Source: a virus (taxonomy: Duplodnaviria > Caudoviricetes). From it: DNA of 26,476 nucleotides. The position numbers and the translations under genes are program-made. The notes under the pieces were generated by a model. The model did not search any database. It was not told the origin of the DNA and saw nothing but the letters and a program-made list of their open reading frames with translations. The stretch is taken from positions 1 through 26,476 of the IMG/VR virus record IMGVR_UViG_3300022876_000113; one strand, 5' to 3'. Positions 1 through 26,476 of the stretch are shown here, one piece after another; position 1 is the first letter of the stretch, and every line of letters starts with the position of its first letter.

Positions 1-51
1 GCCTGCATGGCATGCAGGAGGTCGGCGGTTCGATCCCGCCTGGCTCCACCA
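1..51 (+). tRNA. tRNA-Ala(GGC), 5'-truncated by window edge
   Basis: Anticodon arm CCTGC-ATGGCAT-GCAGG, T-loop GGTTCGATCCC, ends CCACCA at 51. Confidence 0.9.
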
Positions 52-102
52 CTTCTCCGGACACAGGCCGTCCGATGGAAGCCAAAAAATTCGGTTTAAC
101 GC

Positions 103-178
103 GTCCCCATCGTCTAGAGGCCTAGGACATCACCCTTTCACGGTGGCGACCGGGGTTCGAATCCCCGTGGGGACGCCA
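103..178 (+). tRNA. tRNA-Glu(TTC)
   Basis: 76 nt, acceptor GTCCCCA/TGGGGAC, anticodon loop CTTTCAC, GGTTCGAATCC, CCA end. Confidence 0.97.
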
Positions 179-187
179 GCTTCAAGC

Positions 188-221
188 AAACAGCCCTGAC
201 TTCGGTCGGGGCTGTTTGTTT
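188..221. terminator. Intrinsic terminator, probably bidirectional
   Basis: AAACAGCCCTGAC-TTCG-GTCGGGGCTGTTT then GTTT, between tRNA-Glu and the convergent GNAT gene. Confidence 0.85.
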
Positions 222-228
222 ATGGGCC

Positions 229-645
229 CTACGCTACGACCTTCGCCATCCCCACCGAGCGCGGCGCGGTCAAGGTAAAACCGAACTGCGCATACAGCCG
301 ATGCGCCTGCCCATCGGCGATCAGGCTCACATAGGCGCCGATGGCATTCGTGCGCAGCCAGGCATCGAGCTGGGCCATCACGGCCTTGCCCAGGCCCTGC
401 CCCTGGCGATCCGGGACCACGGCGATATCCACCACCTGCAGGAAGCAGCCGCCATCACCGATGATCCGGCCCATCGCCAACAGGCGATCTCCTTCGCGCA
501 GGCTCACACCGAAGACGGTATTGGGCAGGCCACGCGCCGCCGCCTCGGCGGTTTTCGGGCTCAGCCCGGCCAGCACGCGCAGGGCACGGTATTCCTCCAC
601 GCTGGGTGGCAGGGGGATGCAATGAACACCAGCAGGCAGCGACAT
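229..645 (-). CDS. GNAT family N-acetyltransferase
   Basis: 138 aa; VDIAVVPDRQGQGLGKAVM acetyl-CoA motif A and LYAQFGF motif B. Confidence 0.9.
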   Translation of the reverse strand: MSLPAGVHCIPLPPSVEEYRALRVLAGLSPKTAEAAARGLPNTVFGVSLREGDRLLAMGRIIGDGGCFLQVVDIAVVPDRQGQGLGKAVMAQLDAWLRTNAIGAYVSLIADGQAHRLYAQFGFTLTAPRSVGMAKVVA

Positions 646-759
646 GACGCGGATCCGGCAATGAATGGAGGCTCAGCATGCCCGAACGGATTCGCAGTAT
701 CTGCGACCCATCGGCCTATCCTGTCCCCTCCGCCCTCCCTGCGCGCTGCCGCCCCCGCC

Positions 760-1716
760 ATGTGCTATTCCGCCCAGATCCGCGCCGACTACACCAAGCT
801 GGTCCGTGAGTACGGCGCCATGATGTCGCTGGACGAGTTCGCCCAGCTTTACGCGCACGACGCCGGCAAGCAGCGCCCCAAAACCCCCAAGGCAATGGAC
901 GATGGCTTTGCCGGCGCCCGCACCGCGCAGGGCCAGGAGATCGTGGCCCGGATCCAGCAATGGCATGCCGAGGAAATGCAGGCACTGGATGAGGAGGTGC
1001 GCGTGCAGAGCGCACGCCTGCGCGTGGCCGAGGAGCAGTTGGCCGCACGCCCCACGCAGAAGGCACGCAACGAGGTGCGCGTGGCCGGCAACCGGATCGA
1101 ACGCGCGCAGACGCGCCTGTCCGATCTGCAGCGCGCCGGCCTGGTGCCGCGCGACAGCCGCATTTTCCCGGGGGTCTACGCCCCGGTGATCGTGTCCGAA
1201 CAGGGCCAGCGCGTGATCAAACCGATGCGCTACCAGTGCCGGCTGCCGGACAAACCCGCGCGCAACGACGTGCTCTATCCCGGCACCTACAACGCTCGCC
1301 GTGACAGCCTGGAGGCCTACTGGAAATCCGCGTTCGGCCACCGGCATGGCGTGGTGGTGGTGCAGTCGTTCTACGAACACGTGCCGCGTCACGCACTGGA
1401 GCAGCGCCCGCTGTCGCCGGGCGAGAAAGCCGAGAACGTCGTGCTCCAATTCAGCCCGCAGCCGCCGCGCGATCTGCTGATCGCCTGCCTGTGGTCGGAA
1501 TGGGAAGGCCCGGAAGGCCGGCTGTTGTCGTTCGCCGCGATCACCGACGAGCCGCCCACGGAGGTGGCGCGTACCGGCCATGACCGCTGTATCGTGCCGA
1601 TCCGGCGCGAACATCTCGATGCCTGGTTGAACCCCGACCCGGCAGACCTGGCCGCGCTGTACCGGATCCTGGACGACCGCGAACCGGTATCACTGGCGCA
1701 CGCCGAAGCGGCGTGA
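760..1716 (+). CDS. SOS response-associated peptidase (SRAP/DUF159) family protein, host copy with coiled-coil insertion
   Basis: Start at ATG 760 gives MCYS with catalytic Cys2; YNARRDSL, FYE and HDRC motifs. Confidence 0.85.
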   Translation: MCYSAQIRADYTKLVREYGAMMSLDEFAQLYAHDAGKQRPKTPKAMDDGFAGARTAQGQEIVARIQQWHAEEMQALDEEVRVQSARLRVAEEQLAARPTQKARNEVRVAGNRIERAQTRLSDLQRAGLVPRDSRIFPGVYAPVIVSEQGQRVIKPMRYQCRLPDKPARNDVLYPGTYNARRDSLEAYWKSAFGHRHGVVVVQSFYEHVPRHALEQRPLSPGEKAENVVLQFSPQPPRDLLIACLWSEWEGPEGRLLSFAAITDEPPTEVARTGHDRCIVPIRREHLDAWLNPDPADLAALYRILDDREPVSLAHAEAA

Positions 1717-1723
1717 CGCCCAC

Positions 1724-2104
1724 TCAGCCGGTAACCGAGTCCCCTGCCCGTGCGCGCCCCAGTGCGGCGTTCAATTCGGCCGTCAGGTAGGGCTTGGTCA
1801 GGATGATGCCCGAGCGGAAGGCCTCGGGCAGATGCTCGGTAGCCATGCCGGTAGCCAGCACGAAGGGGATCTGGCGGGCCGCCAGGGCCGCAGCCACCGC
1901 CTCACTGGTCTCGTTGTTGGCCAGGCGGTAATCCAGCAGCACCACCTGGGGCCGGGTCTCGCCGAGCAGGCGCAGTGCCTCCGGCACCGACGCGGCCAAC
2001 CCCACCACCACGGCGCCGGACTGTGCCAGCTGCATCTGCAGCAGCGCCGCACTCATTTCGTCGTTCTCGACCACCAGCACCCGAAGATCCTGCAGCGCGC
2101 TCAT
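1724..2104 (-). CDS. Single-domain response regulator (receiver domain)
   Basis: RVLVVEND, VVLLD phospho-acceptor, ATG and KPY motifs; 126 aa. Confidence 0.9.
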   Translation of the reverse strand: MSALQDLRVLVVENDEMSAALLQMQLAQSGAVVVGLAASVPEALRLLGETRPQVVLLDYRLANNETSEAVAAALAARQIPFVLATGMATEHLPEAFRSGIILTKPYLTAELNAALGRARAGDSVTG

Positions 2105-2228
2105 GACGACTCCCTGTATGGTTCAGCGCGATGAGTATAGCGTCCTGTGTAGGTGAAACCCTGACGCCGACTTAAGCATTCAGGTCTGCACAAACCTCCA
2201 CATCTTGTATACACTACGCGGCCAGCCA

Positions 2229-2315
2229 GCCGAAGTGGCGGAATCGGTAGACGCAGCGGACTCAAAATCCGCCGCCCTTAAAAGCGTGTGGGTTCGAGTC
2301 CCACCTTCGGCACCA
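2229..2315 (+). tRNA. tRNA-Leu(CAA), prophage integration target
   Basis: 87 nt with long variable arm; GCGGA-CTCAAAA-TCCGC anticodon arm; GGTTCGAGTCC; CCA end. Confidence 0.97.
2257..2315 (+). repeat. att site, left copy of 59-bp direct repeat
   Basis: Identical to 26346-26404 (CGGACTCAAAATCC...TTCGGCACCA). Confidence 0.97.
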
Positions 2316-2346
2316 ATGGTTTGCGGGGTTTCTGGATGGACAGAAC

Positions 2347-2379
2347 CGCTCCGCAAAAAACGATGCGCTCCGCAATTGC
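2347..2379 (+). repeat. Putative integrase arm-type sites, two CGCTCCGCAA copies (2347-2356, 2366-2375)
   Basis: Same 10-mer recurs just inside the right att. Confidence 0.65.
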
Positions 2380-2385
2380 GGATTG

Positions 2386-2410
2386 AGACCTCGCCTTGGC
2401 GAGGTCTTTT
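2386..2410 (+). terminator. Phage-supplied terminator downstream of tRNA-Leu
   Basis: AGACCTCGCC/GGCGAGGTCT hairpin followed by T run. Confidence 0.75.
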
Positions 2411-2414
2411 CGTT

Positions 2415-2627
2415 TCAGGCGGCCTCGTCGTCTGACATCGGATCGAAGCGCCTGGCGATCCCATCGAACCGCGCGGCCTCGGCGCGGATGCGGTCAGCGC
2501 TGCGTCGCCGAGTCGCCCTCGCCCGCCAGTCGCCGCCTCGCTCCAGGTCCAGAGCATCCGCCTGTTGCCAGAGGGATGCTGCCTTTGCGCGCGCCCAGCG
2601 CGCTTTACCGTCTGTCGCTTTCGTCAT
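2415..2627 (-). CDS. Small basic helical hypothetical protein (70 aa)
   Basis: MTKATDGKARW...DDEAA; divergent from umuD, ends at the terminator. Confidence 0.6.
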   Translation of the reverse strand: MTKATDGKARWARAKAASLWQQADALDLERGGDWRARATRRRSADRIRAEAARFDGIARRFDPMSDDEAA

Positions 2628-2710
2628 GGCGATGATGATGAATGCGGGCGGTCGCAAGGGGCGATACGGAGGCAACGCCACCTGACCACGGTCGCGTCAC
2701 GCGCGACTTG

Positions 2711-2726
2711 TTAGTAATTGTACTAA
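2711..2726. promoter_or_regulatory. LexA (SOS) box, Xanthomonadales type
   Basis: Palindrome TTAGTA-ATTG-TACTAA matches TTAG-N6-TACTA exactly, 50 bp upstream of umuD. Confidence 0.85.
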
Positions 2727-2776
2727 CATGCCCGCCGTCTCCAACGGTGAGACACCCACCGGCCAGAGTTCGCCCC

Positions 2777-3259
2777 ATGCAGTCCATCACCCCACCCCAC
2801 ACCCTCGCCACCTTCATCGGGCCCGCCTCGATCGATGGACCGGCGCATTTCGTGCCCTTGGCCGGCGTGCGCGCTCGGCTTGGATTTCCCTCGCCCGCCG
2901 ATGACTTCATGGACGAGTCGATCGACCTTCACCGGCTGCTGGTCCGCAATCCGTCCGCCACGTTCCTATACCGCGCCGATGGCTGGTCGATGCTGGGCGT
3001 GGGCATCAGCGACGGCGATATCTTGGTGATCGACCGCTCTGTGACGCCGCAGGGCGGCGACCTGGTCATCGCGGTCTGGGATGGCAACCAGCCAACCTGC
3101 AAGGTGCTCAAGACCTTCGAACACCACCTCGAGCTCCACTCGGCCAATCCCGAGTTTCCTCCCATCGTCCTGGACCAAGGGACGGAGGTGGAGGTCTTCG
3201 CGGTGGTGGGCGTGGTGCGCCAGATTCAGCGGAGGCGCGGCCATGTTCGGCCTCGTTGA
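2777..3259 (+). CDS. umuD: UmuD-like S24 autopeptidase (Pol V subunit)
   Basis: GFPSPA, GWSM (catalytic Ser), GDILVIDRS, TCK (catalytic Lys); overlaps umuC start. Confidence 0.9.
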   Translation: MQSITPPHTLATFIGPASIDGPAHFVPLAGVRARLGFPSPADDFMDESIDLHRLLVRNPSATFLYRADGWSMLGVGISDGDILVIDRSVTPQGGDLVIAVWDGNQPTCKVLKTFEHHLELHSANPEFPPIVLDQGTEVEVFAVVGVVRQIQRRRGHVRPR

Positions 3260-4493
3260 CGGCAACAACTTCTACGCCAGCTGCGAACGCGTGTTCCAGC
3301 CGAAGCTGCGCGGCGCCCCCTTGGTGGTGTTGAGCAACAACGATGGCTGCGCCATCGCTCGCTCGGCCGAGGCCAAGGCACTGGGCATCAAGATGGGTCA
3401 GCCGGCCCACGAACTGAAGCACCTGGTGCGGCGGCACGGACTGCAGATGCGATCGGCGAACTTCGGCCTCTACGGCGACATGAGCGCTCGGGTCGTTTCC
3501 ATCTTGAGGGAGGCAGCGCCACGCGTGGAGGTCTACAGCATCGATGAGAGCTTCATCGACCTGACAGGCGTACCCCGACGCGAGGCCTTCGCACAAGAGC
3601 TACGCACCAGGGTGCACCGCTGGACCGGTATACCGAACTGCATCGGCATCGGCCCGACAAAGACGCTGGCCAAGCTCGCCAACAAGGCGGCGAAGACCGG
3701 CACGGGCGTGGTGGATCTCGGCGAACGGGCGGCCCGTGATGCACTGCTGCCCAGGTTTCCAGTCGAAGACCTATGGGGCGTCGGCCGGCGCTTGGCGCCG
3801 AAGTTGGTGGCGATGGGGATCCGCACCGCGGCCGACCTCCGGGATGCGCCAGCGGACGACATCCTCGCCAAGTTCGGGGTGACCTTGGCGCGCACGCAGC
3901 GCGAGCTCCAAGGCCACCCGTGCATGGAACTGGAGGAAGTGGAGCCCGATCGGCAGCAGATCATGGTGAGCCGCTCGTTCGCTGACCGGGTGCACGACCA
4001 CGAGGCCGTGGCCCAGGCACTGGCAACCTTCGCCGTGCGGGCCTGCGAAAAGCTGCGCGCTCGAGGCCTGGTCGCTTCCGGTCTGTGGATCTTCGCTCAC
4101 TCCGACACCTTCCGCCCGGAGTTGCCTCAGCACGCCGCCAACAGGACGATAGCTCTGCCGGCAGCGACCAGCGACACCATGCTGGTGCTGGGGATGGTTC
4201 GCCGCATGCTTCGCGGACTGCTGCAGGAAGGCATTGGGTACAAGAAGGCAGGTGTCGCCCTGCTCGATCTAGCGCGACCCGAGGACGTTCAGCAGGACCT
4301 GTTCGCGCCGGCAGTCGCCGGCGACCAGAGGCTCATGGATACGCTCGATCAGATCAACCGGAAATTCGGCCGCGGCGTGGCCGGGCTGGGCGCTTCGGGC
4401 TGGAAGGACAAGCCCGCATGGGGAATGCGGCAGCACATGCTTTCGGCGAGGTTTACGACCTCGGTACACGAGCTTCCCCGTGTGACTTGCTAA
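3243..4493 (+). CDS. umuC: UmuC-like Y-family DNA polymerase
   Basis: LVDGNNFYASCE, VLSNNDGC, YSIDESF, SRSF and C-terminal WxMRQxxLS motifs; 416 aa. Confidence 0.95.
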   Translation: MFGLVDGNNFYASCERVFQPKLRGAPLVVLSNNDGCAIARSAEAKALGIKMGQPAHELKHLVRRHGLQMRSANFGLYGDMSARVVSILREAAPRVEVYSIDESFIDLTGVPRREAFAQELRTRVHRWTGIPNCIGIGPTKTLAKLANKAAKTGTGVVDLGERAARDALLPRFPVEDLWGVGRRLAPKLVAMGIRTAADLRDAPADDILAKFGVTLARTQRELQGHPCMELEEVEPDRQQIMVSRSFADRVHDHEAVAQALATFAVRACEKLRARGLVASGLWIFAHSDTFRPELPQHAANRTIALPAATSDTMLVLGMVRRMLRGLLQEGIGYKKAGVALLDLARPEDVQQDLFAPAVAGDQRLMDTLDQINRKFGRGVAGLGASGWKDKPAWGMRQHMLSARFTTSVHELPRVTC

Positions 4494-4528
4494 TCGGCAC
4501 CAGCACAGGAGTCGAAGACACGTTGAGT

Positions 4529-4557
4529 ACCCCGCCAGCACTAGCTGGCGGGGTTTT
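4529..4557. terminator. Intrinsic terminator between convergent umuC and KilA-N genes
   Basis: ACCCCGCCAGC-ACTA-GCTGGCGGGGT then TTT. Confidence 0.8.
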
Positions 4558-4562
4558 GAGCT

Positions 4563-5357
4563 TTAAGCGGCCGGAGCGATCACGCCGCCAGGGGATGAAA
4601 GAAGCATCCGGTCCAAGAACGGAAGCGCAGAGGGATCACGCTCTCGGAAGTACTTATGCGAGCGGTTCGGCAGCCAAACTTCGTTGAAGTGAAGGCGGAA
4701 CTCGTGGAGGTATCCAATGGGATACAGGATTGCATCAACCACGCGTCCGTCTTCGTAGTGGTGCTTATAGCGGGGCAGCGAATGGGTATCCACCCCCTTT
4801 GATCGCATCCACTTGGCGAACATCTGGCCCTGCGAAATGTCCGGCACCATGTTTTCGGGCAGCGTGTAGCCTTTGGACTCCAACGGCGCGATCAGGTTCA
4901 AAGTAAGCTCGTTGAGCACCGAAAAGTGCGTGTAGGGCACCCGGTCGCGATTGGCCAAATACCGCTGGATGTGATGCGGGAGCGGAGCCGCAGGTGCGCC
5001 GCCAGGTTGCTTCCCGGAGAGCCATTCACGCACCCATCGGCTAACAGCAACCGCAAATTTCGGTGAAAGCCACTGGGCCAAGTGGATCGCCAAGTCAGGA
5101 TGCACCCAAGTTCCTTGGGGCTCGCTCCCACCCTTAACTGATTGAATCAATTGCGATATGGGAATTCCCATATCGGTCGAAAGCTCTTCCAGAAAAGCTA
5201 CCGTGCTGGAGTTGCGCCTATAGTCTGCGAAGAGCTTGCCCACTGCCTGACACATGGCGGTGGCATTGATGTAGCCATCCACCTTCCGCTGCTCGACAAG
5301 AGTGTTGTCGACCTGACGATGGATCAGTTGCAGAGAAAGCTGTTTACTGCTGTGCAT
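4563..5357 (-). CDS. KilA-N domain protein with BstA-like C-terminal domain (putative abortive infection protein)
   Basis: KilA-N motifs DGYINATAMC and GTWVHPDLAIHLAQWLSPKF; C-terminal FSVLNE, VPDISQG, YxHxY, YP..L.EFR..F...WLP; ATG 5357 with AAGGA SD; 264 aa. KilA-N call is firm, BstA call is from recall. Confidence 0.8.
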   Translation of the reverse strand: MHSSKQLSLQLIHRQVDNTLVEQRKVDGYINATAMCQAVGKLFADYRRNSSTVAFLEELSTDMGIPISQLIQSVKGGSEPQGTWVHPDLAIHLAQWLSPKFAVAVSRWVREWLSGKQPGGAPAAPLPHHIQRYLANRDRVPYTHFSVLNELTLNLIAPLESKGYTLPENMVPDISQGQMFAKWMRSKGVDTHSLPRYKHHYEDGRVVDAILYPIGYLHEFRLHFNEVWLPNRSHKYFRERDPSALPFLDRMLLSSPGGVIAPAA

Positions 5358-5437
5358 AGCGAATTTCCTTTTAGGAAATACACGGCACGGCGTCACAAAA
5401 AATCTGTCATGGGCTCACAAAGCTGACCGTTGTCGCA

Positions 5438-5466
5438 TTGACACAATTGCCAGATGTTGACACCAT
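5438..5466 (+). promoter_or_regulatory. Predicted sigma70 promoter for antisense RNA
   Basis: TTGACA (5438-5443), 17-bp spacer ending TGA, CACCAT (5461-5466). Confidence 0.45.
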
Positions 5467-5472
5467 TTCAGT

Positions 5473-5572
5473 GGTTACTCGATCCGCAAGAACGAGCTGT
5501 ACGCCAATACCGTGGTACTGCAAGTGACCCCTATGCCCTGCCTAGCGCCAACTAGGTGGGGCATTGTTTTTT
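5473..5572 (+). ncRNA. Predicted ~100-nt cis-antisense RNA to the KilA-N/BstA-like leader
   Basis: Promoter-like element, no coding gene, two CGCCAA-loop hairpins, the second followed by a T tract; 5' end estimated. Confidence 0.5.
5533..5572 (+). terminator. Intrinsic terminator hairpin with CGCCAA loop
   Basis: ATGCCCTGCCTAG-CGCCAA-CTAGGTGGGGCAT (13 bp including 2 G-U pairs) then TGTTTTTT. Confidence 0.75.
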
Positions 5573-5604
5573 GGGGCGCGGATGGACATCCATCCGACGA
5601 CCAC

Positions 5605-5633
5605 AAGGTAGTGGGGGTACTAGGCGTCGTCAA
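5605..5633 (-). promoter_or_regulatory. Predicted sigma70 promoter of the KilA-N/BstA-like gene
   Basis: Minus strand TTGACG-17 bp-TACCTT, ~250 bp upstream of the ATG. Confidence 0.6.
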
Positions 5634-5831
5634 CGCCATTTGTAGTGAATTTCCCTAATCCCTTGCGGCGCAAGGACCGCAGGTAAAGGGCGTCCGACAA
5701 GCGGTCTGGACCTGTCGAAACTGATTGCGCAGTCAAGGCAGAACGTGCAAATACACGGCCTCAGAACTGGAACTCCTACCGTCACGCGAAGCTAACATCT
5801 TGGGGAGAAAGCACCGGCGGCAATGTATGCA

Positions 5832-6221
5832 TCAGTCGGCTGCTTGGGAGCAATGAGTGGTGGCCGACCGCGATGCGAGGAACGTCCGCCCCGCCAATTC
5901 GATATAAGAACGCGCCAGACACCTGCCCGGCACCGACCAGCGGCCCTCATCATCGCGTTCCACATCCCAATCCGGGCCGGCCAGCGTTTCATCCAGTCGA
6001 TGAGGCTTTCTCGCCGTCCGATAGATGGCGTCGGCAACGGCCTCCATTTCGGAGCCAAACCACCGGTAGCCATTGACGCAGATCGCCACGGGGTGATCGG
6101 AGGGATGGGGATAGCTGGGCACCAACTCCTGCAGCTGCCGCGCGGCCTCTCGGACGGTAATCTGGCGAAAATCCGGGGCGGCCGCCCAATGGTCGAGAAT
6201 TCTCTCGGCGCCGGGCGTCAT
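5832..6221 (-). CDS. Hypothetical protein (129 aa)
   Basis: ATG 6221 preceded by AAGGAG; divergent from phage SRAP. Confidence 0.65.
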   Translation of the reverse strand: MTPGAERILDHWAAAPDFRQITVREAARQLQELVPSYPHPSDHPVAICVNGYRWFGSEMEAVADAIYRTARKPHRLDETLAGPDWDVERDDEGRWSVPGRCLARSYIELAGRTFLASRSATTHCSQAAD

Positions 6222-6317
6222 GGCGATCTCCTTCACTGGCCGGGCATCGGATAATCACGCGGGACCGGTCAAAGTGATGCGAAAGAAGCGTCCCTGACTG
6301 GGGCACGGGATCACACA

Positions 6318-6983
6318 ATGTGCGGCCGATTCGTCCAGACCCCGATCCGAAACGCTGACACCCTGGGCTTCCCCCAGCTGGTCGGCGACCTCATGTCGAT
6401 CCCTGAAAGCTACAACCTGGCGCCGACGCAGCGCGCGTCCGTGATCCTCGATCGCGGCACCGGCCTCCAGGTCACCCGCTTGGCGTGGGGCCTGCTCCCC
6501 TTCTGGGCCAAGGCCAAGAAGCTGCAGGGCTCCACGATCAATGCCCGCATCGAGACGGTGGCCACCAAGCCGGCCTTCCGGTCGGCGTTCAAGAAGCGCC
6601 GCTGCCTGATCCCCATGGCCGGCTACTACGAGTGGTCGGTCAACACCCAAGACAAAAAGAAGGATCCGTGGTTCATCCACGCGACCGGGCCGCTGCTGGC
6701 GGCCGGCCTGTGGGAAGACACCAGCCCCCTGCTCGACCCGGACAACCTGGGCACCTTCACCGTGATCACCGGCGACAGCAGTGGTGTGTCTGCCGATATC
6801 CACGACCGCATGCCGGTGTGGCTGACGGCCGGCCAGGCCGATGAGTGGCTGGCGGCCGAGCCCGACGACGCGATGGCGATGCTGCTGGCCAGCGAGCCAC
6901 CGGCGATGGAGGCCTATCGCGTCAGCCGGGCGGTAAACACGCCTCGGAACAACCGCGAGGAACTGCTGCTGCAGGTCGAATGA
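6318..6983 (+). CDS. SOS response-associated peptidase (SRAP, YedK/HMCES-like), phage copy
   Basis: MCGRF, YNLAPTQ, WGLLPFW, INARIET, RRCLIP, YYEW, IHDRMPV. Confidence 0.95.
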   Translation: MCGRFVQTPIRNADTLGFPQLVGDLMSIPESYNLAPTQRASVILDRGTGLQVTRLAWGLLPFWAKAKKLQGSTINARIETVATKPAFRSAFKKRRCLIPMAGYYEWSVNTQDKKKDPWFIHATGPLLAAGLWEDTSPLLDPDNLGTFTVITGDSSGVSADIHDRMPVWLTAGQADEWLAAEPDDAMAMLLASEPPAMEAYRVSRAVNTPRNNREELLLQVE

Positions 6984-7013
6984 GGCAGGGTCAATCCATA
7001 TTCGACCCTGCCT
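6983..7013. terminator. Hairpin between convergent genes, possible terminator
   Basis: AGGCAGGGTC-11 nt-GACCCTGCCT; no clear T tract. Confidence 0.4.
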
Positions 7014-7022
7014 TGGACACCG

Positions 7023-7802
7023 TCAGATCGAGATTCCGCGCCGAGCCCAGTAGCCCTTCATCCACTGGTACATCGTAGCCATCTCCGCATCGGACAGGAT
7101 ACGGTCAATTACGAACGCCCCGAGCATCTCCACAGCGGGGGTGGGAACCGTCAGATAGCTACTACCAATACGGAACTTATTGGTGTTCCTATCGACATAA
7201 GTACCTGCTGCGCCCGCACGGGTAGCCTGTGAGCCTTGGCCGAGATCATTAGTCGTGACCTGAGCAGGTGCAACACCAGCTGTGGTGCGTACCCCCCACA
7301 TTTTGTACTGACCTGCCACAGGCGATGCCACCGGATTCGGACTAAACAGCAGATCACTGGGGGATCCTGCCGTCGATCCATTCCAACTACCGACGAAGCC
7401 ATTGAGGGTCGGATTACCACCACTCTGAGCCATCTGAATCCCCAAGCCCTTCGCAGCCGGCTGCGTCGCATCATTGAGACGCGGACCCTGATAGGTAGAA
7501 ACGGGGAAAAACGTTTGCGCCGCCGCCTTGAACATACCAATGATCGTCGTGTTCAACTGCTGCGTAAAATCAGTGGTCAGGTAGTCCGTCGCTTCACGAA
7601 GCATCAGCCCCTGACCACTCGAGCCAATCACAGGGTTGCCTACCACCACCGCGTCGGCACCGCCAGCATAGTTACGCACGCTCTGCGCCACGCTGTCGCC
7701 GAAAAGAAAAATGCCCTTGAATCCGGTCGGATCGACCGGCGGAATGATGCGCTTTGAGTTGGCACGCAAGCTGTTGCCGCTGGAGTGAATGACTGCACCC
7801 AT
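7023..7802 (-). CDS. Putative tail-associated beta-rich protein
   Basis: 259 aa, Gly/Ser/Thr-rich, SD AGGAGAG, directly after the spike gene. Confidence 0.65.
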   Translation of the reverse strand: MGAVIHSSGNSLRANSKRIIPPVDPTGFKGIFLFGDSVAQSVRNYAGGADAVVVGNPVIGSSGQGLMLREATDYLTTDFTQQLNTTIIGMFKAAAQTFFPVSTYQGPRLNDATQPAAKGLGIQMAQSGGNPTLNGFVGSWNGSTAGSPSDLLFSPNPVASPVAGQYKMWGVRTTAGVAPAQVTTNDLGQGSQATRAGAAGTYVDRNTNKFRIGSSYLTVPTPAVEMLGAFVIDRILSDAEMATMYQWMKGYWARRGISI

Positions 7803-7811
7803 GGTTCTCTC

Positions 7812-10004
7812 CTATGACTGAATTTTGAGGTTGAAGGCGACGCACCAGTTGTGCATCGGATACGGCTTATCGACGAGTGCCGCGATGTTCGCTTCCGGAT
7901 ACTGACCGCTTCCTGCCTGATACACGTATCGATCAGGTGCAACGAAGCTATCGCTATCACGGAGACATCCATTGCCATCGTGGTACGTCTTGTCGGCGTA
8001 GCGGAGGTATGCAACTCCGACCAGGTCACGCGAAAGGGTCAGCTCCACGATCGTGTCGAAAACAATCCGAACGCCACTGACTGGAACGACGCCAATTGAA
8101 TCGCGCACCGTGAAGCCCTTATCGGCGAAATCGGTCGGCGTGTACGACAGATACGGCTTGTCGAACGCAAGCGGCGGCTCTGGCACATGGAAGTCGATGC
8201 TGATCTTCCTGCCCGCCACCGCGACATTGCGAGGAGACAACGGCCTCCAACCTTGACGAAGCTCCAGAACCTTGTAGGCCACTTTTGCAGCCATGTTGGC
8301 CCACCATCGATAGCCATTCGAGTCCAAGTGGCCGTTCGCAGTGGGGCTGGTGTGCTTGTCCGTGTAGGGATACACCGGCCCGACCAGGTAGACGTCGCTG
8401 TTCTCTTCGCTGAATTCAAGCTGGGCTTGGCCAACCGCCAATGCCGTGTCCATCCCATTGCCGTCGGAGGTGAAACTTGCACCGGTCTGGTACATCAGCA
8501 TGACCGGTGGCAGAGGCTGCGCAGCCACACCGGCCGCAACATCTACCTTGAAGTCCGACCAAAGCTGAGCCAGTGCAGCCTTGTGGGCCTGCCTGGTGCT
8601 GCTGGGGTAGTCGTTCTCTCCCTGCAGCCACACAAGCGCCCCGACGCCATAGGTTTTCCCCTCGGATGAGGCATTCGCCTTGGCAGCCTGTGAGTGCCCC
8701 ACCAGGACGTTCCAGATGTTCGGGCTCGCTCCCTTTGTCAGCTGTGCAATCGTTCGCCCACCAACCCCGCTGCTGCTGGCCACGAACGAAATGGAATCAT
8801 CCATCACGCCCTTCCGCAGGTTGTGTAGCTTCTTCAGAGAGTTGACCAGGCCCTCGGCGACCGTCTCGCCAAATGCTCCATTCCCCGGAGGAAGCGCAGC
8901 CACCTCGGCGTCTGTAAGCACGGCCATGCTCGTGCTCATCACATTGGCGACAAGCGGCTGGAACGCGCTGTTGCCGCCCACAGGGGCGAACGACGCTGAC
9001 CCAATGCTGGCCTGCCTGACCGAACCACCCACCATCACGTTGTTGTATGGCTGCGTTTTACTGAGGGCCGGCCACCCCTCAGTGCCATTGCTGAGGCTCT
9101 GGCCATATACGGCAAAGTGCGTGTAGTCGTAGCCTACCGGGGTGGATACGCTGTTTATCTGGGACGCTATACCGCGCGCAGCGTCCAGGTTGGACGCGTT
9201 GCGCGCTCCGTACAGCGATGCATCGTCACTCGCCGAGACCACGCCTTCAGGGGTCACCAGCTCGACGACATACCCATCGTCATCCTGGATCGAGAGCGAG
9301 GTATTCAACCCGACGGAAGAGGCATCCCGGACCAATCCGGCAACACCATTGGGGTCAACTACGTCGACGAAATACCCATCGGCGTCCACGAGGCTGAATG
9401 CACCAGTAGTTCCGATCAGACTTGAATTCGCGAGCATCACCGTCTTGAGGTCGATGATTCCTTCACTCAGCCCCTTGTCCGTGTATCCATCCTCGTCCGC
9501 GAAGCTGATCTCATAAGGAACATCGAGAGCCACCGTTCGAACAGTGTTGTCGAGTTTCGTGTCCAGAGTCTCGACTTCGCTACGGTCAGCCTTATCAAGC
9601 AGGATGTCTCCGCGCAGCCACTCCCATCCTTGTGCCGCAACAGACCTGCGCACGAACCTGCCATAGTTAGGAACGACCTGCCCTCCCGGCTTAATCGGAT
9701 CGACGTGCGAACCAGAGTCGGTTGTCATTGAAATATCGGCCTGTGCGCCGATTGGCTGGCTAATCCCAGGCTCAACCGAGATTAGTCGCGCCCACGTCGA
9801 TTCTCCGATTGCCCCGCCAGCTTGACCCGCCTTAAGCGCTTCCACATCTGCAGGAAGACCGGAAGCGTCGATCTGACCATCCACGAAAACTCCCAGCACA
9901 GACGCCGGCGCCTGCGCGTTGCGCCCGGCCTCAATAACCGCAAGTTGTGTGCTGCTCCCGATCTGACCAATGGCCGGATACTGGCTGAGCTCTTTCTCTG
10001 CCAC
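7812..10004 (-). CDS. Tail spike/fibre-like protein with SGNH (sialate O-acetylesterase-type) domain
   Basis: 730 aa, GTG start with GGAAAGGGG SD; YGQSL, GVGG, WLQGEND and GHL motifs. Confidence 0.75.
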   Translation of the reverse strand: MAEKELSQYPAIGQIGSSTQLAVIEAGRNAQAPASVLGVFVDGQIDASGLPADVEALKAGQAGGAIGESTWARLISVEPGISQPIGAQADISMTTDSGSHVDPIKPGGQVVPNYGRFVRRSVAAQGWEWLRGDILLDKADRSEVETLDTKLDNTVRTVALDVPYEISFADEDGYTDKGLSEGIIDLKTVMLANSSLIGTTGAFSLVDADGYFVDVVDPNGVAGLVRDASSVGLNTSLSIQDDDGYVVELVTPEGVVSASDDASLYGARNASNLDAARGIASQINSVSTPVGYDYTHFAVYGQSLSNGTEGWPALSKTQPYNNVMVGGSVRQASIGSASFAPVGGNSAFQPLVANVMSTSMAVLTDAEVAALPPGNGAFGETVAEGLVNSLKKLHNLRKGVMDDSISFVASSSGVGGRTIAQLTKGASPNIWNVLVGHSQAAKANASSEGKTYGVGALVWLQGENDYPSSTRQAHKAALAQLWSDFKVDVAAGVAAQPLPPVMLMYQTGASFTSDGNGMDTALAVGQAQLEFSEENSDVYLVGPVYPYTDKHTSPTANGHLDSNGYRWWANMAAKVAYKVLELRQGWRPLSPRNVAVAGRKISIDFHVPEPPLAFDKPYLSYTPTDFADKGFTVRDSIGVVPVSGVRIVFDTIVELTLSRDLVGVAYLRYADKTYHDGNGCLRDSDSFVAPDRYVYQAGSGQYPEANIAALVDKPYPMHNWCVAFNLKIQS

Positions 10005-10007
10005 GGT

Positions 10008-10170
10008 TTACCCCTTTCCGATGAGTTGATAGCCGTCATGGCCAAGAAGCAGCGCTCCGTCGTCGCCGACCAGCAGCTGCAGGTAGTTGGTGCTGTCGAA
10101 TTCGAACGGCTCGTCCGTTTCGTAGGTGCGGAACTCCAGGGCCACGCCGGCGGCCGACGGCACCCACTGA
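10008..10170 (-). pseudogene. 3' remnant of a baseplate-region gene (DUF2612-like by position)
   Basis: Start-less frame QWVPSAAGVALEFRTYETDEPFEFDS...LIGKG-stop ending 3 bp before the spike start. Confidence 0.5.
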
Positions 10171-10339
10171 CCGGCACGGCGAAAGCACCGTGCGTGTCGA
10201 TGCCGGCGGCCTTCGCATCGTAGATCGCTTGGGCAATCTCCACGTCCAGCCCGCCTTCGGCGATGACATGAACCGAGTGCGGCGGCCGGCGTGACATATC
10301 CGTGTAGTCGCCGGTGTTCTCGTAGGCAACCACGTTGGT
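10171..10339 (-). pseudogene. Internal fragment of a baseplate J-like gene
   Basis: TNVVAYENTGDYTDMSRRPPHSVHVIAEGGLDVEIAQAIYDAKAAGIDTHG resembles baseplate J/gp47 proteins. Confidence 0.75.
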
Positions 10340-11149
10340 CATGCGGTTGAGGTCGGCGGCAGTGTGCTTCTCAGGCCACAGGGCCTCGCCGTCCTCCGAC
10401 AGCGCCTCGAAGCAGACGTGCTCCCACACCTCACCATTGCCACCCGGTCGCGGTTCTTCGCCGGGCTTGCGGCCCAGGAGCCAGCCGGCCAGGTCCCGCT
10501 CGTGCAGGCGCTGCATGATCACGATGATCGGCGTGTCCGCGCTGTTCACGCGGGACTGCAGCGTGTTGTTGAACCAGTCCAGCACGCCCTGGCGGACCGT
10601 GTCGCTGTCGGCCTCGCCCGGCTTGTGCGGGTCATCGATGATGATCGCGCCGCCGAAGCCGGGCCGAGCCTTGCCCGCGCCGAAGCCGGTCACAGTGCCC
10701 TCGGCACCGGTGGCATAGACCACCCCGCCCTTGGTTGTCCGCCAGTCGCCCTTGGCGCTGCTGTCCTTGCGCAGCTCGACCTCGGGGAAGATCTCCCCGT
10801 AGACCTCGTGCTGCACCAGCTCGCGGGTATTGGCGCTGTTGTTCAGGGCCAGTGGTGCGGCATAGCTGATGTGGATGAACTCGGAGTCGGGCACCTTGCC
10901 CAGGCACCAGGACATCCAGTTCACGACCGCCAGCTCGGTCTTCGAATACCGCGGCGGCAGGTTGATCACCAGGCGCTTGCACTCGCCCCGATAGACCCGG
11001 TCCAAGGCCGCGCACAGAGGGGCATGGTGCTTGGCCCGCATCCACTGGAAGCCCTTCTTCCGCAGGAACGTGTAGCGGCTGTAGAAGTAGAAGTCCTCCC
11101 GCGCCAGCTCGGCCGCAACCAGCTTTTGCTGAGCGGTCAGCTCGCCCAC
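10340..11149 (-). pseudogene. terL: Terminase large subunit, ATPase domain only (nuclease domain deleted)
   Basis: Walker A INLPPRYSKT, Walker B IIIDDP, IMQRLH; similarity stops after LWPEKHTAADLNRM. Confidence 0.9.
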
Positions 11150-11150
11150 T

Positions 11151-11624
11151 TCACACCTCCTGCAGCAGCTTCTTCGCCTCCTCTCGGAACTGGCCGGGGG
11201 TCATGTCGGCGCTCTGGATCGGCCCGCCGTTCGGGCCGCTGTGTTCGACTTGCTGGCGGTTTGTGTACGCGCCGCCTGTCTCCTTGGCCGCCTGCTCGAT
11301 GAGCTGGGCGGCCAAGGCCATGTTCTTCATGCCCTCGGCCTTGTTGGCCATCCGGTTCAACGCGCGCAGCCGGACGGCACGGTTGGCGATGGGAATGTCC
11401 GCCGTCTCGGCCTTGAAGCGCTCCCTGGTGGTGTTGAACAGCTCGACCCAGCGCTGCGCCAGCTTCCGCCCTGCGTGCTTGGTAGGGTCGTGCGATTCCA
11501 CCGTCTGGCGGCTCACGGCCTGACCGAACTCAGTCTTGACCGCCTCCACCACAGTGCTGGGCGTGTCAAAGCACGCCAACTGCTGGACGATGAAGGTCTT
11601 CACCTGGGCGTCGAGCGCGGGCAT
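11151..11624 (-). CDS. Terminase small subunit-like (DUF2280 family)
   Basis: FIVQQLACFDTPS, IPIANRAVRLRAL, EHSGPNGGPI; directly upstream of terL. Confidence 0.8.
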   Translation of the reverse strand: MPALDAQVKTFIVQQLACFDTPSTVVEAVKTEFGQAVSRQTVESHDPTKHAGRKLAQRWVELFNTTRERFKAETADIPIANRAVRLRALNRMANKAEGMKNMALAAQLIEQAAKETGGAYTNRQQVEHSGPNGGPIQSADMTPGQFREEAKKLLQEV

Positions 11625-11655
11625 CTGTATTTAACCTTGTCGTGCCAGGTCGTGC

Positions 11656-12276
11656 CTACGCAGCCCTCAGCAGGCAGGTGCCACACGACCGGGCGATGTC
11701 TAGTCTGGCCACCTCAGGCGGCCTCTGTGCTGCGTCTACGAGCTTCTGGACCTGATCCCCTGCCCCATACCTGCGAACCACCCCGACGAACTCTTCAACG
11801 TCATGGGCTCGCATCGTCAGGGCGGCGGATCCATCCCTACGGAACTTCGGGGCACCGTATTGATCGGCCTCTTGGGCAACGTGGTAGAGCTCGTGCTCCA
11901 CCAGAGCGCAGAACTCCGTGTCGGAGCAGCTGGAGCAGTAATCGGCGGCCAGAGTGATGACCACCTCAGGTACGCGCCCGAACCAGTCCACCATCTGGCG
12001 TTCCATCCGGGCCTTCTGCCACCCACCCGCCCGGAAAGCCACTATCTCGGCCTGGCCGACAACAGTCCTGCCCTGCTTGGTGAAACAGGTGCCCGCCCAG
12101 AGAATGCCCGCGTCTGCACCTTGTAGGTGCAGGTGATCGGGGTTGTGCAGGTTCCCGTCCTCGGACAGCACCTCGGCTTCGATCCACTCCCATACATCCG
12201 GAGCAGGCCGGAACCGCATTGCCATGTCCTCCAGATCGATGTCGTGTAGGTCGGTCGGGGGCTGAGGCCTGCCCAT
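11656..12276 (-). CDS. Phage putative metallopeptidase
   Basis: LVEHELYH (HExxH) and HDVEEFVGVVRRYG. Confidence 0.8.
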   Translation of the reverse strand: MGRPQPPTDLHDIDLEDMAMRFRPAPDVWEWIEAEVLSEDGNLHNPDHLHLQGADAGILWAGTCFTKQGRTVVGQAEIVAFRAGGWQKARMERQMVDWFGRVPEVVITLAADYCSSCSDTEFCALVEHELYHVAQEADQYGAPKFRRDGSAALTMRAHDVEEFVGVVRRYGAGDQVQKLVDAAQRPPEVARLDIARSCGTCLLRAA

Positions 12277-12278
12277 AG

Positions 12279-12746
12279 CTACTCCTGCCCTTCGTACTCT
12301 CGCACTACGGCTTGGCAGGCGATGACGTGGTCTTGGGCGTCGGTGACGATTTGAAGAGCAGCCCCTGCAACCTCTGGACGTAGTTCGGCTCGCGCATCAC
12401 GTTCGACGGCGCCGGCGACGGCTTGGGACAGGCGGCTGGTCTCGCAGGTGGCGAGGTCGTCGCGCAGCTGGAGACTGCCATCACGCACCCCAGCAACAAC
12501 AGCAGCAGGGACGGCCTGGGCCGCAGCGCGATCTTCTTCATGCTTCGCTCCGATGGTGGCCATGGTGTCGGCCTGGGTGTGCTCGGTCGAGCGGGCCTCG
12601 TTGACCTGATCAGCCAATGCGGCGCTGGTGCCGGCCTGCTGCCGGAACTGTGCGCCCTCGGCACGGTCGCCGCGCCAGGACCAACCAGCCCAGAAGGACA
12701 AAACCAATGCTGCGGCGGCAAGCAACACATAAAGACGGATCATCAC
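12279..12746 (-). CDS. Rz-like inner membrane spanin
   Basis: N-terminal TM segment, Ala-rich helical periplasmic region, C-terminal ACQ. Confidence 0.8.
   Translation of the reverse strand: MMIRLYVLLAAAALVLSFWAGWSWRGDRAEGAQFRQQAGTSAALADQVNEARSTEHTQADTMATIGAKHEEDRAAAQAVPAAVVAGVRDGSLQLRDDLATCETSRLSQAVAGAVERDARAELRPEVAGAALQIVTDAQDHVIACQAVVREYEGQE
12305..12541 (-). CDS. Rz1-like outer membrane spanin lipoprotein nested in Rz
   Basis: Alternate frame; GGAG SD; MKKIALRPRPSLLLLLLGCVMAVSS-C signal peptide then Pro-rich region; 78 aa. Confidence 0.75.
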   Translation of the reverse strand: MKKIALRPRPSLLLLLLGCVMAVSSCATTSPPARPAACPKPSPAPSNVMREPNYVQRLQGLLFKSSPTPKTTSSPAKP

Positions 12747-13060
12747 GGCATCTCCGGCGGGATCACGGCGCCGACCTGGCGCATGGCCGACTCCAACGAC
12801 ATGACCCGTAGCCTTAGTCGGTGGGCCTCTTCCTGCGCAGTCATTCGCAATTTGATTTCCTCGGCCAGCTGCAGCGTGGTCGCCGCCTGGGATTCCTCCA
12901 GCGACTTCACGCGCTGCACTAGGCCATTCAAAAGGTCAACGTTGGCATCCGTCTCGGTGCGTTCCTTGCGCCGGGAGAGCAGCGCCCCCCACGTTTCCCT
13001 TGCCACCCAGAACGCGGCGACACCGCCCGCCATCCACCATGGCACTGTTTCCTCGGTCAT
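12743..13060 (-). CDS. Putative holin-like membrane protein (one TM plus coiled coil)
   Basis: Between endolysin and Rz with ATGA overlaps at both ends. Confidence 0.55.
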   Translation of the reverse strand: MTEETVPWWMAGGVAAFWVARETWGALLSRRKERTETDANVDLLNGLVQRVKSLEESQAATTLQLAEEIKLRMTAQEEAHRLRLRVMSLESAMRQVGAVIPPEMP

Positions 13061-13545
13061 GACACGACCACGCCGCCGGCCTTCCGGTAGGCGGCAAGCA
13101 GGTCATCAAGCTTGCGCTCATGTTGACCGTAGCCGGCGCCCGGGAGGCTGGCCCAGATGTTGCGGACAAAGCTGATCGCCTTGACCACCTGGCCGGCCTT
13201 GATCAGCTCCAGTGCGCGCCGTTCCCTGATCTGCTGAATAGCGATCAGGTCCTGACTGAGGGGCGAGAAGTCTTTGAGCCCGAGCAGTCGGCGATATGCA
13301 TCGAAGTAGCGCGCCAGCAGCTGGTAGCGACCGGCGGCGGTCGACTTGATTCCCAGCCGAGGCAGCGACACGAGTTCGCGCGGATGATCGGCATAGCCGT
13401 TGAACAGCCTGCCTCCCACGATCACGTCATAGCCGTGATCCTTGGTGGGCTGCTTGCCGTTGTCGGTGCCTTCGGACCATGCCAGCATGTCCAGGAACGC
13501 CACGACGTTCACGCCGCCTGCTTGTTGGGGGGTGATCCTTGCCAT
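13057..13545 (-). CDS. Endolysin, lambda R-type lytic transglycosylase
   Basis: AFLDMLAWSEGT, STAAGRYQLL, DFSPLSQD, IWASLPGAGYGQ; 162 aa from ATG 13545. Confidence 0.95.
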   Translation of the reverse strand: MARITPQQAGGVNVVAFLDMLAWSEGTDNGKQPTKDHGYDVIVGGRLFNGYADHPRELVSLPRLGIKSTAAGRYQLLARYFDAYRRLLGLKDFSPLSQDLIAIQQIRERRALELIKAGQVVKAISFVRNIWASLPGAGYGQHERKLDDLLAAYRKAGGVVVS

Positions 13546-13683
13546 GAGGTGTGTCCTGATTGGGGTGCCCGCCCCGCTGCCGGCTTGGCGCAAGGGTTGA
13601 TCCGGTCGGGGGAAAGCGGGCGTAATTGGTTGTGGGTCAATGCCCAACCTACACTTAGCTCATCCCAAGGATGAGAATCGCTA

Positions 13684-14319
13684 ATGCTCAAGATTTTCGT
13701 GGACACTTGCGTCTGGAGACACTGGCTTTCGCTGCGGAGCAATAGCTCTCGGTTACAGGAGCCTGAGCTCACCGACGCGGGAGCTTTCGCTGAGATTATC
13801 GCGGCCGTCAATGATCAACGCCTTGCTGCCAACTTGATCTATGACCAGGGCGTAATCATCGAATTGGGTCCGGTCCGGGTTGAAGAGATCTCTGCCTTGC
13901 TCTCACGCCAAGTTGAGAGAGTTCCGATCCCACAGAGCCGATGCGATGGAAGATACCGTTACGACGGAAGCTTGCTGGCGGGAGGAGAATTCGGAGGCTC
14001 CCTTGATGCAATGCTTAACGCGGACGGTCGACGTCATGAGGAACTTCTTCACGCTGCATTCGTCAAGTCGGGAGAGGCTGGCACACCACTCTTTGAGCAA
14101 AAAGCCCGGATAGCAGAGTTCGACGTAGAGCATCTTGAGGCTGCCTTAGAGGCTGGCGCAGACATTTTCATGACCACTGACAGAGCAACCATCCTAGATA
14201 AGCTACCAAAATTGGCCAATCTTCCTACGGCCTCACACGCAGTCAAACGTGCTGCGCAGATTTTGCGCTCGCCTTCGCAGTTCGTCGAAGAAACGGATCT
14301 GACTCGCAGTACAAATTGA
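13684..14319 (+). CDS. PIN-like domain protein (putative RNase), counter-oriented moron
   Basis: N-terminal KIFVDTCVW and C-terminal DVEHLEAALEAGADIFMTTD acidic motifs; lower GC. Confidence 0.7.
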   Translation: MLKIFVDTCVWRHWLSLRSNSSRLQEPELTDAGAFAEIIAAVNDQRLAANLIYDQGVIIELGPVRVEEISALLSRQVERVPIPQSRCDGRYRYDGSLLAGGEFGGSLDAMLNADGRRHEELLHAAFVKSGEAGTPLFEQKARIAEFDVEHLEAALEAGADIFMTTDRATILDKLPKLANLPTASHAVKRAAQILRSPSQFVEETDLTRSTN

Positions 14320-14347
14320 ATGAAATATCCCCGCTAGGTGGCGGGGC
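14319..14347 (-). terminator. tR'-like terminator after the late promoter
   Basis: Minus strand CCCCGC-CACCTA-GCGGGG followed by ATATTTCATT. Confidence 0.5.
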
Positions 14348-14387
14348 TGATGAGTTTGGCCGGCGGCCAAGTCTCGCGATGATGGGA

Positions 14388-14417
14388 AATCTACCGGCTC
14401 CGACGTGGAGTCAGCAA
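14388..14417 (-). promoter_or_regulatory. Putative late promoter (pR'-like)
   Basis: TTGCTG-18 bp-TAGATT just downstream of the Q-like gene; GTGGAG/CTCCAC inverted repeat flanks the -35. Confidence 0.5.
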
Positions 14418-14434
14418 CTCCACATTTTCGAGAG

Positions 14435-15148
14435 CTACGCTGCGCGGGGCTCTTCGTCCCGGTCCCGATTGCTTAATGCGCGGGAGAGCTGCTTTGCAGC
14501 ACGCTCACTGGACTGGTGAAGCTCGCCCAGCAGCCATTCGAAGACGCCCTTCCATCGCTTCGGATAGTCGGACGGGTCACAGCCCATTGCCATTGCTCTG
14601 CGGCGATCGGGCAGCGGCTCGATACCAGTGTTCCTACACTCCGGGCATCCCCTGTCAGTGACGATGCCAGTGCCCCTGCAGTTCGGGCAGCGGTTGCCGC
14701 TGGCCAGCTCCAGCACCACGGCGTCGACCATGCGGGAAAGGTGCTGATAGGTATTCTTCGGCCAGGCCTGCGCCCGCGCCAGCACCACCGCGGCCTCCCG
14801 ATCCCGAAGGATCCGTCTCTGGGCGTCGGACATGCTGCGCCGGCTGAGGCTGACCATCTCCCTGGAAAAGCTCAAGTCATCCTCGGCCTCCGCCAGCGCC
14901 CGTGCGCGGCGGGTGAACTCCGGGCGCACGATTGCGAGCACGGCCTCGGCCAGCTTGCCGCGATGCCGGATGGCACCGTCAGGCAAATACACCGCCTCCA
15001 TCACTTCCCGTCCAAGCCCGGCCGGCACCATACCCAGCGCGGCGGCGATATCGGACGTGGTCAGGCTGGGAGCGCCCCCACCCTGCCCTACGTCGAAGCG
15101 CACGGTCTGTGCGTTCAGTCGGGCCAGCATCTCGCGGCGGTCAACCAT
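14435..15148 (-). CDS. Late antiterminator Q-like protein
   Basis: CPNCRGTG...CPECRNTG zinc finger; last gene of nin region, before lysis cassette. Confidence 0.75.
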   Translation of the reverse strand: MVDRREMLARLNAQTVRFDVGQGGGAPSLTTSDIAAALGMVPAGLGREVMEAVYLPDGAIRHRGKLAEAVLAIVRPEFTRRARALAEAEDDLSFSREMVSLSRRSMSDAQRRILRDREAAVVLARAQAWPKNTYQHLSRMVDAVVLELASGNRCPNCRGTGIVTDRGCPECRNTGIEPLPDRRRAMAMGCDPSDYPKRWKGVFEWLLGELHQSSERAAKQLSRALSNRDRDEEPRAA

Positions 15149-15377
15149 GTGTGTTCTCTCCTCGGGTGGTGCTGGTGGTAGAAATGCCGCGCGCGCTCGC
15201 CAGTGCGGCGCGCCATCGGTAAGCAGTGGCTCTGTGCATTCCGAAGTCGTCCTGCAGCTCTTTGACGCTGGGCAGGCGACTCCGGTACTTGTCAGCGATC
15301 CGGCAAGCGACGACGAGGCTCACGATCGCCGTCCCGCGCGGTCCGCCCACTTGTTCGGTGTAGGGGTTGGCCGTCAC
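15141..15377 (-). CDS. Small HTH protein
   Basis: PSVKELQDDFGMHRATAYRW; GTGA overlap with rusA stop. Confidence 0.7.
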   Translation of the reverse strand: MTANPYTEQVGGPRGTAIVSLVVACRIADKYRSRLPSVKELQDDFGMHRATAYRWRAALASARGISTTSTTRGENTHG

Positions 15378-15813
15378 ATGCCGATCCTCTCGATCTCGAT
15401 CACGCAACCAGGCACGTCAAGGGCATCTGCGCCCTCCCCCGGGTAACGTTTGGCAGCGCTGCATTCCACGACCCGGGCGTCATCCCGCCAGATCCCGGCG
15501 TCGGTCAGCGCGTCCTCGGTCGATCGGACCAGCTTGGAGAGGTCCGGCAGCTTGCAGGGAAAGACCGTGCGGCGCTTCGGGGCGCTGAGCGGCTTGTGGA
15601 GGGTGAACGTCATGCGGACCACGAGGGGCTCATCAAGCACCGGCAGCCCGAGCTGGGCGCGCAGTTGCTGGGCCGCAAGCTTGACGTCCTGCCGCCATGG
15701 CCGGACCTTCTTCGACGACTCAGCGAGGATGGCCCGGCCGCTCTTGGCCAAGCCCTTGAACGACTTGCTGCCCTGCGGCGCCGGCGAGCCATAGACCAGA
15801 TCCGGATGATCAT
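15374..15813 (-). pseudogene. rusA: RusA Holliday junction resolvase with 5' frameshift
   Basis: PDLSKL..STEDALT.AGIWRDDARV motif; coupled ATG 15813 (MIIRI) is out of frame with VYGSPAPQGSK. Confidence 0.75.
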
Positions 15814-16118
15814 GCGGCCACCTGGATCACGCCCATCTGCCACAGGGCCAGCATGGTGCGCTCGTGCCCGCGCAGCCAGATCTCAGCCTTCTCCTCGCGG
15901 GTGAAGCGCCTTCCCTGGTCCAGCTCGCGATGGCAACTCCGGCAAGCGCTGGCCACGAAGCAGTCGTGCGCCTTAAGGCTGCCGCCCTTCCCGTGCCGGC
16001 TCTGGTTGCTGTGCGCTGGCTCACCGAAGCCACCTTCACAACAGCCGTCGATCTGAAGGGTGCATTCGACCTGGTAAACGGCGTCCAGCAGCGCACGGTC
16101 GCGGTAGTTGTCGTGCAT
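15810..16118 (-). CDS. DUF1364/YbcO-like zinc-binding putative nuclease
   Basis: CTLQIDGCC, AHSN..HGKG..KAHD, ACRSCH..LD. Confidence 0.75.
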   Translation of the reverse strand: MHDNYRDRALLDAVYQVECTLQIDGCCEGGFGEPAHSNQSRHGKGGSLKAHDCFVASACRSCHRELDQGRRFTREEKAEIWLRGHERTMLALWQMGVIQVAA

Positions 16119-16168
16119 CACCACCCCCCCCAGCCTACAATCGCACTACGAACCACAGGGGATTTGAT

Positions 16169-16801
16169 GTGCGACGAATTAATGGTTGGAATGTAGTTTG
16201 GCTGTTGATCGCGGCACTGTGTGCCTTTGCGGCGTCCTTCTGGATCGGTTTTGATCCCATCAATGTAATGGTGGACAAAGAAGCCGGCCAGGTATGGCCT
16301 GCATGGGTACAGGCACTCGGCAGTATTGCAGCGATAGTCGCAGCCGCTTTGATTGCTTATTTGCAAAGACGCTCGGAAAACCTTGAGAAGAAAAACGAAA
16401 GCCTCGCCCGAGAAAGGAGCATGGCTTCTTTTCTTTATAAGGATTTCGCTCGCTGGAGAGAAAAGGCTGCAGATGTAATGGGGCCTGTCGTCATGTTCGG
16501 GGTTGACAACTACGCAATACCGCAAAACATCTACGACCATATGCGTGACTTGCACATCATCGGACCAACAGCGTCGGAAGCCGCGACTAAGGCGATAGGC
16601 GCGTCCTTGGTTGCGCGGACGGTGGGTCGAAGTGGTAATGACGACACGAAGCGCTACCTGAAAGATCAGGATTCCGTCGACCAGTACAACACGCAGCTGA
16701 CAATCATCCGCGAGAGCTGTTCGAAAGTTCTCGATCACTTCGACGAGCTTCTTGGCATCCGTCATCAGCCAAATGATCACGCGGCCTCCGCAAAGTCGTG
16801 A
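16169..16801 (+). CDS. Counter-oriented membrane protein (two N-terminal TMs), moron
   Basis: 210 aa, lower GC; hydrophobic VVWLLIAALCAFAASFWIGF and WPAWVQALGSIAAIVAAALIAYL; TACAAT at 16136-16141. Confidence 0.75.
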   Translation: MRRINGWNVVWLLIAALCAFAASFWIGFDPINVMVDKEAGQVWPAWVQALGSIAAIVAAALIAYLQRRSENLEKKNESLARERSMASFLYKDFARWREKAADVMGPVVMFGVDNYAIPQNIYDHMRDLHIIGPTASEAATKAIGASLVARTVGRSGNDDTKRYLKDQDSVDQYNTQLTIIRESCSKVLDHFDELLGIRHQPNDHAASAKS

Positions 16802-17181
16802 GGATTGAATCCCAGCCCTAGCAGAACCGTGTCCGACCAGCGCACCGGCCGCGCGCGCAAACCCTGCTCTTCCGGGTGGTCGCCGATCTGCACCAGGACT
16901 GTGATGGCATCGCACGCGAGCGACTTCGTCAGCTTCAGGCTGGATCCGCCGAGCATGATGTGACCCGGCGCGCCCTGGCCCCGGTCGATCGCCGGCATCA
17001 GGCGCCATCCCAGCATCGTGCCGGCCACCATGTGGCGCCAGTCGTCCTTGGTCAGGCGCTGGCCGTGCCAGGACAGGCCAGCGGCCAGGTCGCCGCAGAT
17101 GGCGTTGAGCATGCGCTGTTGCTTGGGGGTCATCATCCCCTCGCCGCGCTGTTGCCAGTCTTCGGGGCAGATGCCACTCAA
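16777..17181 (-). CDS. NinB-like recombination protein
   Basis: QQRMLNAICGDLA, WHGQRLTKDDWRHM, MLGGSSLKL. Confidence 0.7.
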   Translation of the reverse strand: MSGICPEDWQQRGEGMMTPKQQRMLNAICGDLAAGLSWHGQRLTKDDWRHMVAGTMLGWRLMPAIDRGQGAPGHIMLGGSSLKLTKSLACDAITVLVQIGDHPEEQGLRARPVRWSDTVLLGLGFNPHDFAEAA

Positions 17182-17561
17182 GGCTGCACCTCCGGGCGGG
17201 CGGCGCTGACAGCCTTCTCCAGCGCCTCAGCAGAGGCGATCAGAGTTTTGCGCTCCAGCGGTCGAGCCGAACGCGACGCTTTCTCACGCAAGCCAGTTGC
17301 AACCCGCAGCACGGCGCGCTCCGGCACATAGCCCTCGGGCGGCGTGAGGGCGGCGCGGGTGTTCCACGCCTGCACGGTGTCCGGCTCATACCCCGGGCAA
17401 CTGGATATCCCTTCGCACTCGCATTCGGTGCAGTGCACCTTCTGCCATTCAACGATGGCATGGCTCCACAGCTCCTCATCCTGCCAATTTCTGATGGCTG
17501 CATCACCGCCACAGAAAGGACATGCCAGCAGCTCCCGCGCCCTCTTCTCGATGTCGCTCAT
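17178..17561 (-). CDS. Lar-like restriction alleviation zinc-finger protein
   Basis: LACPFCGG...VHCTEC...AWNTR. Confidence 0.7.
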   Translation of the reverse strand: MSDIEKRARELLACPFCGGDAAIRNWQDEELWSHAIVEWQKVHCTECECEGISSCPGYEPDTVQAWNTRAALTPPEGYVPERAVLRVATGLREKASRSARPLERKTLIASAEALEKAVSAARPEVQP

Positions 17562-17749
17562 GCGGCCACTCCCAATCTGATTTCGTAGTCCCGCTGATCC
17601 CAGCCGGCCTCCCATTCCTTTCGCTGCAGTCGACCGGGCTCTCCCATCTCGAACAGCGGTACTGCGCTTCGCGGCTTGTGGGCCTCGCGCATGTAGCGGC
17701 CGGCCTGACGCGCCCGGCGCAGCAGTTCCTGATCGACCTCAGGCTGCAT
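17558..17749 (-). CDS. Hypothetical protein (63 aa)
   Basis: Overlaps both neighbours; GGAGG SD; WEAGW motif. Confidence 0.7.
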   Translation of the reverse strand: MQPEVDQELLRRARQAGRYMREAHKPRSAVPLFEMGEPGRLQRKEWEAGWDQRDYEIRLGVAA

Positions 17750-18131
17750 GGCGCACCTCCGGTGTCTCTTCGACGGCGGCGGCCGGCTCGTCCGCGGCGA
17801 CCGCCACGTTGAGCTCGCGCGCGATGTCGTCCATGTGCTTGGCGACCTGCTCGCGCGTCGCCGGCACTGCCTCGCGCACCTGGTGCTCGATCTCGGCCAC
17901 CGGTGCCGCCGGCAGCTCGCCGCCGCGCATCACGAATTCCTTTGCCCGGTTGTAGGCGGCCTGCAGCAGCTTGTCGGCCTTCTCGGCGCTCGCCAGCCGG
18001 TAGCGGTGGCCGTCCAGGTACTGCCACACCAGCCGGGTGAAGCCGTCCTGCTGGCCCGCATCGGCACGCACAGCGTCGAACGGCGGGATGCCCAGGCACA
18101 TCATCCGGAACTGAGGCAGCGTCGGCGGCCA
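17739..18131 (-). pseudogene. 3' remnant of replication protein P-like gene
   Basis: Begins at WPPTLPQFRMMC; sequence upstream belongs to the opposite-strand operon. Confidence 0.7.
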
Positions 18132-18171
18132 TCGCCTTCGGCCACCGGCTGTTTGGGTTGGAGTGCTGATC

Positions 18172-18534
18172 ATGGCCTCCGTCATGGAACAGCATCCCGA
18201 GGCTGAGGTCCGGCGCTTGCGCAAGAACCTCAACACTCTGCAGGGCAACCTGCGCAACACCGGCCTCAACATGCCTGGTGCTGACACCGCCTACCGCGCG
18301 GCCATCTTTGTCGGCGCTGATGCCGAGCAGGCATGGGAAGCGGCCCGCCGCCACGAGCTGGTGATGCTGGGCTTTGCAGACGAGATCGAAGAGCCGAAAG
18401 GCCTCAGCTTCCCGTCTCCCCGGAACTCGATCGACCAACGCCGCGCGGCACGCCAGCGGCAGATCGATAGCGTGCGCGCCTTGGTCAACCCGTTCTCGCT
18501 GGCCGCCCCGCTCAGCCTGGAGCGTGCTGCATGA
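18172..18534 (+). CDS. Hypothetical protein (120 aa)
   Basis: GGAG SD, ATGA overlap with next gene. Confidence 0.7.
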   Translation: MASVMEQHPEAEVRRLRKNLNTLQGNLRNTGLNMPGADTAYRAAIFVGADAEQAWEAARRHELVMLGFADEIEEPKGLSFPSPRNSIDQRRAARQRQIDSVRALVNPFSLAAPLSLERAA

Positions 18535-18743
18535 GCGCCCAAGTCCTCGCCTTCCCTGTCCAGACCAACAGCCAGAGATACCTGCTGGAGAGCGTGCGAG
18601 CCGTTGCCGCCCGCTCCGGTCTGGACGTCAACGAGACAGCCCGCGAGTTCGTCGCGGCCGGCTGCTCCAAGGAAGCCCAGAACCGCATCTGGGAGCGCGC
18701 GCGCCGCAAGCGCATGGCACTGATCTACGGAGGTGACGCATGA
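18531..18743 (+). CDS. Hypothetical protein (70 aa)
   Basis: ATGA overlaps at both ends. Confidence 0.7.
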   Translation: MSAQVLAFPVQTNSQRYLLESVRAVAARSGLDVNETAREFVAAGCSKEAQNRIWERARRKRMALIYGGDA

Positions 18744-18877
18744 AGTCGGATTTCAACCCGCGAGTGGAAGGCTTGAAGGATCTCGGGATCTACCTCGGCA
18801 TGTTCGTCTGCTGCGCGGGGCTGGGTGCCATCGGCTGCCTCATCGCGCAGGACCTGGCAAGGGTGAGTATCCCATGA
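18740..18877 (+). CDS. Small membrane protein (45 aa), absent from ORF track
   Basis: GGAGGT SD; MKSDFNPRVEGLKDLGIYLGMFVCCAGLGAIGCLIAQDLARVSIP; ATGA overlaps at both ends. Confidence 0.7.
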   Translation: MKSDFNPRVEGLKDLGIYLGMFVCCAGLGAIGCLIAQDLARVSIP

Positions 18878-19146
18878 GCCGCCATCCGATTCGCCTGCTT
18901 GTGCCGGCCTTCATCTGCGTCGTTGTCTTCGGATTCTGCGTCGCGCTCCTGGCCCGCGCCGTCTACACCCACGCCGACAGCTTCGCTCTGGTCGGCGGTG
19001 TGGGCGCCCTCTTCTTCGGCTGCCGCACCGTCACCGAGGCCCGCCAGGTCTGGCGGCAGTTCGTCGCCCAGCTCCAACAGCGCCGGTCCATGCGCCGCGC
19101 AGCACCCCTGACCCGCATCAACCTGCCCAAGGAAGACATTCAATGA
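18874..19146 (+). CDS. Small membrane protein (90 aa, two TMs)
   Basis: MSRHPIRLLVPAFICVVVFGF...; ATGA overlaps at both ends. Confidence 0.7.
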   Translation: MSRHPIRLLVPAFICVVVFGFCVALLARAVYTHADSFALVGGVGALFFGCRTVTEARQVWRQFVAQLQQRRSMRRAAPLTRINLPKEDIQ

Positions 19147-19982
19147 GCACCGCCGCCGAATCCCAGAGCGCCCTGGTTACGCAGCCGCGCCAGCAGTTCG
19201 ATCTCAGCCCACAGACTTTCGAGCAGGCCCTGACCTTCGCCGACTACCTCGCCGACAGCGACCTCGTGCCGAAGGACTTCAAGGGTAAGCCCGCAAATTG
19301 CCTGATTGCGATGCAGTGGGGTGCCGAGCTGGGCCTGAAGCCGCTGCAGGCGCTCCAGAACCTCGCGATCATCAACGGCCGTCCCGCTCTGTGGGGTGAT
19401 GCTGTGATCGCGCTGGTCCGCAGCTCGCCGCTGTGCGATTACATCTCCGAGGCGGACGACGGTCACACCGCTGTCTGCCGGGTGAAGCGCCGCGGCGAAG
19501 CCGAGGAGGTCCGCACCTTCAGCATGGACGACGCCAAGGTGGCCGGCTTGGTCGGCAAAGCTGGCCCTTGGACGCAGTACCCGAAGCGCATGCGCCAGAT
19601 GCGCGCCCGTGCTTTTGCCCTGCGCGACGTGTTCGCGGACGTGCTGCGCGGCATGCCGATCGCCGAAGAAATCATGGACATCCCGGGCTCCGGCGATCCG
19701 GGTCGCGGGGCGATCGAAGGCAAGGTTGAAAAGGCCGAGAAGGCTCTCCCGCTCTACTCGGAAGCCGATTTCAGCGCGAACCTGCCGAAGTGGTGGGACA
19801 TCATCGCCAGCGGCAAAAAATCCGCCGAGGACCTGATCGCGACGCTGCAGACCAAAGCTCGGTTCACCGCAGATCAGCTGAAGCAAATCAGGAACCCGCC
19901 GACCGATGAAGACGAAGGCGAGCCCCAGAGCGACGTTGCCGCTGCTGCTGGCGGCCTGACCCAGACTGCAGTGGAGCGCTGA
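19143..19982 (+). CDS. RecT-family single-strand annealing protein
   Basis: SDLVPKDFKGKPANC, GAELGLKPLQAL, INGRPALWGD, PWTQYPKRM, FALRDVFADVL. Confidence 0.85.
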   Translation: MSTAAESQSALVTQPRQQFDLSPQTFEQALTFADYLADSDLVPKDFKGKPANCLIAMQWGAELGLKPLQALQNLAIINGRPALWGDAVIALVRSSPLCDYISEADDGHTAVCRVKRRGEAEEVRTFSMDDAKVAGLVGKAGPWTQYPKRMRQMRARAFALRDVFADVLRGMPIAEEIMDIPGSGDPGRGAIEGKVEKAEKALPLYSEADFSANLPKWWDIIASGKKSAEDLIATLQTKARFTADQLKQIRNPPTDEDEGEPQSDVAAAAGGLTQTAVER

Positions 19983-19984
19983 CC

Positions 19985-20146
19985 ATGAAGATCGTGAACC
20001 TGATTCAGGGCACCCCTGAATGGCACGCCCACCGCGCCCAGCACTTCAATGCCAGCGACGCGCCGGCGATGCTCGGGGCATCCACCAACCAGATCCGCGT
20101 CCTCCGAGGCGCAGCCAACGGCCAGGGCTACCCGCTCGCCGCCTGA
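19985..20146 (+). pseudogene. YqaJ-like exonuclease remnant (53 codons)
   Basis: QGTPEWHAHR...FNASDAPAMLG N-terminus only; catalytic PD-(D/E)XK core absent. Confidence 0.8.
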
Positions 20147-20239
20147 GTCCCCTGCCTGTCGCCCGCCTCCCCTGTAGGGCGACAGGAACCCGCGCCGGCC
20201 GGGCAAAGCCGGACCTCATTCCAACCTTCGGAGCTACCC

Positions 20240-20515
20240 ATGGCAATGCGCATCGATATGCAGGACGTCGAGTCCTCCCAGATACACAGCATCGGGCACG
20301 ACCCGGCCACCAACACCCTGGCGGTCCGCTTCTACCGCGGCTCAGGCGACAAGCGCGGCCCCGGCTCGCTCTACCACTACGCCAACTTCGACGCCGCCGA
20401 CTTCGCCGCCTTCAAGGCCGCCGACTCGGTCGGCAGCTACTTCGGCAAGAACATCAAGTCGTGCCCCCACAAGTACCCGTTCAAGGCCATCGCCGAAACC
20501 ACCTCCGCCGCCTGA
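20240..20515 (+). CDS. KTSC domain protein
   Basis: VESSQIHSIGHD...LAVRF...YHY...ADSVGSYF..NIK. Confidence 0.85.
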   Translation: MAMRIDMQDVESSQIHSIGHDPATNTLAVRFYRGSGDKRGPGSLYHYANFDAADFAAFKAADSVGSYFGKNIKSCPHKYPFKAIAETTSAA

Positions 20516-20540
20516 TCGGCCGCCAGCTCAAGGACCGCCC

Positions 20541-21449
20541 ATGTTTTTCCGAAACCTGATCATGTTCCGCTTTCCGCCGGCCACTGACCTGGACGAGGTG
20601 GAGACCCTGCTTCCGCAGGTCCAGCTCAAGCCCGTTGGCCCGCTGGAGATGTGCTCTCGCGGCTTCATCTCACCCTTCGGCCGCGAGGAGAAAGAAGCGC
20701 TGTCGCATCGCATCGGCGGGTGGCTGTGGCTGACCGTCGGCAGCGAGGACAGGATGCTGCCCGGCGCCGTCGTCAACAACAAGCTGGCCGAGAAGATAGA
20801 GCACATCGAGGCGAGCGAAGGGCGCAAGCCGGGCGGCCGTGAGCGCAAGCGCATCAAAGACGACCTACTGCACGAGCTCATGCCCCAGGCCTTCGTGAAG
20901 ACCGTTCGGACCGATGTGTTCCTGGACAGCGAGCGCGGCGTCGCCTTCGTGGATACCAGCAGCCGCCGGACCGGCGAGAACGTGATGTCTGACCTACGCG
21001 CCCTGCTGGGCAGCTTCCCGGCTATGCCGCTGAACGCCGAAGTCGCGCCACGCTCCGTGCTGACCGGCTGGATTGCGGGTGAAGCGCTACCGACCGGCCT
21101 CAGCTTGGGCGAAGAGTGCGAGATGAAGGACCCGGCCGAGGGCGGCGCAGTGGTCAAGTGCCAGCACCAGGAACTGCGCTGCGATGAGATCGATCGCCAT
21201 CTGGACGCAGGCAAGCAGGTAACCAAGCTCGCCCTGGTGCTGCAGGACAACCTGTCCTTCGTCCTGGCCGATGACCTGACCGTGCGGAAGCTCAAGTTCT
21301 TGGATGGCGCACTGGACCAGCTGGATCACGCCGATTCCGATGGACGCCGCGCGGAACTGGACGCCCGCTTCGCACTGCAGAAGGGCGAGCTGGGGTTGTT
21401 GTTCGACGCGCTGGCCGATGCATTCCGTGTCAGCAAGGTCGAGGGCTGA
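20541..21449 (+). CDS. rdgC: Recombination-associated protein RdgC
   Basis: MFFRNLIMFRF, GFISPFG, LLHELMPQAF, HLDAGKQVTKLAL, KLKFLD; 302 aa. Confidence 0.93.
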   Translation: MFFRNLIMFRFPPATDLDEVETLLPQVQLKPVGPLEMCSRGFISPFGREEKEALSHRIGGWLWLTVGSEDRMLPGAVVNNKLAEKIEHIEASEGRKPGGRERKRIKDDLLHELMPQAFVKTVRTDVFLDSERGVAFVDTSSRRTGENVMSDLRALLGSFPAMPLNAEVAPRSVLTGWIAGEALPTGLSLGEECEMKDPAEGGAVVKCQHQELRCDEIDRHLDAGKQVTKLALVLQDNLSFVLADDLTVRKLKFLDGALDQLDHADSDGRRAELDARFALQKGELGLLFDALADAFRVSKVEG

Positions 21450-21451
21450 TC

Positions 21452-22387
21452 ATGGCATCTGAAAACTACAAGGCACCTTCCGTTACCCAATCCGCAGAGC
21501 TGGCCGAGCAGCAGGGGGTGAACGGCTGGGATATCGCCGAGAAGGTGCGCGCCGACTTGGATCGGCAGTCATGCCCTGACGCCTACATGCGCATCGCAGT
21601 CGAGTCGGTCGTGAAGCACCTCGCCGCAACTGGCAAGCAGAAGGTAGGCGAGGTGCAGGGGGAGGATGCTGTGGGCGACCAGTTGTTGGATGAGCTGCGA
21701 GACGTTGAGGACTATTTCAACGACGTGGAGCCGAATCCGATTCATCTGGCAACGGTGCAGGCGGCTATCTCCGCCCTCGCCGCAACTGGCAAGCAGCAGG
21801 GTGGCGAGGTGCGGGGGGATGCGCGGGCGCAGTTTGAGGCGTGGGCTTTGAGACGGGGTCTCAGCCTGGTTCGCGATCAGCACTACTCGGGCCGCCAATA
21901 CTACGCTTACAACGATGTTGAACTGGCGTTTGAAGCGTACCAAGCCGCCCTCGCCGCCCGCCAGCCGGGGGCGCAGGTGCCGGTCGAGCTGGCTTGTGTT
22001 GCTGAGACCTTGGCGCACGGCGAAGGGCTGTGGATGACGTGTTCGGGGTGCCACGAAAGCAATGAGGGCGTGCCGACAGGTCCATACAGCCAGATCATGC
22101 AGTGCCACCTCGGCAACGGCTGCGACGAATGCGGCGGGATCGGAGCCACCTGGGATACCACTGACTACCAGCAGATGGCGGATGGAATGTCGAAATCTCT
22201 CGCCGCCCCGCCCGCGCAGGGCATCGACTTGGGGCAGTTCCGCGAGGCGGTTGAGGCGCAGCACGCGGCCCTGATGAGTTCGTGGTGTGGTGACCCTGAG
22301 ACCAAGGACGCAGCAGATCAGCAGCGTGACCGACTGCTGGCCCTGATCGACCAGCGCGATGCAGCGCCGGGGGTGGGCAATGGCTGA
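21452..22387 (+). CDS. Modular hypothetical protein with repeated linkers and a CxxC-CxxC module
   Basis: 311 aa; LAATGKQxxGEVxG twice; CSGC...CDECGG. Confidence 0.75.
   Translation: MASENYKAPSVTQSAELAEQQGVNGWDIAEKVRADLDRQSCPDAYMRIAVESVVKHLAATGKQKVGEVQGEDAVGDQLLDELRDVEDYFNDVEPNPIHLATVQAAISALAATGKQQGGEVRGDARAQFEAWALRRGLSLVRDQHYSGRQYYAYNDVELAFEAYQAALAARQPGAQVPVELACVAETLAHGEGLWMTCSGCHESNEGVPTGPYSQIMQCHLGNGCDECGGIGATWDTTDYQQMADGMSKSLAAPPAQGIDLGQFREAVEAQHAALMSSWCGDPETKDAADQQRDRLLALIDQRDAAPGVGNG
21619..21817 (+). repeat. Imperfect ~43-bp direct repeat (21619 and 21775) with 22-bp exact core
   Basis: CCTCGCCGCAACTGGCAAGCAG at 21619-21640 and 21775-21796. Confidence 0.9.
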
Positions 22388-22397
22388 CCGCTGCTGG

Positions 22398-22691
22398 TCA
22401 ACCGATCGGACGGCCCCAAATGGACTTGACGCCAACGGGCGCATGTCGAGGCGCATCGCTTCCAGCAAGCGTCTTTGCAGTCTCAAGAGCCTCGGCCAGA
22501 GCCGCAGCTTCATCTATGAATTCGAAGCCTGTGTATCCCGCGTTGTCCTCGTCGTCTCCCCGCGTGACCTTGACGTTTTCAATGGTCGCACCGTCCGGCC
22601 AAATATTGAGATCGATGACGTACTCGGCATCCAGCACTTTTCCGGTGTGACTAACAAAATTGCTACCCGCGTTGCTGTCCAGATTCTTCAT
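22398..22691 (-). CDS. Counter-oriented small acidic protein, moron (alternative start 22781)
   Basis: Lower GC insert; minus-strand TTGGCT-17 bp-TAATTT at 22758-22730 favours ATG 22691 (97 aa). Confidence 0.6.
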   Translation of the reverse strand: MKNLDSNAGSNFVSHTGKVLDAEYVIDLNIWPDGATIENVKVTRGDDEDNAGYTGFEFIDEAAALAEALETAKTLAGSDAPRHAPVGVKSIWGRPIG

Positions 22692-22779
22692 TTCGCTGAT
22701 CTCGTTGAGATGGATTCCCTTGTGGAACCAAATTACCTCAGCTGCAAGGCGAAGCCAAATCAATTGCAAGGGACTATCC

Positions 22780-24789
22780 ATGGCTGACGGCTCCCGCTCC
22801 TTCAACTTCCCCCTGCCGCAGCGCTCGCGCCTGCGCGCCGGTGAGATCGTGGTCGATCTGTTCGCCGGCGGCGGCGGCGCCAGCGAGGCGCTGAAGCAGG
22901 CGCTGGGCCAAGACCCGGCGCTCGCCTACAACCACGACGCGCTGGCGATCGGCATGCACGCGGCGAACCACCCGCTCACCAGCCACCACCGCGAGGACAT
23001 CTGGCATGCCGATCCGCGTGTGGACGTGGCCGGCCGCGCGATCGGATGGTTCCATGCCTCGCCGGACTGCACGCACTTCAGCCAGGCCAAGGGCGGCCAG
23101 CCGCGCAGCCGGAAGACACGTGCTCTGTCGTGGGTGGTCCTGAAGTGGATCGGCATGCTGCTGCGCGCCGACTTGGTCAACGGCACCAATACGGCCCCAC
23201 GCATCTTCTCGATGGAGAACGTGTGGCAGATCCTGACCTGGGGCCCGCTGATCGCCAAGCGCTGCAAGACCACCGGTCGCGTCCTGAAGATGGACGGCAC
23301 CGTCGCAGCGCGCGGCGAGCGCGTGCCGGTCGAGCATCAGCAACTGGTGCCGGACAAGAGCCGCACCGGCCGCACTTGGCGGCAGTTCGTCGCCTCGCTG
23401 CGTGCGCTGGGCTACGTGGTCGAGTGGAGAAAGCTGGTGGCGAGCGACTACGGCGCCGGCACCAGCCGGGAACGCTTGTTCCTGCTCGGCCGCCGCGACG
23501 GCGAGCCGATCGTGTGGCCGGCGGCAAGCCACGGCACCGCGCCGGGCCAGAAGCCGCGCGTATCCGCCGCCGACTGTCTGGACTTCAGCATCCCTTGCCC
23601 GTCCATCTTCGGGCGCAAGCGGCCGCTGGCCGACGCCACCATGCGCCGCATCGCCAAGGGCACCAGGCGCCACGTCATCGACTCTGCGGACCCGTTCATT
23701 GTGCCGGTGACCAACCAGGGTGCCGACCGCGTCCATGGCGTGCACGAGCCACTGCGCACAATCACCGCTGCCCATCGCGGCGAGCTGATGCTGGCCATGC
23801 CCGAGCTTGCCCCGTTCATTGCCGAGCACGCGAACAGCAGCCATTCGCTGGGCAGCATGCGAGCCGACGAGCCACTGCGTACCGTCTGCGCCGGGGTGAA
23901 GGGCGGCCACTTCTCGGTCGTCACGCCGATCCTTGCTGGCGTCGGCGGCCGCGCCGGCCAGTCGGAACCACGCTCGGGCGCTGACCCTCTGTACACGATG
24001 ACCGCGAAGGCGGACACCGCGCTGGTGGCGCCGCACCTGGTCAAGTTCCGGGGCGACAGCATCGGAACACCTGCCACCGAACCTGTGCCGACGATCACCT
24101 CAGGTGCTGGTGCTGCGCGTCCGGCAGGCGCAGCGCACGCCTTGGGCGTAGCTGCCGCCTCGCTGGTCACACTGCGGAGGAACATGGTCGGCGCCGATGC
24201 TCGCACGCCGCTGGCTACGGTAGCCGCTCAGGCAGAACACCATGCGCTGTCAACGGCCTTCATGGTGCAAGCCGCACACGGCGAAGGACGCCCGGGAGGT
24301 GTCCAGCGCTGGGGCTCTGGCAGCAAGGATGCACGCGATCCGGTGGGCACGATCACCGCCAGCGGAAACGGGGGCCATGCCGTCGCCGAGGCAGAGCTGG
24401 CTGAGCTTTCGCCCGAGCACCAGGAAGGCGCGCTGCGGGTCGCCGCCTTCCTGATCAAGTACTACGGCACCGGCTCCAACGTGCCCAGCCTGGCCGACCC
24501 CGCCGACACCATCACCACGAAAGACCGGCTGGCGCTGGTCACGGTGGTGATCAAGGGCACGCCTTACGTCATCGTGGATATCGGCCTTCGCATGCTGAAG
24601 CCGCACGAGCTCTACCGCGCGCAGGGCTTCCCGGCGGGCTACATCATCGATCGCACGGCCAACGGCACCCCGCTGACTACCAGCGCGGCCGTGCGCATGG
24701 TTGGCAACAGCGTCAGCCCGCCGCCGCTGCGCGCCTTGGCCGAGGCCAACCTGGACCCGGTGGCGATGCAGCTGGCGGAGGCCGCCTGA
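22780..24789 (+). CDS. Orphan C5 cytosine DNA methyltransferase (669 aa)
   Basis: DLFAGGGG (I), ASPDC (IV), MENV (VI), RERLF (VIII), RML..ELYRAQGFP (IX), GNSV (X). Confidence 0.93.
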   Translation: MADGSRSFNFPLPQRSRLRAGEIVVDLFAGGGGASEALKQALGQDPALAYNHDALAIGMHAANHPLTSHHREDIWHADPRVDVAGRAIGWFHASPDCTHFSQAKGGQPRSRKTRALSWVVLKWIGMLLRADLVNGTNTAPRIFSMENVWQILTWGPLIAKRCKTTGRVLKMDGTVAARGERVPVEHQQLVPDKSRTGRTWRQFVASLRALGYVVEWRKLVASDYGAGTSRERLFLLGRRDGEPIVWPAASHGTAPGQKPRVSAADCLDFSIPCPSIFGRKRPLADATMRRIAKGTRRHVIDSADPFIVPVTNQGADRVHGVHEPLRTITAAHRGELMLAMPELAPFIAEHANSSHSLGSMRADEPLRTVCAGVKGGHFSVVTPILAGVGGRAGQSEPRSGADPLYTMTAKADTALVAPHLVKFRGDSIGTPATEPVPTITSGAGAARPAGAAHALGVAAASLVTLRRNMVGADARTPLATVAAQAEHHALSTAFMVQAAHGEGRPGGVQRWGSGSKDARDPVGTITASGNGGHAVAEAELAELSPEHQEGALRVAAFLIKYYGTGSNVPSLADPADTITTKDRLALVTVVIKGTPYVIVDIGLRMLKPHELYRAQGFPAGYIIDRTANGTPLTTSAAVRMVGNSVSPPPLRALAEANLDPVAMQLAEAA

Positions 24790-24986
24790 TGGATCCGATC
24801 ACCCAAGCCAAGCACACAGCGCGCGTGCTGATCGGCGAGGCGCGCGCCCGGCGGCTGGTGGGTCACGGCTTCTGGTGCATGTTCCGCATGGCCCAGTCCG
24901 CCCGCCGCCGCGCCGCCTTGCCCCAACCCGTTGCGATCGCCAACCGGCCTCCGGCGCGCATCGCCCAACTGGAGCTTTTCTCATGA
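24789..24986 (+). CDS. Hypothetical protein (65 aa)
   Basis: TGATG and ATGA coupling; GGAGG SD; ends QLELFS. Confidence 0.7.
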   Translation: MDPITQAKHTARVLIGEARARRLVGHGFWCMFRMAQSARRRAALPQPVAIANRPPARIAQLELFS

Positions 24987-25201
24987 GCATCAACGAGCTG
25001 TGCCTGTCCCGAAAGGAGATGCGCGAGCTGTGCGGCACCCCGCTAAAGGACCGGCAGTTCGCCTTCTTGCGGGCCAACGGTATCCGGCACTACAAGGGGC
25101 TGGACGACCGGCCTCGGGTGCTCCGCTCCACGGTCGAAGGCGTTGGCGATGAGGCGGCCGCCAAGGCGATCGCCACCTGGAAACCGAACAAGGCTGCGTG
25201 A
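24983..25201 (+). CDS. DUF4224-like putative excisionase
   Basis: LSRKEMRELCG...QFAFLRANGI...GLDDRPRV; directly upstream of integrase. Confidence 0.75.
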   Translation: MSINELCLSRKEMRELCGTPLKDRQFAFLRANGIRHYKGLDDRPRVLRSTVEGVGDEAAAKAIATWKPNKAA

Positions 25202-26229
25202 TGGGAAGAAAGCCGACCAAGCCGGGGGCCATCCCCCGGTTCCGCGCCCGCAAGCAGAAATCGGGCGTGGTGCACTACTACTACGATCTTGGCGGAAAGC
25301 CGCGCCGGGAGATGCCGCTGGGCGCCGACTACGGCCTGGCCATCAAGCAGTGGGCCGAGATCGAGGGTGACCGCGACGCGCCCGCCGCCGCCGTGCTGAC
25401 GCTGCGGGTGGTGTGCGACGCCTATCGCCGGGAGGTGATGATCACGAAGGCGCCCCGAACCCAGCAGGACAACGCGAAGGAAATGGCGAACCTGCTGGAG
25501 TTCTTCGACGACCCGCCCGGCCCCTTGGACGCGATCCAGCCGGTGACGGTCAGGCAGTACCTGACGTGGCGGACGAACGACGGCAAGGGACTGGTGCGCG
25601 CGAACCGTGAGAAGGCCCTGCTGTCGCACATTTGGAACTTCGCGCGCGACAAGGGCTACACGGCGCTGCCGAACCCCTGCGCGGGCATCAAGGGCTTTAA
25701 GGAGACCGGCCGCGACGCCTACATCGAGGACGACCAGTACCAGGCTATCCGCGCGAGCGCCGATATCGTCGTCCAGGGCGCGATGGACTTGGCCTACCTG
25801 ACCGGGCAGCGGCCGGCAGATGTGCTGGGGCTCACCGAAATGGATGTCCGGGATGGGGTGATCAATATTCGGCAGGCGAAGACCAAGGCAAAGCTGCGCA
25901 TTGCGGTGGAGGGGGAGCTGGCCGCCCTGCTGGATCACCTGCGTGCACGGAAGGCCGGACACAAGGTCCGCAGCACTCGCCTGATCGTGAGCGAACGCGG
26001 GCAGCCTGTGACCGTGGCGATGATGTCCCGGCGGTGGGCCAAGGCGTGTGCGGCGGCCGGCGTGACCGGCCTGCAGTTCCGCGATCTGCGCGCCAAGGCG
26101 GCGACGGACAAGGCAGATTCCGCCGGCGACATCCGTCAGGCGCAGCGCCAGCTGGGCCATACAACCATCACGATGACCGAGCAGTACACCCGCCAGCGGA
26201 GGGGTCACAAGTCGAGTCCGACGCGATAA
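25201..26229 (+). CDS. int: Tyrosine integrase
   Basis: LTGQR, QAKT, FRDLRAK, LGH, TEQY catalytic motifs; adjacent to att. Confidence 0.95.
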   Translation: MGRKPTKPGAIPRFRARKQKSGVVHYYYDLGGKPRREMPLGADYGLAIKQWAEIEGDRDAPAAAVLTLRVVCDAYRREVMITKAPRTQQDNAKEMANLLEFFDDPPGPLDAIQPVTVRQYLTWRTNDGKGLVRANREKALLSHIWNFARDKGYTALPNPCAGIKGFKETGRDAYIEDDQYQAIRASADIVVQGAMDLAYLTGQRPADVLGLTEMDVRDGVINIRQAKTKAKLRIAVEGELAALLDHLRARKAGHKVRSTRLIVSERGQPVTVAMMSRRWAKACAAAGVTGLQFRDLRAKAATDKADSAGDIRQAQRQLGHTTITMTEQYTRQRRGHKSSPTR

Positions 26230-26232
26230 TTC

Positions 26233-26305
26233 CGCTCCGCAATTGCTCCCCCCCTATTGGCGCGCAACGCTCGCGAAGTATCCAAAAACACCAATTTGCG
26301 GAGCG
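26233..26305. repeat. Putative integrase arm-type sites (26233-26242 direct, 26296-26305 inverted)
   Basis: CGCTCCGCAA and its reverse complement TTGCGGAGCG. Confidence 0.65.
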
Positions 26306-26345
26306 GAAATAGTCACGAAACCCTTGTGCCGCAACGATTATTGTT

Positions 26346-26404
26346 CGGACTCAAAATCCGCCGCCCTTAAAAGCGTGTGGGTTCGAGTCCCACCTTCGGC
26401 ACCA
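26346..26404 (+). repeat. att site, right copy (3' part of tRNA-Leu)
   Basis: 59-bp identity to 2257-2315. Confidence 0.97.
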
Positions 26405-26415
26405 TGGAAAACCAG

Positions 26416-26448
26416 AACGCCCCGGATCGACGGATCCGGGGCGTTTTT
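26416..26448 (+). terminator. Original host tRNA-Leu terminator displaced by the prophage
   Basis: AACGCCCCGGATC-GACG-GATCCGGGGCGTT then TTT. Confidence 0.85.
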
Positions 26449-26476
26449 CGTTGTGCGGCGGCTCGACAGCGCCGCG

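Follow-up and report, generated by a model that had tools for sequence, protein, structure and literature searches.

Our best reading of the DNA in front of a BstA-family gene in a virus record is that the leader of its mRNA contains a predicted cis-antisense RNA gene with a plasmid-style recognition loop and that the promoter driving this leader is, by homology, a captured ribonucleotide-reductase (RNR) promoter with predicted NrdR-type boxes. The parts are of known kinds; the combination of an antisense leader with a captured RNR promoter appears to be undescribed. We refer to the whole stretch of DNA analyzed, positions 1 to 26,476 of this 26.5-kb record, as the window.

The virus record that contains the gene has an integrase at one of its ends, in agreement with the prophage association of bstA. 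An earlier note on this DNA had described the gene as BstA-like, and family searches bear this out: the 264-aa protein matched KilA-N in Pfam (1.7e-25), the BstA model of PADLOC over residues 126-240 (2e-18), and PHROG 6287, BstA, over residues 3-241 (2.3e-61), and it combines a KilA-N domain with a BstA-type C-terminal part. Its nearest named relatives (68-76% identity) come from Stenotrophomonas and Xanthomonas, from which we infer that the host family of the prophage is Xanthomonadaceae; a genome search at the family level returned few further close homologues (3/400). The neighbors of the gene (4563..5357) are umuDC on one side and a SRAP gene on the other. A location downstream of the cI repressor is common, not universal, for bstA; here, the gene upstream is instead a 134-aa ORF without a family match, whereas in one relative (L088) the bstA-family gene does come after a repressor-like ORF. 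The 134-aa ORF (5832-6236, minus strand) had no match in Pfam, PHROG, NCBIfam, or PADLOC. Flanking the cassette are two SRAP genes and a umuDC-type pair (775-1716, 2780-4493, and 6318-6983); three tRNA genes lie close by, at the end of the prophage. A terminase-like ORF (9782-11149, minus strand) seems to be fused to tail-type sequence, which suggests a large deletion or an assembly join in the structural region.

The features of the gene, its leader, and its promoter region are as follows (window positions).

4563..5357, minus strand: BstA-family gene, 264 aa, with KilA-N and a BstA-type C-terminal part (Pfam, PADLOC, PHROG).
5363..5379, minus strand: 7-bp hairpin holding a Shine-Dalgarno (SD)-like AGGA, from leader folding.
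5381..5397, minus strand: segment b, predicted by constrained folding to pair with segment a (open) or across the start codon (closed).
5438..5466, plus strand: predicted antisense promoter, TTGACA (5438-5443), 17 nt, CACCAT (5461-5466); relatives have a near-consensus TTGACA-16-TATGAT in this position.
5473..5572, plus strand: predicted antisense RNA of about 100 nt, from promoter-to-terminator geometry; fold z, -2.6; no Rfam family.
5498..5514, minus strand: segment a, in which the second UUGGCG lies; pairs with segment b over 16 bp in the predicted MFE and centroid folds (leader z, -3.6).
5533..5572, plus strand: antisense terminator hairpin with U tail; 6-nt recognition-type loop, CGCCAA on the antisense RNA and UUGGCG on the mRNA.
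5579..5596, minus strand: 5'-terminal mRNA hairpin, a predicted stabilizer; 12/12 close leaders have a predicted 5' hairpin, though its sequence differs among them.
5594..5739, minus strand: copy of a host nrd promoter region, 87.8% over 148 bp to L292; the block stands before RNR genes at 27 loci.
5601..5616, minus strand: predicted NrdR-type box 2, overlapping the -10 at a distance of 32 bp from box 1; 17/18 phage-borne copies retain C4, and 17/18 retain G13.
5605..5633, minus strand: mRNA promoter, TTGACG (5633-5628), 17 nt, TACCTT (5610-5605); predicted start near 5598; conserved in 12/12 close leaders.
5633..5648, minus strand: predicted NrdR-type box 1, touching the -35; C4 and G13 kept in 18/18 phage-borne copies.

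The outline drawn in the earlier note held up on several counts. A minus-strand TTGACG-17-TACCTT promoter (5633-5605) precedes a leader of 241 nt, close to the ~240 nt proposed and devoid of any SD-bearing upstream ORF (uORF), and the plus-strand TTGACA-17-CACCAT element lies inside it at 5438-5466, where it had been placed. The two promoters are convergent and 170 bp apart. A terminator scan found the 13-bp hairpin (5533-5564) with its T tail, delimiting the ~100 nt described, and the hairpin is more stable on the plus strand (-21.6 versus -17.8 kcal/mol), the strand that its stem had been said to favor. The antisense -10 of the window (CACCAT) is weak, and a strict consensus promoter scan of the window found no promoter, with neither element passing by itself; support for both promoters is comparative and does not come from a consensus scan. 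The antisense unit (promoter at 5438-5466, terminator at 5533-5572) exceeds chance, and we consider it probable that an antisense RNA is made from the leader. A search of the window and 16 related loci against Rfam at the gathering score returned no family except tRNAs and one unrelated RNA; NsiR1 (23.5 bits against a cut-off of 39) was rejected as a generic terminator match. Short direct repeats surround the antisense -35 (14 nt with a spacing of 22, at 5386-5421, and 11 nt with a spacing of 19, at 5438-5467). A TTTGTGAC-like word near the antisense -35 is seen again in relatives; a regulator of the antisense promoter could act there.

Does the antisense RNA carry two recognition loops? The earlier note had proposed two hairpins with the same CGCCAA loop. 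Both CGCCAA words are present (5502 and 5546), as is the 13-bp hairpin, but the other hairpin, GTA-CGCCAA-TAC at 5499-5510, amounts to a 3-bp stem that is absent from both the MFE and the centroid folds of the predicted antisense RNA. The chance of a second CGCCAA within those 60 nt is about 0.02; the loop hexamer is repeated in 0/11 close relatives, and the second CGCCAA is absent from 11/11. With the stem unformed in the predicted folds and the hexamer unrepeated among the 11 relatives, we rejected the twin loops. Our folding models instead place the second CGCCAA in one strand of a long-range helix of the mRNA, a helix predicted to hold the start codon open.

Eleven related leaders share the mRNA promoter, the 5' hairpin, an A-run with the same hairpin stem, and the antisense promoter; the sequence between these shared elements falls into three groups that are barely alignable. 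Six relatives have an antisense promoter close to consensus (TTGACA-16-TATGAT or TATTAT). Covariation of the loop hairpin, which the earlier note had envisaged, was looked for in these close leaders and did not appear. Among 10 close sequences, the terminator stem hardly varies: two changes are one-sided and preserve a pair on the antisense strand, and no two-sided compensatory change was seen. The 6-nt loop is variable, occurring in both orientations. The UUGGCG that the mRNA had been said to show is present here on the 13-bp hairpin, but because the loop is inverted between close relatives it is an unfixed feature. In a hairpin pattern search, 3 of the 12 matches (L162, L164, and L168) were unrelated terminators. 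A-run hairpins with the same loop type were also seen upstream of unrelated phage ORFs (L256-L263) and may belong to a general mobile-gene leader.

How far does the layout extend within the family? Of 252 homologue hits in 255 loci, 191 were distinct and 185 of those came with full upstream sequence; we collapsed these to 128 leaders that share fewer than ten 12-mers, that of the window being one of the 128. A reverse terminator 90-300 nt upstream was present in 29/128 of these nonredundant leaders versus 9/238 other genes of the same loci, and a reverse terminator with an antisense promoter score of at least 6 was present in 20/128 versus 3/238 (Fisher p about 1e-7; the promoter matrix was built on approximate frequencies). 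By the strict filter, the layout was missing in 99/128 leaders. The predicted antisense RNAs across the family are mostly 65-110 nt long and end upstream of the ribosome site. A GUU-N3/4-GC loop motif, on either strand, was found in 10/29 of their hairpins and in 0/28 ordinary terminators (p 8e-4, for a motif picked after the loops had been viewed). It lies on the antisense strand in eight cases and on the mRNA in two, the window included; a U-turn motif may sit on either partner (PMC4485353). A quick protein tree requires 18 changes to account for the 29 positives, compared to 26.5 if shuffled. The positives are dispersed among Xanthomonadaceae, alpha- and betaproteobacterial, and Bacillota branches; a mainly enterobacterial branch has 1/14. 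These comparisons indicate that the antisense-leader architecture on BstA-family genes is real and conserved well beyond the window locus. It would define an unannotated set of small RNAs (about 65-160 nt) with a shared layout and loop motif; because their sequences cannot be aligned, family searches miss them.

What would the antisense RNA do to translation? In the predicted fold of the mRNA leader (z, -3.6), segments a (5514-5498) and b (5397-5381) form the 16-bp helix just upstream of the 7-bp SD hairpin. When the antisense-covered region was held unpaired in constrained folding, b paired across the start codon and the opening cost rose from 11.2 to 15.4 kcal/mol. An antisense RNA over segment a is predicted by this model to close translation. 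Covering the antisense region raised the opening cost of the start region in 23/25 leaders, a raw result that precedes the shuffle and control tests. In those tests, the native segment opened the start region better than its own shuffles did in 21/24 leaders, and the opening z was below -2 in 12/24 leaders, some of which are kin, versus 1/48 control genes (p 4e-7; 48 of 106 control genes tested, with 20 shuffles each). Left out of the original 29 were L008, L026, and L069 (off geometry), L070 (miscalled start), and L047. Taken alone, the window leader did not differ significantly from its own shuffles (z -1.2, p 0.17).

Cognate a:b helices beat noncognate ones (p 0.002, confounded by GC content; individually p < 0.05 in 4/25), and of 25 leaders, 16 versus 7 had the stronger a:b duplex on the mRNA strand (p 0.014), so that RNA is favored over DNA. 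The five leaders with other cargo (described below) gave three results in agreement, one flat, and one opposite. The leader of L057, a Lachnospiraceae homologue with a perfect antisense promoter upstream of 4001, also switches in the opposite direction; its covered segment is itself the anti-SD, and an antisense RNA would therefore activate rather than repress. Overall, the folding data make a translational refolding switch in the leader somewhat more likely than not.

We then compared this arrangement with known antisense systems. CopA/CopT exerts control via a translationally coupled leader peptide and has a plasmid replication initiator as its target, and in Inc RNA/repZ (IncI) the target loop pairs with a complement near the ribosome site to form a pseudoknot. 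The window leader resembles both in its predicted antisense RNA of about 100 nt, its 6-nt loop, the stem bulged on the mRNA strand, and the UUGGCG/CGCCAA-type loop. A CopA-type U-turn recognition loop on a bulged stem is predicted, with UUGG in the mRNA loop and a 2x2 internal loop on the mRNA strand. The leader differs from CopA/CopT in having no leader peptide, no Rfam match, and a BstA-like target in place of a replication initiator: the window has no SD-bearing uORF, and none ending at the start codon is conserved among the 12 close leaders. It differs from IncI in lacking a conserved pseudoknot partner and in having a loop that occurs in both orientations among relatives; the window contains a 4-base complement, full complements are absent from 12/12 close leaders, and 5-base complements are scattered in 4. 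Of the plasmid-style switch proposed earlier, the antisense gene in the leader and its recognition loop stand as the likeliest interpretation, but we found no support for the twin loops or for CopA/tap or IncI-type mechanics.

A closer parallel is the counter-transcribed RNA (ctRNA) of repABC in Rhizobium etli p42d, which is encoded in the leader ahead of the ribosome site; when it binds, the mRNA refolds, and without the ctRNA the SD and start codon are open (PMC3155836). Here too, the predicted counter-transcript lies upstream of the SD and the leader goes from open to closed, by folding that for the window alone is not significant. The repABC ctRNA targets RepC, and its closed state is an intrinsic terminator, whereas a sense-strand terminator-like site was found in 1/26 of our leaders and not in that of the window, which also has no Rfam match. 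The window leader is predicted from these models to work like the repABC ctRNA, at the level of translation, unlike CopA/tap or the IncI pseudoknot.

On the promoter side, a chromosomal ATP-cone RNR gene (L292) has a promoter that shares 87.8% identity over 148 bp with the window promoter region and is nearer to it than any phage copy is. The same block stands in front of RNR genes at 27 loci, and for this reason contigs from three runs, whose type is unrecorded, match 5594-5743 and then diverge. Promoter pattern searches returned 14 viral loci and 29/401 genomes. The 18 phage-borne copies comprise 7 found by a pattern covering box 1, for which box 1 conservation is circular, and 11 found by protein homology; column conservation across the 18 is 0.92 for box 1, 0.82 for box 2, and 0.54 for the spacer. 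One central base of box 2 in the window is unlike the host copy. Tandem boxes at a spacing of 31-32 bp characterize NrdR sites (PMC2892513); within the boxes, G-C pairs separated by nine bases are conserved, and NrdR binds at high dATP (PMC9110341). The window has this operator geometry, with two boxes 32 bp apart that overlap the promoter and a conserved C and G nine bases apart, and nrdR was present in 5/5 related genomes checked. The likeness to the NrdR operators of RNR operons thus lies in two imperfect palindromes 32 bp apart at the -35 and -10 of a homologous promoter (PMC9110341, PMC2892513, PMC4409342); the difference is that the window copy drives a phage accessory gene and not an RNR operon, with binding predicted. 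In Pseudomonas aeruginosa, the nucleotide response via NrdR was left inconclusive (PMC4409342). In Streptococcus pneumoniae, a distant host, no host gene set was induced more strongly during lytic infection than the NrdR regulon (PMC6755750).

With a noncircular matrix built from host box 2 only, the window pair scored 1.6 and several chance pairs scored higher. Nor was there a clear family-wide enrichment with this matrix (3/128 versus 1/210 at a score of at least 4; 12/128 versus 18/210 at a score of at least 2), and an earlier enrichment of 5/128 versus 0/210, which was partly circular, did not survive it. Because the box-2-only matrix singles out neither the window pair nor the family, the NrdR claim is based on geometry and homology, and we make it for the Xanthomonadaceae branch. 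Since the box positions are conserved while the spacer drifts, the NrdR input seems to have been kept, and we lean toward NrdR control of the captured promoter being still functional. Among distant bstA homologues, NrdR-like boxes upstream of 4001 (L073) and 2516 (L014) scored above all controls with an independent matrix and remain leads; those upstream of 2501 (L241 and L231) and 849 (L078) scored high only with a partly circular matrix.

The captured promoter and its antisense leader also occur with other cargo. About 9 to 10 loci, near-duplicates included (L264-L267, L270, L271, L273, L275, L276, and L286), have the same promoter and antisense leader in front of a 140-aa gene that lies at the SRAP-umuC site, about 300 nt downstream of the promoter match. 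Its matches to the Ant family are weak (E, 0.001-0.08), and one homologue is named a KilAC-domain protein. From these gene neighborhoods, the SRAP-umuC site is a cargo hot spot in Stenotrophomonas-type prophages. A strong antisense promoter (score of at least 9.2) follows the captured promoter in 17/17 cargo copies, some of them near-duplicates, versus 0/27 RNR copies (maximum, 6.5). Two Xanthomonas-type chromosomes have a promoter, antisense leader, and 43-aa ORF inserted before an RNR gene. In these (L303:686-1555 and L305:654-1522), the native nrd promoter is separated from the RNR gene by the antisense leader, the 43-aa ORF, a terminator, and a second boxed promoter, and the 43-aa ORF has paired YCR/FLVRC-type motifs.

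How does the locus compare to BstA systems that have been studied? BTP1 BstA is likewise prophage-borne, with KilA-N and a conserved C-terminal domain (PMC8585504, PMC7067206). BTP1 bstA is cotranscribed with cI (PMC7067206), over an 88-bp gap, and tested BstA is constitutive in lysogens and controlled by aba, a DNA element at the bstA 5' end that spans the start codon and has terminal hexamer repeats (PMC8585504). The window gene, in contrast, has its own promoter, a 241-nt leader, and a position at the prophage end beside SRAP-umuC. A hexamer direct repeat across the start codon was absent from the window, a comparison of little power since aba sequences are homologue specific. The tested BstA proteins, being constitutive and DNA controlled, can do without an RNA switch; the main text of PMC8585504 never uses the word antisense. 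Tha/ith of Staphylococcus aureus prophages is similar in that an antisense arrangement on a prophage defense gene avoids autoimmunity, with antisense transcription contributing to control, and different in that its antisense unit encodes an inhibitor protein, whereas that of the window is a predicted noncoding leader RNA (PMC11087260). Our literature search, in which coverage of subscription journals was thin, returned no account of BstA or KilA-N with an antisense RNA and none of NrdR with a prophage, defense, or an antirepressor.

The explanation that we favor, with chances that we put at about even, is that the BstA gene lies behind a dNTP-sensing promoter and a threshold set by the leader antisense RNA. 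By analogy with known systems, NrdR would repress the captured promoter when dATP is plentiful, and a steady supply of antisense RNA would set a threshold for residual mRNA, with loop-loop kissing at the terminator loop as the first contact. The folding predicts that, with antisense RNA on a, b would pair across the start codon and translation initiation would close; without it, a would pair with b, leaving only the weak 7-bp hairpin at the ribosome site. Low dNTP would lift NrdR repression, mRNA would outnumber antisense RNA, and BstA would be made. The purpose may be to turn on an abortive-infection protein when replicating phage DNA drains dNTPs; a rise in prophage copy number would give more antisense RNA and so damp BstA.

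The antisense layout and the refolding data would apply equally to a sensor of antitoxin decay, the trigger put forward in the earlier note, in which an unstable antisense RNA keeps a stable mRNA silent until host shut-off releases it, with the nrd promoter merely convenient. Type I toxin-antitoxin systems likewise pair an unstable antisense RNA with a stable toxin mRNA; the 5'-terminal hairpin predicted in all 12 close leaders is as expected of a stable mRNA. However, conserved box positions in a drifting promoter spacer suggest that NrdR input has been kept, and BstA is not reported to be toxic in the absence of phage (PMC8585504). We regard a decay sensor as unlikely and place the dNTP trigger ahead of host shut-off or antitoxin decay. 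Polymerase collision between the convergent promoters could also damp bstA, in which case the RNA would be incidental and the hairpin would only stop it. The 170-bp spacing, the partial control of Tha prophage defense by such means (PMC11087260), and a terminator loop that varies and flips freely would all suit this, but interference leaves unexplained both the recurrent loop motif (10/29 versus 0/28) and the segment-specific opening of the start region, and we find it quite improbable.

A different possibility is that regulation is as described and the cargo is a phage regulator, antirepressor-like, which ties prophage induction or replication to dNTP stress. Sister phages carry the 140-aa KilA-C/Ant-like gene with the same promoter and antisense leader at the SRAP-umuC site, and the window gene, unlike tested bstA genes, is not behind cI. 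Against this, the protein has a full-length BstA PHROG match and a C-terminal PADLOC BstA match, and the other cargo matches Ant only weakly; a regulator has, in our estimate, a small chance. Finally, the hairpin and repeats could be DNA sites, either an aba-like self-immunity element or an operator, with no regulatory RNA, given that aba is itself a DNA element with terminal hexamer repeats at the bstA 5' end (PMC8585504) and that the window's hexamer is repeated 44 bp apart. Yet that repeat is unconserved (0/11) and sits 145-195 bp ahead of the start codon, which is spanned by aba but by no hexamer repeat here; moreover, hairpin energies favor one strand in 22/26 leaders (two hairpins miscalled). 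We judge DNA sites to be very improbable.

Under the favored dNTP-threshold explanation, what would the locus mean? The BstA trigger and prophage escape are stated as open questions in PMC8585504, where a cellular stimulus is suggested over a phage molecule. For one BstA branch, the locus offers a concrete answer: nucleotide-pool sensing via host NrdR, sharpened by an antisense RNA. Only tentatively would we go on to propose a Xanthomonadaceae alarm for dNTP drain, built as a reusable cassette with swappable cargo, with antisense leaders as a second RNA layer across much of the BstA family. If so, an abortive-infection protein would be translated only when an invader's DNA replication empties the dATP pool, and the prophage's own amplification would raise antisense RNA and mute BstA. 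Plasmid-type antisense control and the NrdR regulon would then extend to antiphage defense.

Some hints of expression were found in four soil RNA libraries, in each of which one contig spans the bstA-family gene and its leader; the runs were picked for holding the stretch and possibly belong to one campaign. Two of these contigs stop at 4555/4561 and 6226/6227 and a third stops at 6235, with no loose ends, and contigs of other runs continue past these ends. As contigs carry no strand, start, or level, they are a weak hint of transcription. A contig from run X20 joins 4441 to 6874, skipping the bstA block, with 24 letters on its short side, and may be another locus. Because the RNA-library contigs (about 4555-6230) extend past the promoter, read-through from the 134-aa ORF into the BstA gene is possible; they bridge the 134-aa ORF and the bstA gene and stop near the start of the 134-aa ORF.

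Follow-up and report, generated by a model that had tools for sequence, protein, structure and literature searches.

In the window analysed here, a stretch of 26,476 nt of viral DNA, an accessory gene (moron) is inserted in antisense orientation into a lambdoid-type operon, and the operon strand opposite to it carries a long open reading frame, called here the bridge, that is coupled to the flanking operon genes at both ends. Comparison with the sequences found at the same junction in related loci has confirmed operon-strand openness as a real, selected feature of this lineage. With moderate confidence, we propose that the bridge would act as a translated spacer that keeps ribosomes on the lytic message and not as a source of useful protein.

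The bridge ORF and the antisense gene in the window

The coordinates of the bridge, the antisense gene and their neighbours are listed in Table 1, together with a second locus of the same kind.

Table 1. Features of the two bridged loci of the window.
Feature	Position	Strand	Characteristics
Bridge ORF	16118..16780	-	220 codons; GTGA start, TGATG end; codon-aligned with the antisense gene
Antisense accessory gene (moron)	16169..16801	+	210 aa; GTG start; two N-terminal hydrophobic stretches
ninB-like gene, upstream in operon	16777..17181	-	Pfam PF05772, E 8e-7, above cut-off; phrog_72
GGAGG, Shine-Dalgarno-like	16785..16789	-	4 nt ahead of GTG 16780
ybcO/HNH-like gene, downstream in operon	15810..16118	-	Pfam PF07102, E 1e-6, just under cut-off; phrog_131, E 3e-27
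TACAAT, candidate -10 box of the moron promoter	16136..16141	+	Predicted; 15 nt from the CATCA (TGATG) junction
CAGGGGA, SD-like	16156..16162	+	6 nt ahead of the moron GTG; common to related inserts
Second bridge ORF	22380..22787	+	135 codons; other early operon (recT/rdgC/methylase); ATGGCTGA overlaps at both ends
Second antisense gene	22398..22781	-	127 aa; GC3 0.59; no TTA/CTA/TCA

The original prediction of a plus-strand membrane-protein gene that interrupts a minus-strand nin operon agrees with hydropathy and with the Pfam and PHROG assignments of the neighbours, since NinB, YbcO/HNH, RusA, a Q-like antiterminator and lysis genes make up a lambdoid nin region. The antisense gene is nested between co-directional operon genes, the arrangement of noncontiguous operons. 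The predicted bridge, with its length, its junctions, its GGAGG Shine-Dalgarno (SD) sequence and its codon alignment with the sense gene, was also found in the sequence. Its GTG overlaps the ninB stop TGA (16779-16777), the final codons of ninB (EAA and stop) providing both the SD and the NTGA start, and the last base of its own stop TGA (16120-16118) is at the same time the A of the ybcO-like ATG. The 3'-most 25 nt of the moron overlap the 3' end of ninB. No Pfam or PHROG match was obtained for the bridge ORF, and no convincing terminator was found on the operon strand (one weak match against 1.5 expected).

The presence of homologs at 47-69% identity, together with the hydrophobic N-terminal stretches, indicates that the plus-strand gene is a real gene. 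The named homologs and the loci are from Stenotrophomonas. Alignments have revealed that the moron belongs to a divergent family with a W-x-A-W-x-Q-A-x-G-S motif, in which 15 of 106 members match phrog_33632 (unknown function) and none of the 106 matches the PADLOC defence models at E 1e-4. The moron itself gave no Pfam match above cut-off and no match among annotated phages; the PDB returned generic helical proteins only (best E 0.0014) and the Atlas unnamed clusters, with structure matches by query below TM 0.5. Among 400 genomes searched within the class, five matches were obtained, most of them weak, and phage SOVA965 has ninB with no antisense insert after it. Its position and membrane anchor allow no more than a guess that the moron takes part in superinfection exclusion or defence.

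A head of about 50 nt, composed of CATCA, 15 nt, TACAAT, about 15 nt, CAGGGGA and the start codon, was observed in the window and in related inserts. It is a candidate for the moron promoter and faces away from the adjacent ybcO start; TACAAT is present in 5 of 10 aligned inserts, and a scan with the promoter consensus detected none.

In the codon-aligned reverse frame the operon strand is closed by TTA, CTA and TCA codons of the sense gene (blocking codons). The moron has none among its 16 Leu and 14 Ser codons, where 3.55 were expected (P(0)=0.022). Full-length shadows were also found in five ordinary GC-rich genes of the window (ybcO, rusA, recT, integrase and DUF2280), and the open frame of the window alone was rejected as proof for both reasons. 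The caution, already expressed in the original prediction, that openness by itself is weak evidence held for the window, but across relatives openness became the strongest signal, as described below. The same prediction contrasted the bridge with a 'PIN' and a KilA-N moron lacking a full shadow, and these comparison genes do carry blocking codons, six in 13684-14319 and four in KilA-N. The name 'PIN' comes from that prediction; 13684-14319 has no Pfam match, nor a PHROG one, and is an antisense gene between Q and the lysis genes, with a GC3 of 0.55 and without a bridge.

Inserts at the ninB-ybcO junction of related loci

Four scans (37, 80, 14 and 80 loci), restricted to ybcO loci with ninB within 3 kb, produced 43 distinct ninB-ybcO intervals longer than 100 nt. 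After removal of three without a long antisense gene (L028, L152, L167) and three near-duplicates (L002, L135, L143), the sample consisted of 37 non-redundant inserts, window included. All of them contain an antisense gene of 186-244 aa, with nearest-neighbour identities mostly of 25-60%. One loose membrane-anchored family comprises 34 inserts, and L008, L012 and L013 form a separate group, the two members scanned being DUF4145 proteins.

As had been anticipated, different inserts at this locus keep the bridge open and coupled. In 29 of the 37 inserts one ORF, coupled at both ends, spans the whole distance between the ninB stop and the ybcO start; it ends at position +1 of the ybcO start in 26 of them and at +11 in three. 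Three more show two-step relays, in which the bridge is accompanied by a 63-codon ORF (L008 and L013) or a 23-codon ORF (L004). The bridge is broken in four inserts, by one stop each in L012, L130 and L145 and by four in L163, and these may still be viable. The remaining insert, L036, is unclear, with an open frame and no start nearby. The 63-codon operon-strand ORF lies over the leader of the DUF4145 inserts (L008:4009-4197, L013:4006-4194, and the same place in L012), its ATG being at or beside the antisense start, with a CATG shared by L012 and L013. This apparently conserved ORF could be a small gene in its own right. In L002 (3348-4316) a G-run is 2 nt shorter and the bridge is fused in frame with ybcO (322 codons), which is either a natural variant or a homopolymer sequencing error.

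Bridge starts are located at -4 or -1 in 30 of the 37 inserts. In each of the six inserts with a shifted register, namely L120 and a clade of five, the bridge starts between -11 and -17, and the two inserts with a TAA ninB stop read TAATG. These six and the two in which TAA is followed by TG are signs of selection on the start. The mean anti-SD duplex energy was -7.8 kcal/mol at bridge starts (n=36) versus -1.9 at 293 internal NTG. However, GGAGG-4 nt-ATGA also joins ninB to ybcO in L154 and L172, two more distant phages that lack an insert, and because the same SD-NTGA end of ninB occurs with or without an insert, the start coupling is mostly inherited from the empty junction. The stop junction is placed within the head of roughly 50 nt common to many inserts, and several different heads end in the same TGATG. 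The sharing of the head, with TACAAT at 15 nt, suggests that the moron promoter may also hold the stop junction in place. Coupling, which the original prediction took as the signal itself, is present at both ends, but its weight is reduced by an inherited start and a shared stop.

Depletion of blocking codons

In the 37 inserts only 8 TTA, CTA or TCA codons were found versus about 160 expected, far from what codon usage would give to a neutral shadow, and 32 insert genes had no blocking codon, against an expected 0.4. When the analysis was limited to 32 inserts less than 50% identical to each other, the figures were 7 and 139. Expected values were calculated from the Leu and Ser codon shares of 287 non-family genes of GC3 0.5-0.7 from the same loci, which were called with a simple gene caller, so that some may be miscalled. 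Another null, derived from the frequency of A-ending codons (263 expected), overstates the effect and was replaced by these shares. In the count set against these controls, the inserts contain CTA at 3 of 655 (422 of 3841 in controls) and TCA at 4 of 278 (469 of 2187 in controls). A count over 7692 codons gave 2 CTA among 650 CTN, 5 TCA among 285 TCN and one TTA versus 115 TTG, while A-ending codons for Val, Ala, Pro, Thr, Gly and Arg, at 17-25%, are not depleted. The depletion is about 20-fold beyond matched controls, in genes that are GC3-poor for their genomes. A reverse frame in codon register from which TTA, CTA and TCA have specifically been lost marks ambigrammatic genes, and the inserts show it.

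Outside the moron coding sequence (1947 nt from 33 inserts) there were no stops in the bridge frame, versus 36 and 17 in the other two frames. Avoidance of rare tRNAs was rejected as a cause, since the depletion continues beyond the coding sequence. Third positions are near saturation between family members, which implies that openness has been maintained and not merely inherited. A quick tree, with 46 of its 98 inner branches open, suggests a scattered distribution of the broken members, with 7 changes for the 10 rows, only 2 of them forced by well-supported branches.

Antisense genes at other junctions

A profile scan identified 80 loci of the moron family, 78 of them usable and five repeating ninB-ybcO inserts. 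At the usable loci 66 genes had at most one blocking codon, three had two and nine had 5-14; upstream neighbours include two NinB families, HD phosphatase, DHH phosphoesterase, RdgC and RecT. In 109 non-redundant family genes, at most one blocking codon was present in 81 of the 86 with a coupled start versus 12 of the 23 without (p 8e-6). This difference bears out the expectation that uncoupled family members are often rich in stops, and the 12 genes that are open without a called coupled start count against the bridge reading. A tally of junction types was left unused because it was too loose, 35 of 87 controls being scored as NTGA. Tandem pairs of family genes were observed in L218, L227, L269 and L270, with one open frame through both genes in L218 and L270 and both broken in L269.

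Bridging extends to antisense genes outside the family. Two of the unrelated DUF4145 inserts are bridged by means of the additional 63-codon ORF, and the second antisense gene of the window (Table 1), in which the DUF6894 match was weak and below cut-off, was not recognized as belonging to the moron family. At the methylase junction, 14 of 17 antisense genes lack blocking codons, with 7 seen versus 67 expected; this count takes in genes of at least 125 codons only, because many short gene calls were doubtful, and L364 (at least 5 stops) fell outside it by the score filter. Eight loci (L302, L304, L322, L358, L362, L367, L368 and L371) have antisense membrane-anchor genes upstream of methylase, with an N-terminus of the type C..LG..C.V.WDAW.A and nearly all stop-free on the operon strand, and these genes are probably distant kin of the moron family.

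Convergent genes in general do not follow this pattern: those outside the family have a mean of 2.1 blocking codons per 100, and among the ten with a start at -4 or -1 six have at most one and four at least three. The sieB gene of lambda, which lies in an N-antiterminated operon, has 9 blocking codons in 185, a contrast in favour of the bridge reading that concerns a single low-GC3 gene.

Proposed function of the bridge

According to the mechanism that we propose, the accessory gene would have landed just behind an SD-ATGA junction, and ribosomes finishing ninB would restart into the insert. Silent changes of TTA, CTA and TCA are always able to clear the reverse frame only in the codon-aligned register, a rule described for narnaviruses (PMC8155312), and inserts in that register would have been retained and then cleared. 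By covering the 660 nt, ribosomes would keep Rho off the nascent RNA, and ybcO, rusA and the Q-like antiterminator gene downstream would thereby still be transcribed. Shielding of this kind, Rho polarity on untranslated RNA and the suppression of antisense transcription by Rho are established (PMC12360218). The TGATG end would leave no naked RNA and would not block the next start, and the moron would be expressed in the lysogen from its own promoter. The operon strand of the inserts has a C-over-G skew of +0.013, compared with -0.06 in the flanking sequence, and the value is positive for 23 of the 37 inserts; since this skew is slight it gives the Rho reading thin direct support.

The chances appear even that a general rule applies, by which accessory genes lying backwards in coupled early operons would need their reverse strand rewritten as a translated, peptide-indifferent ORF, ribosome traffic serving as a cis antiterminator in phages without an N-type system. 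If so, the insertion register is selected and the accessory gene is purged of three codons, and many operon genes now annotated as 'hypothetical' would be fillers that hide a real gene on the opposite strand.

It is unlikely that the bridge is a pure translational relay, feeding the next start by termination-reinitiation with no part in transcription termination, although the precision of the far end (26 of 37 stops exactly at +1 of the ybcO start, three at +11) would suit such a relay, as would the finding at other sites that a coding-like ORF begins at the bridge stop in 46 of 66 open genes versus 1 of 9 broken ones. Against this, the SD-like signal of ybcO itself is strong (mean -8.0 kcal/mol), so that fresh initiation looks possible, and 200 open codons would be a costly means of feeding one start.

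Slightly less likely again is RNA protection, in which translation would shield the lytic transcript from RNase E or from moron-mRNA pairing and RNase III, or would help the lytic polymerase to beat the moron promoter at induction. The data at hand do not separate this possibility from polarity, and exact coupling at the far end is not required by it. Its precedents, in the available portions of both reports, are the noncontiguous operons with interfering opposed transcripts, whose layout is matched here (PMC11087260), and the ribosome shielding proposed for narnavirus reverse ORFs (PMC8316113).

That the bridge encodes a functional protein, for instance another exclusion protein or one that inhibits the moron product in lytic growth only, is improbable in view of how its peptide evolves. 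At moron identities of 63% and 50% identity between the bridge peptides is 34% and 28%, less than in control shadows (47% and 34% for gene identities of 74% and 56%), and 4-fold sites are near saturation (0.68-0.71) at both moron identities. Changes of Gln codons, which are double-synonymous, were no more frequent than those of Glu and Lys codons (29/161 versus 69/280, p 0.12; 22 pairs, small numbers), and in the 40-60% bin the difference opposes a functional peptide (p 0.03); within these small numbers the reverse peptide behaves as free of protein-level selection. Between the window and L002 there are 15 base changes, 12 of them at third positions, that alter 5 moron and 12 bridge residues. 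Seven bridges scanned against Pfam gave no family, unrelated morons are bridged too, and neither conservation of the bridge peptide nor purifying selection on it was detected. In favour of a protein, Ith versus Tha (PMC11087260) and gene 10 of phage Fc02 opposite olg1 (PMC9936078) are precedents, as described in the available text of these reports, and in the 9 closest pairs the 4-fold sites differ by 0.09 versus 0.30 in controls of similar protein identity. This low divergence could reflect an extra constraint; faster protein evolution or closer pairs also fit. Since the bridge peptide is not conserved, openness and not the protein appears to be selected, and the idea in the original prediction that the bridge may seed new overlapping genes found no support, as the peptides show no protein-level constraint.

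A neutral by-product of GC-rich codon bias, avoidance of rare Leu and Ser codons and an inherited junction is the least probable explanation. In its favour, blocking codons are absent from 204 of 560 genes with a GC3 above 0.72, the inserts have an ancestral start junction and share the 3' head and, most inserts being one family, the register can be inherited. However, the insert genes are near GC3 0.6, where controls have 1.93 blocking codons per 100 and only 39 of 378 genes have none, only the three anti-stop codons are depleted, also outside the coding sequence, third positions are saturated between family members, and in L032 two TCA-class codons are found only in the ninB overlap, ahead of the bridge start.

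Relation to known systems

An atlas of noncontiguous operons reportedly exists. Long antisense ORFs over annotated genes are said to occur as shadow ORFs of GC-rich genomes and as olg1/olg2 of P. aeruginosa; in comparison with these, the genes studied here are GC3-poor, with a depletion of about 20-fold and no purifying selection on the peptide. Overlapping stop-start junctions (NTGA/TGATG) hand ribosomes on, but the known cases of coupling concern real genes or short leader peptides, whereas a 200-codon filler ORF on the reverse side of a different gene, as here, is not described in the literature covered.

The nearest phage case is gene 10/olg1 of Pseudomonas phage Fc02 (PMC9936078). Its available text describes, as here, a lytic-operon ORF over lysogeny-expressed antisense ORFs (olg1-olg2), with exclusion-active proteins encoded by both strands and a functional homolog of gene 10 in phage Ps56. 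Unlike Fc02, the operon-strand peptide is here unconserved, and many different inserts swap at one site. The noncontiguous operon tha/ith of the S. aureus prophage 80alpha (PMC11087260) likewise has an antisense gene inside a phage operon, there with its own promoter and here with a candidate one, and alternating expression in lysogeny and lysis is expected in both systems. In 80alpha, by contrast, the antisense gene encodes an inhibitor protein; a stop-free, doubly coupled ORF on the operon strand is not mentioned in the available part of that report, in which the terms 'Rho' and 'polar' are absent.

Ambigrammatic narnaviruses resemble the bridge in their codon-aligned reverse ORF, kept open by avoidance of UUA, CUA and UCA (PMC8155312), and in a reverse peptide without protein-level selection, translation itself being proposed to matter (PMC8316113). 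They are eukaryotic RNA viruses with a whole-segment ORF, no operon, no stop-start coupling and no Rho. The open frame described here lies in no RdRp segment and is local to a gene inserted into a dsDNA lambdoid-type prophage, so the resemblance is a likeness only and not membership. The accessible part of a review of antisense proteins (PMC7457138) mentions neither Rho nor polarity, and the literature covered, which takes in few subscription papers, contains no account of coupled filler ORFs that span an antisense gene of a phage. The stop-free, doubly coupled bridge is built from known parts, and their combination appears to be undescribed.

If correct, the translated-spacer reading would explain how cargo expressed in lysogeny can reside inside lytic operons without silencing downstream genes, including a Q-like late activator, and it would provide a bacterial, easily testable ORF selected for being translated and not for its product. 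The absence of TTA, CTA and TCA from a GC-poor gene, with NTGA and TGATG on the opposite strand, is a signature for finding morons, which gene callers may put on the wrong strand. The same principle would offer a design rule for antisense cargo in engineered operons.

State of the prophage in the window

Comparison with L042 revealed the loss, near 18,125 (about 18119-18131), of about 5.3 kb in which the repressor, cro and replication genes are predicted; the two early operons of the window now abut there. Similarity to all four relatives compared stops near 10,340, inside the terminase gene, which matches its family over the first ~260 residues only; there, a second large deletion has probably removed the head and tail genes. 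Judging from these losses, the window copy lies in a defective prophage and, with the repressor/replication region lost, its bridge may not be expressed now. Terminase-like and tail-fibre-like genes adjoin at 9782-11149 and 7812-10004. At the prophage end, SRAP-family, peptidase S24 (UmuD-like) and UmuC-like genes (301-1716, 2642-3259 and 3081-4493, respectively) constitute an SOS mutagenesis cluster.

Follow-up and report, generated by a model that had tools for sequence, protein, structure and literature searches.

A backward accessory gene in a prophage early operon lies beneath an operon-strand reading frame that is probably kept free of stops

Results

Organization of the locus

The window analyzed here (the whole 26,476-nt stretch of DNA, which is itself record L049) holds the genes of a DNA prophage, including integrase, excisionase, terminase and lysis genes; the host element is likely a Stenotrophomonas prophage, in whose tightly packed early operon the cassette described below lies. 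On the plus strand an upstream operon gene of 311 aa (21452–22387), to which no family is assigned and which has no PHROG or Pfam match, ends with a TGA within the first ATGGCTGA. A C5 cytosine methyltransferase gene (PF00145; 22780–24789, plus strand) follows after a 400-bp insert, its ATG being that of the second ATGGCTGAC copy, and is succeeded by a 65-aa ORF, then the excisionase, then the integrase. The 9-mer ATGGCTGAC, reported at both 22380 and 22780 in the earlier note, is indeed found at these positions and at no others in the window (2 matches vs 0.37 expected; at least 2 in 3 of 100 shuffles). GC content is 0.52 at 22500–22799 and 0.63–0.72 in the surroundings; the cassette thus differs in base composition from its flanks, as morons do.

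Two reading frames occupy the insert. The minus strand carries the cargo gene, encoding a 97-aa acidic protein (22398–22691, with its ATG at 22691 and the ORF end at 22398), and the plus strand carries a bridge ORF of 135 codons (22380–22787) that overlaps both neighbors by 8 nt, its TGA lying within the second ATGGCTGAC copy; the earlier description of an open plus-strand frame overlapping the upstream stop and the methyltransferase start therefore holds. The bridge and the minus-strand gene are in codon register (codon lies over codon), and none of the 11 Leu/Ser codons of the cargo is TTA, CTA or TCA. In-register shadow ORFs are common in this DNA, one of 314 codons lying over the 311-aa upstream gene. 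Within the last bridge codons there is an SD-like AAGGGA (22768–22773, plus strand), and similar purine runs are present in other alleles; with an SD-like sequence of its own, the methyltransferase start may be able to dispense with coupling.

The window holds another such arrangement (16118–16801). An unrelated cargo on the plus strand (16169/16268–16801), 3' of ninB, a call supported by a NinB match, is crossed by an open minus-strand frame with overlaps at either end, and none of its 210 codons is TTA, CTA or TCA. The two antisense morons of the window thus share one design and carry unrelated cargos.

The minus-strand gene

Comparison with the allele L050, which is 88% identical over 408 nt, keeps both frames intact and has a different gene in place of the 311-aa upstream gene, separates the two strands. 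Half of the substitutions (20 of 40) fall at the third codon position of the cargo, and dN/dS is 0.40 for the cargo and 2.6 for the bridge over the cargo part (1.1 over the promoter part, where changes are few). By this difference, the minus-strand gene is the real one and is under purifying selection; the bridge peptide is not. The start of the cargo is likely ATG 22691, giving 97 aa, and not that of the longer 127- or 135-aa versions, because the N-terminal extension is absent from 5 of the 6 other homologs and because all 8 differences from L050 upstream of 22691 lie at minus-frame codon positions 1–2.

The six homologs are 70–96% identical to the cargo, and members of its cluster are named from Stenotrophomonas species. 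A wide profile search returned five proteins; weak matches came from one genome (L052) and one metagenome (L051), and no relative was confirmed in viral contigs, plasmids or related records (0 of 40 records). The cargo had no match in PHROG or PADLOC and no Pfam family at cut-off, the best being DUF6894 (E 0.003); over 20 cargo proteins PADLOC gave one weak match (E 0.0024). Its structure model consists of beta strands and one helix at low confidence (AlphaFold pLDDT 51), and in a Foldseek search the model had no PDB match at E 0.001. Among Atlas matches, unnamed clusters score 0.87–0.88, and DUF6566, at 0.82, is a lead only.

The acidic minus-strand ORF had earlier been credited with a predicted promoter. 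The ORF is borne out by its dN/dS; the putative sigma-70 promoter (TTGGCT-17-TAATTT, 22730–22758, minus strand) is a loose match made by hand, with TTGGCA-17-TAGCTT as its counterpart in L050, and a consensus promoter scan gave 0 sites. A promoter motif common to the cargos was considered and found unsupported, the loose motif occurring in 3 of 20 vs 1.2 expected. A scan for intrinsic terminators over 22200–23000 gave 0 terminator-like sites; 3' of the cargo stop there is a hairpin without a U-run. Contigs of four soil RNA runs cover the insert, lying mainly at 14000–14700, 16160–16870 and 22170–22810; as the runs were picked for holding the insert and their contigs give neither strand nor level and may derive from DNA, they carry no weight as evidence here. 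No contig spans the insert.

The bridge

Bridge alleles are open at full length in P0022 (86%) and P0023 (74%), and homologs of the bridge are confined to this cassette (2 matches among 9 candidates). Bridges over unrelated cargos have no mutual similarity, and when bridges are compared with called genes the sole resemblance is to one other probable bridge. Purifying selection on both peptides, the mark of dual coding, was not found: dN/dS of the bridge is 2.6 here and 0.44–2.34 across pairs from related prophages. These comparisons indicate a frame that stays open with its amino acids unconstrained. The chance of an open, in-frame bridge at this locus is ~0.24 × 0.23 × 1/3 = 0.018, the first two terms being the probabilities that the cargo part and the promoter part are open. 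This locus by itself is thus weak evidence (chance about 2%), and it is the related prophages that make the case strong.

Cassette exchange at a recurrent linker

The cassette is preceded by a recurrent linker (22351–22388, plus strand), an SD-like G-run followed by ATGGCTGA, which likely serves as an exchange point for upstream genes and downstream cassettes. Its core (22370–22387) is present in 97 viral stretches; in the 70 of arm type it is followed by 50 different N-termini, and in 45 of 48 methyltransferase loci the upstream frame ends in the same 8-nt overlap. Contigs from runs X12 and X16 switch to other DNA at 22351. A search for empty-site and alternative-insert alleles, recommended in the earlier note, was productive on both counts: in L055 the linker is joined straight to the methyltransferase, and many alternative cassettes occupy the site, which is the moron pattern of an accessory gene between conserved neighbors. 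Junctions throughout the operon use this repeat, which is not specific to an insertion. Since the same sequence precedes about 50 different cassettes, a recurrent stop/start linker is a better reading of the 9-mer than a target-site duplication, and a cassette swap at a linker already in place fits equally well.

Avoidance of three codons in related prophages

Backward genes of the left arm, called with a custom script and grouped in clusters at under 70% identity, lack TTA, CTA and TCA in 19 of 20 clusters (1 such codon in all, where 52.9 would be expected by GC3-matched controls, in which these make up 0.6–2.4% of codons). By codon, the values for cargo vs controls are 1/102 vs 17.6% for TCA, 0/248 vs 7.7% for CTA and 0/64 vs 12.1% for TTA, and ACA, GCA, CCA, GGA and CGA are equal to or above controls. 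GTA is also somewhat low (8.4 vs 13.1%). In the remaining two operon-strand frames stops occur near control rates. A second anchor set gave 24 of 25 clusters without the three codons (1 vs 68.5 expected), and held-out loci added 15 new clusters, 14 of them without these codons (1 vs 49.5 expected), so that the effect exceeds the codon-register chance of which the earlier note had warned. Many clusters belong to one membrane-anchored superfamily, and Poisson P values therefore overstate significance, the clusters being not fully independent. The avoidance hits exactly the three operon-strand stop codons, in a single frame, in nearly all backward genes here.

The frame also persists through divergence. 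In 22 of 23 non-independent pairs dN/dS is 0.08–0.45 for the cargo and 0.44–2.34 for the bridge, and in pairs at 63–64% nucleotide identity the bridge is still open after ~33 synonymous changes in 75 codons. The bridge stop overlaps the next start in 19 of 20 clusters and in 11 of 15 held-out ones, an end coupling that is partly inherent in the choice of anchor. One family (L091/L106) is bridged out of register. Cargo GC is ~10 points below that of the operon, and over the cargo the operon strand is rich in C (skew +0.11, against 0.00 ± 0.06 for 285 sense genes). Outside the arm, isolated genes of low GC retain TTA, CTA and TCA, for example six in the window gene at 13684–14319.

The suggestion that such insertion is a general rule of cargo acquisition survives in part. 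The arrangement recurs in related prophages and over the unrelated second cargo of the window; it is not universal, since two bridges (L153 and L177, both outside the anchored counts) are broken by one premature operon-strand stop each and the right arm is not clearly depleted (zero in 4 of 9 clusters; 8 observed vs 11.3 expected, P 0.20). A stop is also present in the held-out cluster L367 and in L119, a probable mis-call. L118 and L147, with a stop three codons past the linker, were considered as counter-examples and set aside, L118 adjoining a lysis module in another context.

Discussion

The best reading of these comparisons is that selection acts on the translatability of the bridge and not on its protein; what is selected against is likely Rho polarity or lost coupling. 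Were the bridge instead a shadow ORF, TTA, CTA and TCA would be rare through GC-rich codon use and the overlaps inherited by chance; the abundance of in-register shadows such as that over the upstream gene, and the p values of 0.24 and 0.23 for the two parts of this one bridge, would suit that reading, but the GC3-matched controls (1 vs 52.9; held-out, 1 vs 49.5) do not, nor does the absence of a comparable depletion in other A-ending codons. It is refuted for the cargo set, a single cassette being less decisive, and overall is extremely improbable. True dual coding, with functional proteins from both strands, is very improbable: the bridge does have a start, an SD-like run and alleles open at full length, and active antisense overlapping genes are described for a Pseudomonas phage (PMC9936078), yet its dN/dS is about 1 or above, even in the cargo-free promoter part (1.1, on few changes), it has no homolog outside the cassette, and bridges over unrelated cargos are dissimilar.

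Birth of the cargo de novo, antisense to former operon genes of which the bridge is a relic, would agree with the lack of Pfam matches at E 0.01 among the other cargo proteins (0 of 19, this cargo having sub-cutoff matches only) and with the near-universal codon register, the frame described as easiest for a second gene (PMC6884476). A relic should decay, yet pairs diverged to 63–64% nucleotide identity stay open; bridges resemble no called gene bar one other probable bridge, and the low GC of the cargo, ~10 points under the operon, also speaks against it. Such a history, distinctly improbable as a whole, could account for origin and not for maintenance. Transposon-like insertion with duplication of a 9-bp target is improbable as well, even with an exact 9-mer at both cassette ends and an empty linker–methyltransferase joint in L055: the same 8–9-mer starts dozens of operon genes unrelated to the cassette, L050 has exchanged its upstream gene at the same linker, and neither ORF of the insert matches a transposase or recombinase family (or any PHROG or Pfam entry).

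Selection on translatability leads to the following proposal, which is probably correct: the 400 bp would be an exchangeable cassette with a real backward accessory gene, and selection would keep the operon-strand frame stop-free, likely for a passage of ribosomes that sustains expression of the early-left message with its methyltransferase, excisionase and integrase genes. Cassettes would change places through recombination at the stop/start linker; ribosomes finishing the upstream gene would restart at the linker ATG, traverse the insert and stop at the next start, shielding a C-rich antisense strand that might otherwise invite Rho-dependent termination; and the cargo would be expressed in the lysogen from its own putative promoter. 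Among causes, shielding from Rho termination is preferred, tentatively and at slightly less than an even chance; handing ribosomes on to the next gene is possible but rather unlikely, and the stripping of duplex formed with cargo mRNA has only a small chance. Translational coupling is a possible selective force. Extended to lambdoid prophages of Stenotrophomonas and their early-left arm in general, the proposal is favored by a narrow balance: the arm would be an integrase-free cassette array with swaps at the stop/start linker, backward cargo would be admitted or kept only if recoded to 58 codons (no TTA, CTA or TCA), and the meaningless translated bridge would be at once a cis antitermination device and an acquisition filter.

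If true, some reading frames in phage operons are kept solely to be translated. Foreign genes with promoters could then lie backward in an operon ending in excisionase and integrase without causing polarity, and the reverse ORF of narnaviruses would have a bacterial counterpart open to direct testing. The absence of TTA, CTA and TCA would then be a signature by which a large pool of uncharacterized accessory genes could be found, and a warning that the bridge, and not the real gene, may be what a gene caller returns.

No description of bridged antisense phage genes was found in the literature searched, subscription papers being mostly outside that search. The likely selective force is Rho polarity, attributed to uncovered Rut sites (PMC12360218), with untranslated C-rich RNA silencing downstream genes. 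Early genes of lambdoid phages are described as using antitermination complexes; among 20 operon-side genes scanned here none matched an N-like antitermination family. Like the morons of lambdoid phages, the cassette is a low-GC accessory gene between conserved neighbors, absent or replaced in relatives; it may also have its own promoter. Morons are independent units with promoter and terminator, and an open operon-strand frame is not known to be part of that description; here the operon-strand frame stays open, and a terminator scan found 0 sites.

A published genome-wide survey likewise reports avoidance of opposite-strand stops without purifying selection on the peptide, its authors speculating on translation; its text contains none of the words phage, operon, coupling and Rho, and it offers no operon context or mechanism. 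The olg1 and olg2 genes of P. aeruginosa are long opposite-strand overlaps that are reportedly protein-coding on both strands. Gene 10/olg1 of phage Fc02 is likewise a long antisense overlap in the early operon of a temperate phage, but is presented as dual protein-coding (PMC9936078), whereas the bridge peptide here is unconstrained. A close design is that of the ambigrammatic narnaviruses (PMC6884476 and PMC8316113), in which a codon-aligned reverse frame is likewise stop-free and its openness conserved, and whose authors suggest that translation itself matters, ribosomes covering the RNA. A codon-aligned reverse frame that is stop-free across diverged members is found here too; an RNA virus with an RdRp under the reverse frame is not. 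Narnaviruses are RNA viruses of eukaryotes whose reverse frame covers a single conserved RdRp, whereas in this DNA prophage design each of many unrelated accessory genes has its own bridge, joined by stop/start overlaps into a polycistronic operon.

The cassette at 22380–22787 and the strand that carries its gene

ATGGCTGAC occurs at 22380 and 22780 and has no other copy in the window; the upstream gene's stop lies inside the first copy and the methyltransferase start inside the second, and the plus-strand frame between them (the bridge, 22380–22787, 135 codons) contains no stop, so that both the repeat and the open bridge of the earlier note are borne out. The minus-strand cargo gene shares the codon register of the bridge. 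Its start is most likely ATG 22691, predicting 97 aa (22398–22691), because a longer N-terminus is absent in five of six homologs and none of the changes in the region upstream falls on a third position of the minus frame. The promoter predicted for this gene fared less well: a loose match, TTGGCT-17-TAATTT, was found by hand (its counterpart in the allele described below is TTGGCA-17-TAGCTT), but a consensus promoter scan did not pick it up. A single CCATGG palindrome (22778–22783) contains the start codon of the methyltransferase together with an ATG that lies upstream in the frame of the minus ORF, and a comparable back-to-back start is seen in one other cargo family (L094).

A metagenomic locus (L050) carries the same cassette at 88% identity with both frames intact, behind a different upstream gene and with its breakpoint at the linker, the stop/start junction containing the repeat (22351–22388). 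Comparison with this allele places 20 of 40 substitutions on cargo third codon positions, with uncorrected dN/dS of 0.40 (cargo) and 2.6 (bridge). Several cargo families yield 23 pairs, not independent of one another, in which cargo dN/dS is 0.08–0.45 for 22, the remaining pair being a probable mis-call, versus 0.44–2.34 for the bridge, with one value undefined. The protein collection holds two more full-length open bridge alleles, one nearly identical to L050. The dN/dS contrast and these further alleles indicate, at the level of sequence, that the bridge stays open without amino-acid constraint on its peptide.

Avoidance of operon-strand stops

At this locus alone, the cargo part would be open with p = 0.24 (control codon use) and the promoter part with p = 0.23 (shuffles), a joint chance of ~0.018 when the frame match is counted as 1 in 3. 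The wider comparison used a custom gene-calling script blind to opposite-strand stops, applied to anchored loci and 29 prophage records. In the first set, backward genes enclosed by anchors of the left arm (the plus-strand early operon; 20 clusters at 70% identity, 3134 codons), TTA, CTA and TCA, which read as stops on the operon strand, occur once versus 52.9 times expected from GC3-matched controls, and 19 of the 20 clusters are free of them versus 3.65 expected. A second anchor set (24 of 25 clusters free; 1 observed versus 68.5 expected; 10 clusters new) and a held-out scan of 41 loci (14 of 15 new clusters free, two of the 15 being possible mis-calls; 1 versus 49.5) agree, and the general rule for cargo proposed in the earlier note is partly supported by this recurrence of open bridges in related left arms. 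P values are overstated because many clusters fall in one superfamily; several unrelated cargo families still display the stop-free pattern.

The codon loss is specific to TTA/CTA/TCA. In the first set TCA stands at 1/102, CTA at 0/248 and TTA at 0/64, versus 17.6, 7.7 and 12.1% in controls; use of ACA, GCA, CCA, GGA and CGA is close to that of controls or higher, GTA is somewhat low, and the other two operon-strand frames contain 2.1 and 3.8% stops versus 2.9 and 3.7%. The bridge stop overlaps the next start in 19/20 clusters of the first set and 11/15 held-out clusters, and the start of spanning bridges overlaps the upstream stop in 17/19, counts that are partly built into the anchors. One cargo family is bridged out of register. 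At L160/L301 and L157 the bridge forms a fusion with the beginning of a genuine operon gene family (MADQLL...); here the script called the bridge instead of the cargo.

Some results run the other way. Two loci of a looser survey (L153, L177) have one premature operon-strand stop in each cargo gene; they lack a second anchor and thus fall outside the anchored counts. Right-arm backward genes show no clear depletion (8 versus 11.3 expected); the 210 codons of the window's own right-arm moron nevertheless include no TTA/CTA/TCA, and this moron has an overlap at each end. In the same frame, eight sense genes of low GC inside the arms use these codons at roughly half the control rate (15 in 2103 codons), far above zero. 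Between Q and endolysin lies a low-GC moron of 211 aa (13684–14319, plus strand), which contains six such codons and therefore no in-register bridge; its protein, which we take by eye to be PIN-like, has no Pfam or PHROG match, and the gene is covered in 4/4 RNA runs, all picked for holding the insert.

The repeat as an operon junction

This methyltransferase start was found at 48 viral loci. In 45 of them it is preceded by a frame of 50 codons or more that terminates in the same 8-nt overlap; the upstream genes themselves vary widely, and four of the 48 have variant linkers. The empty-site allele sought by the earlier note exists (L055, with the exact linker joined to the methyltransferase), as do alternative inserts: the linker core (22370–22387) has 97 matching stretches, of which 70 are of arm type and run into 50 different N-termini. 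Contigs from two DNA runs carry different upstream DNA, joined at 22351. The common overlap, varied N-termini and joins at 22351 identify the repeat, on comparative grounds, as the usual junction within an exchangeable array. Thus the repeat and empty site are real, but the 9-mer is better read as a general operon junction than as a duplication made by insertion. At three loci (L001, L028, L036) ORFs of 453–539 aa, presumably with a reverse-transcriptase-like C-terminus (by eye), lie upstream of the methyltransferase and are coupled to its start.

Prophage setting and cargo proteins

The window is a record of a lambdoid-type prophage, and its plus-strand arm comprises, in order, RecT-like, KTSC, RdgC, an uncharacterised 311-aa gene, the insert, C5 methyltransferase, a 65-aa ORF, excisionase and integrase. 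A Stenotrophomonas host is likely, because cluster members of the cargo homologs are named from S. maltophilia, S. geniculata and S. riyadhensis. The prophage appears heavily deleted (9785–11149 / 7812–10004 and 17739–18172): the terminase large subunit is matched over its N-terminal part only, with a tail-fibre gene directly adjoining, and the stretch separating the two early arms has no recognised repressor or replication gene. A BstA-like KilA-N abortive-infection gene lies at 4563–5396 (minus strand; phrog_6287, E 2e-61), and a 53-aa ORF following RecT (19985–20146) looks truncated and, by eye, resembles the opening part of a YqaJ-type exonuclease.

From position only, a lysogen-expressed accessory or exclusion role for the cargo may be guessed. 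Elsewhere, backward cargo proteins of 180–260 aa with a hydrophobic N-terminal segment form a large family (L045, L076, L087, L092, L125, L191 and others); the members scanned have no Pfam or PHROG match, the L045 protein has none in the cultured-phage collection, and several members have in common a short module at the start and promoter side.

Possible mechanism and relation to known systems

The codon counts show selection, as read from sequence, maintaining one open operon-strand frame over left-arm backward genes. This frame would be translated across the backward gene. Over the cargo, the operon strand is rich in C (skew +0.11 versus 0.00; +0.09 in this insert), and uncovered Rut sites, as described in PMC12360218, lead to polarity on downstream genes; polarity over the cargo would impede induction, because excisionase and integrase lie at the end of this arm. 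Coupling alone is a possible selected function, although the next start, that of the methyltransferase, has its own SD-like sequence and may not need it. No match to the N-like antiterminator family was found among 20 operon-side genes scanned.

On this evidence the bridge is real and well exemplifies a design rule that has been little described and that comparison supports strongly; a search of the accessible literature found no description of the bridged antisense design. A genome-wide preprint describes antiparallel stop avoidance without peptide selection, as in the bridge, but its text contains no reference to phage, operon or coupling. The cassette has the insertion and composition of a moron, and the bridge appears to work in the manner of the ambigrammatic narnavirus reverse ORF (PMC6884476, PMC8316113), but is not a member of that group.
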